43,032 nucleotides of DNA from Thermoproteota archaeon (GCA_034660895.1 JAYEKF010000044.1:1-43032), one strand, 5' to 3'. Counted from the stretch's first letter, positions 1-43,032 are shown. Notes: generated by a model not told the origin, from the sequence alone. A program made the numbers and translations.

Positions 1-1
1 A

Positions 2-1585
2 GTAAGCGTTGAGAGAAGTGTCTTAGTTGTTGGCGGCGGAATTGCTGGAATACAAGCTTCGCTGGATTTAGCTAACGCTGGATTCAAAGTTTACCTTGTG
101 GAGAAAGCACCTAGCATAGGTGGACGCATGGCGCAGTTGGACAAGACTTTTCCAACGCTTGATTGTAGTGCGTGTATATTAACACCGAAAATGGTTGACG
201 TAGCTAAGCATCCAAACATAAAACTGTTGACAAATGCTGAAGCCGTGAATGTGAAGGGGTTTGTTGGAAATTATGAAGCCTCGATTCTAAAGAAGCCTAG
301 ATATGTAGATGAGGATAAATGTGTAGGCTGTGAGCTCTGCACAAAAGCATGCCCAGTTAAAGTCCCAGATAAGTTTAATGAAAGTTTAAGCCAAACACGT
401 GCAATATCCATTTATTCGCCACATGCAGTGCCAAAGGTTGCCGTAATAAACCCGAACTACTGCTTAAGGTTGAAGTATGATAAAGATGTATGCGGCAAAT
501 GCCTAGAAATATGCGATGCAAAAGCCATAAACTTTGAACAACAACCAGAAACAATCCAGCTTAAAGTAGGCGCAGCAGTCATAACGGTAGGCTCAGAAGT
601 TTTTGACGCTTCCAAAATGCCGGAGTTTGGTTACGGACGCTTCCAAAATGTTATATCAAATATCGAGTTCGAAAGGATTTCAGACGCATCTGGACCGACT
701 GGCGGAAAGATTCTTTGCCCAAAAAACGGCGAACCACCTAAAACTATAGTTTTTATCCAATGTGTTGGTTCTCGGGACAAGCGGTTCCACGAATATTGCT
801 GCCGTGTCGGATGCATGATTAGCTTAAAACAAGCAATTCTTGTTCGTGAAAAGCTTGGCAAAAACGTGAACATCCACATCTGTTTTAATGATCTCCGAGC
901 TTTTGGCAAAGGTTATGAGGAATTTTATAGACGGGCAAGAGATCTACAAATCAACTTTATTGCTGGATTGCCATCTGAAATTCGCAGCGTTGCGGATGGT
1001 TCACTTTACTTTGACGTTTACGACAGAGGAACAAACAAGCTTTTGGAAATGCATTCAGACCTAATCGTGCTGGCAAACGGGCTTGTTCCAAGCAGCGACC
1101 TTGGGAAAATCAGTGAATTGTTCCATGTTTCAAGAAGCATAGACGGTTTTCTGTTAGAAGCACATCCGAAGCTGAGGCCGCTTGAAAGTCCCACAGCAGG
1201 GGTTTTTCTTGCAGGTGTATGTCAAGGACCCAAGGATATCCCAGATACTGTAGCGCAGGCAAGTGGGGCAGCGGCAAAAGTCATAGACCTGTTGTGGAGT
1301 GGTGAAATTGAGCTTGAGCCTTTGAAAGCTGTGGTGAACAAAGACTTGTGCAGTGGATGTAGAATTTGCGAGTATGTTTGTCCATATGTTGCAATAGAGA
1401 TGAAAACCGAAATTGTAGGCGGCATTGAAAGGCTTAGAGCCGAGGTTGTTGAAGCCATGTGCCAAGGCTGTGGCTTATGTGGCTCAGCATGCCCAGCCAA
1501 CGCTATTAAAATGCAACATTACACCGACGAACAAGTTTTAGCTCAGGTCCACGCAGCGTTCACTGCGAAGCAGGAGAGTAGCTAA
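2..1585 (+). CDS. hdrA: Heterodisulfide reductase subunit A-like FAD/FeS protein; 5'-partial, with the frame open to the window edge
   Basis: The frame is open from nt 2. Residues upstream of the listed Met read VLVVGGGIAGIQASLDLANAG, a dinucleotide-binding motif. An HdrA-type CVGSRD...YCCRVGC motif is present, along with several CxxCxxCxxxCP ferredoxin-like motifs. Confidence 0.9.
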   Translation, partial: VSVERSVLVVGGGIAGIQASLDLANAGFKVYLVEKAPSIGGRMAQLDKTFPTLDCSACILTPKMVDVAKHPNIKLLTNAEAVNVKGFVGNYEASILKKPRYVDEDKCVGCELCTKACPVKVPDKFNESLSQTRAISIYSPHAVPKVAVINPNYCLRLKYDKDVCGKCLEICDAKAINFEQQPETIQLKVGAAVITVGSEVFDASKMPEFGYGRFQNVISNIEFERISDASGPTGGKILCPKNGEPPKTIVFIQCVGSRDKRFHEYCCRVGCMISLKQAILVREKLGKNVNIHICFNDLRAFGKGYEEFYRRARDLQINFIAGLPSEIRSVADGSLYFDVYDRGTNKLLEMHSDLIVLANGLVPSSDLGKISELFHVSRSIDGFLLEAHPKLRPLESPTAGVFLAGVCQGPKDIPDTVAQASGAAAKVIDLLWSGEIELEPLKAVVNKDLCSGCRICEYVCPYVAIEMKTEIVGGIERLRAEVVEAMCQGCGLCGSACPANAIKMQHYTDEQVLAQVHAAFTAKQESS

Positions 1586-2101
1586 ATGGGTTTGGTTGAT
1601 TTGATGTCCATGGCTAAACCGAATGAGGAATCGCGAACGAAGATTTTGGTGAAACTGGGTAGAAACGAGTTTATGGACTGTTTTCAATGTTTGAAGTGCA
1701 CTAGCGGATGCACGGCTTTGAAGCTTTTAGAGTTGAAGCCTCATGAGATAATGAAACTTGTTAGGTTAGGCTTTGTAGATGAGCTCGCCGCCTCAGAAAT
1801 AATTTGGACCTGTGCAACATGCTTAAAATGTACGCAGCGATGTCCGCAGAAAGCGTCGCCATACCATGTAATAATGGCTTTACGAAACCTCGCTGTGGAA
1901 CGTGAAGCTAAAGTGCCGGAAGCTTACTTAAAGGGTATTTCACAAATACTTGAAAACGGGCTAACACAGACAATTCAGAAGGTTACAACGCGCAAAATGG
2001 AAACCTTCGACCGTGCAAATCTCAAATTACCGGAAATTCCTGCTCCAAAAGAAAGTTTTCAGACAGTTTTCTTAAAAGCTTTGGAGGAAAAACAGGAATG
2101 A
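1586..2101 (+). CDS. hdrC: Heterodisulfide reductase subunit C
   Basis: Two cluster motifs are present: CFQCLKCTSGC and CATCLKCTQRCP. The ATG starts immediately after the hdrA TAA stop. The size is 171 aa. Confidence 0.85.
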   Translation: MGLVDLMSMAKPNEESRTKILVKLGRNEFMDCFQCLKCTSGCTALKLLELKPHEIMKLVRLGFVDELAASEIIWTCATCLKCTQRCPQKASPYHVIMALRNLAVEREAKVPEAYLKGISQILENGLTQTIQKVTTRKMETFDRANLKLPEIPAPKESFQTVFLKALEEKQE

Positions 2102-2973
2102 AGATCGCCGTTTTCTGGGGATGCCGTATATTAACAAGCCAATATGCTTATGAAATGTCTGTCCGCCAAGTTTTCCCAAAGCTTGGAATCGAACTTGTTG
2201 ATTTGCGAGAAGCCACATGTTGCGGTGATCCTGTTAAAAGTATTAACATTTTTGCAGCGGACTATTTAGCAGTTAGAACCCTAGCCTTAGCAAATTTAAC
2301 TGGATTAACGGATTTGCTTATTCCTTGCAACCGTTGCCACTTCACGATTTCCGAGGCAAAACATAAAATGAAAACAAACGAAAAACTTCGCTTAAAAATA
2401 AGTAAGCTTTTGAACGCAGAGGGGTTAGAATATAATTCGAACATTAAAATTTGGCATGTAATCGACTTGCTGCATGATGCAGTAGGCTTAGAAAAAATTA
2501 AAGAAATAGTGAAAAAACCGTTTAAAGGCTTAAAATTAGCTAGTCATACGGGTTGCCAGATTATTCGTTACAGCGACCTTGGACGAGTCGATGATGCAGA
2601 GGATCCGCGAAAACTTGATGAATTAATTAATGTGCTCAGCGCAGAAACTGTTGATTATTCGGAGAAACTGGATTGTTGCGGTGCAATGTTGACTTATTCG
2701 CATCAGGATGCAGCTCTTTCTTTAGCTGGTTCAAAGATTAAGGCTCTGCAGGATTCGGCTGCAGACGGTCTAGTGGTTTCTTGTCCAGCATGCCAAATGA
2801 TGTTCGACTCTGAACAGAAGGATGCTGGAACGGTAGTGGGAGCCAAACTTAACCTTCCAGTCTTATACTATACGCAGTTGCTTGGGTTAGCCTTAAACAT
2901 GGAAGAAGAGAAACTTGGTTTGCACTTGAACCAAAGCCCGGTTAATCAACTTCTAACGAGAATTTCAGCTTAA
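2098..2973 (+). CDS. hdrB: Heterodisulfide reductase subunit B (CCG-domain protein)
   Basis: Two CCG motifs are present (ATCCGDP and LDCCGAM). An ATGA start/stop overlap with hdrC indicates translational coupling. Confidence 0.85.
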   Translation: MKIAVFWGCRILTSQYAYEMSVRQVFPKLGIELVDLREATCCGDPVKSINIFAADYLAVRTLALANLTGLTDLLIPCNRCHFTISEAKHKMKTNEKLRLKISKLLNAEGLEYNSNIKIWHVIDLLHDAVGLEKIKEIVKKPFKGLKLASHTGCQIIRYSDLGRVDDAEDPRKLDELINVLSAETVDYSEKLDCCGAMLTYSHQDAALSLAGSKIKALQDSAADGLVVSCPACQMMFDSEQKDAGTVVGAKLNLPVLYYTQLLGLALNMEEEKLGLHLNQSPVNQLLTRISA

Positions 2974-3047
2974 TGTTTGGGAAAAAGTAGAATATACAGA
3001 GAGTTGAAATACCAAACGTTTCGAAGATATGAGTAAAATGCCACCTC

Positions 3048-4364
3048 TTGGACAAAATACTTATAGATAGAACAGTTGCTACACTAGTCCAAATGGATGG
3101 AAAAACAATGGTGTTTGATTTTACGGAAACCGAGAATCAGAAACTCATGATAAAAAGTGTTAGGGAATGGTGCGAAAGACACCTAACGTTTGAACGAGTT
3201 AGAGAAATGGACGACAAAGGACATCCTTTTCCCAAAGATGTTGTTGAGGGGTTATGCGGCTTAGGTGTTGTCATGGGAACGGTTCCAGTGGAACATGGTG
3301 GTTCTGGCATTGATTGGCTGACTCAAAGCATGATCTCTGAGGTTATAGGATATTACGATCCAACCATTGCTACTGCAGCGGGTCTTATGGCTGTTGAAAC
3401 TGGCTGGGGATTCACTCTCGATAGGTATTGCAGCGAAACTGTTAGAGAGAAATATGTAAAACCAGCAATCAAGGGTGAAAAATTCGTTGGCATAGCAACT
3501 ACGGAGCCTGGAGGGGGATCAGATGTCGCAGCGTTCAAGTCAACAGCCAAAAAAGACGGAGAGGAGTGGATCATCAACGGAGAGAAAACGTTCATCAGCG
3601 GTACAGAAGAATGTGAGAAGTGGGGAGGTGGTTACTGGATTAACGTAAGAACTGGCCCAGCACCGCCAAAAACCCCTCACAGAAACATGACTTCTTTCTT
3701 CCTGCCGATAGATGCTGAAGGCGTAGAGGTGCAAGAACCGTACAGAGATGCGGGTAGAATGGCCCTTTCCACCGGCGGGTTCAAAATGGAGGACGTGAGG
3801 CTTCCAGACGAGTACAGGTTGGGAGAGGAGGGAAAAGGCTTCTATTACACCATGGAAGGATTTGATAACGCCCGAATGATGATAGGAGCCAGTTGTGTAG
3901 GGATCATTCAACGCATAATCGATGAAGCGGTACCTTACATACAAGAAAGAAAAACTTTTGGACGACCTCTCGCTAAGTACGAAGCAATCCAGTTTGAACT
4001 GGCTGAATTATATCGAGAAATGGAGGCATTAAAACTGATGACTCGAAAAACAACATGGATGCAAGACATAAGATACGGGGAGGAAGGGATGCCTGAAAAA
4101 ACTTCGGAGGCTAAAACCTTCAAGCCGACTGAAGTGGCTAACTGGATATCCATGATTAAATGGAAAGGCCCGTCTCTCGCTTTGGAAGCCGCGAAAAAAG
4201 CAATGATCTGGTTTGGAGCAGCAGGGTACACTAAAGAATACATTTTCGAATCCGCGTGGCGTGGCGTAATGTCTTACGTTGTAGGAGCCGAAGGAGGATT
4301 AAACATTCAGAAGATAGTCGTTGCGAGAGAACTCCTCGGAAGAGACTATGTTCCCTACAAGTAA
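3048..4364 (+). CDS. Acyl-CoA dehydrogenase family protein
   Basis: ACAD hallmarks are present: GIATTEPGGGSDVAA, FISG, and the C-terminal AEGGLNIQKIVVARELLG. The listed start is TTG 3048. The in-frame ATG at 3108 (MVFDFTETENQ) looks more natural. Confidence 0.88.
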   Translation: MDKILIDRTVATLVQMDGKTMVFDFTETENQKLMIKSVREWCERHLTFERVREMDDKGHPFPKDVVEGLCGLGVVMGTVPVEHGGSGIDWLTQSMISEVIGYYDPTIATAAGLMAVETGWGFTLDRYCSETVREKYVKPAIKGEKFVGIATTEPGGGSDVAAFKSTAKKDGEEWIINGEKTFISGTEECEKWGGGYWINVRTGPAPPKTPHRNMTSFFLPIDAEGVEVQEPYRDAGRMALSTGGFKMEDVRLPDEYRLGEEGKGFYYTMEGFDNARMMIGASCVGIIQRIIDEAVPYIQERKTFGRPLAKYEAIQFELAELYREMEALKLMTRKTTWMQDIRYGEEGMPEKTSEAKTFKPTEVANWISMIKWKGPSLALEAAKKAMIWFGAAGYTKEYIFESAWRGVMSYVVGAEGGLNIQKIVVARELLGRDYVPYK

Positions 4365-4421
4365 CCCTCATTCCTTTTTTTATTTCTATGAAACGGTGGA
4401 ACTAATATTGGATGGGCAGCT

Positions 4422-5555
4422 ATGACGAAAACGGGCGCCTACTTCTGGCTTGGAGACCAAGCTTGCGCAGAAGCAGCTATAGCAGCTGGATGCCGTTTTT
4501 TTGCTGGATACCCGATCACTCCAGCAAGCGAAATAGCCGAGCATCTCGCAAAAAGGCTTCCGCAAGAGGGCGGTATAGCGATTCAAATGGAAGATGAAAT
4601 GGCTTCGATTGCGGCTGTTATAGGCGCCAGCTGGGCTGGAACGAAAGCCATGACAGCCACATCTGGACCCGGCTTCAGCTTAATGCAGGAGCTTATTGGT
4701 TATGCTTTCATGACTGAGACACCTTGCGTCGTCGTTGATGTGCAACGTGTCGGGCCGAGCACTGGACAGGCGACGAAGTGCGGTCAGGGAGACGTAATGC
4801 AGTCTAGGTGGGGAACTCATGGCGACTACATGTCTATTGTCTTATCGCCGAATTCTGTGCAGGAAATGTTTGAGCTTACAGTACAAGCCTTTAATCTTGC
4901 GGAAACCTACCGGACGCCGGTTGTCTTACTTGCGGATGGGTTAATAGCTCATATGAGGGCGCCTGTTGAAATACCGCCGCTGGATAAGATAGAGGTTGTA
5001 GACCGCAAAAAGCCAAATCCGGGAGAAAACCAGTTCTTCGGACCTGATGAGGTTCCGCCAATGCCTTCTCTCGGCGAAGGCTACAACGTACCTGTTACTG
5101 GTTCAACTCACGACGAAAGGGGGATACGATTCACGGCTGACCCACAAGTGCATCGTAGGCTTGTTGAAAGGCTCATGCGGAAAATAAGCAGGAACGCGAG
5201 CCGAATTATAGACGTGGAAGCTTACAACGTGCAAGGCTGCGATGTCGGCTTAGTTTCTTTCGGTTGCACTTCTCGTAGCGTATACGAGGCGGTGAAAACT
5301 GCAGAGGAAGAGGGAATAAACGTTGGATACGCCCGACTGAGGACTATGTGGCCTTTCCCGGAGAAAATAGTAGCTGCTATGGCTCAGCACGCCAGAGCTA
5401 TAATTGTTCCGGAAATGAATTTGAAGCAGCTCTTCTACGAGGTGCAGAGAGCCGTGAACGGCTTAACCCAAGTAGTTCCCCTTAACAAGATTGGAGGTGG
5501 AGAGCTTTTCACGCCAGAAGAGCTGCTTTCTGAAATTAGGAGGTGGCGGTGTTAA
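4422..5555 (+). CDS. 2-oxoacid:ferredoxin oxidoreductase, alpha subunit (substrate specificity unknown)
   Basis: The N-terminus AGCRFFAGYPITPASEI...QMEDEMASI...TATSGPGFSLM is typical of KorA/PorA-type alpha subunits. Confidence 0.9.
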   Translation: MTKTGAYFWLGDQACAEAAIAAGCRFFAGYPITPASEIAEHLAKRLPQEGGIAIQMEDEMASIAAVIGASWAGTKAMTATSGPGFSLMQELIGYAFMTETPCVVVDVQRVGPSTGQATKCGQGDVMQSRWGTHGDYMSIVLSPNSVQEMFELTVQAFNLAETYRTPVVLLADGLIAHMRAPVEIPPLDKIEVVDRKKPNPGENQFFGPDEVPPMPSLGEGYNVPVTGSTHDERGIRFTADPQVHRRLVERLMRKISRNASRIIDVEAYNVQGCDVGLVSFGCTSRSVYEAVKTAEEEGINVGYARLRTMWPFPEKIVAAMAQHARAIIVPEMNLKQLFYEVQRAVNGLTQVVPLNKIGGGELFTPEELLSEIRRWRC

Positions 5556-6385
5556 CCGAGGCTTTTTCTGTTAAACGTTACATGAGAGACTTAAAGCTTC
5601 CTTTCTGTCCCGGATGTGGATGCTTCACAATTATAAACTCCTTTCTACGATCAGTTCACGAACTAGGATACGAAGACCTCAGCAGATTCGTTTTCTGCAG
5701 CGGAATAGGCTGCGCAGCTTGGATTCCCTCACCATATTTCAAAGCAGACTCCATCCATACGCCGCATGGTAGAAGCATACCAGTTGCAACTGGCATAAAG
5801 CTAATGCGTCCTAACCTCAACATGGTCGTTTTCGGTGGAGACGGCGATATAGCCGGCATAGGCCTAAGCCACCTCATTCACGCAGCTAGGAGAAACCTCG
5901 ATATCACAGTTATAATGGTGAATAACATGGTATATGGGATGACTGGCGGACAAGTAGCGCCCACAACCCCTTTTAAGACGAAGACTACAACAACGCCTTA
6001 CGGAAGCTTCGAACATCCGTTAGACGTAACCCGTCTTGTTGCAGCTGCCGGCGCAAGCTACGCGGCTAGATGGACAACAGCCAACGCTAAAGAGCTTACG
6101 GAAGCTTTTAAAAGTGCTGTTTCAACGAAGGGTTTCGCCTTCGTTGAGGTTGTAAGCCAGTGTCCAACAGCGTTTGGTAGGACAGCCGGGTTTAAAGATG
6201 CAGCTGAAATTCTTCGGTGGTTCAGAGAAAACTCGGTTCAGCTTAAGGAATCTGATAAATTGAGTGAAGAGGAATTGGCTGGAAAGATAGTTGTTGGTGA
6301 GTTTGTGCGTAGAGAGTTGCCGACGCTTACAGAAAATGTTTACGCAGTTTTAAAGGAGGCTAAAAAACATGCGGAAACAAGTTGA
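5543..6385 (+). CDS. 2-oxoacid:ferredoxin oxidoreductase, beta (TPP-binding) subunit
   Basis: The motifs CPGCG, GGDGD...NN.VYGMTGGQ (TPP motif) are present. There is a GTG start with an AGGAGG upstream, and a 13-nt overlap with the alpha subunit gene. Confidence 0.9.
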   Translation: MAVLTEAFSVKRYMRDLKLPFCPGCGCFTIINSFLRSVHELGYEDLSRFVFCSGIGCAAWIPSPYFKADSIHTPHGRSIPVATGIKLMRPNLNMVVFGGDGDIAGIGLSHLIHAARRNLDITVIMVNNMVYGMTGGQVAPTTPFKTKTTTTPYGSFEHPLDVTRLVAAAGASYAARWTTANAKELTEAFKSAVSTKGFAFVEVVSQCPTAFGRTAGFKDAAEILRWFRENSVQLKESDKLSEEELAGKIVVGEFVRRELPTLTENVYAVLKEAKKHAETS

Positions 6386-6902
6386 AATTAGGATTGCTGG
6401 GCTTGGCGGTCAAGGAGCAGTTTTGGCTGGTCAAATTCTCGGTAGAGCGGCTGTTTACGATGAGAAGATGGCTGTTCAAACCCAGAGTTACGGAGCTGAA
6501 GCAAGAGGGACGGCAGCTAAAAGCGAAGTCATAATTTCCAATGGAAAAATATTGTTCCCAATAGTTAGGAAATGCGACGTACTTGTAACCATGAGCCAAG
6601 CTGCCCTAGACGTCTACGTAAAAGACTTGAGGGAAAACGGAATTCTTATATTGGAAGAGAATTTGGTCCCGCATGCTCCAGAAGTTAAAGCTAAGGTTTT
6701 CAAAATCCCTGCTACAAAGGTTGCAGAAAAAGAACTACAATCTAAAATGTATGCTAACATTGTCATGCTCGGAGCTTTAACAAAAATAACGCAGATAACA
6801 AGCGAAAAAGCTACTAAGAAAGCGATAGTTGACAGCGTTCCACCAGCAACAAAAGAAAACAACTTAAAAGCCTTCAAAATAGGTCTCGAACTTGCAAAAT
6901 GA
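6369..6902 (+). CDS. 2-oxoacid:ferredoxin oxidoreductase, gamma subunit
   Basis: IRIAGLGGQGAVLAG...SYGAEARGT is the typical gamma-subunit signature. The gene overlaps the beta subunit gene. No delta (ferredoxin) subunit gene is present. Confidence 0.88.
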   Translation: MRKQVEIRIAGLGGQGAVLAGQILGRAAVYDEKMAVQTQSYGAEARGTAAKSEVIISNGKILFPIVRKCDVLVTMSQAALDVYVKDLRENGILILEENLVPHAPEVKAKVFKIPATKVAEKELQSKMYANIVMLGALTKITQITSEKATKKAIVDSVPPATKENNLKAFKIGLELAK

Positions 6903-7042
6903 AGTCTCCTTTAACATCCATTAGAACCTCAACGAAAAACTTTTAGTTAACATTTGTAAAGCGGTTTTGGCACAATAATTGGTTTTAAATGGTTTCTGTT
7001 CCTTTTTTATGATTTGGGGGCAGTTTTTGCCAGTTTTGCGGT

Positions 7043-7270
7043 ATGGTTTTAGATGAGAAAGAAGCTGTTCGGATGATAGAGTCAGAGAAGAAAAAACAAG
7101 AAGTTCACGATATAATGGACAAGTTGTTACAAGACCCAAAAGTCAGGAAAATACTGAAGGAAAAAATGAAAAAGTATCTGGACACCCGAAAGCAACTAAC
7201 TAATCCACTTCTCCAAAGACGTTTTGGTTCATTGAAAATTTTCAGGGGGAAAGCGAAGATACTTCTATAA
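7043..7270 (+). CDS. Hypothetical small Lys/Glu-rich protein (75 aa)
   Basis: This is only an ATG-initiated ORF in an otherwise empty intergenic stretch. There is no clear RBS and no recognisable motif. Confidence 0.3.
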   Translation: MVLDEKEAVRMIESEKKKQEVHDIMDKLLQDPKVRKILKEKMKKYLDTRKQLTNPLLQRRFGSLKIFRGKAKILL

Positions 7271-7345
7271 AAACGTTCCGTAAAACTTTAGAGAATCACT
7301 TCTTAGTTAAAGCTTGGAATAAACGAAAAGCCAAAGGTAAATTCT

Positions 7346-7393
7346 TTGGAGGCGTGTCACCGCCTAGCCCCAACTGAAGGGTAGAAAGAGAAC
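7346..7393 (+). repeat. Leader repeat copy 1 (48 nt), ending 22 nt upstream of the start codon of the 7416 gene
   Basis: The sequence ttggaggcgtgtcaccgcctagccccaactgaagggtagaaagagaac matches 7886-7933 at 45/48 positions. It contains the AGGCG-N6-CGCCT and GCCC-N8-GGGT stem-loops. Confidence 0.85.
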
Positions 7394-7415
7394 TTAAAAA
7401 ATAAGGAGATGGAAA

Positions 7416-7856
7416 ATGAAGGTTTCAAAGGAGTGGTTGCTCGTTGCTTTAGCGTTATCTCTCGGTTTTGTGTATGGAGCTGTTTCATTCTTCTCTAGAA
7501 TCTTTTTCCTCGCAGATATTCAGTTTATTCTAATTCTTGTATTAGTGAGATTTGCAGTTGACCCCTTCCTCATGTTCACGGTTTTCTACGTTTATGGGAG
7601 AAAAGTGGATTTGAAAGCGAGGCTGACCACCATGATAGTGTTGTTGTTCACCGGTTTATATGTTGGAAACTTTTTGGGGAACATCGTTACGTTTCCAGTC
7701 GTCACGCACTTGCGACACTCCCCCAGCTTCCTTTCGATAGTTTTTCGAGGTTTGTTTCCAACCGTAATCATGAGTCCTTTCTTTGTCGCCTTATCCGCCT
7801 CAGCTATAGCTTACATAAGAAACACTAAAACCTCAAGTGAAAAGGGGAAAGCATGA
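7416..7856 (+). CDS. Hypothetical polytopic membrane protein (146 aa, about 4 TM segments)
   Basis: There is an AAGGAG RBS 7 nt upstream of the ATG. Four hydrophobic segments are present. The N-terminus MKVSKEWLLVALALSL is paralogous to the small ORF at 9895. Confidence 0.7.
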   Translation: MKVSKEWLLVALALSLGFVYGAVSFFSRIFFLADIQFILILVLVRFAVDPFLMFTVFYVYGRKVDLKARLTTMIVLLFTGLYVGNFLGNIVTFPVVTHLRHSPSFLSIVFRGLFPTVIMSPFFVALSASAIAYIRNTKTSSEKGKA

Positions 7857-7885
7857 ACCATACGGAAGCCAACGCTGAACTTGTG

Positions 7886-7933
7886 TTGGAGGCGTGTCAC
7901 CGCCTAGCCCATAGTGAAGGGTAGAAAGAGAAC
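7886..7933 (+). repeat. Leader repeat copy 2 (48 nt), ending 21 nt upstream of the start codon of the 7955 gene
   Basis: It matches 7346-7393 at 45/48 positions. The three differences (7911, 7912, 7914) all fall in the loop of the second predicted hairpin. Confidence 0.85.
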
Positions 7934-7954
7934 CTAAGTAAAATTGGAAAGAAA

Positions 7955-8599
7955 ATGAGAAAAGTTGAATGGAACCGGAAAACGATATCTGTTGTTTTGT
8001 TAGCGGTGGTTCTACCAGTAAGCCTTACAGTAGCGTTTCAACTGTTTGGAAGAGGAACCAAGATAGCTGAGAACACAACCTTGGAACCCGTACAATGGTC
8101 TTTTCAGAGACCGAATCAGTATGTTTCCATAGGAGACCTGCTTAACGCCTCCTACGCTGACGATGGCTTGTCAGCAACATTCCATATGATACTTGCGGAT
8201 TATCTCCCAAGAGTTGGCTCGCTTCACTATGATACTGTACGAATACGCATCAAAACGAACGCAACAACTGACCTGAACGGTTACATAGAGAGCGTTAACG
8301 TTCTCTTCCAGGAAGAACGGTCAGCATCTAGGGTAAGTCTACAGGAGACGGATTTTGATTTCCAGAATCTTTCTTTGGTGGATAAAGCAGAAGGGATTAA
8401 CGGGGCTTCTATGAGGTTGGATGGAGTGAACAATCCAAGTAAGGTTGCCCTTTCAGCGGTAGCGCTATGGAAGCTTCTTACTCTAAACACGCAGTCGCAC
8501 CAGATGGAAGTAGCCTACGAAATCGTCTACTACAACGGAACAGCCTACAACAGAGTGGTTCAACCATTCCAACTCAACATCTTAGGTGCAGAAGAATGA
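7955..8599 (+). CDS. Hypothetical signal-anchored extracellular protein (214 aa)
   Basis: An N-terminal hydrophobic anchor is present (ISVVLLAVVLPVSLTVAF). There are five N-x-S/T sequons. The module ADYLPRVGSLHYDTVRIRIKTNATT is paralogous to a module in the next gene. Confidence 0.7.
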   Translation: MRKVEWNRKTISVVLLAVVLPVSLTVAFQLFGRGTKIAENTTLEPVQWSFQRPNQYVSIGDLLNASYADDGLSATFHMILADYLPRVGSLHYDTVRIRIKTNATTDLNGYIESVNVLFQEERSASRVSLQETDFDFQNLSLVDKAEGINGASMRLDGVNNPSKVALSAVALWKLLTLNTQSHQMEVAYEIVYYNGTAYNRVVQPFQLNILGAEE

Positions 8600-8635
8600 A
8601 AATCAAAAGAAAACTTCCTGACAAGAAAAATTCTC

Positions 8636-9892
8636 TTGGCAACCGTTATAGTTGCAATGTTGCTGTTATCCAGTGTTCCTCCAGCGTTCGCCTCGAGCAA
8701 TTGGTCAAAACCAAGACCCTCCGAATACACCGTTTACAATGAGACCATTGGAAACGCAGATAGTAATAGTAAGTGCTCAGTAGGTTTAGGCGTGGAGATA
8801 TCTGATTATATCCCAAGCACTGAGATTATAGATTATGACACGCTTCGCTTGAGAATAATCACTTCTGCGAACACTAGGAAATCAATTGAATATGGCTGTG
8901 GGCTGTCTTTGATGAGGGAGTATGAATGGTATAACGTTTCTACCCCGACGAATATTAATGGCGATAATGACGGTGAGTGGCGTGACATGTTCACCTTCCT
9001 CTACTACGGCGTTGAATATCACAAAGTTTGGGTTTGCAGCAACGGCTTTCTCTGTTTGAACAAAACCTGCACCAGCCCCAACCCGCAAAGCATCCCGAAT
9101 ACAGGGGAGCCCAACCCAGTTATCGCAGCGTTCTGGAGAGACCTTCACCCCGAAGAGGGAGGCAACATCACCTACGGTTTCGTTGACTATGACAACTATT
9201 TTGTTGTAAGTTGGAATGGGGTTCCCGACGACGATGATGTCCCTCAAACGTTCCAGATAGTCATAGAGAATCAACCGGGAGGCAGCCTCAGCCACAACAA
9301 AATCTACTTCCAGTACAAAGACATCACAAAAAATCGTTACACAGTGGTTGGAGTGGAAAATCAAATAGGTAATCGCGGCGACTACTACAATTACAACGAC
9401 CTCCAAAACGAATTGATTCTCGAATGCAGTAATTCCGCCGCAGGGCTGTACCGTCTCTCCCGGCTGAAAATTAGGCTGACCAAAGACGACGACTACGCAA
9501 AGATAGAGTTAAAAGAGACAGATGTAGGCGGATACAACGTTTTCCTAAAAAATAATGAGAATCCGTACGGAGAGGTTTTTCTAGCCGGTGCCGAGTTCGT
9601 GGCTGCTGTGCTCCTCCCAGCGAAATTGGGCATTATGCTTAGTGCCATGTTAATTGCATATGCTTTAGGCGGCGTTATGGCTTGGGTGATTTTTAAGCCG
9701 AATGGCTTGCTCCCATCATTATACTCTTTATGCCCAGTAATTTTTGAAGCCCCGCTGTGGATTCTTTTGAAGCTGATAGAGATAAACATAGGGTTTGCCT
9801 TCGTAGTTGTAGTTTTAGCTACAGCGTTGGGAAACCATCTTTTGAACAAGGTTTTCGGGGGAACTGGAGTAACGTATGCTGAAAGGAGATAA
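8636..9892 (+). CDS. Hypothetical secreted protein with a NIDO-like central domain and a C-terminal multi-TM anchor (418 aa from TTG; the true start may be ATG 8596 with a frame correction)
   Basis: A signal-peptide-like segment is present (LLATVIVAMLLLSSVPPAFA/SS). There are five N-x-S/T sequons. The central domain reads VWVCSNGFLCL...PVIAAFWRDL...FVVSWNGV...TFQIVIEN...IYFQYKDI...VGVENQ. Three C-terminal hydrophobic segments follow. Confidence 0.75.
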   Translation: MATVIVAMLLLSSVPPAFASSNWSKPRPSEYTVYNETIGNADSNSKCSVGLGVEISDYIPSTEIIDYDTLRLRIITSANTRKSIEYGCGLSLMREYEWYNVSTPTNINGDNDGEWRDMFTFLYYGVEYHKVWVCSNGFLCLNKTCTSPNPQSIPNTGEPNPVIAAFWRDLHPEEGGNITYGFVDYDNYFVVSWNGVPDDDDVPQTFQIVIENQPGGSLSHNKIYFQYKDITKNRYTVVGVENQIGNRGDYYNYNDLQNELILECSNSAAGLYRLSRLKIRLTKDDDYAKIELKETDVGGYNVFLKNNENPYGEVFLAGAEFVAAVLLPAKLGIMLSAMLIAYALGGVMAWVIFKPNGLLPSLYSLCPVIFEAPLWILLKLIEINIGFAFVVVVLATALGNHLLNKVFGGTGVTYAERR

Positions 9893-9894
9893 GA

Positions 9895-10047
9895 ATGAAA
9901 ATCTCGAAGAAGTGGTTGCTGATTGCTTTAGTATCGGTGGTTATTGCTGTTGTAACCGTGTATTTTCTAGCGAAGGACATAGAGTATTTGAGCCGCTTAA
10001 AGACTATCGGTGGTCATCCTCCAAAACAGGTGGTATTACAGGTTTAG
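9895..10047 (+). CDS. Hypothetical small single-TM protein (50 aa), not in the ORF track
   Basis: The ATG lies 2 nt after the upstream TAA stop and has an AGGAG RBS. MKISKKWLLIALVSVVIAVVTVYF matches the N-terminus of the 7416 protein at 11/16 residues. The ORF ends at TAG 10045-10047. Confidence 0.5.
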   Translation: MKISKKWLLIALVSVVIAVVTVYFLAKDIEYLSRLKTIGGHPPKQVVLQV

Positions 10048-10077
10048 GAACTGAAAGCTTTGACACGTTTGAGGATA

Positions 10078-10392
10078 ATGGCTGAAGTTTTAGTTATTGT
10101 TGCCAGTGTAGTCGTAGCGATGCCAAAAAATTTCCACGTTTGCATTAGTAAAGTGTCTGGGTTTAAGTTAGTTTTCGTAGTACTTTTAATAGGGACGATA
10201 ATTTGGGGAGGCATGCTCTACCATACTCTTCAAGAGTACCAAAGCATGATTGAAGAAATACCTGACTGGTTACGTAAGTACTGGAATTATGTTCCGTTTT
10301 CTTGGTCTTCTTGCAGTACCTCCCTTCTCGAACCTGCAGAGGTGCTTAAAGCAGCTGAAGTTGATGGAAACTACTTCTGTAAAGGGGTCTGA
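10078..10392 (+). CDS. Hypothetical membrane protein (104 aa from ATG 10078; the ORF track starts at TTG 10060)
   Basis: A GAGG lies 4 nt upstream of ATG 10078. Two hydrophobic segments are present. The ORF is in the same frame as 9895-10047, separated by a single TAG. Confidence 0.5.
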   Translation: MAEVLVIVASVVVAMPKNFHVCISKVSGFKLVFVVLLIGTIIWGGMLYHTLQEYQSMIEEIPDWLRKYWNYVPFSWSSCSTSLLEPAEVLKAAEVDGNYFCKGV

Positions 10393-10516
10393 GAGGGTGA
10401 GGAAGACTTGACGGCTAACTTTAGGATGTACAGAATAGGTGAACCTGAGTCTTCCAGTCCCTTCGAGGGCGTTTTCTCCTTGACGATTAATGCAGACGTA
10501 TCTCGCGCCGACCTAA

Positions 10517-10609
10517 GACGTAATTGACGTACTCTCGGAACCGATGAACATTCAGAGAATTGTCATCGCACGGGAACTGCTGGGAAAAGAATGCATATCC
10601 TACCAATAA
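10517..10609 (+). pseudogene. 3'-terminal remnant of a second acyl-CoA dehydrogenase gene
   Basis: The frame translates to DVIDVLSEPMNIQRIVIARELLGKECISYQ*. This compares with ...GGLNIQKIVVARELLGRDYVPYK* at the end of the intact ACAD (3048-4364). An in-frame TAA at 10514-10516 and multiple stops lie upstream. No N-terminal 350 aa is present. Confidence 0.7.
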
Positions 10610-10649
10610 CGATGTTTTCTCTTTCCTTCATAAAAGGAGTTAGGAAACT

Positions 10650-11627
10650 TTAACCATCTTTCAGTATTTTCTTTAGCTCGGATGTCAAGGCGGGAATTAT
10701 GTCGTAAAGGTCTCCAACCACGATGTAGTCCGCAACTTCAAAGATCGGCGCTTCAGGGTCTTTGTTGACTGCAACAATCACCTGTGAATCTCGTATTCCA
10801 GCCACATGTTGAATCATGCCGGATATGCCGCAGGCCACGTAAAGCGAGGGGGTAACCTTTCGTCCAGACAGTCCAATCCAATCTGTGAACCATCTTCGGT
10901 CTTCTGCGATTGGGCGGGAGTTTCCGATTTGTCCTCTAAGCGTCTCCGCCAGCTGGTTGAACATTTCAAAGTCTTCTTTGTTTTTCACTCCTCTTCCGCC
11001 GCTGATGATTACGTTTGCTTCTTCTAACGCAACTTTTCTGGCTTCAACTTCCTTTGTTTCCACAATTTCAGTTTTTGGCTCCTCAATTTTTACGTCTACT
11101 TCAGTGATTTCCCCGGTTTTTTCTTTCGGCTCCAATTTTTCGAAAACTCTGGGTGGCACAGTGACGATTTCGGGTTTGGTTTTACACATCATTTTTGCCA
11201 CGGCGTTTCCTCCATAAACAATCCGTTTCATTGTTAACTGTCCGTTTTCGTTTATGTTCAGTTCTGTGCAGTCTGGAACACACCCGGTTTCCAGTCTGAC
11301 GGCTAATCTTGAGGCTAATTCTTTTCCGTTGCATGTTGAACCGATTAGGATGATTTCGGGTTTCCGGCGGGCTGCAAGTTCGGTGAGAACACTGAGGTAC
11401 GGCTCTAACCGAAATTTTTCAAGTTTAGGATTGTCCATCAAGAGAATTTTGTCGGCTCCGTGTTGGATAAGTTGCTGGGCTTGGTTTTTAGCGTTCTTTC
11501 CTAATAGGATGGCGGTCAGTTTCGTTTGCAGTTTGTCGGCGAGCTGTCTTCCTTTTCCCAACAACTCTAACATTAAGTTACGGTTTTCTGAGAAAACCCA
11601 AACTTCGCAGTTGGTCACCGTTTTCAC
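10650..11627 (-). CDS. etfA: Electron transfer flavoprotein, alpha (large) subunit
   Basis: ETF-alpha motifs are present: IISGGRG, PSLYVACGISGMIQHVAG, VAVNKDPEAPIF. A GTGA overlap with the etfB stop is present. Confidence 0.92.
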   Translation of the reverse strand: MKTVTNCEVWVFSENRNLMLELLGKGRQLADKLQTKLTAILLGKNAKNQAQQLIQHGADKILLMDNPKLEKFRLEPYLSVLTELAARRKPEIILIGSTCNGKELASRLAVRLETGCVPDCTELNINENGQLTMKRIVYGGNAVAKMMCKTKPEIVTVPPRVFEKLEPKEKTGEITEVDVKIEEPKTEIVETKEVEARKVALEEANVIISGGRGVKNKEDFEMFNQLAETLRGQIGNSRPIAEDRRWFTDWIGLSGRKVTPSLYVACGISGMIQHVAGIRDSQVIVAVNKDPEAPIFEVADYIVVGDLYDIIPALTSELKKILKDG

Positions 11628-12418
11628 CTCCCGATTACGCCCTCTTGAATCAATGCTTTAGCCAGTTTCTCCGCAATTTCCTGCGGGCTTTTCCCTTCTA
11701 TCACCATTCTTTTTCTTTCTGTTTTTGGCGCCAGTACCTCAATCACTTTTACGCACAAGCCTGCTTTTCCAACTTTCTCTTTTGGGATTTGCAGGTCGTC
11801 TGCGTTCCATGTTATGAGTGGTTTCTTAGACGCGTTCATAATGTCCATAAGCGATGGAATTCTTGGTTCGTTGATTTCCTTTGTAACCGTGACTAACGCA
11901 GGTGTTTTGGTTTTCTCAGTTTCGTAGCGGTCTTTTAGGTTTCTTTCCGCGGTTACGATGTTGCCATCGAGGACAAGTTTTCTTGTGTAGGTGATCACGG
12001 GAACGTGAAGTTGTTCGGCTAGTTGCGGGCCAACTTGACCAGCGAAACTGTCGATTGAGGCTTCCCCGCATAGAATAAGGTCGAATTGACCGAGTTTTCG
12101 AACGGCTTTGGCTAATATACGTGAAGTAGCTAAGGTGTCTGAGTTTTCGAATGACGGATCTGTGAGGAGATAGGCTTGGTCTGCTCCCATGGCGAGGGCT
12201 TCCCTTAGATTTGTTTTTGCTTCTGGCGGGCCGAACATGATGGTTGTGATTTTTCCGCGCTGCTTTTCTTTTATTCTTACGGCTTCTTCCAGCGCGTTTT
12301 TGTCGAAGTCGCTGATTTTTTTGGGAGCGTCTGCAACAAGGGGTTTTCTTGTTTTCTGGTCTGTTTTGAGTTGGGTGACGTCTATTGCCTGCTTGAGGCA
12401 GACGATTAAGTTCACCAT
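11624..12418 (-). CDS. etfB: Electron transfer flavoprotein, beta (small) subunit
   Basis: ETF-beta motifs are present: VCLKQAIDV, NALEEAVRIKE, DLILCGEASIDSFAGQVGPQLAEQL. Confidence 0.92.
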   Translation of the reverse strand: MVNLIVCLKQAIDVTQLKTDQKTRKPLVADAPKKISDFDKNALEEAVRIKEKQRGKITTIMFGPPEAKTNLREALAMGADQAYLLTDPSFENSDTLATSRILAKAVRKLGQFDLILCGEASIDSFAGQVGPQLAEQLHVPVITYTRKLVLDGNIVTAERNLKDRYETEKTKTPALVTVTKEINEPRIPSLMDIMNASKKPLITWNADDLQIPKEKVGKAGLCVKVIEVLAPKTERKRMVIEGKSPQEIAEKLAKALIQEGVIGR

Positions 12419-12750
12419 GTGTGTAGGCTCCTTTTTTGTTGGTTTTGGGAATGGTTAAATTAAAGTTTTGGTTGGCAATTCGGACGTTTGGGTTGGATTT
12501 TGCTTTCGTTTCCAGCGTATGTGGATGTCTCAGACGGTGCCGAAATACTCAAACCCGGCTTCTGCAAGTTTTCTGGCTTCATCATAAATTAGTTCCAAAC
12601 GTTAATTTCTACGGTTTGAAAAAAAGGATTTTGCGGGTGACATCTCACTGTGGGGAGGACTCAAATCTTGCATCTAGCTTTTAGATAGATTTGATAAATG
12701 GCATTACCTCATAGTTAGCATGAGCCTCAGGATTGGAGAGATGAAGACAC

Positions 12751-13274
12751 ATGAGCGATATTGCGTTGCTGATTATCGACATGCAAGTAGGAAACTTCTC
12801 AGAGCCCGACCCAATTTACAAAGGGAATGAGCTTATCACAGAGTTAAGAGCCTGATCACCAAAGCGCGTTCTGCAGAGACGCTGATCGTTTATGTCCAAA
12901 ATAATGGTAGTACTGGTGATCCTGACGAATACGGAACTCCCGGATGGGAAATCCATCCCACAATCCAGCCAGCTGAGGGAGATGTGCTTATTCAAAAGCA
13001 TACACCAGACGCCTTTCATGAAACAAACTTGCACTATGAACTAAAGTCCAGAAAAATCAAGAGGCTAGTCATTGTAGGATTGCAGACGGAGTATTGCATA
13101 GATACGACCTGCCGCCGCGCGTTCACTCTCGGCTATGAAGTAACCCTAGTCAAAGATGCACACAGTACTTGGGACTCTTCGCTTATCACAGCACAACAAA
13201 TCATCGACCATCACAACCATGTCTTGGGTGGATGGTTTGTCACTTTGAAAAGTGAGAGAGAAATTGAATTCTAA
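12751..13274 (+). pseudogene. Isochorismatase-family cysteine hydrolase, split by a single frame change near 12831-12855 (or an assembly indel)
   Basis: Frame 1 gives MSDIALLIIDMQVGNF...ELRA* with a stop at 12853-12855. Frame 0 continues LITKARSAETLIVYVQNNG...IQKHTPDAF...VIVGLQTEYCIDTT...DAHST. The catalytic D, K and C residues are all present. Confidence 0.8.
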
Positions 13275-13486
13275 TGCATGTTGTTTCTTATGAGACATTT
13301 TAGAAAAAGGGGAGTATGCGGGAGACATCTCCACTTTGCTGTTCGAATTAAGGTTTTGGTTAGGGTGCGTAGCCTAGTATGTAAGAGAGATAGCCGGTGT
13401 AGCCTTGTCTAGAGTGAAATTTGAGTTAGTTAAATTTAAGTATGCGCTGGCTTCTTTATGGATTTTGGCGCCCTAAATCACAATTA

Positions 13487-13561
13487 GCCCTGGTAGTATA
13501 GTCCGGTCTAGTATAAGCGGCTGTCGCCCGCTTGACCCGGGTTCAAATCCCGGCCAGGGCG
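13487..13561 (+). tRNA. tRNA-Asp (anticodon GUC), 75 nt, no encoded CCA
   Basis: I folded the cloverleaf by hand. The acceptor stem is GCCCUGG/CCAGGGC. The anticodon stem is AGCGG/CCGCU with loop CUGUCGC. The T arm is CCGGG-UUCAAAU-CCCGG. The discriminator is G, followed by a T-run. Confidence 0.95.
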
Positions 13562-13628
13562 CTTTTTCATTTTAGAGTAAAAAATTTGACTCTTTTTGAG
13601 AAATTCGTTCGGTATGAGATTTTTGCTC

Positions 13629-13770
13629 CGCGCTAGGTCGTTGCTAAATTCCGAAAGTTGACGTGAACATGTCTGTACTTGTTTGATTTTACGCGCGTGT
13701 TTTACACGTTTGAACCATTCAAGGAAGGACAATTGACACGAAAAGAGTAATTTAGCAACACACTAGCGCG
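13629..13770. repeat. Inverted repeat: 22-nt arms (19/22 complementary) flanking a 98-nt spacer
   Basis: The left arm 13629-13650 is cgcgctaggtcgttgctaaatt. The right arm 13749-13770 is aatttagcaacacactagcgcg. The only mismatches are the three central positions. Confidence 0.8.
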
Positions 13771-13834
13771 CGCAGTTGGACAAATTCTATGGTACATCTG
13801 ATCTCTGGTTAAAGATTTATATCATCAACCGAAT

Positions 13835-14287
13835 ATGAGACCACAAGATGCCAAGGTGTTGGCAATGGTTGAAGAAACTGAGGAGGCTAAAGAAGTATTG
13901 AATCAATTTGAGGATTTTCAACATGTATTCTTGGCGACCATGGACGGTGATCAACCCCAAGTCAGACCTGTCACGCTAATCAATTTTGAAGGCAAATTTT
14001 GGATAACAACAGACATGTGGAGTGAAAAGGTTAAACAGATACAGAAGAACCCGAAAGTGGAATTCTCCTTTGTGTTCAAAAAGGGAAATAGAGACTGTTG
14101 CATAAGAGTTACTGGATTAGCAAAAATAATTAAAGATAAGCAGGTTAAGACAAAACTGGCGAGGCGTTGCGATTTCTTCAGCAAACATTGGGAAAGCGTA
14201 GATGACCCCAACTATACTCTTTTGCAGATATTCCCTTCTGAAGCTACATATGTGACACCAGACAAGACAACACGCATAAAACTGTAG
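13835..14287 (+). CDS. Pyridoxamine 5'-phosphate oxidase-like FMN-binding split-barrel protein
   Basis: LATMDGDQPQVRPVTLINFEGKFWITTDMWSEKVKQIQKNPKVEFSF is typical of the PNPOx-like / general stress protein 26 family. Confidence 0.7.
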   Translation: MRPQDAKVLAMVEETEEAKEVLNQFEDFQHVFLATMDGDQPQVRPVTLINFEGKFWITTDMWSEKVKQIQKNPKVEFSFVFKKGNRDCCIRVTGLAKIIKDKQVKTKLARRCDFFSKHWESVDDPNYTLLQIFPSEATYVTPDKTTRIKL

Positions 14288-14473
14288 TATGTACTCTTCA
14301 TCAGTCGAAGCGCGCGTTATCTGCTTGCTTTCGAAATTAGCAAAAACATGAAGTATGATTTCCGAGTTTGGATACGAGTGTGCATCTAGACCAAGGCGCC
14401 ACTTTTCATGCAGTTTTGCGGAACGTTTTTTGGGAGCAACAGTACATATCGTTTTTGGAAGACTGAAAGCCAA

Positions 14474-14641
14474 ATGCTGTACGGAATAATCGTCGCAGTC
14501 GTACCGGTGCCAACGCCTAAACCAAAACCACAACCCGTTTTAATCTGCCCAAAATGCAAATCCTACATACCAGTTTGCTCAAAATTTTGCCCACAATGCG
14601 GCGCTGACTTACGCCCAAAGGAACACAAACAGAAAATTTAA
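14474..14641 (+). CDS. Small zinc-ribbon protein with an N-terminal hydrophobic segment (55 aa from ATG 14474; the ORF is open from 14408)
   Basis: The CPKC...CPQCG zinc-ribbon motif is preceded by a PTPKPKPQP linker. Confidence 0.55.
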   Translation: MLYGIIVAVVPVPTPKPKPQPVLICPKCKSYIPVCSKFCPQCGADLRPKEHKQKI

Positions 14642-14682
14642 TCTTGCAATCACGTTCAATAATTAGCTGAGGGAAACCTAAA

Positions 14683-14928
14683 ATGTTGTTCATAACACTT
14701 CTGCGACCTAAAGGAAAAGGTGGAAACGCTGTAGAATACCTCAAAAAACTGAAACCAAAAAAAGGCATCACAATCCGCGATGTCTACTTCACTTTCGGAC
14801 GGTACGACGGCGCCATCGTATTTGAAGCCGCCAACGAAACAGCAGCTATGAACTTCGTTATGCAAACAGGCTTCACAACAAAATATACCATGGAAACCCT
14901 AGTAGCCGTTCCTGCCCAAAAACTCTGA
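14683..14928 (+). CDS. GYD-domain protein
   Basis: The sequence has FTFGRYDGAIVFEA (GRYD signature), and the 81-aa size is typical of the family. Confidence 0.75.
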   Translation: MLFITLLRPKGKGGNAVEYLKKLKPKKGITIRDVYFTFGRYDGAIVFEAANETAAMNFVMQTGFTTKYTMETLVAVPAQKL

Positions 14929-14972
14929 AAAACCTCTTTATCATCTAATCTTTTTCTTTACGGCCAAACTAT

Positions 14973-15449
14973 TCAGGAAATGTAGCAGTCGATAACTCGC
15001 TTCATGTGTTTGGAGGGAAGCCAACCGCTGTTACTAAGCTCCTTTACAATTTTCATCACTTGTGGTTCAACGCGAGCGGTACGAGTAATATCCGTTAAGG
15101 TAACGATTCCAACCAGCCGGTCGTCCTTAACAACGGGAAGTTTCTTAATGTTTCTCCTAAGCATGATCCTCGTAGCTTCCTCTAACTCCATGTGCGGGCT
15201 CACAACAACAAGAGGTTTGGACATAACTTCAGAAACCAAAGCGTCTTCTGGAAGCCTAGACTTTGACAAAATCCTTTTAAGCAGGTCCCTTTCCGTCAAA
15301 ATCCCCACCGCTCCGCCATCTTTCACAACAATTAAACATCCAATTTCGTAATGGTTCATCACATTCACTGCCGTTTTCACTGTTGCGTTCACATCAACTG
15401 TAACCACGTCTTTAGTCATAAAATCTTCAACAATCAAATCCAACACCAA
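14973..15449 (-). CDS. CBS-domain pair protein
   Basis: Two CBS repeats are present: VEDFMTKDVVTV...GILTERDLL and VSEVMSKPLVVV...GIVTLTDI. Confidence 0.85.
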   Translation of the reverse strand: MVLDLIVEDFMTKDVVTVDVNATVKTAVNVMNHYEIGCLIVVKDGGAVGILTERDLLKRILSKSRLPEDALVSEVMSKPLVVVSPHMELEEATRIMLRRNIKKLPVVKDDRLVGIVTLTDITRTARVEPQVMKIVKELSNSGWLPSKHMKRVIDCYIS

Positions 15450-15533
15450 AACACAAACTCATCTATCTAATGGTATAAAATGTTGTATGCACATCCATGC
15501 GACAAACAATCCAAGCTGCGTAAGGAAAGTCTG

Positions 15534-15611
15534 TGGCGGGCCCGGCGGGAATTGAACCCACGACCCCCGGGTTAAAAGCCCGGTGCTCTATCCTTGCTGA
15601 GCTACGGGCCC
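15534..15611 (-). tRNA. tRNA-Lys (anticodon UUU), 78 nt including an encoded CCA
   Basis: The reverse complement is GGGCCCGUAGCUCAGCAAGGAUAGAGCACCGGGCUUUUAACCCGGGGGUCGUGGGUUCAAUUCCCGCCGGGCCCGCCA. All four stems pair. The anticodon loop is CUUUUAA. Confidence 0.95.
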
Positions 15612-15803
15612 AACGACAAGTTTCATCATTAGAGGTTAAATTGAACTTCTTTAGTGTTTCGCATGCTCCTTGTCTTTCCAGCCATGAAAACAGGTTTTCG
15701 CTGCCTAAGAGTGAGCGGAAATAATGATTCAAAATTTGAATCAGAACTTGAATAGTTTTATTAACCCCAACTGAAACAAAAACTCTTTTAGAGGAAAATT
15801 TAC

Positions 15804-16085
15804 ATGGAAGCACAAAAAGCAATACAAAAAGAAATGGAAGAAACTTATGATCGAAGTGATCGAAGCGGTTTCATAGATGGACTTGCTGTAGGATTGGGGG
15901 TAGGCTGCATTGCAGCGTTCATCATTTTGTGGACATCTGTGTTTTTCAGCCCGCACCTACCGCTTGGAATGGAATACGACAATCTGCTCTCAATATTCAT
16001 CTACCCATTAATTTACCTCCTAGCCATCGGACTCGTATCGCTTACAGCCGGAGTGGTAAGACAACATTTCATAAAGAAAAGCTGA
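15804..16085 (+). CDS. Hypothetical small membrane protein (93 aa, 2 TM)
   Basis: This is an ATG-initiated ORF with two clear hydrophobic helices. It is followed by an 8-bp stem hairpin (16094-16119). Confidence 0.5.
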   Translation: MEAQKAIQKEMEETYDRSDRSGFIDGLAVGLGVGCIAAFIILWTSVFFSPHLPLGMEYDNLLSIFIYPLIYLLAIGLVSLTAGVVRQHFIKKS

Positions 16086-16222
16086 TCTCACTTCTTACAT
16101 ACTAAACATGTTATGTAAGGAATATCATAAGCCTCTTCATAAACATAATGCGCTAAGCAACGGAATTTAAATGCAAATTTAATAAAAAAGAAATTCTTAA
16201 GAAGACATAGGATCGTGAAGAA

Positions 16223-16852
16223 ATGCTTGTTAAGAAGGTTCTAGAGGAATTGATAAAAGGAAAAGCTGCCGGTCCATCCCCTGAGTTCACAGTTTTCCAT
16301 TTAATAAAAGCGTTAAAACTTATTTCTCAAGGCCCGATCGGTCGAGGAAAACTATCTAAAAAATTGGGGACTGGAGAAGGGACCAGTCGCACGTTAATTG
16401 AACGGTTAAAAGATGCACAGCTGATAGCTTCTTCCAAAGAGGGGTGCTTCTTAACTGAAGAAGGGAAGAAACTCTGGAAGAAAATTGAAACAGTTTTTCC
16501 AAAAAAAGTGAAACTACAAGAAAACGAGTTGACACTCACCCCTCACAACATTGCCATACTCATCAAAGATTGCGCAAATAAAGTTCAGACGGGAATGAAA
16601 CAACGTGACGCTGCAATCGTGGTTGGCGCTAAAGGGGCAACTACGCTGATTATGAAGAAAGACACGTTAACGATGCCTGCAGTAAGTGAGAATGTGGCGG
16701 AGGATTTCCCAGAAGCTTACCATCAAATCGTTGGGTTGTTGAAACCAGAGGAAAACGACGTTGTAATTGTTGCGAGCGCAGATAGCTTAGAAAAAGCGGA
16801 GTATGGGGCGTTCGCAGCGGGCTGGTCACTTCTCGAAGAAAACTGCAACTAA
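16223..16852 (+). CDS. Putative winged-helix DNA-binding protein with an uncharacterised C-terminal domain
   Basis: The N-terminal GPIGRGKLSKKLGTGEGTSRTLIERLKDAQLI resembles an archaeal wHTH. It is possibly DUF4443-like, but that name is from memory only. Confidence 0.55.
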   Translation: MLVKKVLEELIKGKAAGPSPEFTVFHLIKALKLISQGPIGRGKLSKKLGTGEGTSRTLIERLKDAQLIASSKEGCFLTEEGKKLWKKIETVFPKKVKLQENELTLTPHNIAILIKDCANKVQTGMKQRDAAIVVGAKGATTLIMKKDTLTMPAVSENVAEDFPEAYHQIVGLLKPEENDVVIVASADSLEKAEYGAFAAGWSLLEENCN

Positions 16853-17610
16853 AAAGTGAATTGTTCTCCACCTGCTAGAATACGTTGCAACGTGGCGTCC
16901 AAATTGATCATCCCTTCTTCCGTTTTCGCAGATACGGGTGTCAAAAGAAATTGTAGTTCCAGCTCATGAATCACATGCGCCATGTTGCGGCTTAGCAAAC
17001 GTTTCGTTCCGCTTAGTTTCTTTTCAATAGCCATCTCTAAAGCTTCAGGGTCAGCCGACCAGTTCACCACGCGGTTCCGGTCTGAGAGTGGGAGAAGATC
17101 GCATTTTGATAGGACGTGCATTTGGGGGAGAAGAAAGCGGTTGTATACAGCGGCTGAGAGGAAAAGGTTGGAAACGTAGTTAAGAGGGTCAAGAGAGAAC
17201 ACAGCGTCAAACAAGTAAACAATGGCTTTCGGCTTGTCGGTTAAATGAGCAGCGATGTACGGACCGCTGGCGCGGAAAGCGAAAAGCTCCATCTGCCCAG
17301 GTGTGTCCACAAGAATTAAGTCTGCGTTTAAGCCTTCAATTTCTTTCCCAAGCGTTTCTGACTTATCTGCAATTAAATCAGCAGCTAACACCAACGCTCC
17401 GTTAGGCCCCAACTTGTACTTTTCCATTAAATCTTCCACTTGAACTTGGTCGCGGACGTCCACATCTGGAGTGTAAGGTAAAGTTAGGGCTCCAGGGTCA
17501 AGGTTTACAGTGACCGCATCTTGCTTTTTCATTTTCAGCCAATCGTTGAAAGCAGCTGTGAGGAGGGATTTACCGGAGCCTGCGGTTCCAATTATGAAAA
17601 TAGTGAACAT
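16849..17610 (-). CDS. GPN-loop GTPase
   Basis: The P-loop GTAGSGKS, the GPNGALV motif and DTPGQMELF are present. Confidence 0.9.
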   Translation of the reverse strand: MFTIFIIGTAGSGKSLLTAAFNDWLKMKKQDAVTVNLDPGALTLPYTPDVDVRDQVQVEDLMEKYKLGPNGALVLAADLIADKSETLGKEIEGLNADLILVDTPGQMELFAFRASGPYIAAHLTDKPKAIVYLFDAVFSLDPLNYVSNLFLSAAVYNRFLLPQMHVLSKCDLLPLSDRNRVVNWSADPEALEMAIEKKLSGTKRLLSRNMAHVIHELELQFLLTPVSAKTEEGMINLDATLQRILAGGEQFTF

Positions 17611-17619
17611 ACTTGGTCA

Positions 17620-18456
17620 TCACCAGCTTTTAGTTTTCATTGGTTTTATTTTTCCACCTTTCTCTCGAATCATTTCAGAAAGTTGAGTAAGAGCTCGGCT
17701 CACCCGTTGCCTCGCCACTTCGGAATGCTTAGCCGTAGTGGAAAAGTGAAACTCAATCCGCGAAATTTTTTCTCCTCCTTTAGGGTGCGACTTCACGTAA
17801 ACACATGGATTATCATGCATAACTCGTTCGATAAGGGGAGCTATTTCGGACTCCCCAACGCATCTTGCATAAATGCCGGCTTCAAAAAACATCATGCCTT
17901 CCGCGGCTTGTTTTAAAAGCGGAGCCACCGAGCGCTCGAAAGTCTCTTTCATTTCAGAAGGAACACCAGGCAATGCAATTAGCGTTGTATCTTTCTGTTT
18001 AATCATCACACCCGGCGCCGTTCCCACCGGATTAAAGAAGGGAACAGAATTTTCTGGCAGCTTCGCCATTTTCTCCCGAGGGGAAGTTAGCTCAAACTTT
18101 TCTATTATTCCCTGCTTAACATACGCACGATATCTTTCTTTCACCATCTCTAATGCTTCACTGTGCACTTTTAATTTGCAGTTGAACGCCTCGGCGACGC
18201 CCTTCAACGTTTTATCGTCGAAGGTTGGACCTAAGCCTCCGGTGGTGATAACAAATTTTGGCTTACGTTTCATAGTTTCTTGTACGGCGTGGGATATTTC
18301 TTCAACTTCGTCGCGGACGGTGGTGATGCGGCGTACCTCAAGCCCTAAAGAGGTGATTCGTTTAGCCAGCCAATGTGCGTTGGTGTTCAGTACCTTACCG
18401 ATTAACAGTTCGTTTCCGACACAGATGATTTCGACAGGTTTAGACATAGTGTTCAC
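17620..18456 (-). CDS. CinA-like molybdopterin-binding (MoCF biosynthesis fold) protein
   Basis: IICVGNELLIGKVLNTNAHWLAKRI and TTGGLGPTFDD are typical of the CinA N-terminal or MoaB-like fold. Confidence 0.8.
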   Translation of the reverse strand: MNTMSKPVEIICVGNELLIGKVLNTNAHWLAKRITSLGLEVRRITTVRDEVEEISHAVQETMKRKPKFVITTGGLGPTFDDKTLKGVAEAFNCKLKVHSEALEMVKERYRAYVKQGIIEKFELTSPREKMAKLPENSVPFFNPVGTAPGVMIKQKDTTLIALPGVPSEMKETFERSVAPLLKQAAEGMMFFEAGIYARCVGESEIAPLIERVMHDNPCVYVKSHPKGGEKISRIEFHFSTTAKHSEVARQRVSRALTQLSEMIREKGGKIKPMKTKSW

Positions 18457-18579
18457 TCAACTTACAGAGAGTTGAATAAGGTATTAGAAAATAAATAATA
18501 ATTGCTTCGTTTCCCTTAAAAGGTTCAACGAAAAGCTTGTCATCTATGGAAAAGCTGGACGCTGCTGGCTTCGCCTCGT

Positions 18580-18831
18580 TCACTTTTTCTTGCTGAGCCA
18601 CCACTTCAAGTATTCTCGATGTTCTTTCTTTTGCTGGTCGCTTTCAGACTCAAATTTGGGGCGAAGGTTTTCCCTATGCTCCATTAATTCTTGGCGAGTG
18701 AGGGATAACCCACAGCTTTTGCACGCGTAGCGTCTTGTACGGGAAATGTATTGCATTTCACCACCGCATTCCGGACAGTAAGGCATGTGGAATCTGTTTC
18801 TCCCGGTAAACAATGACAGTTTGTATGACAA
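18580..18831 (-). CDS. Small zinc-ribbon protein (start possibly at ATG 18786)
   Basis: The CPECGG...CKSCG pair is followed by a basic C-terminal tail. Confidence 0.5.
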   Translation of the reverse strand: MSYKLSLFTGRNRFHMPYCPECGGEMQYISRTRRYACKSCGLSLTRQELMEHRENLRPKFESESDQQKKEHREYLKWWLSKKK

Positions 18832-18858
18832 ATAGCTTTTGGTCTGAAACTAACGCAT

Positions 18859-19950
18859 CTACGTTATTAAGTTAGTTAACCCCGCTTTCTCAGCGAGTTG
18901 AACCGCCCGCTTTTTCTCGTGTTCGGTAAGTCTTCTTTGCAATTCAGGGATTTCGTAAGCATGCCACTCAGGGCGATACTGAAACATCACGTTGGTTCTA
19001 GTTCCTTCCCCAAGATTTTCAGTTATCCAATTTAAAATTGGCCTTGTGCAACATTCTAAATGCTTGGGTAAAACTAAGATGCGGATAATTAGTTCTCCGT
19101 ATTCTTTTGCGTAGAGATGGTTTCTTGTACAGACTTCCCAGTAGTTTGGGGCGTCAGAGATTTTTTCAGCGCATTCGTTGTTTCCGTACTTAAAGTCGAG
19201 AAGATAAACGTCCACGAAACCCGCAAGAAGTTTAGCTGTTTCTTCGCTGTAATACGAGTTGGAGTTCCAAACCACTGGAATGTTCACTTCGACGTTTCGA
19301 AATGTTTCCAGCCACTGTTCAAGCCAAGGTGTTGGCTCTCCGCCGACCAGATTGGCGTTTCTGCACCCCTTTTCACGTAGTTTTTCAACCTCCCTTGCCA
19401 ACTGTTCAGGTGTGTAGATTTCGCCGTTTTCCATCCATTGGCTTATGCTCCAGTTTTGGCAGTGGCGGCAACACATTGTGCAGCCCAAAGTAAAAATGGT
19501 TCCAGACGGCACCAACTCCGGTTCTTCGCCCATGTGTTGAAAGATTGTGGAGATCGTGATTTGCGTTCCGCACCTGCAATATCCAAGCTTGCTGTTAAGC
19601 CGGTTGACACCGCATTGTCGAGTGCAGAAGTGGCAACTTTCGAGAATTCGATTAGCAATTTCAATTTTTAAGTCTAGAAATGAGTTTTCGGGTGTTTCCA
19701 GTTCTTCGAGACGTTTTAAACGGGAATCGACTTCCTTTTCCAGTTCATAAAAATGTTTGGTAAGCCGGCTGTGGATTTGCCACAGTTTGGACGTGGAATC
19801 GTTTTTGCTGAAGTTGGCGGATAAATTTTTTGCAATCATAAACTTAGCTGATTTCTCATCGTTCATAACATCGAAATATCTGGCTAGGCTTGCTCGAGCC
19901 CTCTTATCTTTTAACACAGCCCTCGCATCCGGCCTCCAAACCGCCCACAT
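18859..19950 (-). CDS. Radical SAM protein, PflX-like (COG1313-type putative activase)
   Basis: The CTMCCRHCQNW segment contains a CxxxCxxC motif. The upstream segment ILESCHFCTRQCGVNRLNSKLGYCRCG is typical of PflX-like proteins. Confidence 0.75.
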   Translation of the reverse strand: MWAVWRPDARAVLKDKRARASLARYFDVMNDEKSAKFMIAKNLSANFSKNDSTSKLWQIHSRLTKHFYELEKEVDSRLKRLEELETPENSFLDLKIEIANRILESCHFCTRQCGVNRLNSKLGYCRCGTQITISTIFQHMGEEPELVPSGTIFTLGCTMCCRHCQNWSISQWMENGEIYTPEQLAREVEKLREKGCRNANLVGGEPTPWLEQWLETFRNVEVNIPVVWNSNSYYSEETAKLLAGFVDVYLLDFKYGNNECAEKISDAPNYWEVCTRNHLYAKEYGELIIRILVLPKHLECCTRPILNWITENLGEGTRTNVMFQYRPEWHAYEIPELQRRLTEHEKKRAVQLAEKAGLTNLIT

Positions 19951-20096
19951 GTTGAGCCATCCAAACAGATTATTTGTAAACGCTAATTTATCCGTTAGGA
20001 TAAAAATGAACGTTGAAGGGGAGACCGAACCTAGTTGACTTTAGAAAACATTCTAAACTTCAAGATGCGAAACGGTTTATCAGCCACTTTAACGTT

Positions 20097-21149
20097 TTAG
20101 AATAGGGCGTATGGGTAAGAGAAGCCGCCGGGATGCAATCGGCCTTTTATTGGAATGTTTTGTCCGCAGGCTGGGCAACGCATGTCTTTGGTGAGATTCC
20201 ACTTTGCAATTTCAAAGCTGAAGCGTTTGATGAGTAGTTCATGACAGTTCGGGCAGTAAGTGTTCTCGCACCGGTGCCCTGGCACGTTTCCCATGTACAC
20301 GTAGTTCAGCCCAACTTCGCTCGCGGCATCACAAGCCTTTTCCAGAAGGTCAATGGGTGTGGATGGAATGCTTGTTAGCTGGTAATTTGGGTGAAACCTT
20401 AGCAGATGGAAAGGCGTATCCTTTCCAAGGTTGTCTCGAATCCAAGTAGTAAGTGCACGAATCTTGCTGGTTATGTCTTTTGTTCTCGGCATTACTAGAT
20501 TGGTTATTTCTATGTGTATCCCCTTCCGCTTCATCTCTTTCAACGACTCGTAAATTGGGTCGACGGAAGGGGCAACGCAAAACTTCTTGTAAAACTCTGG
20601 GTCGCCTTCACCTTTGAAGTCCACAGTTGCGGCGTCCAAAACAGGAGCAATTGTTTTGACAGCTTCAGGCGTCATGTACCCGTTTGTTACGAAAGTGTTG
20701 AAGATTCCCATTTTGTGTGCTAATACAGCGGTGTCATATGCGTATTCGAAGAAAATTGTTGGTTCTGTGTAGGTGTAGCTGATACCTTGACAACCATTGT
20801 TTCTAGCCGCCTTCACAACCTCTTCCGGCGGAAAGTCTCGACCTTGAATATTTTCTTCTTGACTGATTATCCAGTTATCGCAGAATTTACATCTGAAATT
20901 GCATCCCACCGTAGCGATGGACATGACCAGTGCGCCAGGATGAAAATGAGATAGAGGCTTCTTGCCGATGGGGTCGACGCATGCGGAACAAGCCTTCCCG
21001 TAGACAAGTGAGTAGAGCCGTCCCTTTTCGTTTTTTCTGACTCGACAGAACCCCGTGGATCCTTCGGGAATGACGCATCTTCGTGCACAGAGGTTGCATT
21101 TTACTTTGTTTTGCGACAGCTGTTCATAAAACATGGCTTCTTTTGGCAT
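20097..21149 (-). CDS. AmmeMemoRadiSam-system-type radical SAM enzyme (PflA-like)
   Basis: The N-terminal KVKCNLCARRCVIPEGSTGFCRVR, PIGKKPLSHFHPG and the GCNFRCKFCDNW radical-SAM motif are present. Confidence 0.8.
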   Translation of the reverse strand: MPKEAMFYEQLSQNKVKCNLCARRCVIPEGSTGFCRVRKNEKGRLYSLVYGKACSACVDPIGKKPLSHFHPGALVMSIATVGCNFRCKFCDNWIISQEENIQGRDFPPEEVVKAARNNGCQGISYTYTEPTIFFEYAYDTAVLAHKMGIFNTFVTNGYMTPEAVKTIAPVLDAATVDFKGEGDPEFYKKFCVAPSVDPIYESLKEMKRKGIHIEITNLVMPRTKDITSKIRALTTWIRDNLGKDTPFHLLRFHPNYQLTSIPSTPIDLLEKACDAASEVGLNYVYMGNVPGHRCENTYCPNCHELLIKRFSFEIAKWNLTKDMRCPACGQNIPIKGRLHPGGFSYPYALF

Positions 21150-21440
21150 TTACTCCACCTCCTCTAGGTGGATTCCGTCGCCGTTGAACCTCAGGGTCAA
21201 TGCTTTTGTGGTGGCTCTGAAGCCTCTTCTGGAGCCGTCTAACTCAACCAAGTTTGCCTCTCTAAGCTTGTTTATGTGGAACCAAACTGTCATACGCGGC
21301 TGCGCCGTTATTTGTTGAAGCTCGGAGATAGTCAGTTTATCCGGATATTTCCTTATTAATCTCCGAAGCATCTCAGCTCTCGTAGGCTGGCTTAAAGCTT
21401 CACATATTTTGTGACCGTTCAACTCTTTCTTAGAGGACAT
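21150..21440 (-). CDS. ArsR-family winged-helix transcriptional regulator
   Basis: ICEALSQPTRAEMLRRL...ISELQQITAQPRMTVWFHINKLREANLV is an ArsR signature. The stop codon abuts the radical-SAM start codon (21150/21149). Confidence 0.85.
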   Translation of the reverse strand: MSSKKELNGHKICEALSQPTRAEMLRRLIRKYPDKLTISELQQITAQPRMTVWFHINKLREANLVELDGSRRGFRATTKALTLRFNGDGIHLEEVE

Positions 21441-21450
21441 TTTTGTTGCT

Positions 21451-21468
21451 CTAGTACTTTTATACTAG
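21451..21468. promoter_or_regulatory. Palindrome CTAGTA-N6-TACTAG overlapping TATA-like sequence just upstream of the ArsR gene
   Basis: There are perfect 6-bp inverted arms. On the minus strand the sequence reads CTAGTATAAAAGTACTAG, 10 nt upstream of the ATG at 21440. A second TATA-like TTTATA lies at 21477-21482. Confidence 0.5.
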
Positions 21469-21716
21469 TATAGTGGTATAAACCTTACGCTCTTGCAGCG
21501 TCGACAAGCAAATTGTGCACACATAAAGCTTAGTGGTTAATTTGAACTGCATGACACTCTTTCACAAGGTCTTCGAAGACTGCCTTAACTAGAACAAAAG
21601 CAATTTCGCACGACTAAGTAAGTTTATAATCAACGTTATCTCAACGAAGTATCAGCTTTGAATCAGCAACTGGAATCTGCTGAAAGACATGTAAAATGCG
21701 GTCTGGGAGGCTAGAG

Positions 21717-22356
21717 ATGCATAAAATTGAAGAATCTTCAAAGGAGAGAGCCCTAGGAAAAACGGTGGAAGTAAGATACTGCCGCTTCCTGAGTGATAAA
21801 GTGATGCTAGGAGAATGTTATGAGATCAAGAAATTAGAGAAGATCTTCTGAAGAAGTTAGGATTCCCATCGAGATCATAAGGGAGTTTGCGACGCAAAAG
21901 AATAATTATCCGTTTCCATGGAAGAGCAACAATCTCTGTTGGAATCCTACATACGCTGGAAATTTTTGTCAAGATTTGCTAGCTTATATTTTTGAAAAAC
22001 AATTCCATTACAAAAGATTAGACAAAAGTCAATTCGGCTTCAAACACCCAATTCATGGTTCGGATTTAATAATGAAGAGCCCTGAAAGCAAGCTCCACCT
22101 CATCGAAGTCAAGTCCGTTGCGCCCTCGTTGTCTACACAGAGGTTTTGTCGGATCCATGGTCGTAAAGCTGCACAACAATTGGAGAGATACTACGATGTA
22201 ATATTAACAAGGAACCCAATTGTGCCGGTCACTAAAGATTTAGTCGTTTTTGATTTTACTGAAGATGAAAGTGGAATAACAGAAACCTCTTTTGAAGAGG
22301 TGCCTGAAGACATCAATGTTATTTGTTTAATATTGGCCTTTAATCGCCTATTTTAG
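21717..22356 (+). pseudogene. PD-(D/E)xK nuclease-fold protein, apparently split by a +1 frame change near 21838-21851
   Basis: ATG 21717 has a strong GGGAGG RBS and opens a 44-codon ORF ending at TGA 21849-21851. The next frame is open from 21838 to 22356 with no ATG, GTG or TTG before 21976. It contains HGSDLIM-x9-LHLIEVKS (D...ExK). Confidence 0.45.
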
Positions 22357-22374
22357 TAAAGATTTAAATATTGG

Positions 22375-22389
22375 ACTTACCACTTACCA
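22375..22389 (+). promoter_or_regulatory. Tandem heptamer CTTACCA CTTACCA downstream of a TTTAAATA box (22363-22370); candidate operator and promoter of the HTH-hsp20 operon
   Basis: The direct repeat was read directly from the sequence. It lies between the TATA-like box and the GGGAGG RBS / GTG start at 22429. Confidence 0.4.
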
Positions 22390-22428
22390 ATTAGTAATTA
22401 GAAACTAAGCGAAACGGGAGGCAACCCT

Positions 22429-22842
22429 GTGGGACTGAGATTATTATTAGTTAAAGACGACGAAGTCCTGTACGAGATACCGTTGTTGATGGAAGATTGG
22501 CAAAGGGAGCGTTTGGACGACGAGTTAAAGGCTTTGGAGCAGGAGTTCGATAATTTTTCAATGATCTTCGATGCTTTATCAAATAAGAGTCGATTAAGAA
22601 TGATGAAGAGGCTTTTTGAGGATAATGATCTCACGCTCGGCTTTACAGATTTCATGAAGGACCTTCGTCTAAATCCAAAGACTGTCTGGGAAGGTACAAA
22701 GAAGTTGTGTAGAGGCGGCCTTTTAGAGAAGTCTAACGACGGTAAGTACAGGTGTTCAGAGCTTGGTCAGGCGGAGTTCCTAATGATTAGCCTCCTGTTA
22801 AGGCATCTGCTTCACACTTTCAGAGAATTAGAAGAATGGTAG
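22429..22842 (+). CDS. ArsR/Phr-like winged-helix regulator
   Basis: The C-terminal half reads IFDALSNKSRLRMMKRL...DFMKDLRLNPKTVWEGTKKLCRGGLLEK. The gene lies 13 nt upstream of hsp20. Confidence 0.65.
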   Translation: MGLRLLLVKDDEVLYEIPLLMEDWQRERLDDELKALEQEFDNFSMIFDALSNKSRLRMMKRLFEDNDLTLGFTDFMKDLRLNPKTVWEGTKKLCRGGLLEKSNDGKYRCSELGQAEFLMISLLLRHLLHTFRELEEW

Positions 22843-22855
22843 GAGGTGAAAAAAT

Positions 22856-23353
22856 ATGGCAGGATTTGATGAAATTTTCCGAGATATGGACGCTTACTTC
22901 AAGAAAGTTACAGAGAGAATGTCCAAAGAAATAGAGGAGCTTACAAAAGCAGTACAAACCGGGAAGCTTCGAGGCAAATGGGATGTCACGCCGATTGATA
23001 AGCCTGGTGTTCAAGGTTACGTTATCAGAGGATGGTTCCAACTTGGCGAACCACCACAAATCCCCAAAGGCGTCATAGAAGAAGTTCGAGAGCCCTTAGT
23101 GGACGTTTTTGAAGACGAGGACCAAGTGAAACTTTACGTCGAACTGCCCGGCGCTGAAAAAGAGGACATCCAACTTAACATCGCTGATGGAAAAGCTGAA
23201 GTAAAAGCCAAAAACTTCTACAAGCGCATAAATTTACCTACCAAAGACGTAGAGTTCAAAAAAGCCTCCACAAGCTACAAAAACGGCGTACTAGAAGTTA
23301 CCGTACCAAAAAAGAAGACAACCAAAAAAGAAAAGAAAAGAAACACAGCATAA
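22856..23353 (+). CDS. hsp20: Small heat-shock protein, Hsp20/alpha-crystallin family
   Basis: The alpha-crystallin core is present: VDVFEDEDQVKLYVELPGAEKEDIQL...SYKNGVLEVTVPK. Confidence 0.9.
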   Translation: MAGFDEIFRDMDAYFKKVTERMSKEIEELTKAVQTGKLRGKWDVTPIDKPGVQGYVIRGWFQLGEPPQIPKGVIEEVREPLVDVFEDEDQVKLYVELPGAEKEDIQLNIADGKAEVKAKNFYKRINLPTKDVEFKKASTSYKNGVLEVTVPKKKTTKKEKKRNTA

Positions 23354-23462
23354 AAATTGAGTAGGGAAGAAGCAAGTTCCTTAAAAAAGCTTAGCCTAGT
23401 TCCGTCGCTTCAACACCGACACGGAGAGTTCAAGTGTAAAAAAAATACAACTAAAAATAAAT

Positions 23463-24173
23463 ATGACGCTTCACAATCTTGTGGAATCACGGTGTCTAAG
23501 GGCGAACATTAAAGCTGCACTTTTTGACCTTCACGGAACTCTCGCTTATGCCAAAACGCTTGTAACTGATGAAGAAGCATCAGATTATCTTGTCAGCCGT
23601 GGGTACGAGGTTTATCCGCAGGAGTTTGGAGCAGCTTTATATTTTGTCTCTTTTGTGGACTATCCAAAACACGGATACAAAACTCTCAGTTCCTTCTTTA
23701 ATCGAGTTCTCTGGAGATTAGATGTGAATGTTGACAAGAAAACTTTGAATGGCTTAACAGTGCTATTTAAACGTAGGTGCTATGAGCTATATCCTGACGC
23801 CAAGGATGCAGTGATAAAAGCGAAGGAACACGGATTAAAAACAGCTATTGTAACAACCATCGCTCACTTCTGGTTTGAAAAGGCATTACAGCCCATCAAA
23901 AATTACTTCAATATGGTTATGACTGGTTTCGAGGCGGGCTGTGAAAAAACGAATCCAAAAATGTACCGCAAAACTCTTAAAACATTGGATGTTAACCCCG
24001 AAGAGGCGGTTATGATCGGCGATCGTCTTAAGATAGATGTTCTGCTTCCCAAGAAACTTGGTATGCATGGCATCCTTTTAGATAGAGAAGGAGGGGGTCA
24101 AGAGGTGGTTCACGCCGATGCCGTTGCAAAAAATCTCACGGACGCTGTACATGTGATAGCTAAATGGATTTAA
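23463..24173 (+). CDS. HAD-superfamily hydrolase
   Basis: Motif I is ALFDLHGTL. TAIVTT and the C-terminal MIGDRLKIDV are also present. Confidence 0.8.
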   Translation: MTLHNLVESRCLRANIKAALFDLHGTLAYAKTLVTDEEASDYLVSRGYEVYPQEFGAALYFVSFVDYPKHGYKTLSSFFNRVLWRLDVNVDKKTLNGLTVLFKRRCYELYPDAKDAVIKAKEHGLKTAIVTTIAHFWFEKALQPIKNYFNMVMTGFEAGCEKTNPKMYRKTLKTLDVNPEEAVMIGDRLKIDVLLPKKLGMHGILLDREGGGQEVVHADAVAKNLTDAVHVIAKWI

Positions 24174-24187
24174 CCGTGCTCACGACT

Positions 24188-24442
24188 TTAGAAGGAAGTT
24201 TGCAACGTTTTCTCAAGAAGCTCTGAAATCTCCAACAAAATGTCGATACATCTACGGCACAAAACCATTTCGAAGGTTTCGCCGTAAAGTTTTGACTGGA
24301 AAAACTCCAATTTATGAGTGGAACCGCAAACGTCACACTTCAACATAGCTTGGAACTTCTCTTCTAGCATCTTTCGAGGAGTAGCAACATGAATAGTCAT
24401 AAAAACCATATTTCTAAACGCAGCAACTGTCGCAATCCGCAA
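24188..24442 (-). CDS. Hypothetical small CxxC...CxxC protein
   Basis: The only motif is CDVCGS...CRRC. The start codon is ambiguous (TTG 24442 or internal ATGs). Confidence 0.4.
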   Translation of the reverse strand: MRIATVAAFRNMVFMTIHVATPRKMLEEKFQAMLKCDVCGSTHKLEFFQSKLYGETFEMVLCRRCIDILLEISELLEKTLQTSF

Positions 24443-24579
24443 TAGTCTCTTCTCAGCATCCGAATGCGATTTAGAAAGAAGCTGTTAAACGCCCATTTCA
24501 TGAGCTTCATCACTTGATATGCATGCAATCTACGATGTGGAGTAAAGGCTCAGGAACCTGTTAGTTAGGTTAAGCGTTT

Positions 24580-24801
24580 TTATGAGGTTATTTTGCTGGG
24601 CTTAACAATTAGATATCCTTTTTCAATCAGCCAATGGTGAAATTGCCATGCCGTAAATTTACAACCAGTTCTACAAGTTTGCCTTATCTTTTCGCATTCC
24701 ATGGAACCTTGCTTTTTCGAATTCAGCTCCAACCACACTCGACATCCCACGTCTTTGCAGAATTCCCTCTTCTTATAATCCATGTATCCTTTGATTGACA
24801 T
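24580..24801 (-). CDS. Hypothetical small Cys-rich protein (73 aa)
   Basis: This is an ATG-initiated ORF with six Cys residues (CKDVGC...C...C...C). No family was recognised. Confidence 0.4.
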   Translation of the reverse strand: MSIKGYMDYKKREFCKDVGCRVWLELNSKKQGSMECEKIRQTCRTGCKFTAWQFHHWLIEKGYLIVKPSKITS

Positions 24802-24882
24802 GATAAAAGGGAAAAAGCTAACAAAATATTAAAGTTTGGGCTCTAACAAACGCACATCACCAAGAAGTAAGGTTGATAAACA

Positions 24883-25419
24883 ATGGCAGATTGCATCCTC
24901 TGTAATATCGTAAAAGGCTCCGCGCCGGCTAGCGTGGTCTACACAGACGAAAAAGTAACGGCGATAATGGACATCCAACCAGTTAATCCCGGCCACGTGC
25001 TGGTAATCCCTAATATGCATGCAGCGTACTTGTCTGAACTTGACCAGGAGACAGGAGGACACTTGTTCAAAATCGCAATACGGATTGCTGCGGCGGTTAG
25101 GCAATCTGGCGTAAGATGTGAAGGTGTGAATCTACTCCTAGCCGATGGACAAGCGGCTGGTCAAAGTGTCTTCCACGTTCACTTGCATGTGGTTCCAAGG
25201 TTTGTCGGCGACGGTTTCGGACTTAAGTTTGGTCCAAACTATGGTCGTAGGCCCAATAGAGAAGAGCTGGATGAAACTGCAAAAAAATCAGAGAAGCGAT
25301 GCGTGGATAGGTTACGCCCTAAAACTGCCGTAAGAGATAAAGTGAATTCAAAATGGAATGCTTTGTTGTTTGGGAAGAAAAGGTCAAGGAATGTTTTCCA
25401 GAACTTTGTGTCTGTGTAG
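24883..25419 (+). CDS. HIT-family hydrolase; the C-terminus is probably distorted by a frame error at the A7 run 25281-25287 (likely true stop 25308-25310)
   Basis: CILCNIV, DIQPVNPGHVLVIP and the histidine triad HVHLHVVPR are present. The tail as written overlaps the next gene by 67 nt. Confidence 0.85.
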   Translation: MADCILCNIVKGSAPASVVYTDEKVTAIMDIQPVNPGHVLVIPNMHAAYLSELDQETGGHLFKIAIRIAAAVRQSGVRCEGVNLLLADGQAAGQSVFHVHLHVVPRFVGDGFGLKFGPNYGRRPNREELDETAKKSEKRCVDRLRPKTAVRDKVNSKWNALLFGKKRSRNVFQNFVSV

Positions 25420-26039
25420 GTATTATTCGAAACGTAAAGGTGGAACATGACAATAAGCGGACAGACATGTTAAGACGTGCAGTTATGGAGGAAGTGAGAA
25501 GCAAATACAAGATTGAGCAGCTGAAAACCAATCCAACGGTTCGAGCGTACAGAGATTTCTTCTGGAAACTCGGTGTAGACCCAACGAAAACTAGGCCCTC
25601 AAGTGAAGCTTTGGTGAGAAGAGTCTTGCATGGAATGAGGATTCCGCACATCTCAACGGTTGTAGACTCGTATAACTTAGCCTCGTTGAAAACCTTGATT
25701 CCGCTAAGCGGATTTGACCTAGACCTTGTTTCACCACCACTGTACATACGCTTTTCAAGAGAAAATGAAGAATTCTTGGGAATAGGAATGGACGTTCCAG
25801 CTAAACTGACGGGGCAAATGCTGGTGCTTGCTGACAAGAACCATGTTATGTGCATTTATCCGCATCGGGATGCAGACGCAACAAAAATTACGAACAGGAC
25901 AAAAAACGTGCTTGTCGTTGGGTATGGAGCTGCTGGAATTAACGGAAGCTGGCTTGTTAAAGCTGTGAAAACAGCGTTAAGTTACATTCAAACAACCTCA
26001 AATGGAAATATAGAAGAAGTAGAAGTGTACAAACAATAG
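25353..26039 (+). CDS. B3/B4 tRNA-binding-domain protein (PheT B3_4-like, COG3382-type)
   Basis: SSEALVRRVLHG..IPHISTVVDSYNLASLKTLIPLSGFDLD is typical of the stand-alone B3/4 domain family. Confidence 0.7.
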   Translation: MECFVVWEEKVKECFPELCVCVGIIRNVKVEHDNKRTDMLRRAVMEEVRSKYKIEQLKTNPTVRAYRDFFWKLGVDPTKTRPSSEALVRRVLHGMRIPHISTVVDSYNLASLKTLIPLSGFDLDLVSPPLYIRFSRENEEFLGIGMDVPAKLTGQMLVLADKNHVMCIYPHRDADATKITNRTKNVLVVGYGAAGINGSWLVKAVKTALSYIQTTSNGNIEEVEVYKQ

Positions 26040-26144
26040 ATGTTTCATTAACGTGCAGCTTCATTTCTTTATGTGAACGTGCAGAGTTAAATTCTTATGT
26101 AGTGTATCCATGTATAGAAAAACGCTTAAGGAACGTGTAGTGCT

Positions 26145-27422
26145 ATGGATAAAACGTCTAAACTTCCAGGTTTCTACAAACTGGACCTAAATAAACGGTT
26201 ACAAATTGTTAAACAATTTGGGGACCTCACAGACGAGGAAGTTAAACTTCTGCAGTCCACTGGCTCATTACCGTTTGACTTGGCTGACCGCATGATAGAG
26301 AACGTGGTGGGCGCGTTTCCCGTGCCCTTGGGAATCGCCGTAAACTTCCTCATCAACCGGAAAGACTATTTGATTCCCATGGCAATTGAAGAAACCTCTG
26401 TGGTGGCTGCAGCAAGCTACGCAGCGAGAATGTCGCGGGAAGGGGGAGGATTCTTCACCAGTAGCACCGAACCCGTCATGATTGGGCAAATTCAAACAGT
26501 GAATGTGAAAGACCCTTATAAGGCTCGAATGGAAATTTTAGCGATGAAAGAGGAGATTCTTGAGAAAGCAAACGAGCAAGACCCCTTACTAGTTTCTTTA
26601 GGCGGAGGAGCCAAAGACCTCCAAGTTAAAGTGTTAGATGCACAAACAGGACCCATGGTGATTGCTGAGCTCTTGGTGGACTGCCGAGACGCAATGGGCG
26701 CCAACGCTGTGAACACCATGAATGAGGCTGTAGCGCCTCTTATTGAGCGAGCCACCGGCGGACGAGTCTATTTGAGAATTATTTCGAATTTGGCGACGAA
26801 GCGGTTGGCACGCGCTTGGACCACCGTGCCGAAGGAAGCGGTTGGCGGTGAGGAAGTGGTGGACGGCATTGTACAAGCGTACTCTTTCGCTGCAGCTGAC
26901 CCTTACAGGGCGGCTACACATAATAAGGGTATATTGAACGGAATAATTGGCGTGGTAATTGCCACTTGCAACGACCACCGAGCCGTTGAAGCTGGAGCTC
27001 ACGCCTACGCCGCAAGGTTTGGACGTTACGGTCCACTGTCAGTTTGGGAGAAAAACGAAAACAACGACTTGGTTGGTTCGATTGAGTTGCCTATGGCTGT
27101 TGGAACCGTAGGCGGCGCCACACGTGTGCATCCCATCGCCAAGATTGCTTTGAAAATTTTGGGGGTTAAAACCGCTAGGGAATTAAGTGAGGTGTTAGCT
27201 GCGGTGGGTTTGGCGCAGAACCTCGCTGCGTTGAGAGCTTTGGCTCACGAAGGAATTCAGAGGGGGCACATGTCGTTGCATGCAAAGAACATAGCTGTTA
27301 TGGCTGGTGCAACTGGAGACTTAATTGATTTAGTTGCGCAGAAGCTGGTGAAAGAACGTAAAATACGGATGGACCGAGCGGAAGAACTAATTAAGGAATA
27401 CCGAAAAACTGGAAAACTTTAA
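26145..27422 (+). CDS. hmgA: Hydroxymethylglutaryl-CoA reductase, class II
   Basis: The sequence is collinear with the class II enzyme pattern: MIENVVGAFPVPLGIA.NF.IN, EETSVVAAASY, DAMGANAVNTM, DPYRAATHNKGI, GIQRGHMSLHA. Confidence 0.92.
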   Translation: MDKTSKLPGFYKLDLNKRLQIVKQFGDLTDEEVKLLQSTGSLPFDLADRMIENVVGAFPVPLGIAVNFLINRKDYLIPMAIEETSVVAAASYAARMSREGGGFFTSSTEPVMIGQIQTVNVKDPYKARMEILAMKEEILEKANEQDPLLVSLGGGAKDLQVKVLDAQTGPMVIAELLVDCRDAMGANAVNTMNEAVAPLIERATGGRVYLRIISNLATKRLARAWTTVPKEAVGGEEVVDGIVQAYSFAAADPYRAATHNKGILNGIIGVVIATCNDHRAVEAGAHAYAARFGRYGPLSVWEKNENNDLVGSIELPMAVGTVGGATRVHPIAKIALKILGVKTARELSEVLAAVGLAQNLAALRALAHEGIQRGHMSLHAKNIAVMAGATGDLIDLVAQKLVKERKIRMDRAEELIKEYRKTGKL

Positions 27423-27459
27423 TCCGTATGGAAACGATGTTGACAAGTGGGAACATGTA

Positions 27460-28344
27460 ATGATTGTGATTCCCGGTCCGGCTTCTCAAGAACTAGGTGA
27501 AAAAATTGCAAAACTTTTGAACGTGGAGACGGCGCCTGTTGTTTTCAAGAAGTTTCCGGATGGGGAGACGTATATTCGACTGGAAGGCGACTTAAAAGGA
27601 GAAGAGTTGGTTATAGTTCAAACCACAAGTCCGCCTCAAGAAACACGTCTTATGCAGTTATTTCTGATGGCGGATACAGCAGAGGAGTTGGGTGCAAAAA
27701 CGTTAACTGCGGTTGTCCCGTATCTTGCATACGCTCGACAGGACAGACGTTTTTTACCCGGCGAAGCTGTAAGTATTAGAACCGTCGCAAAACTTCTCGC
27801 AACATCTGGCGTAAACCGTCTTCTCACCGTAAATGTTCACAAGGAAAAAGTCCTGAAGAAGTTCGGCTTCCCTGCCAAGAGTCTTTCAGCTATGACAGTG
27901 TTGGCGGAGCATTTTAAAGACAAGGGTTTAGCGGGCGCGTTTGCCATAGCCCCAGATGAAGGAGCACTGGGACTAGCGGAGGAAGCGGGTAAAGTTCTGG
28001 GCGGCGGCTACGGTTGGCTACGTAAAAAAAGGGACAGGTACACTGGGGGAATCACCACTGAAAAGAAGCAATTTGACGTGGAAGGTAAAGACGTGATTAT
28101 TTTTGACGATATTATCAGCTCCGGCAAGACCACGGCGAACGCGGTGAAAATCTTGACGGAACAGAACGCAAGAAGGGTTTATGCCGCCTGCGTTCATCCC
28201 CTGCTTATGGGTGATGCGGAGAAAATAATCATGCGAAGTGGAGCTGAAGCCGTTGTGGGCACGGATTCGGTTCCCAGCTCCGTCAGTGTGGTTTCTGTTG
28301 CACCGCTCATTGCAAGAGCCCTCACTGAAAAGGAAGCATTTTAA
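27460..28344 (+). CDS. prs: Ribose-phosphate pyrophosphokinase
   Basis: FPDGETYIRL, VPYLAYARQDR and the PRPP-binding loop VIIFDDIISSGKT are present. Confidence 0.92.
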   Translation: MIVIPGPASQELGEKIAKLLNVETAPVVFKKFPDGETYIRLEGDLKGEELVIVQTTSPPQETRLMQLFLMADTAEELGAKTLTAVVPYLAYARQDRRFLPGEAVSIRTVAKLLATSGVNRLLTVNVHKEKVLKKFGFPAKSLSAMTVLAEHFKDKGLAGAFAIAPDEGALGLAEEAGKVLGGGYGWLRKKRDRYTGGITTEKKQFDVEGKDVIIFDDIISSGKTTANAVKILTEQNARRVYAACVHPLLMGDAEKIIMRSGAEAVVGTDSVPSSVSVVSVAPLIARALTEKEAF

Positions 28345-28346
28345 AC

Positions 28347-29390
28347 GTGGCTACCCTCTTCTTTTTGGTTTCCGGCGAACATCCAACCTTACCCTTCTCT
28401 GAACTTAAAGCCATCTTGGACGCAGAAAGCTATGAATACCATGTTCTAGAAAAATTGAGTCAGGTTTTACGTCTCAAAGCCAACATAAAATGTGTAAGGG
28501 TGGTTGCGTCGAGGTCAGCTTTAACTAGAGTTTGCGGTTTGGAGTTGTTCAACTGTCACGCCAACTTCGCCGAAATTGTAGGCAAAATGCGTTGTGCACC
28601 ATTCGGAAACATTTTGAAAGCAGATGAAAGCTTTGCAGTTCGAGTGCGAAGGGTGAAAAACGCTTCCCCCCACCTCGTCTGTATGGAGCTGGAAAGGAAG
28701 CTCGGAGAACTAATTCTGTATAAGGTAGGAAAGGCAAGGGTGGACCTAACGTCTCCAGAAAAAACATTTTTCGGAGTTTTAACGCAAAATCGCTTTATTT
28801 TTGGATTAAAAACGGCGGAAATTTTGCCAAAACCTTTTATGGAGAGAAGCCCTCAGAAACACCCTTTTTTTCATCCCTCCGCTATGCCCGCAAAATTAGC
28901 GAGGTGCATGGTTAATTTGGCTCAACCTAAAACTGGTGATTTGGTGATAGACCCTTTCTGCGGAACTGGCAGTATGCTTGTTGAAGCTGGACTCATGGGA
29001 TGTCGTGTGATTGGTTTGGATGTACAAAGACGGATGGTTAGGGGGAGTCTACGAAACCTTTCAAAATATGGTGTAAAGCCAGACGGCATGATAGTGGCGG
29101 ATGCTCGACATCTCCCAATCTCCGCGGTAGACCATGTGGTCACTGACCCGCCTTACGGAAGGTGCGCAACAACTTTTGGGTTAAGCGTCCAACAAATTAT
29201 CCGAGATGCTTTCATCTCAGTTAAAGACAAGCTTCGTAAAGAAGGGCAAATTTGTATGTCAGCTCCAAAAACAGCGGAAATCAGTAAGATTGCGGAGGAG
29301 TTAGGCTTTAAGCAGTTGGAGTCGCATCTCGTGTATGTACATCGAAGCTTAACAAGAGAAATCGGAGTGTTCAAGAGGCTAGATAAATGA
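28347..29390 (+). CDS. THUMP-domain tRNA (guanine-N2)-methyltransferase (Trm11/TrmG10-like)
   Basis: The SAM motif DPFCGTGS and the catalytic DPPYG are present, with an N-terminal THUMP-like region. Confidence 0.8.
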   Translation: MATLFFLVSGEHPTLPFSELKAILDAESYEYHVLEKLSQVLRLKANIKCVRVVASRSALTRVCGLELFNCHANFAEIVGKMRCAPFGNILKADESFAVRVRRVKNASPHLVCMELERKLGELILYKVGKARVDLTSPEKTFFGVLTQNRFIFGLKTAEILPKPFMERSPQKHPFFHPSAMPAKLARCMVNLAQPKTGDLVIDPFCGTGSMLVEAGLMGCRVIGLDVQRRMVRGSLRNLSKYGVKPDGMIVADARHLPISAVDHVVTDPPYGRCATTFGLSVQQIIRDAFISVKDKLRKEGQICMSAPKTAEISKIAEELGFKQLESHLVYVHRSLTREIGVFKRLDK

Positions 29391-30310
29391 GTTTAAACGT
29401 CATTTTCTTAGGAACAGCGGGAAGCGTTCCAACGCCGAAAAGGAGTCTACCGGGAATCGCCATCCAAAGAAAAGGAGAGCTTATCATGCTTGACTGTGGC
29501 GAGGGAATCCAACGGCAAATGATTCAAGCAAAAATTGGATTTCACAAAAAAATGAAAATTTTTGTAACCCACATGCACGGCGACCACGTGCTTGGCCTAC
29601 CCGGAATACTGCAAACCATGTCCCTAATGGACAGAAAGAAAGAGCTGAAAGTTTACGGGCCGCCGGGAATCCAAGCATTTGTAGACGCAATTCAACGGAC
29701 CGTTCAGTTCGTGCTCACCTTTCCCCTAAAAATTTTCGAAATAGAAGATGAAGGCATAGTTTATGAAGAAAAAGAATATGAGGTGTATGCGATTTGGGCG
29801 GACCATGTGATTCCCAGTTTAGCTTATTCTTTGGTTGAGAAGCCCCGCCCAGGAGAGTTTCATCCAGAAAGAGCGAAAAAATTGGGGGTTCCGGAGGGAC
29901 CCCTCTGGGGAAAGTTACAAAATGGCTCCGTTGTCAAGCTCCCAAACGACCGGATGGTTAAGCCGGAACAGGTTATGGGTGCTCCACGCCCCGGCAGAAA
30001 AATTGTGTACACAGGGGACACCAGAGTTTTCAATGGTTTAATAAAGTTCGCTGAAAACGCTGACTTATTAATTCATGATGGCACATTTGATGATGAGTTG
30101 TCAGAGAGAGCCTTGGAAGACGGACATTCCACGCCTAGTCAAGCAGCAGAAATTGCAAAAAAAGCGAAAGTGAAAAAGCTTATTTTAACGCACATAAGCG
30201 CTCGATATAGAAACCCGAATGTTTTGCTGGAGCAGGCTAAAAAAGTTTTTTCAGCCGTGGACGTAGCTGAAGATTTTATGAAACTTAGCATTCCTCTTAA
30301 GAAAGATTAA
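29387..30310 (+). CDS. rnz: Ribonuclease Z
   Basis: LGTAGSVPT, the metallo-beta-lactamase motif HMHGDH, and the C-terminal LILTHIS are present. An ATGA overlap with the upstream gene is present. Confidence 0.9.
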   Translation: MSLNVIFLGTAGSVPTPKRSLPGIAIQRKGELIMLDCGEGIQRQMIQAKIGFHKKMKIFVTHMHGDHVLGLPGILQTMSLMDRKKELKVYGPPGIQAFVDAIQRTVQFVLTFPLKIFEIEDEGIVYEEKEYEVYAIWADHVIPSLAYSLVEKPRPGEFHPERAKKLGVPEGPLWGKLQNGSVVKLPNDRMVKPEQVMGAPRPGRKIVYTGDTRVFNGLIKFAENADLLIHDGTFDDELSERALEDGHSTPSQAAEIAKKAKVKKLILTHISARYRNPNVLLEQAKKVFSAVDVAEDFMKLSIPLKKD

Positions 30311-30600
30311 AGGAGCAACTTGACTGCTTCTTTCCCGCTCATTCCAGGTTTTACTCCCTTCATTTCAGCCTTAGAGGTAACTGCTTTAACCTCTGCTTGC
30401 AGAACATCCTCGAAAGTTTTTACACCGCTAACCGTAGCCGCAGCCACGTTCAGTTTTTCCGTTGCTTCCATGTTGAGAAAACCGCACATGACAAATCCCG
30501 TTCGCCCTACTACGATAAGGAGAGGTGGAGAATCTGGTAATTCCACTTTTAATCCCATCGCCACTTTTCCATCAATTTTTATTGGAGCCACATGAATCAT
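30307..30600 (-). CDS. DUF1805 (YunC-like) protein
   Basis: The sequence follows the YunC pattern: I.IDG...G..VELP..PLL.I....G..MCG.L...........A....GV.T.ED.L...V........G...GMSG.EA...L. Confidence 0.7.
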   Translation of the reverse strand: MIHVAPIKIDGKVAMGLKVELPDSPPLLIVVGRTGFVMCGFLNMEATEKLNVAAATVSGVKTFEDVLQAEVKAVTSKAEMKGVKPGMSGKEAVKLLL

Positions 30601-30675
30601 GAAGGAGCACCTCGCACAGTGTTTCAGAAGAGATTTTTAAATAAGGATTACGCTTATAAACCTTCATGATGCCCG

Positions 30676-31266
30676 TTGCTGACAAAAATTAAGCAAAAGG
30701 TTCAGTCTTGGCTTACTGCAGAGGCAAAAATGGCGCATGATGTGGGCTTAACTCCCAACCATCTAAGCATTTTAGGAATCCTCTTCGCCTTTTTTTCAGC
30801 ACTTACATATGCAATGTGGAACCGTCATCCAGCTATGTTGATAGTTGCTTCTGCTTTTCTGTTAATTTCTGGATTCTGTGATGCATTAGACGGTGTGGTC
30901 GCCAGACTCTACGGAGAAACCACAACCTTCGGCGGCTTTCTCGACTCCCTCTTGGACAGGTACGCCGACGCAATCGTATTGTGTGGGATTATGCTTGGTG
31001 GACTTTGTAAACTCGGCTGGGGATTTGCTGCGTTGAGTGGGTCGCTGCTGGTTAGTTACGCTAGGTCAAGGGCGGAAGCGGAAGGAGTGAAAATGGAGTC
31101 AGTGGGGTTCTTAGAACGAGCTGAACGCATAATCTTGTTGGCGACAGTAAGCTTAGTGGCGGCTATCTGGCTGAACGCGTTGAGTTGGGGAATAATTTTG
31201 TTAGCGATTCTCACAAACCTAACAGTGATTCAACGCGTAATTTACTTTTATAAATCATCTAGATAG
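30676..31266 (+). CDS. CDP-alcohol phosphatidyltransferase (archaeal lipid head-group synthase)
   Basis: The motif DALDGVVARLYGETTTFGGFLDSLLDRYAD matches D-G-x2-A-R-x8-G-x3-D-x3-D. The protein is polytopic. Confidence 0.88.
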   Translation: MLTKIKQKVQSWLTAEAKMAHDVGLTPNHLSILGILFAFFSALTYAMWNRHPAMLIVASAFLLISGFCDALDGVVARLYGETTTFGGFLDSLLDRYADAIVLCGIMLGGLCKLGWGFAALSGSLLVSYARSRAEAEGVKMESVGFLERAERIILLATVSLVAAIWLNALSWGIILLAILTNLTVIQRVIYFYKSSR

Positions 31267-31273
31267 GTTAGAA

Positions 31274-31591
31274 CTATCTCCTTCTTTTTTTTCTTCTCCT
31301 CGGAACGGTTTTTCTTTTGTCTTCAGCCCGCACTTTCACTATACCGCGATGCACTGCACAGGAAATGCAGTAGTACTTCGTTTTTTGTGCAATAGATATG
31401 TATGCGCCTTGTTTACGAAGCTCTTTCGCCAAACGTGGATTCACAAATGAGGATCGGGCGGTTACTTTTTTGGCTTTGTCTCGTGGCACCATTTGGCCGC
31501 ATATGCAACACTGAACAAGCGCGCTTTTTCCTTTACCGCCTTTAGACCTACCGTGGCTTTTTCTTTTAACGGGCAAAGCTTTATCATCCAT
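31274..31591 (-). CDS. rps26e: 30S ribosomal protein S26e
   Basis: RKSHGRSKGGKGKSALVQCCICGQMVPRDKA...YYCISCAVHRGIVKVR is the S26e signature. Confidence 0.88.
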   Translation of the reverse strand: MDDKALPVKRKSHGRSKGGKGKSALVQCCICGQMVPRDKAKKVTARSSFVNPRLAKELRKQGAYISIAQKTKYYCISCAVHRGIVKVRAEDKRKTVPRRRKKRRR

Positions 31592-31649
31592 TAATTTGAT
31601 TGTTACGGTGATTTATTAACCGCTTGCTTCAGTTGCATTTTTGGAAGAG

Positions 31650-32540
31650 TTAGCTATCCTTTCTCAACTTAAGGATTTTAGCAATGTTTGCTTCAGGATC
31701 GATCTTCAGCACAATTTTTCCGTTACGTGAAGTGAAAAGGGTGGTGACTCCTGGTCCATGCCCTGAGGTTACACAGTTGCTGTGCACTACTATTCCTACG
31801 GAAACTGCGCCTTCTCTGTAAACTCGTCCATACGAGTGGTCTGCATCGGTGATGGCTACTAAGTCGCCTAGTCTTAAATCGTCTAAACCGTATTTCTTTC
31901 TCATGTTTTCGTCGAAGAGCTGGATGTCGTAGTCGCCGGAGTAGGTTTGGTTGGCTCCTAAACCGGAACCCATGATGCTGGCTGGAATCTTATGTGTCAC
32001 CGGAATCTCCAGATTGTCATTTCCGGTTGTAATTGGTAAAGCGTGCAGGAAACGTGGGTCGATATTCATCACTTTTATCTCGGGATAATCCAGAAGTTTT
32101 AATCCGACGCCGAAGGCTTTAATCAGGATTTTGTCGCCGATCATTAGTTTCTCCATAACTTCAGGCTGGAAATCCACAAGAACGTGTTCGATTCCGCCAT
32201 GTTTCCCTGTAACCACGCCTTTTTCTCCTTTCGCACTTTCAGATGTGACAACCGCTTCGTTTCCAACGCAGGCTAAAACATTTAACGCTCGATTAGCTGC
32301 TTCTGGAAAACGTTCATTCTTCTCCTTGTTTTCAATGCTCACACTAGGCTCCACATGGTCTGCTTCCCATCCGCATGCAAGGTCTCCTACTCTTATGTTA
32401 TAGGTGATTCCGCCAACACCTGGCAGCACAACTGGATGTCCATCTGAGGATATGCGGTACGGTGACCTCCCAAAAATGGGGCTAGCTACTTCTCCAACAA
32501 CGGAAATTTTCACTAATTTATCCTCGTTAGTTCTTAACAT
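31650..32540 (-). CDS. Conserved hypothetical protein (possibly DUF4438 family; name from memory, low certainty)
   Basis: This is a 296-aa ORF with no antisense competitor. It is Gly-rich and soluble, with no catalytic motif recognised. Confidence 0.6.
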   Translation of the reverse strand: MLRTNEDKLVKISVVGEVASPIFGRSPYRISSDGHPVVLPGVGGITYNIRVGDLACGWEADHVEPSVSIENKEKNERFPEAANRALNVLACVGNEAVVTSESAKGEKGVVTGKHGGIEHVLVDFQPEVMEKLMIGDKILIKAFGVGLKLLDYPEIKVMNIDPRFLHALPITTGNDNLEIPVTHKIPASIMGSGLGANQTYSGDYDIQLFDENMRKKYGLDDLRLGDLVAITDADHSYGRVYREGAVSVGIVVHSNCVTSGHGPGVTTLFTSRNGKIVLKIDPEANIAKILKLRKDS

Positions 32541-32745
32541 GTTCTTTTCCTCTCTTCTTCATGGTAACAATTAAAGACTTAATAAAATTTTAATCATCTA
32601 GCATGTAAACTAAAAACAAATGTACGTAAACATATTCTCCAAGAAATAGTTGAAGTTTATCGTGACGAGGAAACGAAGGCATGCAATCTAAATTGGAGGA
32701 TAGACTCCACAAATACAAAACGACTAGAAGGTTGGACGTTAACAC

Positions 32746-33678
32746 TTGCCAAAACTAATGTTCGATTTGATAACTGTCGGCCACTTCGCCATCGACCTAA
32801 TCCTTTCACCAAAAATCGCTAGCTTAAAGCCCACTTTAGGCGGCCCACCAACCTACGTTTCGTCAGCTGCACAAAAACTAGGCGTTAATGTGGCAGTAAT
32901 TTCGAAAGTTGGAGACGACTTCCCAGAAGAATATTTTGTGTGGCTTAAAAAGCATAACATAAAGCTGGTTACATTAAAACCAGTGAAGAATGCTAAGACC
33001 ACCAAGTTTGTTCTAGACTACACCAAGGGTTGGAGACGACTTCAGCTAAAAAGCTTAGCTCCACCAATTCTTCCAGGGGACATTCCGATTTCCCTGCAAG
33101 CTAAAGCGGTTCATGTAGCGCCTATCGCAAATGAGCTATCAAAGAATGTTTTGGACAAACTGCGCGCTGTCACAAACACGCTCTCTCTTGACCCACAGGG
33201 GTTTGTGCGGGAGTTCGACGAGAAAGGCGATGTGCACCTGAAAAATTGGGAACACCTGGGGGTTCTTGAACAAGTTGACGTGTACAAGTCGTCCGTCAGC
33301 GAAATCAAAAGAGTTACGAGGTTAAATGATTTAGCACTGTGCATGAGAAGGATTCAGGATTACGGAGTGAAAGTGGTTATTGTAACCGAAAGCGTGAAAG
33401 GCTCCACGTTACTTTTTGAAGGAAATTTTTGTCATGTCGCTGCTTACAAAGCAAGGGTTATTCGAGACCTAACAGGCGCCGGCGACACCTTTATAGGAGC
33501 TTTCCTTGCAGAATACATTCAAAACAGAAGCCCCGTTTGGTGCGCTTGCGTGGGGTCGGCGGCAGCCTCGTTCGTAGTCCAAGGTGTTGGGCCTGCGGTG
33601 TTTGGGAATAAGAAAGAAACGTACAAAAGGGCTCATGAAATATATGAAAAAGGAGTTAAGCGGTTAACAAGAATATAA
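32746..33678 (+). CDS. PfkB-family carbohydrate/nucleoside kinase (likely start at ATG 32758)
   Basis: The N-terminal DLITVGHFAIDLI and the PfkB motif 2 DLTGAGDTFIGAFLAEY are present. Confidence 0.85.
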   Translation: MPKLMFDLITVGHFAIDLILSPKIASLKPTLGGPPTYVSSAAQKLGVNVAVISKVGDDFPEEYFVWLKKHNIKLVTLKPVKNAKTTKFVLDYTKGWRRLQLKSLAPPILPGDIPISLQAKAVHVAPIANELSKNVLDKLRAVTNTLSLDPQGFVREFDEKGDVHLKNWEHLGVLEQVDVYKSSVSEIKRVTRLNDLALCMRRIQDYGVKVVIVTESVKGSTLLFEGNFCHVAAYKARVIRDLTGAGDTFIGAFLAEYIQNRSPVWCACVGSAAASFVVQGVGPAVFGNKKETYKRAHEIYEKGVKRLTRI

Positions 33679-33681
33679 GAA

Positions 33682-33909
33682 GTGAAAAGGAGGGCTAGGT
33701 TCTTGGGAAGAGTGGCAAAAGGCGTGAAATGCAGCGTTGTTGGATGCAACAAAGATGCCGTTCGCTCACTCAGCGCTGAAAGAGTGGCTGCTGCTGGTTT
33801 AAAGGTTGGCTCCAAGAGACGTGCATACCTCTGCAAAGAACATTATAAGGAGTTCAAGAAGGCGACTAAAGAGAAGCATAAGCTACAGAAATGGAGATAC
33901 AAAGGGTAA
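33682..33909 (+). CDS. Hypothetical small basic zinc-finger protein (75 aa)
   Basis: The protein has a GTG start, a C-x4-C ... C-x2-H arrangement (CSVVGC ... CKEH) and a Lys/Arg-rich composition. Confidence 0.45.
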   Translation: MKRRARFLGRVAKGVKCSVVGCNKDAVRSLSAERVAAAGLKVGSKRRAYLCKEHYKEFKKATKEKHKLQKWRYKG

Positions 33910-34012
33910 TACGAACATAAAACACGCAAAGCTAGTAATTTAAGAATGTTTTACGTGGGGTTTTGAAGAACTCACGTGCTAGTTGCGTTTTCCTTTATCA
34001 TCTATGTGTCTT

Positions 34013-34760
34013 CTATTCTTTGGCGGCGACAAAAATTACTTTTGAGCTGTCTTTTCGATATTCTGATTTATCGAAGTCTCCGTAAACAGCTCTTAGTTTG
34101 AACCCGACTTGCTTCAGCATACTTACAACCTCTTCTTTAGCCATAATAGCCGCTTCTCCAAACTCGTAATATCTTTCAGTTAACCTTCCCTTCTTGTAAA
34201 CATCAAAAAACAAGTTTACAGAAACCACCCGACTCTCTGGATTCCTCCTGGAAAAGATACTCCTAACCACTTCAGTTTCGCTGTCAACCTCCGCCCTGTC
34301 AACCCACCAAGACGATATTGGGCTGTCCTCTGTTGATTGAGAAACATCAAAGGCAAACACACCGTTGGATTCCAAATGCTCATAAACACATTTCAAACAG
34401 TTCTTCTGATCTTCTTTGGTAATGCAATGCTCCAAAGTGGCAGAAGGACTGTACACGAACGAAAAACGCATCTCCAACCGGAAACTCCGCATGCCCGCAT
34501 TCCGCAGCACCACATGCTTTCTCACCGAAACGGGTTCCCGAGCCAACTTCTCCCGTGCAACATCCAACATAAACTCGGAACTGTCAATCCCAAAAACCAA
34601 TACACCCGCCTTCGCTAACTCAACCGCCACCCGTCCAGTGCCAACACCCCTCCAAAGCTTTCATACCGTGCTGAAAAGCTAATTCCCGATAAAAAACAAC
34701 ATCATTTTTGGAGCCGAACAAATCATAATATTTCGAAGCAGGTCCGTAATTCACCAACAA
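34013..34760 (-). pseudogene. Class I SAM-dependent methyltransferase, with the N-terminal ~40 codons in a different frame (indel at the C4/G4 run 34647-34650)
   Basis: The listed ORF starts inside motif I (AVELAKAGVLVFGIDSS). Upstream, one frame reads GVGTGRVAVELAKAG. A second frame reads VNYGPASKYYDLFGSKNDVVFYRELAFQHGMKALE. Confidence 0.75.
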
Positions 34761-34862
34761 AACTCACTTAATCCATTAACAAAAGCAAACTAAAACACCA
34801 AATTCAGAACAACCAAAACAACAAAAAAATTCAACTCACCCGCCGTACAAAAAATATTTCCC

Positions 34863-35144
34863 TTAGAAAGAAGGTTTCACAACCTCTTTCATCCAATCCA
34901 ACTTACTAGCAGCCTTTAAAGCCTCAACAACCTCCTTATCACTCGCACCCTTACTAATCTTAATCATCTCCTCAGTGGGCTCAACATGACCAATATTACA
35001 ACGCCTACGCCTAACACCGCTCACCCGTTTAGGACCAGTAACCAAAACAAAATTTTCATCTACAACATCCACAACAATGCATTTACACCCGGCCTCACGA
35101 CCGACCAACTTAACGCAAACTCTACCAACGCGCAAAGACAACAC
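34863..35144 (-). CDS. rpl14e: 50S ribosomal protein L14e
   Basis: The KOW-type sequence is GRVCVKLVGREAGCKCIVVDVVDENFVLVTGP...GVRRRRCNIGHVEPT. Confidence 0.88.
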   Translation of the reverse strand: MLSLRVGRVCVKLVGREAGCKCIVVDVVDENFVLVTGPKRVSGVRRRRCNIGHVEPTEEMIKISKGASDKEVVEALKAASKLDWMKEVVKPSF

Positions 35145-35199
35145 AAACCACCTTCTTCACAAATTAAACAAACCAAAAACAATACTCATATATAACATT

Positions 35200-35766
35200 T
35201 CATCTCTTACCCAAAACCCACTTATCAGTAACTAAACACAGCGTATCAAAAACCTCGTCTACTGCCAAAAAATCAGTGTTCAAAATCATATCGAAAGGGC
35301 TGAAATCTTTTTCTAAATGAAAACTATACAGTCTAAAATAAATCTCCTTTGTCCGCTCTTCCTTCATCCTCAAAGCTTTCAAAGCCTCTTCAAAACCAAT
35401 GTTATTCCGTTTCATCAAACGTTTGGCTCTAACTTTAACGGGGCAATTCAACCAAACCTTAAAACCTCCATCAAACAACCAAGGCATCGTCCAACTGTCT
35501 AACACAACATTTCCTTCTCTGGCGCACTCCAACAACTTCTCATCAATCTCTCTATCAAAACTAAAATCGTCCGTCCTCTCCTTAAGAAAACGCATCCCAT
35601 CATCGCTCTCCCACCAACCTCTTTCCACCGCTCGGTAGCCTCTCTCAACAGCTAACGCCCTTAAAGCATCCCCACCAGAAACATAGCGTAAGCCGTATTG
35701 CTCAGCCAAACGTTTTGCCACCGTACTTTTCCCACTTCCACTCAGCCCACAAACACATAACACCAT
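35200..35766 (-). CDS. cmk: Cytidylate kinase, archaeal type (the ORF track extends to 35799)
   Basis: The sequence starts MVLCVCGLSGSGKSTVAKRLAEQYGLRYVSGGD. There is a GGTGA RBS 7 nt upstream of ATG 35766. The position between L34e and L14e is conserved. Confidence 0.85.
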   Translation of the reverse strand: MVLCVCGLSGSGKSTVAKRLAEQYGLRYVSGGDALRALAVERGYRAVERGWWESDDGMRFLKERTDDFSFDREIDEKLLECAREGNVVLDSWTMPWLFDGGFKVWLNCPVKVRAKRLMKRNNIGFEEALKALRMKEERTKEIYFRLYSFHLEKDFSPFDMILNTDFLAVDEVFDTLCLVTDKWVLGKR

Positions 35767-35821
35767 GTTCGTTTCACCTGCTTGAGAAGAAAAATACATA
35801 ACATTTCACCCGTTTATACGA

Positions 35822-36091
35822 TCAGAGACTTCTCACTTCACGCTTCAACAAATATCGAAGACAAGCTGGACACAATTGTCCACCATACATCCGTTCAACT
35901 TTCCTCTCACTAGAAGAAAGTTTACTAATTCTCGACGGCGCTGAATAAGAAAATCCTGTGAGAACCCCACCACAACGGCGACAACATGCTGGATTAACCT
36001 TCTCTTTTTTAAAGTGAGTGGTTTTCCGCCCACCAGGAAGCCGAACGCGAATTCGCTTTTTGGTTTTCGTCCGGTTTGATGGTCTAGGCAT
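35822..36091 (-). CDS. rpl34e: 50S ribosomal protein L34e
   Basis: The sequence has MPRPSNRTKTKKRIRVRLPGGRKTTHF and CRRCGG...CPAC. Confidence 0.9.
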   Translation of the reverse strand: MPRPSNRTKTKKRIRVRLPGGRKTTHFKKEKVNPACCRRCGGVLTGFSYSAPSRISKLSSSERKVERMYGGQLCPACLRYLLKREVRSL

Positions 36092-36595
36092 CTATTTGGG
36101 TGCCCCCATTCCCACACCAAGCAAACGTGAAAATATCATTCCAAACGACATGGAACATAGCATGTACCACCAGAAGAGAGACTGGCCGAAAAGAGGTAGA
36201 GGAAGGTTCGTGCCAACTCCAGGAAAATACGCGATTGGATGTCCCCCGTAAGTGTCAAAAAGCACCCGCCAAATAATGAAAAAAGGAATCATAAAAATAA
36301 AGGACACCTTCATGGACTGCCACATCATTTTCGATTGTATTTTCATAATTTGAGGCTGCCGTTTCATAACCTTAGCCATGAGTCTCTTATCGTTAGTTTT
36401 TCTCGCCTCTTTCAACTTCGTGTTCCAATCGGAAACTTCTTTCCGCCAAGCATTCAGTTGTTTTTGATCAGTGAGCGTCCGATTGGCTAATGAAGTGAGA
36501 AATGTGAAAAGCATAGAAAGTAATAGAATGAAAACAGTTGCACCGGGTGCTTGAGGCATCAACAACCAATCTAAAACTGACATCGTATTAATCAC
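36092..36595 (-). CDS. DUF106 / EMC3-TMCO1-like membrane protein (archaeal YidC/Oxa1-superfamily homologue)
   Basis: There are three TM segments with a Lys-rich coiled loop (KEARKTNDKRLMAKVMKRQPQIMKIQSKMM). The position downstream of secY is conserved. Confidence 0.75.
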   Translation of the reverse strand: MINTMSVLDWLLMPQAPGATVFILLLSMLFTFLTSLANRTLTDQKQLNAWRKEVSDWNTKLKEARKTNDKRLMAKVMKRQPQIMKIQSKMMWQSMKVSFIFMIPFFIIWRVLFDTYGGHPIAYFPGVGTNLPLPLFGQSLFWWYMLCSMSFGMIFSRLLGVGMGAPK

Positions 36596-36697
36596 CTACT
36601 CAACAATTCTAAACTTCTCAGTTCCATTAACTTATTTTCCTTTTGGTCTTTAATTATTTTTGCCAACCATCCAAAAATCAATCGCCTTAACTACAGA

Positions 36698-38191
36698 TTA
36701 CTCCCCGAGGAGGCGTCGGAATCCAGGATACATTTCTGCAATACGTTCCTGCATGAGTAATTGATAATACTGGTACAGAATTCCAACAGCTAGTAGGATG
36801 CCTGTTCCGCTTCCGAACACCCCAAAAAAGTCTGAAAAGGCAGCGAGCAAACCAACAATTGCCCCTCCTAGTATGGTAACTGCGGGAATGTAACGTTTCA
36901 GAAGATGTTCAATAGGTCTACGAGACCTTCGATATCCAGGTATCTGCATCCCAGAATCAACAAGTTGCTGCGCAATCGTGGAAGGACCCAACCCTCCAAC
37001 TTCAAGCCATGTCAGTGAAAAAACAATACAAAATGCAACCATAATAACAGCGTATGCGAACGCTTGGAGCGGATGGTCAAGAACTCCTAAAATGCCTCGG
37101 GGAGCAAGCACATAATAAACAAGACCGCCAACGGGTTGAAGCTGACCGTTACCACCTTGGGGCTCAAACACGCCGAAGACGTTAACCCAGAAGGGAGCTT
37201 GGCCTTGAGGAAACCTAGTCCAGAGAAGTTGAGAGAAGAAGTAGATGTTAGCGAAAAGGGCGGAAGCGAAGATTACGGGCAAGTTGGACACATACAAAAG
37301 TTTTATAGGGTATCGGCTGCGGAACCCCCTGTAACCAGCATAAGCCATAGGGAGCTCAACTCTAACCCCCTGCGCGTAAATCACAGCAAGAAAAACAGCC
37401 ACAGTCGCAAAGAATCCTAACACAGCAGGGTAATTTCTTGCTCTGATAAAGGCGTTTGTTACAGCTGGAATGAGACTTCCAGTTTCAGGGTCATGGGTTA
37501 AAGCGAAAGAGACAACTGGAACGTTAGGATTCATGATTGCCTGACCAAGTGCGACGAAGACGCCTCGAGAGAGACCTATGGGAGGGGTTGGATCTATACT
37601 AGGGGTAGGGGCGAAGCAGTCCCAGAAAATGCGTTGTGCCACACCACCCAAGATGAAAAGGCTGATTCCACTTCCAATTCCCCATCCTTTCTGCACCAAT
37701 TCGTCGAGAAGCATCACCACTACCCCTGCAGCTAAAAGTTGAAGAAAAACAATGATGGAGGTTGTACCCGCTAGTTGACCGTAAACTCCACCAATTATGT
37801 AAGCTGAAGCCTGAACTCCAGTGAAAATGATGGTGAAAGCTTTGCTGGCGGAGGTGAAGAGAGCTCGGTCTCGAGGATCGGACATGTTGCATTCTATCAT
37901 TTGCGAGCCAACGAGGAGCTGCAGAATAAGCCCGGCGGTGACGATGGGGCCGATGCCTAATTCCATAAGGGTGCCTCGATTGGATGCGAAAATCACTCTT
38001 AAAGCGGTGAGATCCCATCCTCCTCCTGCTCCGATACCGTAAAGGGGAATTTCGGCCATGACGAAGTATACGGCGAGCGCTAAGGCTGTCCAAAACAGTT
38101 TTTCGTTGAAGCCTACCCGCCGCTCGGGTTTTCTGACTTCTGGCAAGAATCTCGAAAGAGGGCGAAACATTCCCAAGAATCTGCCAGCCAT
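36698..38191 (-). CDS. secY: Preprotein translocase subunit SecY
   Basis: The protein is 497 aa and polytopic. It contains LYGIGAG, GTLMELGIGPIVTAGLILQLL and GLLAAFSDFFGVFGSGTGILLAVGI. Confidence 0.95.
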   Translation of the reverse strand: MAGRFLGMFRPLSRFLPEVRKPERRVGFNEKLFWTALALAVYFVMAEIPLYGIGAGGGWDLTALRVIFASNRGTLMELGIGPIVTAGLILQLLVGSQMIECNMSDPRDRALFTSASKAFTIIFTGVQASAYIIGGVYGQLAGTTSIIVFLQLLAAGVVVMLLDELVQKGWGIGSGISLFILGGVAQRIFWDCFAPTPSIDPTPPIGLSRGVFVALGQAIMNPNVPVVSFALTHDPETGSLIPAVTNAFIRARNYPAVLGFFATVAVFLAVIYAQGVRVELPMAYAGYRGFRSRYPIKLLYVSNLPVIFASALFANIYFFSQLLWTRFPQGQAPFWVNVFGVFEPQGGNGQLQPVGGLVYYVLAPRGILGVLDHPLQAFAYAVIMVAFCIVFSLTWLEVGGLGPSTIAQQLVDSGMQIPGYRRSRRPIEHLLKRYIPAVTILGGAIVGLLAAFSDFFGVFGSGTGILLAVGILYQYYQLLMQERIAEMYPGFRRLLGE

Positions 38192-38368
38192 TCGTTTCTC
38201 TCCTTAACTTTCAACTGTAAAGTAAAAGTTGCAATCCACAGTAATTAATCTTATCTCATCCGGTTGTTCGTTTTGTGTTGTCTCCACGTATTTAGCGGGA
38301 AATAATTGTGTTATCCGAGCGTGCATACAACATTTACCATAACTTGTTTGTCCAAAGTAATTCTAGTT

Positions 38369-38848
38369 CTAAAGCATCCGTTTTATGAAACTGTTAATAT
38401 CTTCCCCTCTGTATCCGAAAGCCCCACCAGAATTATAGCTTTTTTTGACACTTCCCTTATACCCTTTTTTAGGTGGATGAAGACGGAAAACAGGCTTCAC
38501 TTTCGGAAGACAGTTGTACTTAACTTTCAGTTTGTACACAGCTTCAGCTAACTCATCCAGTGAATTGTAACCAACTTTTTTAGCGTATTCGTCAGACAAT
38601 TTTTTGTCACCAAATTGCCTACCTCTTTTCTTTAGAAGAAGCCCCAAGTTTGCTTGCGAGATTTCACCCCAAGTCACAAAGTGTCGCACTTTCTGTAGCA
38701 TACCAACATACGACGACCGGTTGTCAATTAAAGTGGCGTGACAGTTGCGTGTCAAATGAAGCACATGAAGAGTTTCTTTTACTTTTTGAGGGGCATTACC
38801 GAAACCGCGAATTCGAATCACAACCAAGCATTTTTGTTGTTCCGTCAC
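38369..38848 (-). CDS. rpl30: 50S ribosomal protein L30
   Basis: The sequence LVVIRIRGFGNAPQKVKETLHVLHLTRNCHATL is present, and the gene lies after S5. Confidence 0.9.
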   Translation of the reverse strand: MTEQQKCLVVIRIRGFGNAPQKVKETLHVLHLTRNCHATLIDNRSSYVGMLQKVRHFVTWGEISQANLGLLLKKRGRQFGDKKLSDEYAKKVGYNSLDELAEAVYKLKVKYNCLPKVKPVFRLHPPKKGYKGSVKKSYNSGGAFGYRGEDINSFIKRML

Positions 38849-38849
38849 G

Positions 38850-39491
38850 CTACCTCACCCAATCCTGAGGGGTTACACGACGGTAGGTTTTTTCGAGAGC
38901 ATCAAAAACAGCATAGGCGAAAGAAGGCACCGTCCTAGTAGAACCGGAACTTCTTGTCCAACAGTCTTTAATTCCCGCAAGCCCAAGAATAATTTTGGCT
39001 ACCTCGCTTGCAACTAGTCCTAAACCGCGGGGTCCAGGGAGAATTTCAACTTCTACGCCACCGCATTTCCCTCGTACTTTAAACGGGAGCGAGTGGGGTC
39101 TGCCACATCTGCATTCCCAGCTTCCGCAACCCCTCCGAACTGGGGTGATGTTTAGACGTGCGACAAGGGCGGCCTTTTCAATTGAAGCACGTACCTGTTT
39201 GGCTGTTGCACCGCCTAAACCTATATATCCGTCACGGTTCCCTACAGCTACTACCGCCTTAAACCGAGATCTTTCCCCAGCGTCGGTCTGTTTTTGAACT
39301 AAATTTATATCTAAAACTTCCTCTTGCAAGTCTGGGATAAGAGCATCTACAATTTCAGGTTCACGAATCCTTAACCCTTCCATGAAAATTTCTTCTATAG
39401 AAGAAATACGGCCCTCTTGTATCATTTTCCCAAGTCTTGTACGAGGACTCCACTCCTCCACTCTTTTCCTTTTTCTATTTCTTCGGCTCAA
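38850..39491 (-). CDS. rps5: 30S ribosomal protein S5
   Basis: The sequences FKAVVAVGNRDGYIGLGGATAKQV and GIKDCWTRSSGSTRT are present. Confidence 0.93.
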   Translation of the reverse strand: MSRRNRKRKRVEEWSPRTRLGKMIQEGRISSIEEIFMEGLRIREPEIVDALIPDLQEEVLDINLVQKQTDAGERSRFKAVVAVGNRDGYIGLGGATAKQVRASIEKAALVARLNITPVRRGCGSWECRCGRPHSLPFKVRGKCGGVEVEILPGPRGLGLVASEVAKIILGLAGIKDCWTRSSGSTRTVPSFAYAVFDALEKTYRRVTPQDWVR

Positions 39492-39494
39492 GTA

Positions 39495-40121
39495 TTATCC
39501 CCCATGGTTTTTCTTTTTCACTCTTTTAGACTTCTCAAAAGATGTAACAATTTTTTTCTTAACGTAGGAGAAGTGTTCAGAGAGATTCTCAAGGGGTAAC
39601 TCTTTATTCACAAAACTAGAAAATCTATGCTCATGCTCCTCGGGGTTCAACGATAATTGCTTTGCGTAATGGACAATGTGCTGCCCTTCTATCCTTGTCT
39701 TATCAGGTAATTTCTCTTCGCTGTGCGGAACTTTCACACCAGCATCAATAACTCCTTTCAACACCGCGAAAACTCGAGCGCCTTTAGATGGACAATGTAA
39801 TCCTATGTCCAAGACCACCTCTTTTACATTTTTAGCTATTGTTCTATAGCCGCATAAAAAACCGGTGAGATAAGCTACTGGAACATTTCCGCAACCACCT
39901 TTCCAACCGTACATTTTCATTAATTCACGGGAGTGAGCGGAGGCAATAGTTTTGTCTCCAGCTACTTCGGCTTTGACTATCTGCGCTAGTGTGTGTTTTA
40001 GGGAGGTCCGTGTTACTAACCGAGGTGACTTCGACAGAACCAATGCTTTCCTTTCTTGATAATCCGTTTTTCCTTCTCTTCGCCTGCGGTAGGGAACATT
40101 GTAGCGTGGACCTTTTGTCAT
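39495..40121 (-). CDS. rpl18: 50S ribosomal protein L18
   Basis: The sequences YNVPYRRRREGKTDYQERKALV and RLVTRTSLKHTLAQIV are present. Confidence 0.92.
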   Translation of the reverse strand: MTKGPRYNVPYRRRREGKTDYQERKALVLSKSPRLVTRTSLKHTLAQIVKAEVAGDKTIASAHSRELMKMYGWKGGCGNVPVAYLTGFLCGYRTIAKNVKEVVLDIGLHCPSKGARVFAVLKGVIDAGVKVPHSEEKLPDKTRIEGQHIVHYAKQLSLNPEEHEHRFSSFVNKELPLENLSEHFSYVKKKIVTSFEKSKRVKKKNHGG

Positions 40122-40552
40122 CGTCGTTTTCTCCCTAGGTGGTGGATTCTAATATATTGTTCTAACTCAGTTATAGACTCAAATTTTCCACTGCCCGCCA
40201 TTCTGTAAAGGCGACGGTAAGCAGTTTTTGTAATGCTGCGGTTCGCTTTTAATTCAGTCAATTTCTTTCGTAGGGCTCGAATTCGATGCATCCACATCTT
40301 TTTCTTAGAAACGCTTGCACGAGAAGTCCCACTTTTCCGTCCCGCACCTCTCTTCTTTTTACGTGAAACTCGGGCGCGGCTAACTCCTTTCTTAGAAACT
40401 GCTTGAATCGCCCCTTCATGAATTAGTTTCCTAATTTCTTCTCGGGTGATAGCTATTTCCACATCCAATATTCGATCCGGGTCAATCCAGATTCGATTTC
40501 CACCTACCTTCAGAATTTCAGCAGCCAATCGACGTTGATTTTTAACGCTCAT
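40118..40552 (-). CDS. rpl19e: 50S ribosomal protein L19e
   Basis: The sequence QRRLAAEILKVGGNRIWIDP is present, with a basic middle region. Confidence 0.92.
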   Translation of the reverse strand: MSVKNQRRLAAEILKVGGNRIWIDPDRILDVEIAITREEIRKLIHEGAIQAVSKKGVSRARVSRKKKRGAGRKSGTSRASVSKKKMWMHRIRALRKKLTELKANRSITKTAYRRLYRMAGSGKFESITELEQYIRIHHLGRKRR

Positions 40553-41030
40553 CCTCTTTCACTTCGCCTTTCATTTGCTTCTCTATTTCTTCCTCTGCTA
40601 TTTCCTCTTCCATTTCCTCTTCCGCAAATTCTATTCTTTCCCTTGGGTTTAGGATGTGAATCCCTCGTTCCCTTGCTATTGTAAGGATTTCCATCCGTTT
40701 TTTGGTTCCAACTGTGTGAGCGATTCTAATTGCTTGTTTTTCAGGGTCTACGTTGTGGAGGTGACTAATGTTTTGAACGAGTACTTCTTTGTATCCAGAG
40801 GGATGGAACGTTCTTGTCTTTCTGGGACTTCGGTAGCCAATTTTGGGTGATTTCGGCCATCCCTTCACTTTCAACCTCATTTTGTTGTCGCATCCACGTG
40901 GTCTTCTCCAACTTTTGTTCAATCGCTTATATCGCCAGCTTTCAGGCCGTCTGAAATTCGACTTCTTCTTTTTAGCATGCTTTCGCAGTTTTGCCGCATC
41001 AAGTTCTTTCTCTGTTCTCTCCTTTTTCAT
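40542..41030 (-). CDS. rpl32e: 50S ribosomal protein L32e (with an acidic C-terminal tail)
   Basis: The sequences FRRPESWRYKRLNKSWRRPRGCDNKMR and GYRSPRKTR are present. Confidence 0.9.
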   Translation of the reverse strand: MKKERTEKELDAAKLRKHAKKKKSNFRRPESWRYKRLNKSWRRPRGCDNKMRLKVKGWPKSPKIGYRSPRKTRTFHPSGYKEVLVQNISHLHNVDPEKQAIRIAHTVGTKKRMEILTIARERGIHILNPRERIEFAEEEMEEEIAEEEIEKQMKGEVKEDER

Positions 41031-41575
41031 TCTTCCATGCCCTCCATTCGTTCGTAAACATAGATGCCGTCGAGGAAAACACGTGGGTCTTTATTTTTTA
41101 TTTTAGTTCCTTGCTCAATGTTGGCAGCCGTTTGGCTGACGTGTTGGATGTTAATCCCCTCCACAACCACATCTTCACCTTCCACTTTTACCTTGCAGTC
41201 GCCGACGATCTTAGCTTTTCGTGGCGCCCGTTCACCTGTAAAATTTTCTATCAACACGATGCCATCTTCAACTTTAACAGAGATTGGAAAGTGGGAAAAC
41301 ACGATCTTTAACTTATAGGTGAAGCCTTTCGTCACCCCAATTATCATATTCTGGATGTGAGAGCTGATTGTTCCAACAACAGCCGCTTCTTTTTTGCGCG
41401 GCCAGTTTGTTTGAATTAGAACCGTATGCCCGTTCTTTTTAATAGATATAGGGGCGTGAAAAAAATCCTGAGTTAAAATCCCCTTTTCCCCTTTGACGGT
41501 GATTTTTCTCCCATCTATATTAACTTCCACATTTTCCGGAACTGGAACGCTTCTGGTTACTTTTACAGCTCTCAT
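41027..41575 (-). CDS. rpl6: 50S ribosomal protein L6
   Basis: The sequences VEVNIDGRKITVKGEKG and YKLKIVFSHFPISVKVE are present. Confidence 0.92.
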   Translation of the reverse strand: MRAVKVTRSVPVPENVEVNIDGRKITVKGEKGILTQDFFHAPISIKKNGHTVLIQTNWPRKKEAAVVGTISSHIQNMIIGVTKGFTYKLKIVFSHFPISVKVEDGIVLIENFTGERAPRKAKIVGDCKVKVEGEDVVVEGINIQHVSQTAANIEQGTKIKNKDPRVFLDGIYVYERMEGMEE

Positions 41576-41587
41576 CTTTCAACTGTC

Positions 41588-41980
41588 CTAATAGACAAAC
41601 GCAAGAAGTCGACCGCCAACTCCCTTACTACGAGCTTCACGGTGGGATAACACCCCTTGAGGGGTAGAAACAATGAGAACCCCCATTTCTCTGGATGGCA
41701 GAAACTTCTTTTCCCATTTCTCAAATTCGCTGGTTTTTACTGAGAATCGTGGTTTTATGGCTCTACATTTATTTATCCGCCCTAAAAGTTGTATCCTAAA
41801 TTTTCCAGCACGTCCATCGTCGATAAATTCGAATTCTCCGATGTAACCGTTTAGTTGTATTACCCTTAAAACCTGGCCTAACAGTCTAGATGCGGGGTAA
41901 ATCACACATTCACGCCTACTCCGCATCTCGTTGTTCATAATAGACGTTAACCCATTTGCAACGGTGTCCATCAACGTCAA
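41588..41980 (-). CDS. rps8: 30S ribosomal protein S8
   Basis: The sequences [16 protein letters not shown] and the C-terminal GGRLLAFVY are present. Confidence 0.93.
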
Positions 41981-42000
41981 CCTTTCACACGCCCGCCTTC

Positions 42001-42165
42001 CTACTCATATTTTTTGAATCCAAGTTTCTCTGCAACCTCCCTAAAACATTGACGACATAGATATAAACCATAACGTCGAATGATAGGCCCATGAGAACCG
42101 CATCGTCTACATCTTCGACTGCCTTTGCCGTACTTCCTCTCTTTCTTAGGTTGCTGCTTTCCCAT
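42001..42165 (-). CDS. rps14: 30S ribosomal protein S14 (zinc-binding type Z / S29e-like), 54 aa, not in the ORF track
   Basis: My hand translation is [54 protein letters not shown]. The CxxC...CxxC motif is present, and the gene lies between L5 and S8. Confidence 0.9.
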
Positions 42166-42176
42166 CGTAATCACTC

Positions 42177-42716
42177 TTATACAATCTCTACTCCTGTCAA
42201 GTTTTTGATGAATACCATCGCCTCGTCAGGAGTCATCGTGTGCTCCGCTCCAACTTTGGACCTAGCATGACGCCTGTACTTCACTCGATATCCAGGTCTG
42301 CTTACGGTAACGGAGATGTTCATCCCGAACATGCCTAACTCCGGCACGTATTTTACACCAGGTAGTTCAATATGCTCTTTAATCCCAAACGAAAAATTAC
42401 CACAGTGGTCAAAGCTGCCTCTTGAAATTTTGTTGTCTACAGCCTCAAAAGCTTTTTTAAGAAAACCTATCGCCTTCTCTTTTCGAAGCGTTACCAAACA
42501 TGCAATAGGTTCCCCTTTTCTAATGCCGAACCCACGTATAGTTTGCTTGGCTCTTCGTTGACAGGGTTGTTGCCCAGTTATTCCTTTAAGAATTTTCATA
42601 GCGTTTTGGAGCGGCGTCCCAGATTTCCCAACGCATATGTTCACAGTTACTTTTTCAATTTTAGGTTTCAACATCGGGTTTTCTTCCCATTTTTCTCGGA
42701 TTTCCTCCGCCGACAA
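42177..42716 (-). CDS. rpl5: 50S ribosomal protein L5 (the ORF track extends to 42758; TTG 42716 with a GGAGGT RBS avoids a 41-nt overlap with S4e)
   Basis: The sequences [21 protein letters not shown] and [14 protein letters not shown] are present. Confidence 0.9.
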
Positions 42717-42717
42717 T

Positions 42718-43032
42718 TCAATTAACCTCCGGCAAGGAAATACATGGCTTGGTGCCACCGACTACAAAAAGTAGATTCACTAGCGTTTTGAAACGGTTCC
42801 CACTCCCATCTTCAACTGTAACCAACCAGTCTCTACGTTTTTTATCAGCCACTTCTTCAATGTTAACAATTTTTCCATACTTTCCAACGTTTTTTCCACC
42901 GATGGTAACAGCGAAAACGTTGTTCTTTAATTTTATTTGTTCAACAATTTCGCGGTTTGGAATGTTTATCTTTAAAACATCAAAAGTTTGATAAACATCT
43001 TCCTCACGATTTTTAGGGTCTGCAACGCGGAT
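42718..43032 (-). CDS. rps4e: 30S ribosomal protein S4e, C-terminal part (gene continues beyond the window end)
   Basis: The minus-strand frame is open from the window edge. It translates as ...FAVTIGGKNVGKYGKIVNIEE...VTVEDGSGNRFKTLVNLLFVVGGTKPCISLPEVN*, with a TGA stop at 42718-42720. It is not in the ORF track because no start codon lies in the window. Confidence 0.85.
   Translation of the reverse strand: MRVADPKNREEDVYQTFDVLKINIPNREIVEQIKLKNNVFAVTIGGKNVGKYGKIVNIEEVADKKRRDWLVTVEDGSGNRFKTLVNLLFVVGGTKPCISLPEVN

Follow-up and report, generated by a model that had tools for sequence, protein, structure and literature searches.

We found that the interval 7043-10392 of the window (the whole stretch of 43,032 nucleotides that was analysed) contains six ORFs in the same direction, as the preliminary description had stated, together with two copies of a structured leader, and that the end of an acyl-CoA dehydrogenase (ACAD) gene follows downstream. 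The features are:

7043..7270, + strand, ORF of 75 aa, hydrophilic and Lys/Glu-rich; status as a real gene uncertain
7325..7394, + strand, leader copy 1 (R1 covariance model, repeat search and folding)
7416..7856, + strand, ORF of 146 aa with about four membrane segments (hydropathy)
7863..7934, + strand, leader copy 2, between 7416 and 7955
7955..8599, + strand, ORF of 214 aa with an N-terminal anchor and a predicted extracellular beta-sandwich; first gene of a conserved pair
8636..9892 as listed (feature 8596..9892), + strand, ORF of 418 aa with a TTG start, NIDO-like surface protein
9895..10047, + strand, ORF of 50 aa with one membrane segment (hydropathy)
10060..10392, + strand, last ORF as first listed, 110 aa, one or two membrane segments
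10153..10392, + strand, last gene re-started at a GTG, 79-aa small membrane protein
10544..10609, + strand, ACAD remnant, final 21 codons (MNIQRIVIARELLGKECISYQ) and stop

The arrangement would correspond to two units, each with a leader of about 70 nt at its head: leader 1 would head the four-segment membrane protein 7416, and leader 2 the pair 7955 and 8636, with the two small membrane ORFs behind them.

The interval had been described as a membrane-gene cluster without a nameable family, and our results support the view that its genes encode membrane or exported proteins of uncharacterised function. This applies to 7416, 7955, 8636, 9895 and the last ORF, but not to the hydrophilic 7043 ORF, for which hydropathy and sequon scans gave no hydrophobic segment and no sequon, profile searches gave no family match, and no homologue was seen among the loci that we fetched (L-numbered below), although a gene is also called there on an identical Logan contig. 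The proposed four-segment protein (7416), signal-anchored extracellular protein (7955), 418-aa protein with C-terminal membrane segments (8636) and two small membrane proteins (9895 and the last ORF) were all recovered, and searches of Pfam, NCBIfam, PADLOC, PHROGs, PDB sequences and Foldseek returned nothing specific. The absence of a nameable family thus mostly stands, except that 8636 is a borderline NIDO match.

At E≤0.001 the 7416 family counts 39 representatives, the best with 61% identity, and the closest homologue (L148) also lies behind a partial leader that keeps the third hairpin, P3, and the tail. The N-termini of 7416 and 9895 match in protein comparison (E 1e-4); the paralogy covers the first 13 codons of 9895, with 82% identity over 38 nt of DNA, and 9895 may be the remnant of a longer gene. 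For the last gene, the start as called is less likely than the GTG at 10153, from which the product begins MSGFKLVFVVLLIGTIIWGG, by homology to leader-associated genes: homologues of the 79-aa gene adjoin leaders in five loci (L033, L041, L070, L061 and L078; tblastn, E 1e-7 to 9e-5). As a separate observation, made by eye only, the N-terminus of 9895 resembles that of a leader-headed 545-aa protein in L107; tblastn was not significant.

The genes 7955 and 8636 are a conserved Bathyarchaeia gene pair, encoding an anchored beta-sandwich protein and a NIDO-like surface protein. A homologue of 7955 lies directly upstream of a NIDO-family gene in L001, L002 and L049, and the pair occurs in unrelated genomic contexts in other Bathyarchaeia. 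Since the pair, the 7416 family and the last small gene all recur elsewhere, the cluster is not the one-off island that it had been taken for. Residues 48-105 of 7955 align with residues 23-80 of 8636 at 31% identity (E 2.5e-8), and both paralogies suggested within the cluster (7416/9895 and 7955/8636) are therefore borne out by sequence comparison. The 7955 family comprises 33 members besides the window protein (34 matches), about 215-220 aa long and all unnamed. Hydropathy places a single N-terminal anchor at residues 13-31, and the AlphaFold2 model (pLDDT 86) has a helix at 8-31 followed by a beta-sandwich; Foldseek gave generic beta-sandwich matches at TM 0.25-0.45, with E values of 4e-6 to 2e-4 among the 50 matches listed. 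Like the beta-sandwich domains of adhesins, cohesins and pore-forming-toxin rims, 7955 is predicted to be an all-beta sandwich outside the cell, but rmsd to these is large and identity is 6-16%, and on the predicted model the likeness is one of generic fold rather than family membership.

For 8636, hydropathy shows a signal-like segment at the N-terminus and about three hydrophobic segments towards the C-terminus, and the AlphaFold2 model (pLDDT 66) is beta-rich over residues 30-270. NIDO (PF06119) matches 20 of the 34 homologues in the 8636 family at E≤0.001 (best E 1e-10); in the window protein it scores 23.8 bits against a cut-off of 25 (E 5e-5, residues 130-181), in an alignment that covers only the first part of the domain (profile positions 2-51 of 186). 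Although it shares this profile with NIDO proteins, the family differs from them in being archaeal, paired with a second gene, and equipped with an InlB B-repeat and a Cys-initiated C-terminal domain; we know of no function for the NIDO domain itself. The homologues are mostly about 675 aa long, and their homology to the window gene spans only 8624 to about 9700: the C-terminal ~310 aa are missing, with a hydrophobic tail in their place, and no remnant of the lost part was found elsewhere in the window. Homology also begins at 8624, upstream of the TTG, and with one A fewer in the run 8626-8630 an ATG at 8596, otherwise one frame off, would supply a proper signal peptide, MKIKRKLPDKK-ILLATVIVAMLLL. 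The ATG at 8596 is thus the likely ancestral start, with the window copy probably frameshifted there, and the NIDO-family gene of the window looks partly decayed.

There are exactly five N-x-S/T sequons in each of 7955 and 8636, in agreement with the earlier count, and the asparagines of N102, N138 and N194 in 7955 are invariant across 31 family members. A signal or anchor with five sequons in each protein, and the invariant asparagines in 7955, are the sequence features expected of archaeal N-glycosylated surface proteins, and the conserved sequons would fit glycosylation at the surface.

The truncated 3' end of an ACAD gene reported beside the cluster is present but tiny. Its 21 codons share 85% and 80% identity with the intact ACAD C-termini of L144 and L146, compared with 57% for the ACAD at 3048 in the window itself. 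In each of the four relatives examined, an intact ACAD of 405-417 aa converges on etfA and the island is absent. DNA homology to L144, the closest relative, sets in abruptly at window position 10546 and extends across etfA and etfB as far as 12473, with 79% identity. The suggestion that the block replaced ancestral sequence thus holds on the right side, where the break at 10546 fits an inserted island, but the supposed ancestral arrangement of OFOR next to ACAD/etfAB does not: OFOR adjoins ACAD/etfAB in no relative examined, and the closest backbone (L149) has HdrC-HdrB-ACAD converging on etfA without OFOR. Neither the G+C content of the window, which shows no step, nor the OFOR neighbourhood marks a left edge; the replaced segment may include OFOR and the 438-aa ACAD paralogue. 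The cluster probably sits at a lineage-specific rearrangement in which the etf-linked ACAD was lost except for its final 21 codons.

The near-identical leader had been mentioned only in passing. It is indeed repeated (52 nt at 92% identity, 7346-7397 versus 7886-7937), and in our follow-up it proved to be the most significant feature of the region. The leader folds into three consecutive hairpins, P1-P2-P3, followed by an invariant purine tail. Copy 1 has GAAAAG 5' of P1 (consensus UUAAG), P1 as CCAAAGG/UUCUUUGG, P2 as AGGCG-UGUCAC-CGCCU, then an A, P3 (GCCC...GGGU) and the tail AGAAAGAGAAC, and ends 21 nt upstream of the 7416 start codon. Copy 2, with P1 as CCAACGC/GUGUUGG, starts 7 nt past the 7416 stop and ends 20 nt short of the 7955 start codon. 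The R1 covariance model scores them at 84.4 bits (E 7e-24) and 72.8 bits (E 2e-20), respectively, no shuffle of the window gave two leader matches, and the minimum-free-energy fold of both is the three hairpins (z -2.3 for copy 1 and -2.5 for copy 2).

P1 takes 50 distinct stems among 116 copies, yet 95% of its cells pair and five of its seven pairs change on both sides. Overall, 96.4% of cells pair, as compared to 31-48% when partners are slid by 1-3 columns, and none of 500 shuffles reached the observed score; in the main set, covariation bears on the helices other than P2, which the search pattern fixed. P2 variants are compensatory or wobble (C-G to U-A in L021, G-U in L042). In P3, U-A is exchanged for C-G, structured insertions are accommodated (L053, z -4.1), and in L122 the stem is flipped with the AAUUGA loop kept. 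Because G.U outnumbers A.C (122 versus 30, binomial p 2e-14; 99 versus 7 within P1), the sense strand is the folding strand. Compensatory helix changes with folding of the sense strand are what a structured cis-acting RNA would be expected to show in an alignment. The leader is non-coding: taken relative to it, the downstream start codons are in the three frames 34, 39 and 33 times.

The exact 21-base core of the leader occurs at at least 120 metagenome loci and at 18 genome loci, comprising 17 MAGs of Bathyarchaeota, Bathyarchaeia or unclassified archaea and one Asgard chromosome; the R1 model also picks up diverged copies, incomplete ones and arrays with as many as four members. Among the members gathered with this one core, a subset that under-samples diversity and the one on which the export association was measured, an N-terminal hydrophobic segment is found in 105 of 117 downstream ORFs versus 191 of 616 (31%) other ORFs of the same loci (Fisher p 8e-34). 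ORFs downstream of the leader fall into 73 unrelated clusters, and their Pfam matches are of extracellular types (PKD, NosD/beta-helix, peptidases, rhodanese and PEGA). The leader matches none of the 4227 families of Rfam 15: a gathering search of the whole window returned two tRNAs only, and a search of 7250-7990 at E≤10 gave chance matches to snoRNA and lncRNA models only. A literature search for the core sequences found nothing relevant.

In our reading, the leader is a new cis-acting RNA element and would mark genes for exported proteins. The interpretation we favor, with a probability of roughly 0.6, is that of an exported-gene cluster, situated at the rearrangement that removed the ACAD, whose cis-acting mRNA leader is read by a trans-acting factor. 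Under such circumstances the leader would exert its effect within the mRNA, in the 5' UTR or between cistrons, a candidate factor (protein, ribosome or small RNA) would recognise it, and the messages of exported proteins would share a common fate, be it co-regulation, stabilisation or targeting. Few cis-regulatory RNAs are known to us in archaea. Riboswitches, ribosomal-protein leaders and other Rfam 5'-UTR elements likewise have a short covarying fold upstream of the Shine-Dalgarno sequence (SD) and start codon and many copies per lineage; in contrast, no expression platform was seen in this leader, and what its genes have in common is export or membrane insertion, not a pathway or complex. 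Stabiliser hairpins occur in the 5' UTRs of abundant envelope-protein mRNAs, such as E. coli ompA and bacterial S-layer genes; these too are stable, lie at or close to the 5' end of surface-protein messages and leave the SD open. However, they are particular to single genes and are not known to be conserved in sequence between unrelated genes or taxa, whereas this leader hardly varies across at least 73 gene families and is also intercistronic. A bolder proposal, which we consider doubtful but worth stating, is that the leader is a secretome tag on the mRNA, with a dedicated factor that routes, co-translates or jointly regulates exported and membrane messages; if true, this would be a Bathyarchaeia-wide RNA-level counterpart of the signal peptide, present also in one Asgard genome, and we know of no described precedent in archaea. 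The exact core cannot mark a whole secretome, because it occurs only once or twice per species-representative genome.

Alternatively, the leader could work at the DNA level, as a promoter or operator whose invariant P2 and P3 are bound by a transcription factor controlling a surface-protein regulon, with P2, P3 and the tail as passive 5' UTR. In 30 of 119 copies, about a quarter, a TATA-like hexamer falls in a sharp peak 30-31 nt before P2, which would place the transcription start at the foot of P2, leave P1 untranscribed and so count against the mRNA-leader reading; A/T-rich boxes lie 20-30 nt ahead of partial copies made up of P3 and the tail; conservation of P2, P3 and the tail extends to the sequence itself and not just to the pairing; and 40 of 102 copies lie behind a divergent gene and so require a promoter of their own. 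Nevertheless, the covariation of P1 with its strong sense-strand G.U bias would not arise at a protein-binding DNA site, the insertions in P3 and the flipped stem of L122 keep the hairpin and not the DNA sequence, and about 20 copies, including window copy 2, which has no TATA box, follow the stop codon of a co-directional gene by no more than 100 nt, so we regard a DNA-level site as unlikely. A riboswitch sensing a metabolite or ion and reporting the state of the cell envelope is suggested by the fold, which is compact and strongly conserved, with loop and junction nucleotides that do not vary, and lies in 5' UTRs. However, the leader does not look like a ligand-switched riboswitch of the SD-sequestering type: in the predicted folds of both window copies, minimum-free-energy and centroid alike, the SD and AUG stay single-stranded, no alternative pairing with them is predicted, and the spacing to the SD and start codon is not fixed (14-57 nt, 5th-95th percentile). 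A terminator-like expression platform is lacking, the downstream genes have a cellular destination in common rather than a metabolic pathway, and partial copies of P3 and tail persist ahead of genes; we consider such a switch highly improbable.

The leader might also be a recombination site or cassette boundary, integron attC-like or of another mobile module, that shuffles exported-protein cassettes. Integrons, including archaeal ones reported in 2022, similarly have a repeated structured element between short, diverse, same-direction ORFs. Leader arrays on one strand separate short unrelated ORFs, with four copies in L095 and two each in L010, L014, L022, L033 and the window, where 7416 is flanked by both; cores are near-identical in distant lineages, the Asgard genome included; half copies exist, as does one copy with a flipped 5' half; and the conserved gene pair, found in unrelated contexts, lies 5-8 kb from tyrosine recombinase genes in L001 and L002. 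Even so, we judge this improbable, since the leader has three short hairpins rather than one long imperfect one, its wobble-tolerant strand is the coding strand, the opposite of attC bottom-strand folding, and its copies always point at a downstream SD and start codon. The core sites of attC (R''/R', RYYYAAC ... GTTRRRY) and an adjacent integrase were sought at the leader and not found, nor was a conserved GTT core seen in the alignments, and terminal inverted repeats and flanking duplications are lacking; no integrase or transposase was present among the best 25 Pfam families of the window or beside the L095 array, and 2.9 million viral contigs gave only 1-2 matches. A MITE or other transposable element was rejected separately: the ends UUAAG ... 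GAGAAC are not inverted repeats, and the 116 aligned copies have no flanking direct repeats. Finally, the similarity of the two window copies, which lie 540 bp apart, could in principle reflect recent local duplication of functionless intergenic DNA. This is refuted by the number of loci, the core being found in more than 138 independent ones, and by covariation, and retains next to no probability; the leaders of the window and L001 are, by eye, about 90% identical, against only 46% for the proteins beside them.

The leader repeated ahead of two island genes, which the preliminary description had noticed as near-identical sequence, proves to be real, structured and widespread; its gene association is unusual, and it has no match among Rfam families or in the literature searched. 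The repeat extends over 52 nt at 92% identity, and none of the shuffled sequences contained two matches; a scan of the 43-kb window with R1, the covariance model of the leader, returned two copies only. Two alignments of leader copies, A1 (106 sequences) and A2 (116 sequences), gave the following consensus.

Consensus of the aligned copies (those of the window lie at 7325-7394 and 7863-7934, plus strand)
5' flank: UUAAG
P1: 7-bp helix with loop U-R-A-N-U
P2: AGGCG-UGUCAC-CGCCU, then a single A
P3: GCCCU-AANNGA-AGGGC
Tail: AGAAAGAGAAC

Pairing is found in 96.4% of the cells of A1; in controls with the 3' partners shifted along the alignment, it drops to 31-48%. Double changes occur in 5 of the 7 pairs of P1 (one pair is A-U in 64 copies and G-C in 36, another C-G in 53, U-A in 31 and G-C in 11), the covariation score was equalled in 0 of 500 shuffles, and the 116 copies contain 50 distinct P1 stems. 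G.U pairs outnumber A.C pairs by 122 to 30 overall and by 99 to 7 in P1, an excess which marks the sense strand as the folding one. The search pattern kept P2 constant; R1 recovered diverged copies with a C-G to U-A exchange (locus L021), a G-U pair (L042) or altered loops (L068, L104 and L105). P3 can be enlarged, by a 32-nt insertion that itself folds as two hairpins (z -4.1; L053:1587-1688) or by a large structured insertion in a copy whose stem polarity is flipped (GGGG-AAUUGAAG-CCCC) and whose AAUUGA loop is kept (L122:113-238). In both window copies the minimum-free-energy fold consists of the three hairpins, with the Shine-Dalgarno (SD) sequence and AUG unpaired, and inspection for a pseudoknot or tail pairing found no complement to AGAAAGAGAAC inside the leader. 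We thus find a conserved three-hairpin fold in the sense strand, just upstream of translation starts. Some gene calls translate the leader as LEACHRLALIEGQKEN; we rejected an upstream ORF or N-terminal extension because the three frames have about equal shares of the downstream starts (34/39/33), and stop codons are present in 19 of the 34 in-frame cases.

The leader is tightly associated with genes for exported proteins of many families. An SD and start codon follow it at a median of 26 nt (5th-95th percentile, 14-57 nt), and, among the loci listed, 105 of 117 non-redundant downstream ORFs (90%) encode a hydrophobic segment among the 50 N-terminal residues, compared to 191 of the 616 other ORFs of those loci (31%; Fisher p 8e-34). 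With their N-termini masked, these 117 proteins fall into 73 clusters; most are without a Pfam match, and the matches obtained are of extracellular types (PKD, NosD/beta-helix, peptidases A4, M28 and M12, rhodanese, PEGA, GOLD and collagen). Secreted proteins of ~115-180 aa recur behind leaders at loci L028, L037, L057, L113, L121 and L143, and this family, which has no Pfam match, carries a C-x-C-D-H motif soon after the signal peptide. Leader copies occur singly or in same-strand arrays, with four copies at locus L095 and at least six, in two clusters, on one 1.4-Mb contig; the gene upstream is divergent in 40 of 102 cases and co-directional in 62. Partial copies, including one that precedes the closest homologue of 7416, retain P3 and the tail. 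At L095:1992-2060 (minus strand) the 5' half (TAAGCC...GGAGGCGG) is inverted in place, directly before an intact 3' half (CGTGTTCACCGCCTAGCCC...).

We suggest that the leader would act in the mRNA, where it would be read by a trans-acting factor, a reading we prefer to that of a ligand riboswitch, as the leader has no visible expression platform and lies at a loose distance from the start codon. In P2, the loop and 3' strand (GUCACCGCCUA) may resemble the 3' end of the archaeal 16S rRNA. Alternatively, one could envision a promoter or operator acting at the DNA level, a less likely explanation that owes its standing to the main caveat to our reading: a quarter of the copies have TATA-like hexamers that peak at -31/-30 relative to P2, a position that would start transcription at P2, although the covariation of P1 would then be left unexplained. 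A recombination site has some appeal as well, given the arrays, the half copies and the one flipped half at L095, but no recombinase was found beside the L095 array or among the top 25 Pfam families of the window, and core sites and the strand bias expected of such a site are lacking. A small ribozyme was rejected, since Rfam offers no match and the P1 loop CUGAAU is, by eye, not a hammerhead core.

Contig scans with an exact 21-base core (GGAGGCGTGNCACCGCCTAGCC) identified at least 120 loci in metagenome contigs and 18 loci when one genome per species was searched; 17 of these 18 lie in Bathyarchaeota, Bathyarchaeia or unclassified-archaeon MAGs, and the remaining one is from an Asgard archaeon, in the complete chromosome of Ca. 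Atabeyarchaeum deiterrae. This Asgard copy (L139:5733-5803; CP147780.1) is a full leader scoring 81 bits; the protein encoded downstream has 159 aa and a signal-like start, and a leader-plus-gene unit may have been transferred between phyla. At locus L001, the leader ahead of the 7955 homologue is ~90% identical by eye to the window copy, and the adjacent proteins are 46% identical. Metagenome contigs often start or stop at or inside the leader (e.g., L006, L009, L015, L043, L045, L067, L101 and L112), the pattern that a multi-copy repeat would produce by interrupting short-read assembly. Rfam 15 contains no family that matches the leader, even at E<=10, and a literature search by keyword and core-sequence strings returned nothing relevant to it.

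In anoxic sediments, Bathyarchaeia rank with the most abundant archaea, and we know of no account of how they control their cell surface. If our reading is true, the dozens of unrelated exported-protein genes that share one conserved RNA element at their head would constitute a transcriptional or post-transcriptional 'surface regulon', one that could be read straight from sequence. The leader would be a new candidate cis-regulatory RNA in archaea, where the list of these is short, could serve in practice as a marker to predict secreted proteins in metagenomes, and merits experimental follow-up; its length of only 70 nt and its high conservation make it amenable to structure probing, pull-downs and reporter assays, even without genetics in the native host. 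[quoted passage not shown]

The protein side is of lesser weight. Judged by the best matches of its proteins and their source names, the window is a piece of a Bathyarchaeia chromosome. The genes around the island were assigned with Pfam as follows.

98-2973: HdrA/C/B-like iron-sulfur proteins
3048-4364: acyl-CoA dehydrogenase (ACAD)
4422-6902: 2-oxoacid:ferredoxin oxidoreductase (OFOR), alpha, beta and gamma subunits
7043-10392: the island
10650-12418, minus strand: etfA and etfB

The observations of the preliminary description largely held, its interpretation only in part. Six co-directional ORFs do lie between the OFOR and etf genes. Hydropathy agrees with about four membrane segments in 7416, a single N-terminal anchor in 7955, a signal-like start and about three hydrophobic C-terminal segments in 8636, and membrane segments in the two small ORFs; 7043 is hydrophilic and falls outside this set of membrane proteins. 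Both 7955 and 8636 contain five N-x-S/T sequons, and both internal paralogies proposed among the island proteins are significant. The claim that no family could be named fared less evenly: none of the six ORFs matches PADLOC or PHROGs, NCBIfam gave only chance-level matches (E 0.06-0.25), and profile searches of the 8636 and 7955 families against PDB sequences were empty, but Pfam yielded one borderline match, to NIDO (PF06119) at residues 130-181 of 8636 (23.8 bits; cut-off 25). The empty PADLOC and PHROGs searches, with only 1-2 leader matches among 2.9 million viral contigs, led us to reject a defence system or phage origin. As had been stated, no integrase or transposase is at hand to explain the island, none being among the top 25 Pfam families in the rest of the window. 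A strong GC skew at 34-36 kb proved to reflect ordinary minus-strand genes only.

The island proteins are new members of conserved but uncharacterised Bathyarchaeia families. Apart from the window protein, 7955 has 33 homologues, each of ~215-220 aa and all unnamed, and homologues lie immediately upstream of a NIDO-family gene at L001, L002-L004 and L049, in neighbourhoods otherwise unrelated, so that 7955 and 8636 form a conserved pair. Several 7955 homologues also lie on contigs equal in length to those with the NIDO-family matches. At L049:1667-4917 the pair is in tandem duplication, and the upstream NIDO-like copy aligns only with residues 4-211 of 8636. The AlphaFold2 model of 7955 is confident (pLDDT 86) and places a beta-sandwich after a membrane helix; the likeness of this model in Foldseek to hemolysin/leukocidin, the Als and Cnm adhesins and an archaeal cohesin is generic for sandwiches (TM 0.3-0.44). 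The 7416 family has 39 representatives, and the last island gene, re-started at GTG 10153, has homologues beside leaders at five other loci. The families of the pair, like those of the small membrane proteins, stay uncharacterised.

Homology searches with 8636 found 34 proteins, all from Bathyarchaeia-type metagenomes and mostly of ~675 aa, with NIDO in 20 and a divergent InlB B-repeat in 10. Homology spans window positions 8624 to ~9700 (family residues 4 to ~365); the window copy lacks the remaining ~310 aa, comprising a beta-rich region, the B-repeat, a glycine linker and a Cys-initiated C-terminal domain, of which no remnant was found elsewhere in the window. Full-length homologues (P0002, P0005, P0006 and others) end in the glycine-rich linker and Cys-initiated domain (CPTLFVWNG..YVDYGVIDIH), and single members have weak Hint-domain matches (PF05203, PF14623); an autoprocessing module is conceivable here. 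The window gene appears frameshifted at its start (8596-8640). Homology begins upstream of TTG 8636, and ATG 8596, which overlaps the 7955 stop (ATGA) one frame off, encodes MKIKRKLPDKK, after which the family frame is shifted by one base; deletion of one A from the run at 8626-8630 gives MKIKRKLPDKKILLATVIVAMLLL..., which agrees well with the signal peptides of the family. The gene would thus be either slightly mis-assembled or decaying. P0001, a Logan-assembled copy of 308 aa, is 100% identical to the window copy up to ~9546-9552 and then continues ...FLKIMRIRTERFF, as against ...FLKNNENPYGEVF in the window, a frameshift in another A-run that points to homopolymer variation between assemblies or populations. 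The AlphaFold2 model of 8636 has a pLDDT of 66, and Foldseek finds it no PDB neighbour with an E-value < 0.2; structural annotation was therefore dropped.

The placement of the island and the truncation of the ACAD are an ordinary rearrangement scar. In all four relatives compared, picked by ETF-alpha identity (L144, 82%; L150, 69%; L146, 68%; L149, 66%), an intact ACAD of 405-417 aa comes after etfB-etfA in convergent orientation, and the island is absent. DNA homology between L144 and the window runs from 10546 to 12473 at 79% identity. The ACAD stump reported earlier is indeed there, with only the last 21 codons left (10544-10609), and these are 80-85% identical to the relatives' ACADs versus 57% to the window ACAD at 3048, itself a 50-55% paralogue of the etf-linked enzymes. 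L149, in which HdrC-HdrB-ACAD converges on etfA, has the backbone of the window without the 438-aa ACAD, OFOR and the island. Together with the intact ACADs and the stump, this argues that ancestral sequence was replaced, as had been proposed, although the replaced block may exceed the island as described. The G+C content has no step at the island, and the ~150 nt between its last ORF and the ACAD remnant (10393-10543) are without an ORF or homology to the relatives. When window 98-4364 is set against L149:11038-15102, L149 has its HdrA-like gene in divergent orientation to HdrC-HdrB-ACAD, whereas all four genes of the window are co-directional and the ACAD is a 55% paralogue; these differences imply that the Hdr/ACAD/ETF backbone has been rearranged more than once.
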